A stretch of 26,185 nt of DNA from Oligoflexus sp. (GTDB taxonomy: Bacteria; Bdellovibrionota_B; Oligoflexia; Oligoflexales; Oligoflexaceae). Shown here one piece after another: positions 1 to 26,185 of the stretch; position 1 is the first letter of the stretch, and each line of letters begins with the position of its first letter. Made by a program: the position numbers and the translations under genes. The notes beneath the pieces were generated by a model that had not been told where the DNA came from, searched no databases, and saw nothing but the letters and a program-made list of their open reading frames with translations. The stretch is from the NCBI GenBank assembly GCA_041736305.1, contig JBGSTX010000127.1, positions 1-26,185 on the forward strand. Reading direction: 5' to 3'.

Positions 1-93
1 ATAGGTCGACCGTTTTCCCACTTGTCTGTTCTTGCTCGCCCGCTTTAAGTTAAATCTGAGTTAAGCGACAGGTACCGTGAAACAGGGGGGGAG

Positions 94-2043
94 CTGGATC
101 ACAAACGCCAGAAGCTGGAGCGGCAGCTACAGGCCATCGTCACTAACGCTCCCGTTATTGTCTTCACCACGGATGCTTCAGGAATCGTTACTCATACTGA
201 TGGCAAAGGTTTGGATGCGCTAGGGTTGAAGCCAGGCGACACAGTCGGTCAGTCAGCCTTTGAAATTTACAAAGACATCGAATGGATCGAGCAAAGTCTG
301 CGGAGGGGGCTGAAAGGAGAGAGCTTTACAACTCAGGGCTACATAGGTCCCTTGTTTTTTGAAACCCATATGGCGCCTTTCCAGGAGCATGAAGGCCGGC
401 CTATGGGAATGATTGGCCTCGTGATCGATCACTCGCTAGAACGGAAAGCCGAAGAGGAGCGCTCTCATTCTTTTGCCCGAGAGCAGGCGGCCCTTGCCGC
501 GTCGCGTCTCAAATCTGAATTTCTCGCCAACATGAGCCACGAGATCCGGACTCCCATACATGGTGTTTTAGGGATGACTGGTCTGCTCCTCGACACCACG
601 CTCAACAGCCAGTAGCGGGAATATGCTGAAGCGGCGAAACGCTCGGGTGAGGCTTTGCTGTCGATTATTAACGATATCCTCGACTTTTCAAAAATAGAAG
701 CCGGCCGATTGGACTTCGATGAAGTCAGTTTTCATCTTCAACAGGCTGTAGACGACGTGATGCTCACAGTTGGGCACACAGCCGCCGTAAAAAACCTGCA
801 GATAAATGCCCACTTGGCGCCGGATCTTCCCCCATATCTCTTGGGTGACGCAGGTCGCTTGCGTCAAATACTGACAAACTTGCTCAGTAATGCCGTAAAA
901 TTCACTCAAAAGGGATCGATAGCTATTCGCGTGACGCGTGTGGACGAAGTCGCTGCCAAGATTCTGCTGCTCTTTGAGATCGAAGATTCTGGAGTTGGGA
1001 TTCCACAGAAGTCTATCGGCCGCCTTTTCAAACCTTTTTCGCAGGCTGATGCTTCGACGAGCCGGGTCTTCGGAGGTACGGGACTTGGCCTCTCCATTTC
1101 TAAGTATTTAGTTGAACGAATGGGCGGCACGATCGGCGTCAGTAGTACTGAAGGTAAAGGATCAACATTCTGGTTTACCGTCCGACTGCCTCTAGCTGAG
1201 AAGTTTAACCATAAGGATGAAGAAAGCGAACAGCACTTCGCTTCACATCTGGGCAAGCTTGGTCCCGTTCGTATTTTAGTCGCTGAAGATCTGCCTATCA
1301 ATCAGGTGATCGCCAGCAAACTGCTGGAGAAAATGGGCTTTAGTGTAGAAATCGCGTCTAATGGCAAAGAAGCTGTCAAAGCTATGATCGAGCGTCCCTT
1401 CGATCTCATCCTCATGGATTGCCATATGCCGGAAATGGACGGCTATGATGCGACGAAAACTATTCGAAATCATCCTCAAATTAAGCATAGAGACATTCCT
1501 ATCATTGCGATGACGGCCAACGCTATGAAGGGAGATAGGGAAGATTGTCTGCGGGCAGGGATGAATGATTACCTTTCAAAGCCTATCAAGCCCAACACCC
1601 TTGGCCATACGATTAGCAAGTGGCTGCATCGCTCGAATGTCCTCGTCAAGACAGAAGTAGCGCCAGCTGCCGGGGAGAACGCTGCTGAGGTGATGCGTCA
1701 AGCTCTTGCAGAACTTCTGGAAAGCACGGGAAGCGAGCAAATCGTACAAGAACTTATTGGTCTACTGCTCTTGGATATCCCACGCACTCTCGAGACAATT
1801 CGTCGGGCACTCTCCCTGGAAGATTGGAAAGGGCTGGCATTTGCGGCTCATGCGCTCAAAGCTGGATCGGATAGTCTCGGGGCTCGGGAACTTGCGAGTA
1901 GCTGTCAACAGTTGGAAAGATTGGTCAAATCTATGGACACATCTGCAATTCCAGGAGCTGTCGAAGAATTTGCTAAAATAGCTGAGTCTACGATGAGCTA
2001 TTTAAAGAATGAAGATAAATCACCTTTGGCAAAAAGCGCTTAA
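94..2043 (+). pseudogene. Hybrid sensor histidine kinase/response regulator (PAS-HisKA-HATPase-REC-HPt) interrupted by an in-frame TAG at 613-615; start codon uncertain
   Basis: ORFs 211..615 and 655..2043 share a frame and read continuously across the stop: ...[62 protein letters not shown] box (NLLSNAVKFT), G boxes (DSGVGI, GGTGLGL), REC (ILMDCHMPEMDG) and HPt (AHALKAGS) are present. PAS-like sequence ([16 protein letters not shown]) extends upstream of 211, and the frame is open from 49. Confidence 0.85.
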
Positions 2044-2068
2044 AAATTTGCACGAAAAGGGAAAATAT

Positions 2069-4720
2069 ATGCCTCCGCTACTAGGTAGCCGAAAGCTACA
2101 AATTGCTTTTTCAACTGCCTTCTTTTCTCTGATAGTGATCGGTGTAGCCTCCTTTTGGAGCCTTCAACAAGCCACCGAAGACAGCGGCTGGGTCCGGCAT
2201 ACAAGCCAGGTCATCGGCAATATATCCAAGTTGGCCTCAGTTGAAAAAAAGATGGAACTGGCCCACCGTGCTTATATGCTTTCGGGAGAGAAAGAATTTC
2301 TAGATTCATATTCCCGCTCCCGCGCTGTGATGGAAACCATTGTCGACGAGACTGCTGAGCAGACTCGCGATAACCCAAGACAGCAGTTGCGCATAGCTAG
2401 TTTCAAGGAGGAACTCGAGCACGAAATGAAATTTTTCGAAAGCAGCTTTGCTCTCGTCAGTTCTGGACGTAGGGAGGAAGCTGCCAAACTGAACGAGCAG
2501 CATCTTGCAGGCAGACACGCTACTCGCAGCGATAGTTTACTCAGAGACATGTTTAAGGAAGAAGAACAGCTCCAAATCAAGCGCATGGAGCAGACAAAAA
2601 ATTCTACCCAAAGGGTTATGCTGATCATAGGCCTGGGCTTAGTCTTTGCCAGCATGCTTCTTGAATTCGCCAGAAGGTATATTATGCGTGAGCTGACGGC
2701 GCGCCTCGCGGCTGCAGCAGCGCTCAAGGAAAGCCAGGAACGGTTTATCCTCGTGTCGAGGGCGACCCGAGATACGGTTTGGGACTGGAACATTCTCAAC
2801 CAGGAGCTCTGGTGGAGCGAGGGTATTCAGAGCGAGTTTGGGTATCAGCCGAAGGATGTGGGTTCCGACATCAACTGGTGGGTCGAACGCATCCATCTAG
2901 GCGATATTGAGCGTGTTAACAAGGAAATTGAAGAGGTGATTGCCAATCCTAGTAGCAGTCATTGGGCAGGAGAGTATCGATTTAAGAAAAGTGATGGCAC
3001 CTATTGCCCAGTTTTTGATCGGGGTTTTGTGATAAGGGATTCTACTGGCAAAGCCGTGAGAATGCTGGGTTCCATCATGAATATGACCGAGCAGAGAAAT
3101 CTCTTGAACGAGCTGATAGAAGCACGGGAGAAAGCTATCGAAGCCTCTCACCTCAAATCCGAATTCCTGGCCAATATGAGTCATGAGATACGTACTCCTA
3201 TGAATGGCGTTATTGGGATGACAGGCCTCCTGCTCGATACGCCGCTCAACGCTGAACAGTTGGACTATGCGCACACGATTAGGGGCTGCGCCGACAGCTT
3301 ACTTACGGTCATCAACGACATTCTCGATTTTTCCAAGATCGAAGCCGGTAAGCTGAATATTGAGAAGTCCGAGTTTGAGCTACAAGAGATGGTCGAAGGT
3401 TGTATGGAGCTCCTGGCCCAGGAAGCCAATAAGAAAAACCTCGAGTTTCTTTGCTACATCGAACCGAGTCTACCACGTCTCGTGATAGGAGATTCCGGTC
3501 GTATTCGTCAGATGTTGACGAATCTTATCGGGAACGCTCTGAAGTTCACCGAAGCCGGCGAGGTCTTGGTGCAGATCAAAGCCGACCCACAGCTTATAGG
3601 CTCGATTCGCTTCGAAGTTATCGATACCGGTATAGGTATCTCCGATGAAAATCAGAAAAAGCTTTTCCAGGCTTTCACGCAAGCGGATGGTTCGACCGCC
3701 AGAAGATATGGAGGAACCGGACTAGGCTTGGCGATATCACGGCAGCTCGCCACTCTCATGGATGGTGCTATGGGTGTGAGCAGCAATTTAGGTAGGGGTT
3801 CAACCTTTTGGTTTACTCTGCCGCTCGCAGGAGTCGACAGTCACGGCCCACGTCTTTTCAGTGTACCCACCAGTCTCAGGGATCGCCGCTGCCTGGTCGT
3901 AGACGACAACGAAACCAATCGCCGCATAGTACTCGGTCAGGTGAAGTCTTGGGGGATGGCCGTGGACAGCGCGAGTTCGCCGTCTAACGCTCTCCAACTC
4001 ATGCGCGAAGCTGCGAAGCAAGGTACGCCCTATGATCTGGCCGTGCTCGACATGCATATGCCCGAGATGAGCGGTATCGAGTTGGCGGCTGAGATTCGGC
4101 GTGAGGCTGCTTTCTCTAGCGCCCAACTTATCTTGATGAGTTCGGTTTCGCATGCTTCATCGGTTTTTGAGCTGTCCCAGGGCAATATCTCAATGTCACT
4201 GACTAAGCCCGTACGACAATCGCATCTCTATAACTGCTTCATTGAAATCCTGTCTAAGCGAGAAGCTTCCGAGGCAGCTGAGCAAGCGGCGATGGATTTA
4301 TCGCGTCCGCTCATCCCTAGACCAGCTCGCGCAGCCCGTATCTTGATAGCAGAAGACAACCCGATAAATCAGAAGATTGCGCTCTTGCAGCTCGAGAAAC
4401 TTGGCTATCTCGCCGAAGCTGTCGGCAATGGCAAGGAAGTGCTCCAAGCCAGTGCTCAGATTAATTACGACCTTATACTCATGGATTGTCAAATGCCCGA
4501 ACTCGACGGCTACGAGGCGACTAGGCAGCTTCGCCAGAGAGAAGGATCAGCAAAGCATACGATCGTCATCGCGATGACGGCTAACGCCATCGCGGGTGAC
4601 CGAGAAAAATGTATGAACGCGGGGATGGATGATTACATCGGCAAGCCCGTAAATATCAAAGAACTCGAAAAAAAGCTCAATCTGTGGACGAGCAAGCTCA
4701 AGCCTTCGCAGGCATCGTGA
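2069..4720 (+). CDS. Membrane-bound hybrid histidine kinase (CHASE3-like periplasmic domain, PAS, HisKA, HATPase, two REC domains)
   Basis: Two TM helices flank a CHASE3-like region (WVRHTSQVI...RAYMLSGEKEFLDSY...DNPRQQ). PAS_3-like segment (DTVWDWNI...IHLGD...EYRF), H box SHEIRTP, two receivers (LDMHMP, MDCQMP). ATG 2069 after a purine-rich RBS is preferred over 2009, which would overlap the upstream gene. Confidence 0.93.
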   Translation: MPPLLGSRKLQIAFSTAFFSLIVIGVASFWSLQQATEDSGWVRHTSQVIGNISKLASVEKKMELAHRAYMLSGEKEFLDSYSRSRAVMETIVDETAEQTRDNPRQQLRIASFKEELEHEMKFFESSFALVSSGRREEAAKLNEQHLAGRHATRSDSLLRDMFKEEEQLQIKRMEQTKNSTQRVMLIIGLGLVFASMLLEFARRYIMRELTARLAAAAALKESQERFILVSRATRDTVWDWNILNQELWWSEGIQSEFGYQPKDVGSDINWWVERIHLGDIERVNKEIEEVIANPSSSHWAGEYRFKKSDGTYCPVFDRGFVIRDSTGKAVRMLGSIMNMTEQRNLLNELIEAREKAIEASHLKSEFLANMSHEIRTPMNGVIGMTGLLLDTPLNAEQLDYAHTIRGCADSLLTVINDILDFSKIEAGKLNIEKSEFELQEMVEGCMELLAQEANKKNLEFLCYIEPSLPRLVIGDSGRIRQMLTNLIGNALKFTEAGEVLVQIKADPQLIGSIRFEVIDTGIGISDENQKKLFQAFTQADGSTARRYGGTGLGLAISRQLATLMDGAMGVSSNLGRGSTFWFTLPLAGVDSHGPRLFSVPTSLRDRRCLVVDDNETNRRIVLGQVKSWGMAVDSASSPSNALQLMREAAKQGTPYDLAVLDMHMPEMSGIELAAEIRREAAFSSAQLILMSSVSHASSVFELSQGNISMSLTKPVRQSHLYNCFIEILSKREASEAAEQAAMDLSRPLIPRPARAARILIAEDNPINQKIALLQLEKLGYLAEAVGNGKEVLQASAQINYDLILMDCQMPELDGYEATRQLRQREGSAKHTIVIAMTANAIAGDREKCMNAGMDDYIGKPVNIKELEKKLNLWTSKLKPSQAS

Positions 4721-4726
4721 GGTCCG

Positions 4727-6499
4727 CTAGGCCAGTAAGCGAAGTCCAGCATCGATGAGATCGTTGGTATCGCTGCTTCTGGGAGTCTTAGGTTTTGCCA
4801 AGGCTATTCGCAAATCTTCCAGCCAGGATTCTGCTTGCAACGCAGGCGCCAGATGACTAAGCGCCAATTCGTATATCTCCAAAAGCAGCAGCCATTCGTC
4901 AGGACTTTGGCGAAGCACTTCAGCACTCAGTTGTTTGAGGTGGTAGGCGAGTTCGTGCTGGGTCTGCGTGGTTTTGTGCTGCTGCTCGCGGAGGTTGTGC
5001 AAGCTTTGGTAGTGAATAAAAAGTTCGAGTTCGGCCGCAGTGTAAGGGGTTTCCCGAGCCGGTGTAGTCGTTGCGGCACCGATCTCATGTTCGCCGTAGG
5101 CATCGCGATCAGCAGGTCCACCGTAGACTGAGGGTACGCTGTCGCCTATCAGCATATCGAACTCGCCCCACGAAGGCTCGAAGTAGACTTGGCTGCCCTT
5201 TTTCACCAGACAATCGCCAAAGGTGAGCATGGCCAGTTCCCCCTTGACCCGAAAAATATCGAGGACCCGGCCTTCGACTTGGAATCCCGAAACAAATCGC
5301 AGCGAAGTTCGCTGGCCTTTTACCAGCCCTAGCCGCTCGAGATCCTGTTCCGTTAAGCGGCTGAAGGGCCTCTCGCGAAAGAGCTCAAGACGTCCGAGCG
5401 GAGAGCTGAATCCCTCAGCGTGGCGATCGATTCCGTGGCCCTTTAACTCTCGATCGCCGAGACTGATCTGGACCAGGCCGGTGAACTTGATGAAGTCGAT
5501 CCTTTCGCCTTCGTGTTCGTAGTGACTAAGGCGTCCGGATACTCCTAGCTGCGTGTCGAGTCGGACGGTAGTAACGGCCTCACACTGTTTTGCTTTAGCC
5601 AGCGAGCTGACGCCGCCGACTTTATAGGCAAGCTGCGCATCGAGATCATGGAGGACGCTGTGCAGCTGCTGCATGTCTTCGGCTACAAAGAGCTGAGGCT
5701 GAGGCTCGGTGATGTCGTAAGAATATTTGATGCAGTCGACGGTCAATGGAATTTTTTTGACTTTATCCGTCATCGCCAGCTTCGCTTCACCTACCGAAGA
5801 AAGCAGGCCTGCGCCGTAAATTTTTGGATTTTTGAGGCTGCCGATGAGACCATATTCAGCGGTCCACCAACTCATCCTTGCGACTAAGGCTTGTTCGGAA
5901 ACGAAGGTGAAGCTCTTGGTCGAGGTCTGCAACTGGGCCTCAGCCTTTGCTATCAGCTCGGGGGTGCTCTCGGGCTTTTCTTTGATATCAGAGAGAAAGC
6001 GCACGGCTTCGTAATGCCGCAAATCTTCTTTGGAATAGATGGCTTTCGCGCCGAGTGAGGCATAATAGGCTAGATACTCGCTGTAAGCTGGATCGGGAAG
6101 AATAGGCGCATGACCGGCGGCTTCGTGAACGATATCGGGGGCAGGAGTATAAGCGATATGGTCGACCGTCCGCATATCGGTGGCGATAGGTAAGATACGT
6201 CGAGCCTGAAACTCGATGAAAGCCCAGGGCGGAATAAAACCGACGACGGGCACAGCACCCCAGCCAAAGTCCTGAAGAGCTCGATCTATTTCATCGATAT
6301 GCGGAATACGATCGACCTTGAGCCCGCTGCGGCCAAAGCCTTCGGCATAGGTGCTTACGGCGTGGTCTTTAAAAAAGGCATGGCTGCGACGCATGATATA
6401 CCGCCAAGCCGCGTGATCGCGCGGCGAGTATTTGGTCGTATCGTGTTCGAGACAGTAGCGACGAAGCGAACTGGGAAGATTGTCCAGTGTACGTTCCAT
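4727..6499 (-). CDS. phhA: Aromatic amino acid hydroxylase (long-form phenylalanine 4-monooxygenase, 590 aa)
   Basis: Biopterin-dependent hydroxylase motifs YTPAPDIVHEAAGHAPIL (Fe-binding His), WWTAEYGL, IYGAGLLSSVGE and YDITEPQPQLFV, plus a long C-terminal extension. Confidence 0.9.
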   Translation of the reverse strand: MERTLDNLPSSLRRYCLEHDTTKYSPRDHAAWRYIMRRSHAFFKDHAVSTYAEGFGRSGLKVDRIPHIDEIDRALQDFGWGAVPVVGFIPPWAFIEFQARRILPIATDMRTVDHIAYTPAPDIVHEAAGHAPILPDPAYSEYLAYYASLGAKAIYSKEDLRHYEAVRFLSDIKEKPESTPELIAKAEAQLQTSTKSFTFVSEQALVARMSWWTAEYGLIGSLKNPKIYGAGLLSSVGEAKLAMTDKVKKIPLTVDCIKYSYDITEPQPQLFVAEDMQQLHSVLHDLDAQLAYKVGGVSSLAKAKQCEAVTTVRLDTQLGVSGRLSHYEHEGERIDFIKFTGLVQISLGDRELKGHGIDRHAEGFSSPLGRLELFRERPFSRLTEQDLERLGLVKGQRTSLRFVSGFQVEGRVLDIFRVKGELAMLTFGDCLVKKGSQVYFEPSWGEFDMLIGDSVPSVYGGPADRDAYGEHEIGAATTTPARETPYTAAELELFIHYQSLHNLREQQHKTTQTQHELAYHLKQLSAEVLRQSPDEWLLLLEIYELALSHLAPALQAESWLEDLRIALAKPKTPRSSDTNDLIDAGLRLLA

Positions 6500-6592
6500 G
6501 TTTGAGCCCCTTTTTCTGCTTGCGGCTAAAGTCAGCCTGCTTAGATTCTCCTACTTTTACACAGAAAAGAGAGAAAAGACCACGGTCGGCCA

Positions 6593-7381
6593 TCAAGGAG
6601 AGACGCGCAGGGCCTCGATTCTATCGCGAAAGAGCTTAGCTTCAGCGGCTGGATCGCGGGCATAGATGATGGCCCGGCCGACATTGGCTATCGTGCGGGC
6701 GCCAAAGACCTTGAGAATAGGCGAAAGCTCTCCCCCTTGTGCACCGATGCCGGGGACTAAAACCAGTGATTCTGGCAGTCTCTTCGCTACGGCTTCGATC
6801 TCAGCTAGGCCGATGTGGTTCTGTAAGCTCGGTGCTCCTATTACCACTCCGGCCGCTTGGGCTAGAGCTGCTTGTTCGGCGAGGTAAAGATAGAGCGGCT
6901 GACCGTCGATTTCGGCATGCTTCATCAGAGCGTATTCTGGATTTGACATGAGGACCAGGACGATGAGACCCAGTCCATGCTTGTCGGCTTGAGCTCCAGC
7001 CTGGAGCGTGTTGCCGGGAAAAGGAGCATAGGTTATAGCGTCGAAACCTTCGCGCTGGGCCTGGTAGATGCCGGCATCGTTGGTCTCACCGATGTCGGCA
7101 AGCTTACTATCATCGATACTGAGCATGCCGGCTTCGTGTATGCGTGCGTTGATCTTCTGCATCGCGCTGCGGTCGATATCTTTGTAGTAGTTGCGGTTCA
7201 ATTTGATGGCAGCGGCATAGGGCGCAACCTGATCGATGAGGCGGAGAGTCCAGGCGGTCTTGTCTTCGCCTTCAGGGACGTACTGATCATTGCGTTGGGC
7301 TTTTTCGCCAGCATCTATTCCCACGCAAAGCAGGCTTTTTTTCTTCTCAACTGTCTTCAGCCAGTCTTCACGAAAGCCCAT
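6593..7381 (-). CDS. pyrF: Orotidine-5'-phosphate decarboxylase
   Basis: LCVGID, catalytic DSKLADIGET (DxKxxDIxxT), LVPGIGAQGG, NVGRAIIYA. ATG 7381 has GGAG 9 nt upstream and overlaps the end of pyrE. Confidence 0.92.
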   Translation of the reverse strand: MGFREDWLKTVEKKKSLLCVGIDAGEKAQRNDQYVPEGEDKTAWTLRLIDQVAPYAAAIKLNRNYYKDIDRSAMQKINARIHEAGMLSIDDSKLADIGETNDAGIYQAQREGFDAITYAPFPGNTLQAGAQADKHGLGLIVLVLMSNPEYALMKHAEIDGQPLYLYLAEQAALAQAAGVVIGAPSLQNHIGLAEIEAVAKRLPESLVLVPGIGAQGGELSPILKVFGARTIANVGRAIIYARDPAAEAKLFRDRIEALRVSP

Positions 7382-8057
7382 GGGCAAACTCTCCTGCTTT
7401 TAGTCCTAGTTCGTTTTCTAAAGCCTTTACAACTGTCGCGGGTGGTTTTTGCTGCGCGACGACAAGGCGGAGCAAATCTGGTGCACGGCTCAAGGCGTGA
7501 AAAGCAAAGTCTCGACCGTAGCGTTGTTTGAGATAGTCTGCGACGCTCAGACCATCGTCTCTGAGCTCACAGCGATCGGTGAGACAGATGACACCACGCA
7601 CGTCGATACCTGCTTCCCGCAGCTGATCGAGACACTGAATCAAGGAAAGGCCTGTAGTAATAGTGTCTTCGAGAACGTAGGTTGCGCCTTGTGGCTGGCC
7701 GATAAAAAAGCGATCAGCGGGGTCGCCGTGAGGCTTGGGTTTAGCACGGCCCATGGAAATGGTGTGTGAGCCGGGGCTAAACTTAGGGTCTAGTTTGGCG
7801 AGTTTAAAAGCTGTGATAAGCGCCGTTTTGCTAGCTCCTTCAGGAACGCCGTAAAGGGTGTCGAAGGTGAGGCCGGAAGACTCAATAAAACTCAGCAGAT
7901 AATCGCTCAGCTGATCGAGAAGATAGGCATCATTGGTAGCCCTGCGCCAGTTGACGTAGAAGTGGCTGTGACGACCGCTCTTCAAGACTAAGGGCTTTTC
8001 AAAGAAGCCGATGATACCCTCGTCGACAATAAACTGCGATATTGACTTGGTGGTCAT
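7368..8057 (-). CDS. pyrE: Orotate phosphoribosyltransferase
   Basis: LKSGRHSHFYVN, RAKPKPHG loop, PRPP-binding YVLEDTITTGLS, and adjacency to pyrF. ATG 8057 has better RBS spacing than the alternative at 8066. Confidence 0.85.
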   Translation of the reverse strand: MTTKSISQFIVDEGIIGFFEKPLVLKSGRHSHFYVNWRRATNDAYLLDQLSDYLLSFIESSGLTFDTLYGVPEGASKTALITAFKLAKLDPKFSPGSHTISMGRAKPKPHGDPADRFFIGQPQGATYVLEDTITTGLSLIQCLDQLREAGIDVRGVICLTDRCELRDDGLSVADYLKQRYGRDFAFHALSRAPDLLRLVVAQQKPPATVVKALENELGLKAGEFAHGLS

Positions 8058-8184
8058 TGTGATCATGCTCCCCGCGAATGTCGCCGGATACTAGCAAGAA
8101 GACATCGCGCTTGGATAGATTAATTGAGCTACGAGCGAGCCCATAATTCACAGGGGAGCTTTGGCAAAAATAGCATTTTTTTTC

Positions 8185-8216
8185 TTGACCTTCCTACTAT
8201 GGGAAGGTCGAAGAAT
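8185..8216 (+). promoter_or_regulatory. CueR/MerR-type copper-responsive promoter with dyad operator
   Basis: -35 TTGACC (8185-8190) overlaps the dyad GACCTTCC-N7-GGAAGGTC (8187-8209), matching the CueR box ACCTTCC-N7-GGAAGGT. Long 19-20 nt spacer to a -10-like AAGAAT (8211-8216). Lies directly upstream of copZ-copA. Confidence 0.88.
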
Positions 8217-8253
8217 AGAGAGTGTCTCAGTAATCCTAAGTAAGGAGCGTCTC

Positions 8254-8463
8254 ATGTATGAAATAAAGGTGGAAGGAATGACCTGTGGAGGATGCGTGCG
8301 AGCTGTGACTCAAGCTCTGCAGACTCTCGACCCTCTGGCGCAGGTAAAAGTGGATCTCAGTACCCAAAAGATTGACATTCACAGCAAGAAGGATCAGGAG
8401 AGCATTAAAGAGGCGATTGAAGATGCGGGATTTTCGGTTCTGAGCACCCAGAAACGCGACTGA
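8254..8463 (+). CDS. copZ: Heavy-metal-associated (HMA) copper chaperone, 69 aa
   Basis: MYEIKVEGMTCGGCV...AIEDAGF HMA signature. RBS TAAGGAG precedes ATG 8254; the ORF-track start at 8161 runs through the promoter. Confidence 0.9.
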   Translation: MYEIKVEGMTCGGCVRAVTQALQTLDPLAQVKVDLSTQKIDIHSKKDQESIKEAIEDAGFSVLSTQKRD

Positions 8464-8478
8464 TACAAAGGAGGCGTT

Positions 8479-10746
8479 ATGTCTAGACCTTTAGAGAAAA
8501 CATCGATTCTGGAAAGCAGTCTCAAAATCGAAGGAATGACCTGCGCCTCCTGCGTAGCACGCATTGAAAAAGCCCTCGGCAAGGTAGCAGGAGTTCAGAC
8601 GGCTGCGATCAACCTGGCAACTGAAAAAGCGAGGGTCGATTACGATCCTGCCCTCACTTCGGAAGGAGCCTTGATCACCGCCATCGAGAAAGCCGGCTAT
8701 TCTGTAGAAATCCTCGAAAAGGAAGCACCCTTAGCGGCGGTGAAAAGCAGCGCAGATTCAGAAAAAAGCGAAAACTTGCGCAGGCAGATCATCATTGCGG
8801 CTCTCCTGTCCCTGCCCTTGGTGGCGCCTATGCTGCTCATGCCGCTGGGAATAGATGCTATGCTGCCGGGTTGGGTGCAGCTCGTGCTCGCTACTCCTGT
8901 TCAGTTCTGGCTCGGCCTCAGGTTCTATAAGAGTGCTTGGAAAGCTATCAAGGCTCGTGCAGGGAATATGGATCTGCTCGTTGCAATAGGGACTTCTGCC
9001 GCATACGGTCTCAGCGTCTACAATCTTTGGCGCTTCGAAGGGCATGCAGCGCAGCATCTCTACTTCGAGGGTGCTGCTGTCATCATCACGCTCGTCTTGC
9101 TCGGTAAGTATCTCGAAGCGCGGGCGCGGCAAGAAACCTCAAGGGCCATCAAGGCTCTTGAAGCCATACGTCCCCTTACAGCTCGGGTGCGAAAAGGTGG
9201 CATTGAAAAGGAACTGCCCATAGGCGAGCTTCGCCTCCAGGATCTCGTCATCGTGCGGCCCGGTGAGAAGATCCCGGTCGATGGAGAGGTGATTGAAGGC
9301 AGCAGTCAGGTCGATGAGGCCCTGATCAGTGGCGAGAGCAAAGCTCTCGCTAAGAAGGTTGGTGATCGCGTCATCGGGGGGGCTATCAATGGCGACGGCT
9401 TGCTCCTCGTCAAGACCACTGCGCTGGGAGCTGAGTCAACTTTAGCGCGCATCGTCCGGCTCGTCGAAAACGCTCAAGCCGCCAAAGCTCCGATTCAACG
9501 CATCGTCGATCAGGTCAGCGCTTGGTTCGTGCCGGCGGTTTTGGTGATTGCGCTTATTACTCTGCTCGCGTGGGGACTCAGCAGAGGGAACTGGGAGCAG
9601 GCGATTATCAACGCTGTAGCTGTTCTGGTCATCGCCTGCCCCTGTGCTCTGGGTCTCGCCACTCCTACGGCGATTCTAGTTGGTACTGGAGTAGCGGCGA
9701 AGGCAGGGATATTGATCAAAGACGCGGAGGTTCTCGAATTAGCTCACGGGGTGACTCTCGTCGCCTTCGATAAAACGGGAACTCTTACTGAGGGTCGTCC
9801 TCGCCTGGTGGCATTGCAGGAAGAGGGGATCAAGCGAGAGGACCTCCTAAAAACAGCAGCGGCGCTGCAATCAGGGAGTGAGCATCCGCTAGCTAAGGCT
9901 GTCCTCACAGCAGTAGCGGAAGAAGGGCTCTTATTCAGCCCAGCCGAAGAAAGCCAGGCGATTCCCGGTAAGGGCATCTCAGGGCGCGTCGCCGGACGAA
10001 AGAAGATACTCGGCACCCAGCGGCTCCTCGAAGAAGCTGGGATTGGCCTAGGGCAGCTCGCTGAGTTTGCTGCGCGCTATGAAAAAACCGGGCATACGCT
10101 CTCGTTCGTGGCTGATCTGGAGTCGAAGTCTGTGGCCGGCGTCTTAGCCTTCGATGATAGCGTGAAGCCCAGTGCTCACGGTGCGGTTCAGGCCCTAAAA
10201 AAGCTTGGTATTAAAATCGCAATGATGACTGGTGACAACCTAGGCAGCGCTGAGCGCGTGGCAAAGGACTTGGGTATTGCCAGCTTTCATGCAGGAGTGC
10301 TGCCGCAGCAGAAATCTGATCTGGTCGAAGAACTAAAAAAGACTGGGGAGATTGTCGCTATGGTTGGCGACGGGATCAACGATGCTCCCGCACTAGCCAG
10401 CGCTCAAGTAGGCATTGCGATGTCGACAGGAACCGATGTGGCAATGGCGACTGCAGGAATTACGCTGATGAGAGGTAATCCGCTGCTTATTCCAGATGCT
10501 CTCGCTATTTCTAAGCGTACCTATAGCAAGATCAAGCAGGGCCTCTTCTGGGCTTTCGCTTATAACGCCTTGGGTATTCCTCTCGCCGCTCTCGGTTATC
10601 TCAGCCCTATCGTTGCGGGAGGAGCTATGGCTTTTAGCAGTGTGAGCGTGGTGCTCAGTGCGCTTACTCTCCGATCTTGGCGACCTGAGGCAGGTCAAAA
10701 TGATAGCGAAATCAAAAGTTTAGGACTTGGCGGGAGTCGAAAATGA
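8479..10746 (+). CDS. copA: Copper-translocating P1B-1 ATPase
   Basis: N-terminal [44 protein letters not shown], and Cu(I)-type YN...MAFSS motifs; RBS AGGAGG. Confidence 0.95.
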
Positions 10747-10996
10747 CAAAAGTTTTCGGACTTACGCGCTTCTTACTCGAGAGAAAAGCTGTCACGGGGG
10801 TGATATCCCGGACTCCTTGCTACTCCTTCGTTTGAGCAGCAAAAGCTGAGGCAAAGGCTGTCGAATATCGTCGAAGCTTCCCCTCAAGCATGCTTTAATA
10901 GCAAAAGCAGGAGCATTTATGCCTAAATGGCGTAATTACCTGCTCCGTTCATCTCGGAATAAGCCCAACTCATCCCAGTTAGAAGGAGCTCTCACT

Positions 10997-11446
10997 ATGT
11001 CGGAGCCTGTAAAAAACACTCACAGTGTCGCCGTTGGTTATCTCCTGTGGATTTTCGGCTTTTTAGGTGCTCATCGCTTCTACTATGGCAAGCCAGTCAC
11101 CGGAGCCTTGTGGTTCGGAACTCTAGGACTTTTGGGCGTAGGCTGGCTGATCGATGTCTTTTTGATTCCCAGTATGGATGCTAAAGCCGATAGAAAGTAC
11201 GTCCAAGGACCACTGGATTACAATCTCGTGTGGGCCGCTCTGACTTTCTTTGGAGTGTTTGGAGTCCACCGCTTCATCATGGGCAAGTGGTTATCCGGGA
11301 TAGTCTACTTCTTTACCTTCGGGCTCTTTTTCTTCGGTATACTCTACGATTTCTTCACTCTGAACGATCAGATCGATACCTACAATCGCAAGAGCTCTTT
11401 TGAGCGCGTTGGTCCTACTGGTACAAGCTTAAGACCACAGGTCTGA
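10997..11446 (+). CDS. TM2/NINE-domain membrane protein with two TM2 repeats
   Basis: Two repeats: YLLWIFGFLGAHRFYYGK...FGTLGLLGVGWLID and FFGVFGVHRFIMGKW...FFTFGLFFFGILYD. RBS AAGGAG precedes ATG 10997. Confidence 0.85.
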   Translation: MSEPVKNTHSVAVGYLLWIFGFLGAHRFYYGKPVTGALWFGTLGLLGVGWLIDVFLIPSMDAKADRKYVQGPLDYNLVWAALTFFGVFGVHRFIMGKWLSGIVYFFTFGLFFFGILYDFFTLNDQIDTYNRKSSFERVGPTGTSLRPQV

Positions 11447-11465
11447 GAAAAATTCCAAAATTCCT

Positions 11466-11490
11466 AGGCTCCGGATCTGGAGCCTTCTCT
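11466..11490 (+). terminator. Possible weak terminator or stabilising hairpin between the TM2 gene and the oxidase
   Basis: AGGCTCC-ggatct-GGAGCCT (11466-11485) followed by a pyrimidine run; no strong U-tract. Confidence 0.35.
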
Positions 11491-11509
11491 GACTTCTCCT
11501 GAGGATCTC

Positions 11510-12553
11510 ATGTATTTTTTCCATGTGATTTTTTCTGTGGCCCTCCTGGCCGCTTCTGCTTTGGCCTGCACTTCTATGAGCTCGAAGCCCGCTCCTAGCG
11601 AAGTAACAAGCAGCAGTTACCAGCCGAGAACCCGAGAATATTTTGTAGCTGCAGAAACAGTCCAGTGGAACTACGCTCCCGGCGGCAAAAACCTCATCCA
11701 GCCCGACAGTGATCTGGGCGTTTGGGGGAAGCCGCTGGTCTATGAAAAGCTACGCTATATCGAATACACCGACGCCAGCTTCAAAGAACAGAAGCCGCAG
11801 GATCCCCACCTCGGCATTCTGGGTCCCGTGATCCGCGGGGCGGTCGGCGATACCCTGCGCATTCATTTCATCAATCGAACCAAAATTCCTGTCAATATGC
11901 ATCCGCACGGTGTCCTCTATAACAAGGACAACGAAGGGGCCCACTACGGTGGGCAGGTGTCCAAAGGCCAGCACATCATGCCCGGCGAACAGTATACCTA
12001 CACTTGGGAAATTCCTGAAAGAGCTGGGCCCGGCCCAAGTGATGGGAGCTCAGTAGTCTGGATGTACCATAGTCACGATCACTCTGGATTGGGCATCTAC
12101 AAAGGTTTGATCGGTCCCATGGTCGTCACCGATCCACGCTTTGCTAGGGATGATGCTCGGCCGAAAGATGTGGATAAGGAGCTCTTCAATCTCTTCTTTA
12201 TTTTCAACGAGAACAAGGAAGGTCAAGAAGAGGAAAAGCACCTGAAGCATGCGATTAACGGCCGCATCTTCGCCAACCTTCCCGGCCTCACCATGCAAGA
12301 AGGCGATACGGTGCGCTGGTATCTGATCGGCATGGGCAACGAAGTCGACCTGCATACTCCCCACTGGCACGGAGAGACCGTGCTCTGGCAGGGTTTGCGT
12401 AAAGATGTAGTGGAACTTCTACCGGCGTCTTTGCTCACAGTCGATATGCAGGCAGGCAACGTAGGAACCTGGATGTATCACTGCCACGTCATCGATCATG
12501 TTCATGCGGGAATGAGCGCTCTCTATACGATAGAGCCGAAAAAGAAGAACTAG
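11510..12553 (+). CDS. Exported two-domain multicopper oxidase, ceruloplasmin/hephaestin-like
   Basis: Signal peptide ending SALAC (possible lipoprotein). Domain 1 has HPHG and WMYHSH; domain 2 has HTPHWHG and WMYHCHVIDHVHAGM (type-1 Cu with axial Met). Confidence 0.9.
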   Translation: MYFFHVIFSVALLAASALACTSMSSKPAPSEVTSSSYQPRTREYFVAAETVQWNYAPGGKNLIQPDSDLGVWGKPLVYEKLRYIEYTDASFKEQKPQDPHLGILGPVIRGAVGDTLRIHFINRTKIPVNMHPHGVLYNKDNEGAHYGGQVSKGQHIMPGEQYTYTWEIPERAGPGPSDGSSVVWMYHSHDHSGLGIYKGLIGPMVVTDPRFARDDARPKDVDKELFNLFFIFNENKEGQEEEKHLKHAINGRIFANLPGLTMQEGDTVRWYLIGMGNEVDLHTPHWHGETVLWQGLRKDVVELLPASLLTVDMQAGNVGTWMYHCHVIDHVHAGMSALYTIEPKKKN

Positions 12554-12582
12554 GGCGGGCTGATGATAGCGAAAATAAGAAG

Positions 12583-12610
12583 GCCGGCTTAGGGCAAATC
12601 CTAAGCCGGC
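12583..12610. terminator. Intrinsic terminator-like hairpin after the oxidase gene
   Basis: 11-bp perfect stem GCCGGCTTAGG-gcaaat-CCTAAGCCGGC, 30 nt after the stop codon; the U-rich tail is better on the minus strand. Confidence 0.6.
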
Positions 12611-13004
12611 TGAGAGTCTTTTGAGTTCAGCGAGATTATTGCTTCAGCATTTTGAAGACATACTTCTTGGTTTAGCTGCAAACAGCAAAGGAAAAGATCT
12701 TGATTTCTATGTTTACGTGGAATTCGATCGATAACCAAGATTCAGCCTGTACCACCACAAACTGACTTTCGGCAATGGGGGATATACCCCATTCAAATAC
12801 AATACCCACAGAGCCTTGCGTATTTTTCACGTTAAAAAAATCTTCAAACGCGCTACTTTTCCAACTGCAAATTGCGAATACTATTCACTTCTCAATCCAT
12901 ACCAAAATCTCATTAAACTTCTGAGGGCATTAGGGCGAAGGACTGTTCATCCTGTGCACATGAAGGCACTCGAATGTTTCATAAACTTGATGGAGATCTT
13001 TTAC

Positions 13005-15410
13005 ATGATCCTTAAGCCAATCCTCAAAAAAACTGCCTTGCTCGGGGTTGCTTCACTATTGGTAGTGGCATCCTGTGGCAAGAAAAAAAGCAGTTCCAGC
13101 ACATCGGGCACCGATGGCTCAGTCGAACCCAATGAAGACACTCTGGTAACATTGGCAACCGGCGCTCTGCAACTGGCGGGCGAAGTCACAATTCTGAAAG
13201 GCAAGGACGCGGGCGCGTCGCTGGCGATGAAGGAAGTTTCTTTCAAACTCGCAGGTGAACGCACTGTCCGTCTTCGTATGACGAATGAAGCCTTTGAAGA
13301 CGTCGAAAAAGCAGGCGAGATTATGTGCTTTCTGGCTCAAACCAAATTCTGGGAACAGGCCAACGCGGGTATATACCAAGCCCAGGTTGATGAGAATAAA
13401 TGTAAAAGCGAAAACAGTGGTGGTGGCGGTGGCGAAGGCGGCGGTGGTTCCAGTGACAACCAGGCACCTCAGCTGATGACCACATACGTGAAAGCAACTC
13501 GGGAAGAAGGCAAACCTCTGATCGCCGAAATGCGTCTCGCAGCGGGTGATAAAGAAGGTGCTTACTACCACGTTAAGGTTGTTATCGTTGAGCCACCTTC
13601 GGAAGCTGCTCCGGCTGGTATCTTTGATATGCGCTATACAGCCCATATGGGAGGCCAGATTGGCACCAAAGGCTTTATTCGCACCAAGCGTCTTACCGGC
13701 GACAAATTCGTTTTGGAAACTGGTAGCTTTGGCAGCGAAGGCAATCGCAAAGAAGACTCCAAAGGTATTGCTGAGTTGGAAGTCCTTGATGAAAACACCG
13801 TAACGGGCTACGTGCACAGCGATTCCTCCTACTCAGGAGAAGACGACGGCCACACCTATAGTAAGGCTTCCAAAGGTATCGCTCGTTTTGATGCCAACTT
13901 TCTCAATGTCAACTTTTCAGTCACTCAGAATAACGGAGGTTCAGAAGGTGCAGCCACCGAGGAACTCAAAGGCTGCTACGATCTAAATAAATTCAAAACC
14001 GCGATCTTCCGCTACGACCTTGTCGACTCAACAGGCGCAACTGTGAAGCGCAACTCTGGATTCCCAGTTGAATTTACCAAAGACGGTAAAAGCCGTCACG
14101 GCTGGGCCGGCTATCACGGTCTGTGGCTGGGTGAAAACGGTGCTGCGAGTGCTGGTATGACCATCAACAAAGTTGAATGGACCAATGGCAGCAAGGTGAG
14201 CACACCGTACACCGTGTTTGCTGCTCCTGGCAAACTCACTAAATTAACCAAGTCTACTGTGACCCTTGGCGCTCTGAAAGGGGCCGATCTCAACTTCTGG
14301 GACGGCGGCAGCAGCTACATCATCAAATGGGACGGCACGAGCCTCAGCAAAACAGCGAAGGTTACCCACAGTAACAATGGTCCTCAAGAAGAAGCCGCAA
14401 CTGGTGCTGTGGTTATACCTGAATGGGGCGCAAACCTTTGGGTTCCAAGTTTGAATGCCAATATTCAAATTTCGAAACAGATGACACTGAGTGACAATCT
14501 CACTTTGAGCTATCACTCCCAAAAGATTGTTTCTGGTACCGCAGAGGTTCCGACCTGTAATCTGGTTTGTTTCCAAAATTGTCCTGTGATGACGCCTGCT
14601 GCCGCCGCTTTCAATCGCTCGCAAGGCGGACAGCAACAGGGTCCTCAGGTGTCAGATCTTTATCACAAAGCCAATGTATCTTGGGGAAATCAGAGCTATT
14701 CCTCCAACCAATCCCAAAACATCACCACCCCCATGGCCACCTATACCTGGGATAGCACAAACCACAACCTAAAACAGGATGGAGCAGCATTTGTTCTGCC
14801 TTCGGGTTTGCCAACGGACCAGAACTCCATGCAGAACATGCAGAACGTCTGGTCAGGTGCCTTGGTTTGCGCGGACACCCACACTGCTATCGCTGATAAA
14901 ACTATCGACCCATGGCGCTTGTCCAACGAAGTGGCCACTTACTACACCTTTGAATCTGGCGCGATGGATTGGAACCGTTTCACAGGCCTCAGAGATGCCA
15001 ATGGACAATTCGTTGTCTTCGACGCACCTTTGGAACTGACCTATACTCACACGACAGCTAACGACTGGGACGGCAACACTGACACTGGGTTCATTGGCAA
15101 AAACTTCCGTCTGCAGTATGCAGGTCCAGGCCAACTCCAAGGTATCCCTTGGAAGTACGCAAAAGAAATCGGTCACCACATGCCTCTCTTTAGTATCAAA
15201 AGCGGAACAACCGTTGGCGACTATACAGTGTATGCTGTTGATGGCGAGCAACGCCTTGCCAAAGCCGCTGATGAAGCCAGCTGTGCGGCGCTACCTTTGG
15301 ACAGCGCTCCGACCCTTCCTTCAGTTGACAACCTGACAACCGTTGATGTTGGTGCAATCGGTGACGAGTCTTCGGAACTTCGCTACGTCGGTGGCGTTGC
15401 CACTGAGTAA
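13005..15410 (+). CDS. Large uncharacterised lipoprotein (801 aa), probably surface-exposed and beta-rich
   Basis: GGAG RBS, then MILKPILKKTALLGVASLLVVASC (lipobox VASC) and a Ser/Gly linker. Long open frame with Gly-rich spacers and several Cys. The ORF-track start at 12816 is implausible. Confidence 0.85.
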   Translation: MILKPILKKTALLGVASLLVVASCGKKKSSSSTSGTDGSVEPNEDTLVTLATGALQLAGEVTILKGKDAGASLAMKEVSFKLAGERTVRLRMTNEAFEDVEKAGEIMCFLAQTKFWEQANAGIYQAQVDENKCKSENSGGGGGEGGGGSSDNQAPQLMTTYVKATREEGKPLIAEMRLAAGDKEGAYYHVKVVIVEPPSEAAPAGIFDMRYTAHMGGQIGTKGFIRTKRLTGDKFVLETGSFGSEGNRKEDSKGIAELEVLDENTVTGYVHSDSSYSGEDDGHTYSKASKGIARFDANFLNVNFSVTQNNGGSEGAATEELKGCYDLNKFKTAIFRYDLVDSTGATVKRNSGFPVEFTKDGKSRHGWAGYHGLWLGENGAASAGMTINKVEWTNGSKVSTPYTVFAAPGKLTKLTKSTVTLGALKGADLNFWDGGSSYIIKWDGTSLSKTAKVTHSNNGPQEEAATGAVVIPEWGANLWVPSLNANIQISKQMTLSDNLTLSYHSQKIVSGTAEVPTCNLVCFQNCPVMTPAAAAFNRSQGGQQQGPQVSDLYHKANVSWGNQSYSSNQSQNITTPMATYTWDSTNHNLKQDGAAFVLPSGLPTDQNSMQNMQNVWSGALVCADTHTAIADKTIDPWRLSNEVATYYTFESGAMDWNRFTGLRDANGQFVVFDAPLELTYTHTTANDWDGNTDTGFIGKNFRLQYAGPGQLQGIPWKYAKEIGHHMPLFSIKSGTTVGDYTVYAVDGEQRLAKAADEASCAALPLDSAPTLPSVDNLTTVDVGAIGDESSELRYVGGVATE

Positions 15411-15436
15411 GCGCTCTTAAGATCAGAAGTTTTCCA

Positions 15437-15466
15437 AAGACTGTAAGGGACCTCCCTTACAGTCTT
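15437..15466 (+). terminator. Rho-independent terminator of the lipoprotein gene, with its U-tract cut off by the IS left end
   Basis: 13-bp perfect stem AAGACTGTAAGGG-acct-CCCTTACAGTCTT starting 26 nt after the stop codon; the IS inverted repeat starts at the next base. Confidence 0.85.
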
Positions 15467-15480
15467 CTTAAGTTTGGACA
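15467..15480 (+). repeat. IS left terminal inverted repeat CTTAAGTTTGGACA
   Basis: The reverse complement of 16968-16981 is CTTAACTTTGGACA (one mismatch). Confidence 0.85.
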
Positions 15481-15565
15481 AAAAAATACTCATTTCTAGA
15501 AAATAAATAGACCTTCCGATGACTTGGCCTAAAGTGGAGCTACCAAACTTTCACTAGGAGGCCAC

Positions 15566-16964
15566 ATGGAAGGTCTACTAGAAACACTTCTAAGACTAAT
15601 CTCGCCCTGGGACAATTTATTTCCACGAAACAAGTCATCTTTTCGAGCCAAAGCCATGTGCATCAGCCTTTTGATGGCTATGGGGAGAAAATTATTTACG
15701 CGTGCTTTAGCCGCATCGGGGCGCGATCAGCTCGACTGGAGTGCTGACTACAGACTTTTCAGTCGGTGTCGTTGGAGTCCTTGTCATTTGTTTCGGCCAA
15801 TACTTCGAGAGGCTGCAAAGCTTGTAGACGAGGCCCTGATTGCAGTTGCCTTTGATGATACCTTGATAAGGAAGACTGGTAAAAAGATTAAGGGAACTTC
15901 GTGGCAGCGAGATAGCCCGCTCGCCTCATTTTTCTATAAATTTTGTCTGGGGGATGCGTTATCTGCAGGCTTCGCTTCTACTTCCTCTTTATAAACGGTC
16001 AGAGCCAAAGCCTTGTCGTGCTATTCCCGTGCAGTTTGCTCAGCTGCCTAAGTTTAAAAAGCTGAGAAAAAAGGTCAGCCCAGAGGAATGGCAATCTTAC
16101 GCAGACCTAATAAAAAGACACAATACTTCTACTGAGTTTGTAAAGCAGCTTCGCTATCTTCGCAACGAGCTCAACCTGCAGGGTTTTAAGGATAAAAAAT
16201 TGTTAGCCGTCGTCGACGGTTCGTTTGTAAATAGAACATGCCTTCTCTCTGACATTGCTAATACCGACATTGTCGGCAGGACACGGAAAAACGCACGCTT
16301 CTTTTTTCGAGCTTCAAAAAAAAAGGGGAGGCGATTTTACGATCCCCAAAGCTATACTGCACAAGAGCTTAGAAAAAACTACAGCGTGCCCTACACGGTG
16401 GCAACAGCTTACTGTGCTGGCGATTATCGAGAGGTACGTTACAAAGAATATAAAGAAGTCTTTTGGAAATGGGGCACTAAAAGAAAGCCCCTTCGACTTA
16501 TCACAATCGCACCTACGCCCTATTGGAAAACTCATTATAGTAATCTCAATTATCGCGACCCCGCTTATCTGCTTACCACTAATTTTGATCTACCTGCGCT
16601 GGTCCTTATTCAGAAGTACCTCGACCGCTGGCAGATAGAAGTCAATTTTAAGGAAGAAAAAAGTCAAATGAGTCTCGGCAGGCAACAGGTGTGGTCGGAA
16701 AGATCCATTCCTAGAGCACCCGCGTTCATAGCTGCAAGCTATGCTGCTCTTATGCTTGCGGGTGTTTTACATTTTCACGATCATAGGTCCGAGGAAGTCT
16801 TTGGAATCCAGCCTAAATGGCGAAAAAAAGATGGCCTTCGGCCTTCTTTTGCGGATTATATGACGGTATTAAGGCGGGAAATGCTCGAAAAAGTTGAATT
16901 TGCTATGGACGGACCGCGTTTGAAATTCGAAAAATCGAAGGTCATTTCTTCAGCTGCGGCGTAG
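15566..16964 (+). pseudogene. DDE transposase split by a +1 frameshift near 15911-15925
   Basis: The N-terminal part has AFDDTLIRKTGKKI...WQRD. The next frame continues SPHFSINFVWGMRYLQAS...VVDGSF...YLDRWQIEVNFKEEK (Y-2-R-3-E-6-K signature). The span is 1399 nt; removing one base gives a 465-aa ORF. RBS GGAGG. Confidence 0.88.
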
Positions 16965-16967
16965 CTA

Positions 16968-16981
16968 TGTCCAAAGTTAAG
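16968..16981 (-). repeat. IS right terminal inverted repeat
   Basis: TGTCCAAAGTTAAG, 3 nt after the transposase stop codon. Confidence 0.85.
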
Positions 16982-17022
16982 TGTCACTGCAAGGGAAGTG
17001 CGAAGACTTAATCTGTTTAAAT

Positions 17023-17095
17023 GAACCGCCGGATACGGAACCGTACGTCCGGTGGTGTAGGAGGTCGAGGGGCGCAAGCTCCTCTCCTACCTAAT
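17023..17095 (+). ncRNA. Group II intron (class IIC) 3' remnant: domains V and VI
   Basis: DV reads ACCGCCGGA-UACG-GAAC-CGUA-CG-UCCGGUGGU, with CGC triad, GAAC tetraloop and CG bulge, all class IIC hallmarks. DVI is GAGGGGC-GCAA-GCUCCUC with a basal stem, a bulged A at 17089 (position -7) and terminal AU at 17094-17095. Confidence 0.92.
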
Positions 17096-17211
17096 TCGTT
17101 GTACCAGCTGACGAACTCAGATATCCATGCAGACGCTGATTCTAGGCTTTCAAAAGTTTTACTTGGGTAGGCAGGAGGGGGGCTTTTTTTAGTCTAGCTT
17201 GGCAAAAGAGG

Positions 17212-18246
17212 TTAGGGTTCTCGCGTCAGATCGAGAACTAGAGCCGCTGCCAGCTGCCCAGCCATACGCATGCTACTGCTCGACAGGCTTTCGGGTACAT
17301 CTTTTGCGGTGTGCCAGGTCTCAATATTATTGAAATCGATCATATTGAGCGCCTTCACGCCGCGATCCACAAAAGGCTTATGATCGTCTTCAATGGGTGC
17401 CCGCCGATTCGCTCGGTAGAGGAACCCTTTGTTGACCTTTTTATCGAGTTCAATGGCCTTTGCCAAGAGCCCAGGATCAGAATGGAGTTCACGGGTCAGG
17501 GAAGCGTTGGGCATGCCGACCATATCGAGTAGCAGCATGGCTTTAACTTTCTCTCCCCCCCACATCGCCGGCAGACACATACTACCATCACAGGGAGTCA
17601 GGAGACTCGCCATGTGCCGGCTGCCGTAAAGGTGATCCTGAATTTTCGCAGGATGAGAACGCTCGCCGTCATACCATTCGGGGAGATAGGCTTCTTCGGC
17701 ATCAAACCAAACAGCGAGGATGCTGCAGCGCAGCTGCTCTTTAATCTCAGCTTTCTGCAGGCCCCGCATCAGCTCGAGAACCACCGCGGTCGATGAGCCA
17801 CTGTCGTTAGCACCCAGCGAGATTTCGCCTTCTAGACGCTTGGAATCATAGTGAGAAGCGACCAGGAGAACACAGGAACTGCCTGGGACTTTGAGCTTCG
17901 CCAGCACGTTTGCAGCTTCGAGATCTAGAGTCGTCGTCTGCATGACGCTCGCAGCATTCAAGGCAGCGGGATCAGGCACTGTAGCTATGAAAGCATCTAG
18001 CTGCACCTCTAGGCCCGCTGCCTCCGCTTCGGATTTGAGGTATTCCATGACTTGCTTTTGGCGGGGGGAACCCATGGGATGAGGTTCAGCCGCTACGAAC
18101 TTCACGCTTGCTTCTACCCGCGCTTCATCCCAGCTAATAGGAGCTGCATCACTTGCCGTGTCGTCTTTCGAGGACTTACCCTTGCAAAAGGCACCGAGCA
18201 GGATCGCAAAACTGAGGCCTAGAGTGCAGAATTTTTCGATCTTCAC
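17212..18246 (-). CDS. M28-family Zn lipoprotein, glutaminyl-peptide cyclotransferase-like
   Basis: Signal peptide with Cys (LLGAFC); motifs SHYDSK, GANDSGS, FDAEEA, LYGSRH, LLDMVG, IEDDHKPF, WHT. Confidence 0.82.
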   Translation of the reverse strand: MKIEKFCTLGLSFAILLGAFCKGKSSKDDTASDAAPISWDEARVEASVKFVAAEPHPMGSPRQKQVMEYLKSEAEAAGLEVQLDAFIATVPDPAALNAASVMQTTTLDLEAANVLAKLKVPGSSCVLLVASHYDSKRLEGEISLGANDSGSSTAVVLELMRGLQKAEIKEQLRCSILAVWFDAEEAYLPEWYDGERSHPAKIQDHLYGSRHMASLLTPCDGSMCLPAMWGGEKVKAMLLLDMVGMPNASLTRELHSDPGLLAKAIELDKKVNKGFLYRANRRAPIEDDHKPFVDRGVKALNMIDFNNIETWHTAKDVPESLSSSSMRMAGQLAAALVLDLTREP

Positions 18247-18261
18247 GCTGGCCTCACGGAT

Positions 18262-19107
18262 TTAAGATTTTTTCGTAGTAGACGGCGCAGCGACCCGACC
18301 TCGCGCGTCGCCGTCGAGCCAAGGGAACCATTCGAGGAGCTTGCCGCTGAAGGCCAATATACCGACTATAATGAAGGGAATACTGAGCAGCTGGCCCATG
18401 TTGAGGGGGAGCTCGTTCTCAAAACCAACCTGGTTTTCTTTAACAAACTCGATGAAGAAGCGGGCTGTAAAAATCCAGGTCAGCATCAGACCGATCAAAC
18501 GACCCCGAACCTCTGGCGCTTTAGTCTTAAAGTACATCCAGTAGAGAATCACAAAGAGTACAAGATAACTCGCGGCCTCGTAGAGCATCGCAGGATGCCG
18601 AGGAGTGTTGTCACCAGCCGCCGCAAAGATGATCCCGAAAGCGCTATCAGTAGGTTTGCCGAGAATCTCTGAATTAAAGAAGTTGCCGATGCGAATACAG
18701 GCGGCGGTAAAAGCGGTGCCTATCGCGATTCGATCGGCAAGCCAGATATAGCCTTGATCAGGGTGCTTGCGCTTATACAGCCAGGTAGAGAATAGAACGC
18801 CGACAGAGCCTCCATGACTCGCCAGCCCCCCGCGCCACACATAGAGGATTTCAAAGGGATGGCTCAGATAGTATTCGGGCTCGTAAAAGAGACAATGGCC
18901 GATACGCGCGCCGATGATAGTTCCGAGCATGAGGTGCATCAGCAGAGAGGAGAGATCTTCCTCGTTACGGCCTTCCCTTATGAAGATCTTCTGCATGATC
19001 GAATAGCCGACCATAAAACCGATCGCAAACATGAGCCCGTACCAGCGGGGGGCAAAGGAGCCAATGTTGAAAATTTCCGGAGAAAAGTCCCAAACGAAAT
19101 GTTCCAT
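18262..19107 (-). CDS. lgt: Prolipoprotein diacylglyceryl transferase
   Basis: RWYGLMF, IGARIGHCLFY, WRGGLASHGG, RIGNFFNSE, RHPAMLYE, RFFIEFVK, MGQLLSIP. Confidence 0.96.
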   Translation of the reverse strand: MEHFVWDFSPEIFNIGSFAPRWYGLMFAIGFMVGYSIMQKIFIREGRNEEDLSSLLMHLMLGTIIGARIGHCLFYEPEYYLSHPFEILYVWRGGLASHGGSVGVLFSTWLYKRKHPDQGYIWLADRIAIGTAFTAACIRIGNFFNSEILGKPTDSAFGIIFAAAGDNTPRHPAMLYEAASYLVLFVILYWMYFKTKAPEVRGRLIGLMLTWIFTARFFIEFVKENQVGFENELPLNMGQLLSIPFIIVGILAFSGKLLEWFPWLDGDARGRVAAPSTTKKS

Positions 19108-19265
19108 CTCAGCTTTCCTTCTTCCGAGCGACAGACTCTCGAAGCAGTTTTCAAAAAACCATTATGACAAAGATGCTCCCGATTTGCAGCTGATTTGCTC
19201 AAACCAAGGTTCTCAATCATCTTGGCATGGAGTGCCCGAGCTGACTCGGGACCTTGCCTTTTGCC

Positions 19266-19631
19266 TTAGTTAGGGGAGAGGACGATCAGATCGCCTTTAG
19301 AGTCTTGGCCTATGATCGCGTCGAGAGCACTGTAATAGCGGAAGGTAACGGTCTCATAGTACTCAAATTCAATATCGACTTCGTAGCCAACCAAGGCGAG
19401 GTAGCGGACGTATTTATAGGAATTAGCCTGGACGAGAGCTACAAAAATATTGTCAGCGACCGTCTCGACAAAGTCGTAAAGCTTGGGATTCGCCGCCAAT
19501 TCGAGATTATCGGAGAGCATGTATTGACCGAGACGAACGGGCAGGAAAACCGTTTTGGAACCGTTGCTCCAGCCTTGAGTGGCCGTGAGGCCAGAGAATA
19601 GAAGGAGTACAGTCAGTATAAGTTTTTGCAT
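19266..19631 (-). CDS. Small secreted hypothetical protein (121 aa)
   Basis: Signal-peptide-like MQKLILTVLLLFSGLTA. ATG 19631 overlaps the upstream stop (TGATG), implying translational coupling. Confidence 0.7.
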   Translation of the reverse strand: MQKLILTVLLLFSGLTATQGWSNGSKTVFLPVRLGQYMLSDNLELAANPKLYDFVETVADNIFVALVQANSYKYVRYLALVGYEVDIEFEYYETVTFRYYSALDAIIGQDSKGDLIVLSPN

Positions 19632-20404
19632 CAAAGGCGCTCCTGGCTCGGTTCCCATTCATGTCGATCATACAATGAGTACATCAAATCACAGAAGAAA
19701 TGAACTTCCCCTGCAGCCTCAGGTTGCTCGATGAGGGTATTCACGTCTTTAATAAACTTTAAAACAATCTCTTTCAAGCGGGGGACTACTTCCTTCGAAA
19801 TAGATCCCGTCGCATGCATCAAACTAGCACCCTCAGTCCCGAGAAGATGCTTGTCAAAATGCTCGGTGGACTGCCTGAGCTGAGCGAGTGCGTCGTCAAG
19901 GTTGCCCATGGCCCAGGATTCGTCTGAATAACGAATGAGTCCCTCTGCCGACTCATTCAAGAGTCCGACGTTGAGCATCTCCTCGAGCGCATCGAGACCC
20001 GTCTGTCCGCAGAGGCGGTTGATGCTGAAGCGATTGGTGCCGGCCTTGGTCGCAGCTATATTAAAAATGCGATTGTGCGGCTCCATCCGCAGGAAGCGCC
20101 GCAGCGATTCATCATTAGGCTCTTGACGCATTTCGGGGGTGTAGACGCTATCCATCAGACTACCGATGGTAGGGAAGTGCTTTTTCAGAAACTCGACGCG
20201 CTGCGCCGTAGTCATGACAATCTCGGCAAGCGCCAGAGCTGTATAGGGATGCGGCACGCTTTCGTTCTGGGCAATTCGCCTTACAGTAGAATAAGCAACG
20301 TTGGACCGCCGCGACAGACTCGATAGATTCCGTTGGCGGTTGCCCTGTATCCACGCGTTGATTGCTTCCACAAGATCGGCTAGCAGTGCCTGCTCGTTGA
20401 CCAT
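19631..20404 (-). CDS. Putative transcriptional regulator: N-terminal XRE-like HTH plus a DUF4423/TIGR02147-like C-terminus
   Basis: RNLSSLSRRSNVAYSTVRRIAQNESVP is HTH-like. A central winged-helix-like segment (LEEMLNVGLL) precedes a C-terminal amphipathic helix plus strand (LKEIVLKFIKDV...EVHFFCDLMY). Family assignment is by recollection of architecture only. Confidence 0.65.
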   Translation of the reverse strand: MVNEQALLADLVEAINAWIQGNRQRNLSSLSRRSNVAYSTVRRIAQNESVPHPYTALALAEIVMTTAQRVEFLKKHFPTIGSLMDSVYTPEMRQEPNDESLRRFLRMEPHNRIFNIAATKAGTNRFSINRLCGQTGLDALEEMLNVGLLNESAEGLIRYSDESWAMGNLDDALAQLRQSTEHFDKHLLGTEGASLMHATGSISKEVVPRLKEIVLKFIKDVNTLIEQPEAAGEVHFFCDLMYSLYDRHEWEPSQERL

Positions 20405-20961
20405 CCCTTAACCTTTACCAATAACGAAGCCTGCACCTCGTTAAAAGGGTGCTGAAAAATGCCCTCGCTCATTCCGAGAGAGTTTTCAGCAAAAACTGTC
20501 CGTCTATTTAGTGAAAACAAACATAATCTTTATGTCTTTGCAAATGAAATGTGCTTAATGTGAGCGCTCGACTGGGGCCATTGTGCTCGCCTCGCTCAAA
20601 AATGTTAAGCGGAATCTTATGGATTGTTGACACGAATGAGCGAGTTTGGGAGAACCCTCAATAGGTAGTCAACGCCGCTTGAGAGAAAGCTTCCCAGCAT
20701 TCATGCTGAGCGATCTTTCATGTGCAGAGACGAGGAAAAGTTACCCCACTTATCCAGCAAAAGCATGGGGCAACCATAAGGTAGTAGCATCCTGACCTTA
20801 TAAGCACCTAGTCACGAGCGGTCAAGAGCCGAGCGTTAAAGATTGCCCCCTTCCCCGTTGATTTTTCCGCCTAGACTCTAGGCCGGTTGCCTTGGGACTC
20901 TGTTCCTGTCAACGGTTCCCTCTTGAATAGCCTTGAACAAAGGTCCCGCTAAATCTTCCGA

Positions 20962-20985
20962 AGGGCAGTAAGCTGATACTGCCCT
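20962..20985. terminator. Hairpin just past the 3' end of the 21004..22248 gene
   Basis: AGGGCAGTA-agctga-TACTGCCCT, a 9-bp stem about 20 nt from the stop codon; weak U-tract. Confidence 0.5.
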
Positions 20986-21003
20986 CCGACCATTTCATGT
21001 AAT

Positions 21004-22248
21004 TCATGCGCGGCTAGAATTTGTTAGCGACTTTGGCCGATGGGCAGGTCTAGCGTCATAAAGATACTCGCATATCATCTCAGTCTGAAAGAGCATGACG
21101 CGATAGCGCGTATAGATACCATGTCCAAAGACCGTCGCGAGAAAATTAGGTAATTTTCCTTGATCCTGATAGTCGACCAGCAGCGTACGGCCGAAATTTC
21201 CAAGGCGCTCCCGTCTCATCATCGAGTTGTACCAAAGCCGCGTATCAGTTCCCTTACCCAGAATAGGATCTAATTCTCGGTTGAGCTGGCGCTCTCGTCC
21301 CGTCGTAGCCAAAGTATCAGAACCAATAGTCCCCCACTGCTGCACATAGTCGCCTGCAGCCGTTTGCCAGAAGCCTAGCATATGATCCGCCTGGTGATGT
21401 TCACCTCGATGGTTGATGAAATGCAAGGCGCGCATATCAGGAAGGAAAGCCCAGGCGTAGCGCACGGGACCCCCTAGCGTGACAAAGTCAAAGGATACCT
21501 GCCGTAAGCGTGCCGACTCGCGATCGAGGTGCGAGGTAGCCAAGTTTTCGCGATCGATAAGGTCCCAGAGCTGCTTCCCTATCTCACTCGGACCAATAAG
21601 ATGCGTAAAGAGTGCGAAGACTTGGCGTGCATGACTGTGGCCGATGAGCAGAACACGCGAGCCGGGTTTGAGATTATCTTGCGTGATCAAATAGCTAATG
21701 AGCCGAATTGCCCCCTGCAAGCGGGCAATATGATGATTTCCTGAAGACCATTGCATAATGGAACACTTAGCCACCTCGCCGGTAGCTTTCTCAAAAAGTT
21801 CGACGTAGTGAGGGAGGAAGTTACCGTTGTCCAGGGCGATGCGATTCATAGCCCCCTTCATCGCCAGCTGAATCTTATCCTCCATTTTTTCATACATGCT
21901 CGGCAAAAAGGACTGGAGCGGGGGGAGCAGTCCGAGGGGATCGGATCCGACAAAGGTACCGTGCAAGAAGAGGACGTGACCTACTCCTGCCGCATCCAGG
22001 ACGCTGCCAGCTCGCTCCATACGCGAGCGCCAGACGGGGCTTTGTGCGTCTAATTCGTTGTCTTTGGCATGAAAAGGCACGGGTTCGGTAAAGTTGAGGA
22101 AGACCGGCTCATGGACCAAGTCCTCCGGAGGAGTCAAAGCTACTGGCTCGTCGGGCAACTGCTGGCGCCACCACCAGACGATGAAGCCGAAGATGACGAG
22201 CAGCGTGATGATGAAAAATATAATTATCTTGAGATCATTTTCGGTCAT
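21004..22248 (-). CDS. Membrane-anchored alpha/beta-hydrolase-like hypothetical protein
   Basis: N-terminal TM helix; VLFLHGTF (oxyanion-like), LLIGHSHA (nucleophile-elbow variant), FVTLGGP, and C-terminal HGIY. Confidence 0.7.
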   Translation of the reverse strand: MTENDLKIIIFFIITLLVIFGFIVWWWRQQLPDEPVALTPPEDLVHEPVFLNFTEPVPFHAKDNELDAQSPVWRSRMERAGSVLDAAGVGHVLFLHGTFVGSDPLGLLPPLQSFLPSMYEKMEDKIQLAMKGAMNRIALDNGNFLPHYVELFEKATGEVAKCSIMQWSSGNHHIARLQGAIRLISYLITQDNLKPGSRVLLIGHSHARQVFALFTHLIGPSEIGKQLWDLIDRENLATSHLDRESARLRQVSFDFVTLGGPVRYAWAFLPDMRALHFINHRGEHHQADHMLGFWQTAAGDYVQQWGTIGSDTLATTGRERQLNRELDPILGKGTDTRLWYNSMMRRERLGNFGRTLLVDYQDQGKLPNFLATVFGHGIYTRYRVMLFQTEMICEYLYDARPAHRPKSLTNSSRA

Positions 22249-22286
22249 AAGTTGTGAACCAAGCCTCCTTGCTCGATTTTAAGTAC

Positions 22287-22931
22287 TTAGATAGGAGGCG
22301 GAAACTCGCCGTTTTGAGCATCCTGCAGTATTGTTTCTCGCACAGCACTGTAGTCTGTCGTACGCGGTTCAGGAAGGGTAGTGACATCGCGTTCGATTTC
22401 CGAGAATTTAGATCCTACTTGGACGTCAGTTCCAGTAGCTACACTTCCCTTAATCTGTACTTTGATGACAGAACGGGCGACGCCAGCTTTAATTTGCTGA
22501 GCGTTAGGGCCGTAGTAGAGGAACATGGCGTCGTAGCGATTATCCGCTTTGAGTATCGTACTGTAGACGGTTAATCCGCTGTTCGCGCTCAGATTGCTCT
22601 GATAAGTGAAGGCCGAACCGAGAGTGCTAGCCGGGACTCTCTTTCCCTCCGCGTTGTCGAAACGGCAGCCGACGAGAGCCTCGGGAGCTGCATCGGTAGG
22701 TTGGGTTTCGTAAGAGCAGTGGAGGTAGTGCCCAATAATATTTTGGGGCGGATCGATTCGCTCTTCTTCTGGGTCACCGGTTGCCGTAAGAGGCTGGTCG
22801 GCCTCGGTAGCCTCTTTTGCTCCCGTGGAGGTCGATATCTTTTTACTTTCCTTGAGCTGCGCGGTTGGCTGACAAGCCACGCTAGCCAAGCTTATGCTGA
22901 ATAATGATAAAAATAGATATTTACCGTTCAT
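22287..22931 (-). CDS. Hypothetical lipoprotein (214 aa)
   Basis: MNGKYLFLSLFSISLASVAC lipobox-like signal, low-complexity linker, and a Cys pair (LHCSY...VGCRF). Confidence 0.75.
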   Translation of the reverse strand: MNGKYLFLSLFSISLASVACQPTAQLKESKKISTSTGAKEATEADQPLTATGDPEEERIDPPQNIIGHYLHCSYETQPTDAAPEALVGCRFDNAEGKRVPASTLGSAFTYQSNLSANSGLTVYSTILKADNRYDAMFLYYGPNAQQIKAGVARSVIKVQIKGSVATGTDVQVGSKFSEIERDVTTLPEPRTTDYSAVRETILQDAQNGEFPPPI

Positions 22932-22985
22932 AGTAGTCTCATGCTCCTAGCGATACGGAGCTTTTCGGCATAACTTGGATTAAAC

Positions 22986-24041
22986 TTAAGGGGGGCAGCT
23001 TATCTTACTAGAATAATGTCTCTTTGCGCGCATCAATGCGATTAAACTCGAAATGGTGATATCGGCTGCACTAGCACCGCGCGAAAGATCGGAAAAAGGT
23101 TTGCGGGTTCCCTGCAAAATAGGGCCATAGGCGTCAAACCCACCCAGCCTCTGCGTAATCTTGTAGGCGATATTCCCGGCATCAAGATTCGGGAAGATAA
23201 AGCAGTTGGCTCTCGCAGCCACTGTCGAAAGAGGAGCCTTCCGAAGCGCGACCAGCTTATCTACCGCTGCATCGAACTGCAGCTCACCATCGGCACTGAT
23301 GGACGGAAAACGCTCCTGAAAGAGTGCAGCTGCCTGTGCGACCTTATCTACCAGGGGGTGTCGCGCAGAGCCCTTAGTCGAAAACGAGAGGAAGGCGACC
23401 CGCGCTTCTTGACCAGGAAAAAGCGCCTGAAAGCTGAGGGCCGTTGCATAGGCGATGTCGACTAGTTGTTCCATGCTAGGATCGATGACGACAGCGCAGT
23501 CCCCATACATGTAGGCCAAGGCCGGTTCAGCCGCTCGTACCATCGCGAAGGAACCGGAAATGGTCTTAGTACCTTCTTCGAGTCCTACGCCACGCAAAGC
23601 AGCCTTTATAACATCCGAGGTTGTATGCTGACAGCCTGCGACCACCGCAGCGACTTGATCGGTGCTGAGCAAATAAGCGGCTTGGTCGAGAGGCTGCTTA
23701 GCCAAAAGCCCCAGTTCTGCTTCGCTCATCGCCTTGCCACGGCGCTCGAATTCGGCCTTTATATGCTTCTGGGTTGCCGCTGCCAGGGAAGGAAAATCTC
23801 GCGTCGACCAGAGAAGTCGCTTTTCAAGGGGGATAAGATTAATACCAAGCTGCTCCGCTAAGGCTAGAGTTGCATCAGGGTCGGCGAAGAGCACGATTTT
23901 TTTGACCGCTTCTTCTTGCAGTAAATTTAGAGTAGCCGCGAGCACCCGGGGATCAGAGCTTTCCGGTAAAGCGAGAACCTGGGGATCTTGACGGCTCAGG
24001 TGCAATAGTCGCTCGGTGAAAGGATTGCTACTTAGCGGCAT
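22986..24041 (-). CDS. pta: Phosphate acetyltransferase (short, catalytic-domain-only form)
   Basis: LALPESSDPRVL, GDCAV, AFLSFSTKGS, DGELQFDAA, IFPNLDAGNIAYK, GPILQG, DLSRG. ATG 24041 follows GAGGA. Confidence 0.92.
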   Translation of the reverse strand: MPLSSNPFTERLLHLSRQDPQVLALPESSDPRVLAATLNLLQEEAVKKIVLFADPDATLALAEQLGINLIPLEKRLLWSTRDFPSLAAATQKHIKAEFERRGKAMSEAELGLLAKQPLDQAAYLLSTDQVAAVVAGCQHTTSDVIKAALRGVGLEEGTKTISGSFAMVRAAEPALAYMYGDCAVVIDPSMEQLVDIAYATALSFQALFPGQEARVAFLSFSTKGSARHPLVDKVAQAAALFQERFPSISADGELQFDAAVDKLVALRKAPLSTVAARANCFIFPNLDAGNIAYKITQRLGGFDAYGPILQGTRKPFSDLSRGASAADITISSLIALMRAKRHYSSKISCPP

Positions 24042-24263
24042 GCCGGTCCTCGTCTTTGGAAAATGGATGGGGGATAGCTGGAGGCGCTCTTCCTCTTCTG
24101 GATAGCACGGGCGCGGAAAAAAGCGAAGATCGCTCTGCACCGTTTTAACTATTTGATATTAAATTGATTTTATCGTCCAGCGCACCATTCTTGAATTATA
24201 CTCAACTTTTTTAATAAGGGGCCGATAGCAATACGTGGGTCTAAGAGCTCGAACTGATTTGCC

Positions 24264-26054
24264 ATGGAAGTAGCTTCAATGATTCTGATTGCGACTAAGC
24301 ATAAAGGACTGGCAAGCAAACTAAAACTGGATCTTGAGAAGATCAAGGCCAAGGTGAAGCTCATTCAATTAGGAGATCCCGAGTTTCTCCATGCGTGCTA
24401 CAGCAGCGACGTCAGCGCCATAGTCACCGACGACGAAACGCTTGGCCTTCCCTTGGAAGCCAATCTCGATCTTTTCAATGCGCTCGGACGCCGCATTTCA
24501 GTCATCATCCTCCGCGACAAATCCATTGAAGAAGAAGCTGCGGCACGAGGTTCGGCGGATACTTTTACCGACCATGTAACGATCCTCAACAAGGATCAGT
24601 ACCCTGACATCCTGGCGACAGTCACTTTTTTCACCGGTGCTATGGCTGAAGGCCTTCGCAGCAAGGTGAGCGCTATACCTTTCTATAATCCCCAGATTCC
24701 TATCTCCATGCTCAAAAGGTTTGGCGGACTTGGAATTTTGACCATCGATGCCTCTGGTTTCAATAAAATCAGCGTCGATTACGGTATCGATGTATATAAC
24801 AAAATGAAGCGAGTCCTCAACGATGTCCTCTATGGGCTTTGGGGTGGGGCTGGTTGTATCCGTGAAAGTGATATTCTCTGCCGCCGTTCGACTACCAGCA
24901 ACACTTATCTGATCTTTATGAATCGCTCGCGGGAAACCGGGGCACTGCCCTATCCAGGTGCCTTGGAGCGCGTTGCCGATAGACTCTCGACCGCTATCAA
25001 TAATGCGATGTGGCAAGAACTCTTTCAGCCTCGCGACAAGAGCAATATTCCTGAATGTGTTCAGACTATACCATTGCTTGGCGTCGGCTTCTTCGGCGTC
25101 TTGAATAATCCCTGTATCGATTTACACGAGATTCTGGATAACGGCCTGGAGTCCAGCAAGCAAATGGCCCAAGCTCAGCTCAAACGCGGACGCGAGCGTC
25201 AACGCGAGCTGATGCAGACTCTCATCCAGTCCGAAGATCTGCTCACACCCCACTATCAAGGAGTCTTCTTCCTTCAGAAAATCGACGAGAATATGGTCAA
25301 GCAAAGCCACGATGCGCGTAGCATCAGCGTGCTAAGTCCCCATATTTTCGGCTTTGAGTCTCTTATCAGGGTCAATCAAGAAGGCGCTCAGCTGCAGAAT
25401 AGCTTGGAAGCTGGTTTTGATTCTAAGTATCTGCGCCCGGATGTTCTCTTCGCGCTGGCGAAGTACACGAATGTAGCGCTCGAACTCGATCAAGCCTGCA
25501 TGCGACACGCAGCGAGGCATGCTGAGTATCTGCCTGGTACCTTGATGGTCAACATCCTGCCGCGCAATCTTTATTATATCGACCGCCTCAAATCCCATTT
25601 CAAGAGCAAGCAAAAGCTAATGTTTGAAGTTTCCGAGTCAGAGGCGATCAACAATTTAGAATTGATGATGAAATCCCGCGAGCATCTCGAACGCCATTCG
25701 ATGGGGATCGCGGCTGATGACTTCGGCAAGGGCTATTCGAGCTTAGAACGCATCATTCGCATCCGTCCCGATGTCATTAAATTCGACCGCAGTATGATAC
25801 AGGATATCGATAAAGATCGCGTTAAGCAGGCCTACGTGCAAGGTCTAGTTACGGCCGCAAAATTCTTAAATACAACTTGCCTTGCCGAAGGAGTTGAAAC
25901 CTGGGCCGAAGCTAATGTGCTTAAAGAAATGGGTATCGAGCTGATTCAAGGCTTTCTCTTGCATCGTCCACAGTCGGCCCACAATATCCATAAGCAGCTC
26001 GGAATCAGCCCCATCTCGCTCGATAAAGATCATACGATTCCCCAAGTTGCCTGA
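24264..26054 (+). CDS. c-di-GMP phosphodiesterase: pseudo-receiver-like N-terminus, degenerate GGDEF domain, EAL domain
   Basis: EAL motifs GFESLIR, MVNI, FEVSE, DDFGKGYSSL, IKFDRS, AEGVET, QGF. The central region LTIDASGFNKISVDYG...RESDILCRRSTTSNTYLIF aligns to the GGDEF fold but lacks the GGDEF motif. Confidence 0.88.
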   Translation: MEVASMILIATKHKGLASKLKLDLEKIKAKVKLIQLGDPEFLHACYSSDVSAIVTDDETLGLPLEANLDLFNALGRRISVIILRDKSIEEEAAARGSADTFTDHVTILNKDQYPDILATVTFFTGAMAEGLRSKVSAIPFYNPQIPISMLKRFGGLGILTIDASGFNKISVDYGIDVYNKMKRVLNDVLYGLWGGAGCIRESDILCRRSTTSNTYLIFMNRSRETGALPYPGALERVADRLSTAINNAMWQELFQPRDKSNIPECVQTIPLLGVGFFGVLNNPCIDLHEILDNGLESSKQMAQAQLKRGRERQRELMQTLIQSEDLLTPHYQGVFFLQKIDENMVKQSHDARSISVLSPHIFGFESLIRVNQEGAQLQNSLEAGFDSKYLRPDVLFALAKYTNVALELDQACMRHAARHAEYLPGTLMVNILPRNLYYIDRLKSHFKSKQKLMFEVSESEAINNLELMMKSREHLERHSMGIAADDFGKGYSSLERIIRIRPDVIKFDRSMIQDIDKDRVKQAYVQGLVTAAKFLNTTCLAEGVETWAEANVLKEMGIELIQGFLLHRPQSAHNIHKQLGISPISLDKDHTIPQVA

Positions 26055-26074
26055 AGGTTTTTGGGGCCTCGCCT

Positions 26075-26185
26075 ATGGCGTCGGCCACTGGTCAATTAAA
26101 CTTAGCCTTTGACATTGGCTTGGCCTTCGCCTTTGGGGTGATCGTGATCCTAGCCCAACCCTTTACCTTTAGGCCTATGCTTGGT
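26075..26185 (+). CDS. Probable start of a membrane protein, truncated by the window edge
   Basis: ATG 26075 opens a frame to the end of the window: MASATGQLNLAFDIGLAFAFGVIVILAQPFTFRPMLG, which is hydrophobic. Confidence 0.35.
   Translation, partial: MASATGQLNLAFDIGLAFAFGVIVILAQPFTFRPMLG

What the first reader, a model, noticed from the sequence alone, without database searches (positions are those of the whole stretch)
15437..17095. Terminator / IS / group IIC intron tail: a fossil of nested mobile elements, or an IS-intron chimera
Seen: the IS left repeat starts on the base after a terminator stem. The right repeat is followed by 41 nt and then intact intron domains V-VI. There is no target-site duplication, no intron domains I-IV and no reverse transcriptase. 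Established: class IIC introns insert just downstream of intrinsic terminators, and DDE elements cause adjacent deletions that remove one duplication. Inference: an intron first homed to this terminator, the IS inserted near the end of its ORF, and an adjacent deletion removed the 5' portion. A less likely but more novel reading is that IS plus DV-DVI travels as one unit.
Basis: partly seen in the sequence, partly recalled or inferred. Interest (0 to 1): 0.7.

Follow-up and report, generated by a model that had tools for sequence, protein, structure and literature searches.

The report
Hairpin-targeting transposon beside intron stump
A broken jumping gene sits between a transcription-stop hairpin and the last 114 bases of a self-splicing intron; the pairing is a one-off deletion scar and not a hybrid element, but the jumping gene belongs to a family that lands on DNA hairpins by itself and copies the whole hairpin to both of its sides.

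Summary
The anatomy is real: terminator hairpin 15437-15466, a 1,515-bp DDE insertion sequence (frameshifted transposase), 41 nt, then group IIC intron domains V-VI. Independent contigs of the probable source reads span every junction at single-copy depth. The 41 nt are the end of the intron's reverse-transcriptase gene. The IS needs no intron to reach a terminator: across relatives a hairpin lies flush at 112 of 119 IS ends against 52 of 2,708 control sites, and 29 of 57 complete loci carry a perfect 19-30 bp duplication that is the whole hairpin. The left hairpin here is thus one copy of the expected duplication; the right copy is lost together with about 1.75 kb of intron, exactly at the IS tip. 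A travelling chimera is unsupported: 0 of 93 other IS locus records carry DV-DVI, and a metagenome junction scan gave 8 hits, none with this transposase. The locus is an ordinary fossil; the order of events is unresolved. Whole-hairpin duplication is the interesting part: known for IS1630 (IS30 family), not found in my searches for IS4/IS701-like elements, and noted by this scan before on other DNA.

The parts
12816..15410 (+). Upstream 864-aa gene of unknown family (context); its terminator is the IS target
   Evidence: ORF; no Pfam or NCBIfam hit; 50-72% identical homologs in five same-genus genomes
15437..15466 (+). Intrinsic-terminator hairpin, 14-bp perfect palindrome; host sequence, and the surviving left copy of the expected target duplication
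   Evidence: the same hairpin follows the orthologous gene, without IS, in G006 and G007
15467..15480 (+). IS left terminal inverted repeat
   Evidence: same end in G000:C156 and four G002 contig ends
15566..15994 (+). Transposase N-terminal part (first catalytic Asp), broken off by a frameshift near 15919
   Evidence: DDE_5 E 8e-7; unitig spanning the site has no other letters
15954..16964 (+). Transposase C-terminal part (second Asp, Glu, complete YREK motif)
   Evidence: DDE_Tnp_1; 2,305 homologs at E<=1e-10; invariant columns
16968..16981 (-). IS right terminal inverted repeat; no hairpin follows it, unlike 56 of 60 right ends in the family
16982..17022 (+). 41-nt remnant of the 3' end of the intron reverse-transcriptase ORF (end of domain IV), decayed
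   Evidence: aligns with four relatives, 0 of 2000 shuffles as good in each; the 41 nt before the junction do not align
17023..17095 (+). Group IIC intron domain V (17025-17056) and domain VI (17058-17093), bulged A 17089, 3' end 17095
17096..17211 (.). Intron 3' flank / intergenic DNA
   Evidence: no second copy in the genome and no match in relatives' loci
17212..18246 (-). M28 peptidase gene, convergent, behind lgt (context)
   Evidence: Pfam; present in 14 of 14 genus genomes

Best explanation
A one-off deletion scar between two independent terminator-seeking elements. Shown: the IS belongs to an IS4/IS701-like DDE family that inserts at the foot of DNA hairpins and duplicates the whole hairpin; the tail is the 3' end of a class IIC intron whose intact relatives sit behind terminators. 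Inferred: the IS landed on this terminator (hairpin-IS-hairpin); a IIC intron lay to its right, either behind the right-hand hairpin copy or further on; the IS right end was then joined to a site 41 nt before domain V, most likely by the transposase itself (adjacent deletion), removing the second hairpin, at least about 1.75 kb of intron and whatever lay between. Both remnants then decayed. Inferred mechanism of the long duplication: the transposase cuts each strand at the base of an extruded hairpin or cruciform, where the two bonds are close whatever the stem length, and fill-in copies the palindrome. The assembly is inert: it can neither splice (no domains I-IV) nor, on its own, transpose (frameshift; no intact copy in the assembly).
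For: Hairpin of at least 7 bp flush at 56 of 59 left and 56 of 60 right ends against 52 of 2,708 flank controls and 43 of 3,000 random sites of this genome. 29 of 57 complete loci have perfect 19-30 bp duplications, 29 different sequences from 16 assemblies, each one hairpin. Same-genus G002: two left/right contig-end pairs share 18- and 24-bp hairpins. In this genome the other left end (C156) follows a different terminator and the other right end (C187) precedes one, with no intron. The terminator is host DNA (G006, G007). Intron homology starts at the IS tip and none lies before it. Intact sister introns in G011 and G010 start 7 and 6 nt behind terminator stems. Free intron stumps are common: four other DV-DVI remnants and one 119-nt 5' piece in this genome, none beside this IS.
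Against: The right junction has no hairpin (5 pairs; z 0.26; none at the homologous site of four relatives), so the step that made it was off-target; only 7 of 119 family ends lack a hairpin. No empty or intermediate allele was found; similarity of 17096-17211 to the DNA behind the terminator in G006/G007 is not above shuffles (194 and 201 of 300 as good), so it is not shown that the intron ever sat at this terminator. The cruciform mechanism is inference only.
Confidence: 0.55

Rival explanations
1. One reading: the intron homed behind this terminator, the IS inserted near the end of the intron ORF, and the IS left end then attacked the terminator hairpin, deleting the intron's 5' part.
For: Gives the same structure; the left end sits at the hairpin foot as the family prefers; IIC relatives do home behind terminators.
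Against: Needs a primary insertion at a non-hairpin site, rare in this family (7 of 119 ends, two of which look like damaged duplications); the intron is not needed to bring the IS to the terminator.
Confidence: 0.2
2. Rearrangement between two IS copies (or a longer IS-mediated deletion) brought together flanks from different places; the intron never sat at this terminator.
For: 18 of 57 complete family loci have two different hairpins as flanks. G006 and G007 carry a serine-hydrolase-like gene behind this terminator that is not found in this assembly. None of 15 M28 loci from the 13 other genus genomes shows the 864-aa gene within 1.5 kb.
Against: Still needs one off-target insertion in the intron ORF; the gene after M28 differs among nearly all relatives, so lack of synteny says little; the assembly is 92.7% complete.
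Confidence: 0.15
3. The intron arrived already 5'-truncated (aborted reverse transcription) or was trimmed by a host deletion, and the end fell at the IS tip by chance or by repair of a transposase-made break.
For: 5'-truncated stumps without this IS are frequent here (C305, C218, C194, C102; G008:C147).
Against: The junction is at the IS tip to within one shared base and none of the right hairpin copy is left, which chance trimming would rarely give.
Confidence: 0.05
4. Misassembly across the repeated IS right end (shared with the C187 remnant).
For: Positions 16865-16981 exist twice in the genome and form a shared node in the unitigs; no single listed contig spans the whole stretch.
Against: The two copies differ at 4 of 117 sites, longest identical run 48 nt; unitigs cover 14300-15851, 15832-16894, 16924-17056 and 17041-18300 with no other letters; depth 9.1 inside the IS against 7.8 and 8.5 outside. 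That run may be the source of the window, so this is a re-assembly, not an independent sample. A switch would still leave an IS right end joined to the intron stump.
Confidence: 0.03
5. IS plus DV-DVI travels as one chimeric unit.
For: Only the adjacency itself, and that DV-DVI still folds.
Against: 0 of 93 other IS locus records with DV-DVI, nor the one viral locus; 8 metagenome pattern hits, none with this transposase; the tail lies outside the right repeat; no hairpin duplication brackets IS plus tail; both parts are decayed.
Confidence: 0.02

Closest known systems
IS1630 of Mycoplasma fermentans (IS30 family; Calcutt et al. 1999, title seen only in a reference list; 19-26 bp duplications per PMC2853133, passages; 16-26 bp per PMC3317919, passages)
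   Same: [quoted passage not shown]
   Different: IS1630 is described as IS30-type; this transposase hits only IS701/IS4/IS1634 models. So it works like IS1630 but is not of its family.
IS4 family (subgroup ISPepr1) and IS701 family (De Palmenaer et al. 2008, PMC2266710, passages including Table 1)
   Same: DDE transposase, 1.5-kb size, complete YREK motif, ends matching 7 of the 8 specified positions of the ISPepr1 end signature; best NCBIfam hit IS701_3.
   Different: Duplication is a whole 18-30 bp hairpin rather than 7-8 bp (ISPepr1) or 4 bp (IS701); below every curated cut-off; has the Tyr that IS701 mostly lacks.
IS1272 (Wan et al. 2017, PMC5678879, abstract and outline)
   Same: Targets inverted-repeat structures.
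   Different: IS1272 replaces the repeat and leaves no duplication; this family keeps and duplicates it.
Bacterial class C / group IIC introns (PMC1702495, passages; PMC3522654, passages)
   Same: CGC triad, short domain V, insertion behind intrinsic terminators in intact relatives; fragments are common (55 of 135 distinct copies in PMC3522654).
   Different: Only 114 of about 1,870 nt remain; cannot splice or move.
IStrons such as CdISt1 (recalled, from no call)
   Same: A ribozyme and an IS in one place.
   Different: IStrons are complete group I introns enclosing IS genes and recur as units; here the ribozyme piece is outside the IS, incomplete and unique.

Membership tests
IS701 family | DDE transposase, element 1400-1550 bp | tested here: met
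   D97/D98, D217, E358 invariant in 33 of 33 homologs; 1,515 bp
IS701 family | 4-bp target duplication | tested here: not met
   19-30 bp in 29 of 57 complete loci
IS701 family | YREK tyrosine mostly absent | tested here: not met
   Y, R, E, K each in 33 of 33
IS701 family | NCBIfam IS701 model above cut-off | tested here: not met
   three intact homologs score 130-140 bits against 170
IS4 family / ISPepr1 subgroup | complete Y(2)R(3)E(6)K motif | tested here: met
IS4 family / ISPepr1 subgroup | D(60-110)D(100-150)E spacing | tested here: inconclusive
   about 119 and 140 residues: first spacer slightly outside the range
IS4 family / ISPepr1 subgroup | end signature of ISPepr1 | tested here: inconclusive
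   7 of 8 specified positions match by eye
IS4 family / ISPepr1 subgroup | 7-13 bp target duplication; NCBIfam IS4 models above cut-off | tested here: not met
   (best 44 bits against 152)
IS4 family / ISPepr1 subgroup | clusters with ISfinder reference transposases | not testable with these tools
   no ISfinder set at hand; the plasmid search gave only 23-27% hits labelled 'transposase' or unlabelled
IS30 family (IS1630 type) | IS30-type transposase | tested here: not met
   no IS30 model among NCBIfam or Pfam hits
IS30 family (IS1630 type) | duplicates whole inverted repeats of variable length | tested here: met
   (family level; this copy has lost one side)
Group IIC intron | CGC triad and domain V distal stem 2 bp shorter | tested here: met
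   (4-nt gap against the Rfam consensus)
Group IIC intron | domain VI with bulged A and AY end | tested here: met
Group IIC intron | 5' end, domains I-IV and RT ORF | tested here: not met
   absent from the window; no close RT in the assembly
Group IIC intron | inserted behind an intrinsic terminator | tested here: inconclusive
   met for 2 of 2 intact relatives whose 5' end was read; for this copy the 5' junction is lost
IStron-like chimera | IS and ribozyme recur together as one unit | tested here: not met

The most novel reading that the evidence does not exclude
The IS is a member of a widespread, apparently unnamed IS4/IS701-like group whose transposase reads hairpin shape, cuts at the foot of the stem and duplicates the whole 18-30 bp palindrome, and which therefore competes with class IIC introns for the same terminator sites; this locus records one such collision, in which the IS deleted the intron.
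Probability: 0.6. Interest if true: 0.55.

Novelty: new variant of a known kind. Interest (0 to 1): 0.4.

Why it matters
The IS-intron junction itself matters little: it is a dead scar. The IS family matters more. A DDE transposase that gives duplications of 18-30 bp set by the length of the target hairpin implies structure-directed cutting; PMC2266710 (2008) states that no mechanism had been proposed for variable long duplications. An intact member would make this directly testable, and an element that lands only at terminators, regenerating the terminator on both sides, would be a natural safe-harbour integrator. Annotators should also look for hairpin-long duplications before calling such elements 'without target duplication'.

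Tried and rejected
(1) A 4-bp TTAA duplication hidden inside the repeats is formally possible (boundary moved in by 5) but rejected: G002 ends differ at those positions and carry hairpin duplications outside them. (2) First automated search for terminal repeats mis-called most loci; redone with the family end motif. 15 of 80 loci were dropped before counting for lack of a good repeat pair (under 12 of 16 matches or an end missing); 8 of the 65 kept lack one or both flanks. (3) Empty allele: none found; relatives are about 70% identical; offset and local-alignment tests were not significant (one offset gave 8 of 12 matches in G007, post hoc, 1 of 16 offsets). (4) Sequencing runs: no RNA holder listed; runs X2-X4 cover only pieces. 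(5) An 11-base end pattern across the genus was at chance level. (6) Phylum-wide search found the transposase in only 4 of 131 genomes; viral contigs gave 1 locus. (7) The junction scan tests only one end type and gaps of 26-56 nt; 3 of its 8 hits are introns whose ORF codons mimic the IS end, 5 are not introns. (8) Trans-splicing with the 119-nt 5' piece on C142 rejected: most of domain I and domains II-IV are missing. (9) Programmed frameshift rejected: 110 of 119 homologs are single ORFs of at least 430 aa. (10) The primary IS1630 paper is not held. No structure prediction was run.

Full report
OBSERVATION. The window is contig C280 of a 5.0-Mb assembly in 392 contigs, 92.7% complete. An 864-aa gene ends at 15410; a perfect 14-bp palindrome lies at 15437-15466; terminal repeats at 15467-15480 and 16968-16981 (13 of 14 complementary) bound a 1,515-bp element. 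It encodes a DDE transposase in two overlapping ORFs (15566-15994, 15954-16964; Pfam DDE_5 and DDE_Tnp_1); 110 of 119 homologs are single ORFs of at least 430 aa, so this is a private frameshift, and the unitig across it has no other letters. After 41 nt come domains V and VI of a group II intron (17023-17095; Rfam RF00029, 44 bits; not reported by the faster scan), folding as expected with CGC triad, short domain V, bulged A and AT end. No repeat is flush at both IS ends.

IS IT AN ASSEMBLY ARTEFACT? One public run holds 98% of the sampled words and may be the source. Its independently built contigs cover the left junction, the IS body, the IS-tail junction (record 16924-17056) and the intron 3' junction without differences; depth is 9.1 in the IS against 7.8 and 8.5 outside. 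The only repeat is the last 117 bp of the IS, shared with a remnant on C187; the two differ at four sites. No single listed contig spans everything, so long reads would still be the proof, but misassembly is unlikely.

THE 41 NT. They align with the last codons of the RT ORF of four related introns (0 of 2000 shuffles as good in each), whereas the 41 nt before the junction do not (1760-1988 of 2000). Homology begins at the IS tip, to within one shared base. Two relatives whose 5' ends I could read (G011:C555, G010:C54, the latter 1,871 nt) begin 7 and 6 nt behind terminator stems; the G011 ORF is a group II RT/maturase above cut-off. With the features given in PMC1702495 (passages) this makes the stump class IIC. 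About 1.75 kb of intron is missing. No close RT exists in the assembly; the only hit is a distant one on C157 at 31%.

THE IS FINDS TERMINATORS BY ITSELF. In this genome a 53-nt left-end remnant (C156) follows a different terminator hairpin and a 117-nt right-end remnant (C187) is followed by one, neither with intron sequence. In same-genus G002 all seven fetched IS ends abut hairpins, and two left/right pairs share the same 18- and 24-bp hairpin. A scan of GTDB genomes gave 272 related stretches, of which the best 80 were kept; 65 of 80 had a good repeat pair. A hairpin of at least 7 bp lies within 3 nt of 56 of 59 left and 56 of 60 right ends, against 52 of 2,708 control positions and 43 of 3,000 random sites in this genome. 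Of 57 loci with both flanks, 29 have a perfect duplication of 19-30 bp, 4 a near-perfect one, 18 two different hairpins and 6 lack a hairpin on at least one side. The 29 duplications are 29 different sequences from 16 assemblies (acidobacteria dominate, and kin are not independent), each a complete stem-loop with at most a base or two of flank. The window's hairpin is host DNA: G006 and G007 have it behind the orthologous gene without any IS. So the expected product here was hairpin-IS-hairpin, and the right copy is what is missing.

CHIMERA TEST. A profile of domains V-VI found the window's own stump but none in 93 other IS locus records (425 kb with the window's locus; some records overlap and many have short flanks), and none in the single viral locus. 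A scan of the metagenome collection for this IS end followed 26-56 nt later by a class C domain V gave 8 hits, none with the transposase. The genome holds four other DV-DVI remnants and a decayed 119-nt intron 5' piece behind another terminator, none beside this IS. PMC3522654 (passages) counts 55 fragmented among 135 distinct intron copies in enterobacteria, so stumps are ordinary.

HOW IT AROSE. Shown: two terminator-seeking elements, a junction exactly at the IS tip, loss of the second hairpin and most of the intron. Inferred: a transposase-made adjacent deletion (general knowledge of DDE elements; the one paper search on this gave a listing only). Against it: the junction site is no hairpin, here or in the relatives, so one off-target step is needed in every order. 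Synteny does not decide: G006/G007 continue with a serine-hydrolase-like gene not found in this assembly, G008 with a homolog of the C156 gene, and the gene after M28 varies across the genus. A roughly 96%-identical relative (run X4) diverges right at the M28 stop, while one read of run X3 shares 17131-17281. Similarity between 17096-17211 and the post-terminator DNA of G006/G007 is at shuffle level. Whether the intron ever sat at this terminator is therefore open.

COMPARISON WITH WHAT IS KNOWN. The transposase has an invariant DDE and a complete YREK motif and ends like the IS4 subgroup ISPepr1, but scores below all NCBIfam cut-offs (best IS701_3, 130-140 of 170 bits), and its duplication fits neither IS701 (4 bp) nor IS4 (7-13 bp) as tabulated in PMC2266710 (passages). 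I file it as IS4/IS701-like and unassigned. It works like IS1630 (IS30 family), whose paper title states targeting and duplication of inverted repeats of variable length (reference list only; lengths from passages; the paper itself is not held). IS1272 targets inverted repeats but replaces them (abstract). Nine paper searches showed no description of whole-hairpin duplication in IS4/IS701-like elements; the library lacks most subscription papers and ISfinder, and I opened no supplements. After I had reached this reading, the scan's notes showed five earlier reports of the same behaviour on other DNA; they are unchecked AI notes, not independent support, and gave me the IS1272 lead. The cruciform-cutting model is my inference; that a similar idea was proposed for IS1630 is recalled, not seen.

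VERDICT. Observation confirmed; fossil reading broadly right, mechanism revised; chimera rejected. The locus alone would score about 0.15. The hairpin-duplicating family, tested here with controls, is a new variant of a known kind and lifts the score to 0.4.

Noticed in passing
G000:C156 1149-1199 and C187 3588-3704, C212 18264-18692: Three more remnants of the same IS in this genome (left end, right end, internal piece at 84%); both end remnants abut terminator hairpins. No intact copy in the assembly.
   Followed up: yes
G000:C142 39691-39809: Decayed 119-nt 5' end of a sister IIC intron directly behind another terminator, in a region with VirB-like and ParA-like ORFs (labels by eye).
   Followed up: partly
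window 17165-17190: A G-rich stretch followed by seven T looks like the 3' half of a terminator whose 5' arm is missing, possibly another deletion scar.
   Followed up: partly
L033 (G007:C509): An ISNCY-like transposase fragment lies next to a roughly 190-nt stump of a different group II intron: a parallel IS-beside-intron-tail fossil with unrelated elements. The IS end was judged by eye.
   Followed up: partly
L041-L118: Acidobacterial and deltaproteobacterial members are about 1.83-1.89 kb, some 350 bp longer upstream of the transposase than the 1.47-1.55 kb members, apparently with a small extra ORF; not tested.
   Followed up: no
L045, L046: Two copies in one assembly share almost the same right flank, and the left flank of L046 is its reverse complement, suggesting an IS-mediated inversion or duplication.
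   Followed up: no
L037 (G008:C249) and G000:C156: In G008 the 864-aa gene is convergent with a 479-aa gene; in this genome the two homologs lie on different contigs and each has an IS left end at its terminator.
   Followed up: partly
window 12816-15410: 864-aa protein with no Pfam or NCBIfam hit, conserved in the genus, with a lipoprotein-like N-terminus (by eye).
   Followed up: no
G000:C157 315-1439: A distant group II intron-type RT ORF (31% identity to the IIC RT), a different intron.
   Followed up: no
G000:C305 6749-7121: The closest sister stump (92% over 84 nt) abuts an ORF fragment that by eye resembles a transposase; no NCBIfam hit.
   Followed up: partly
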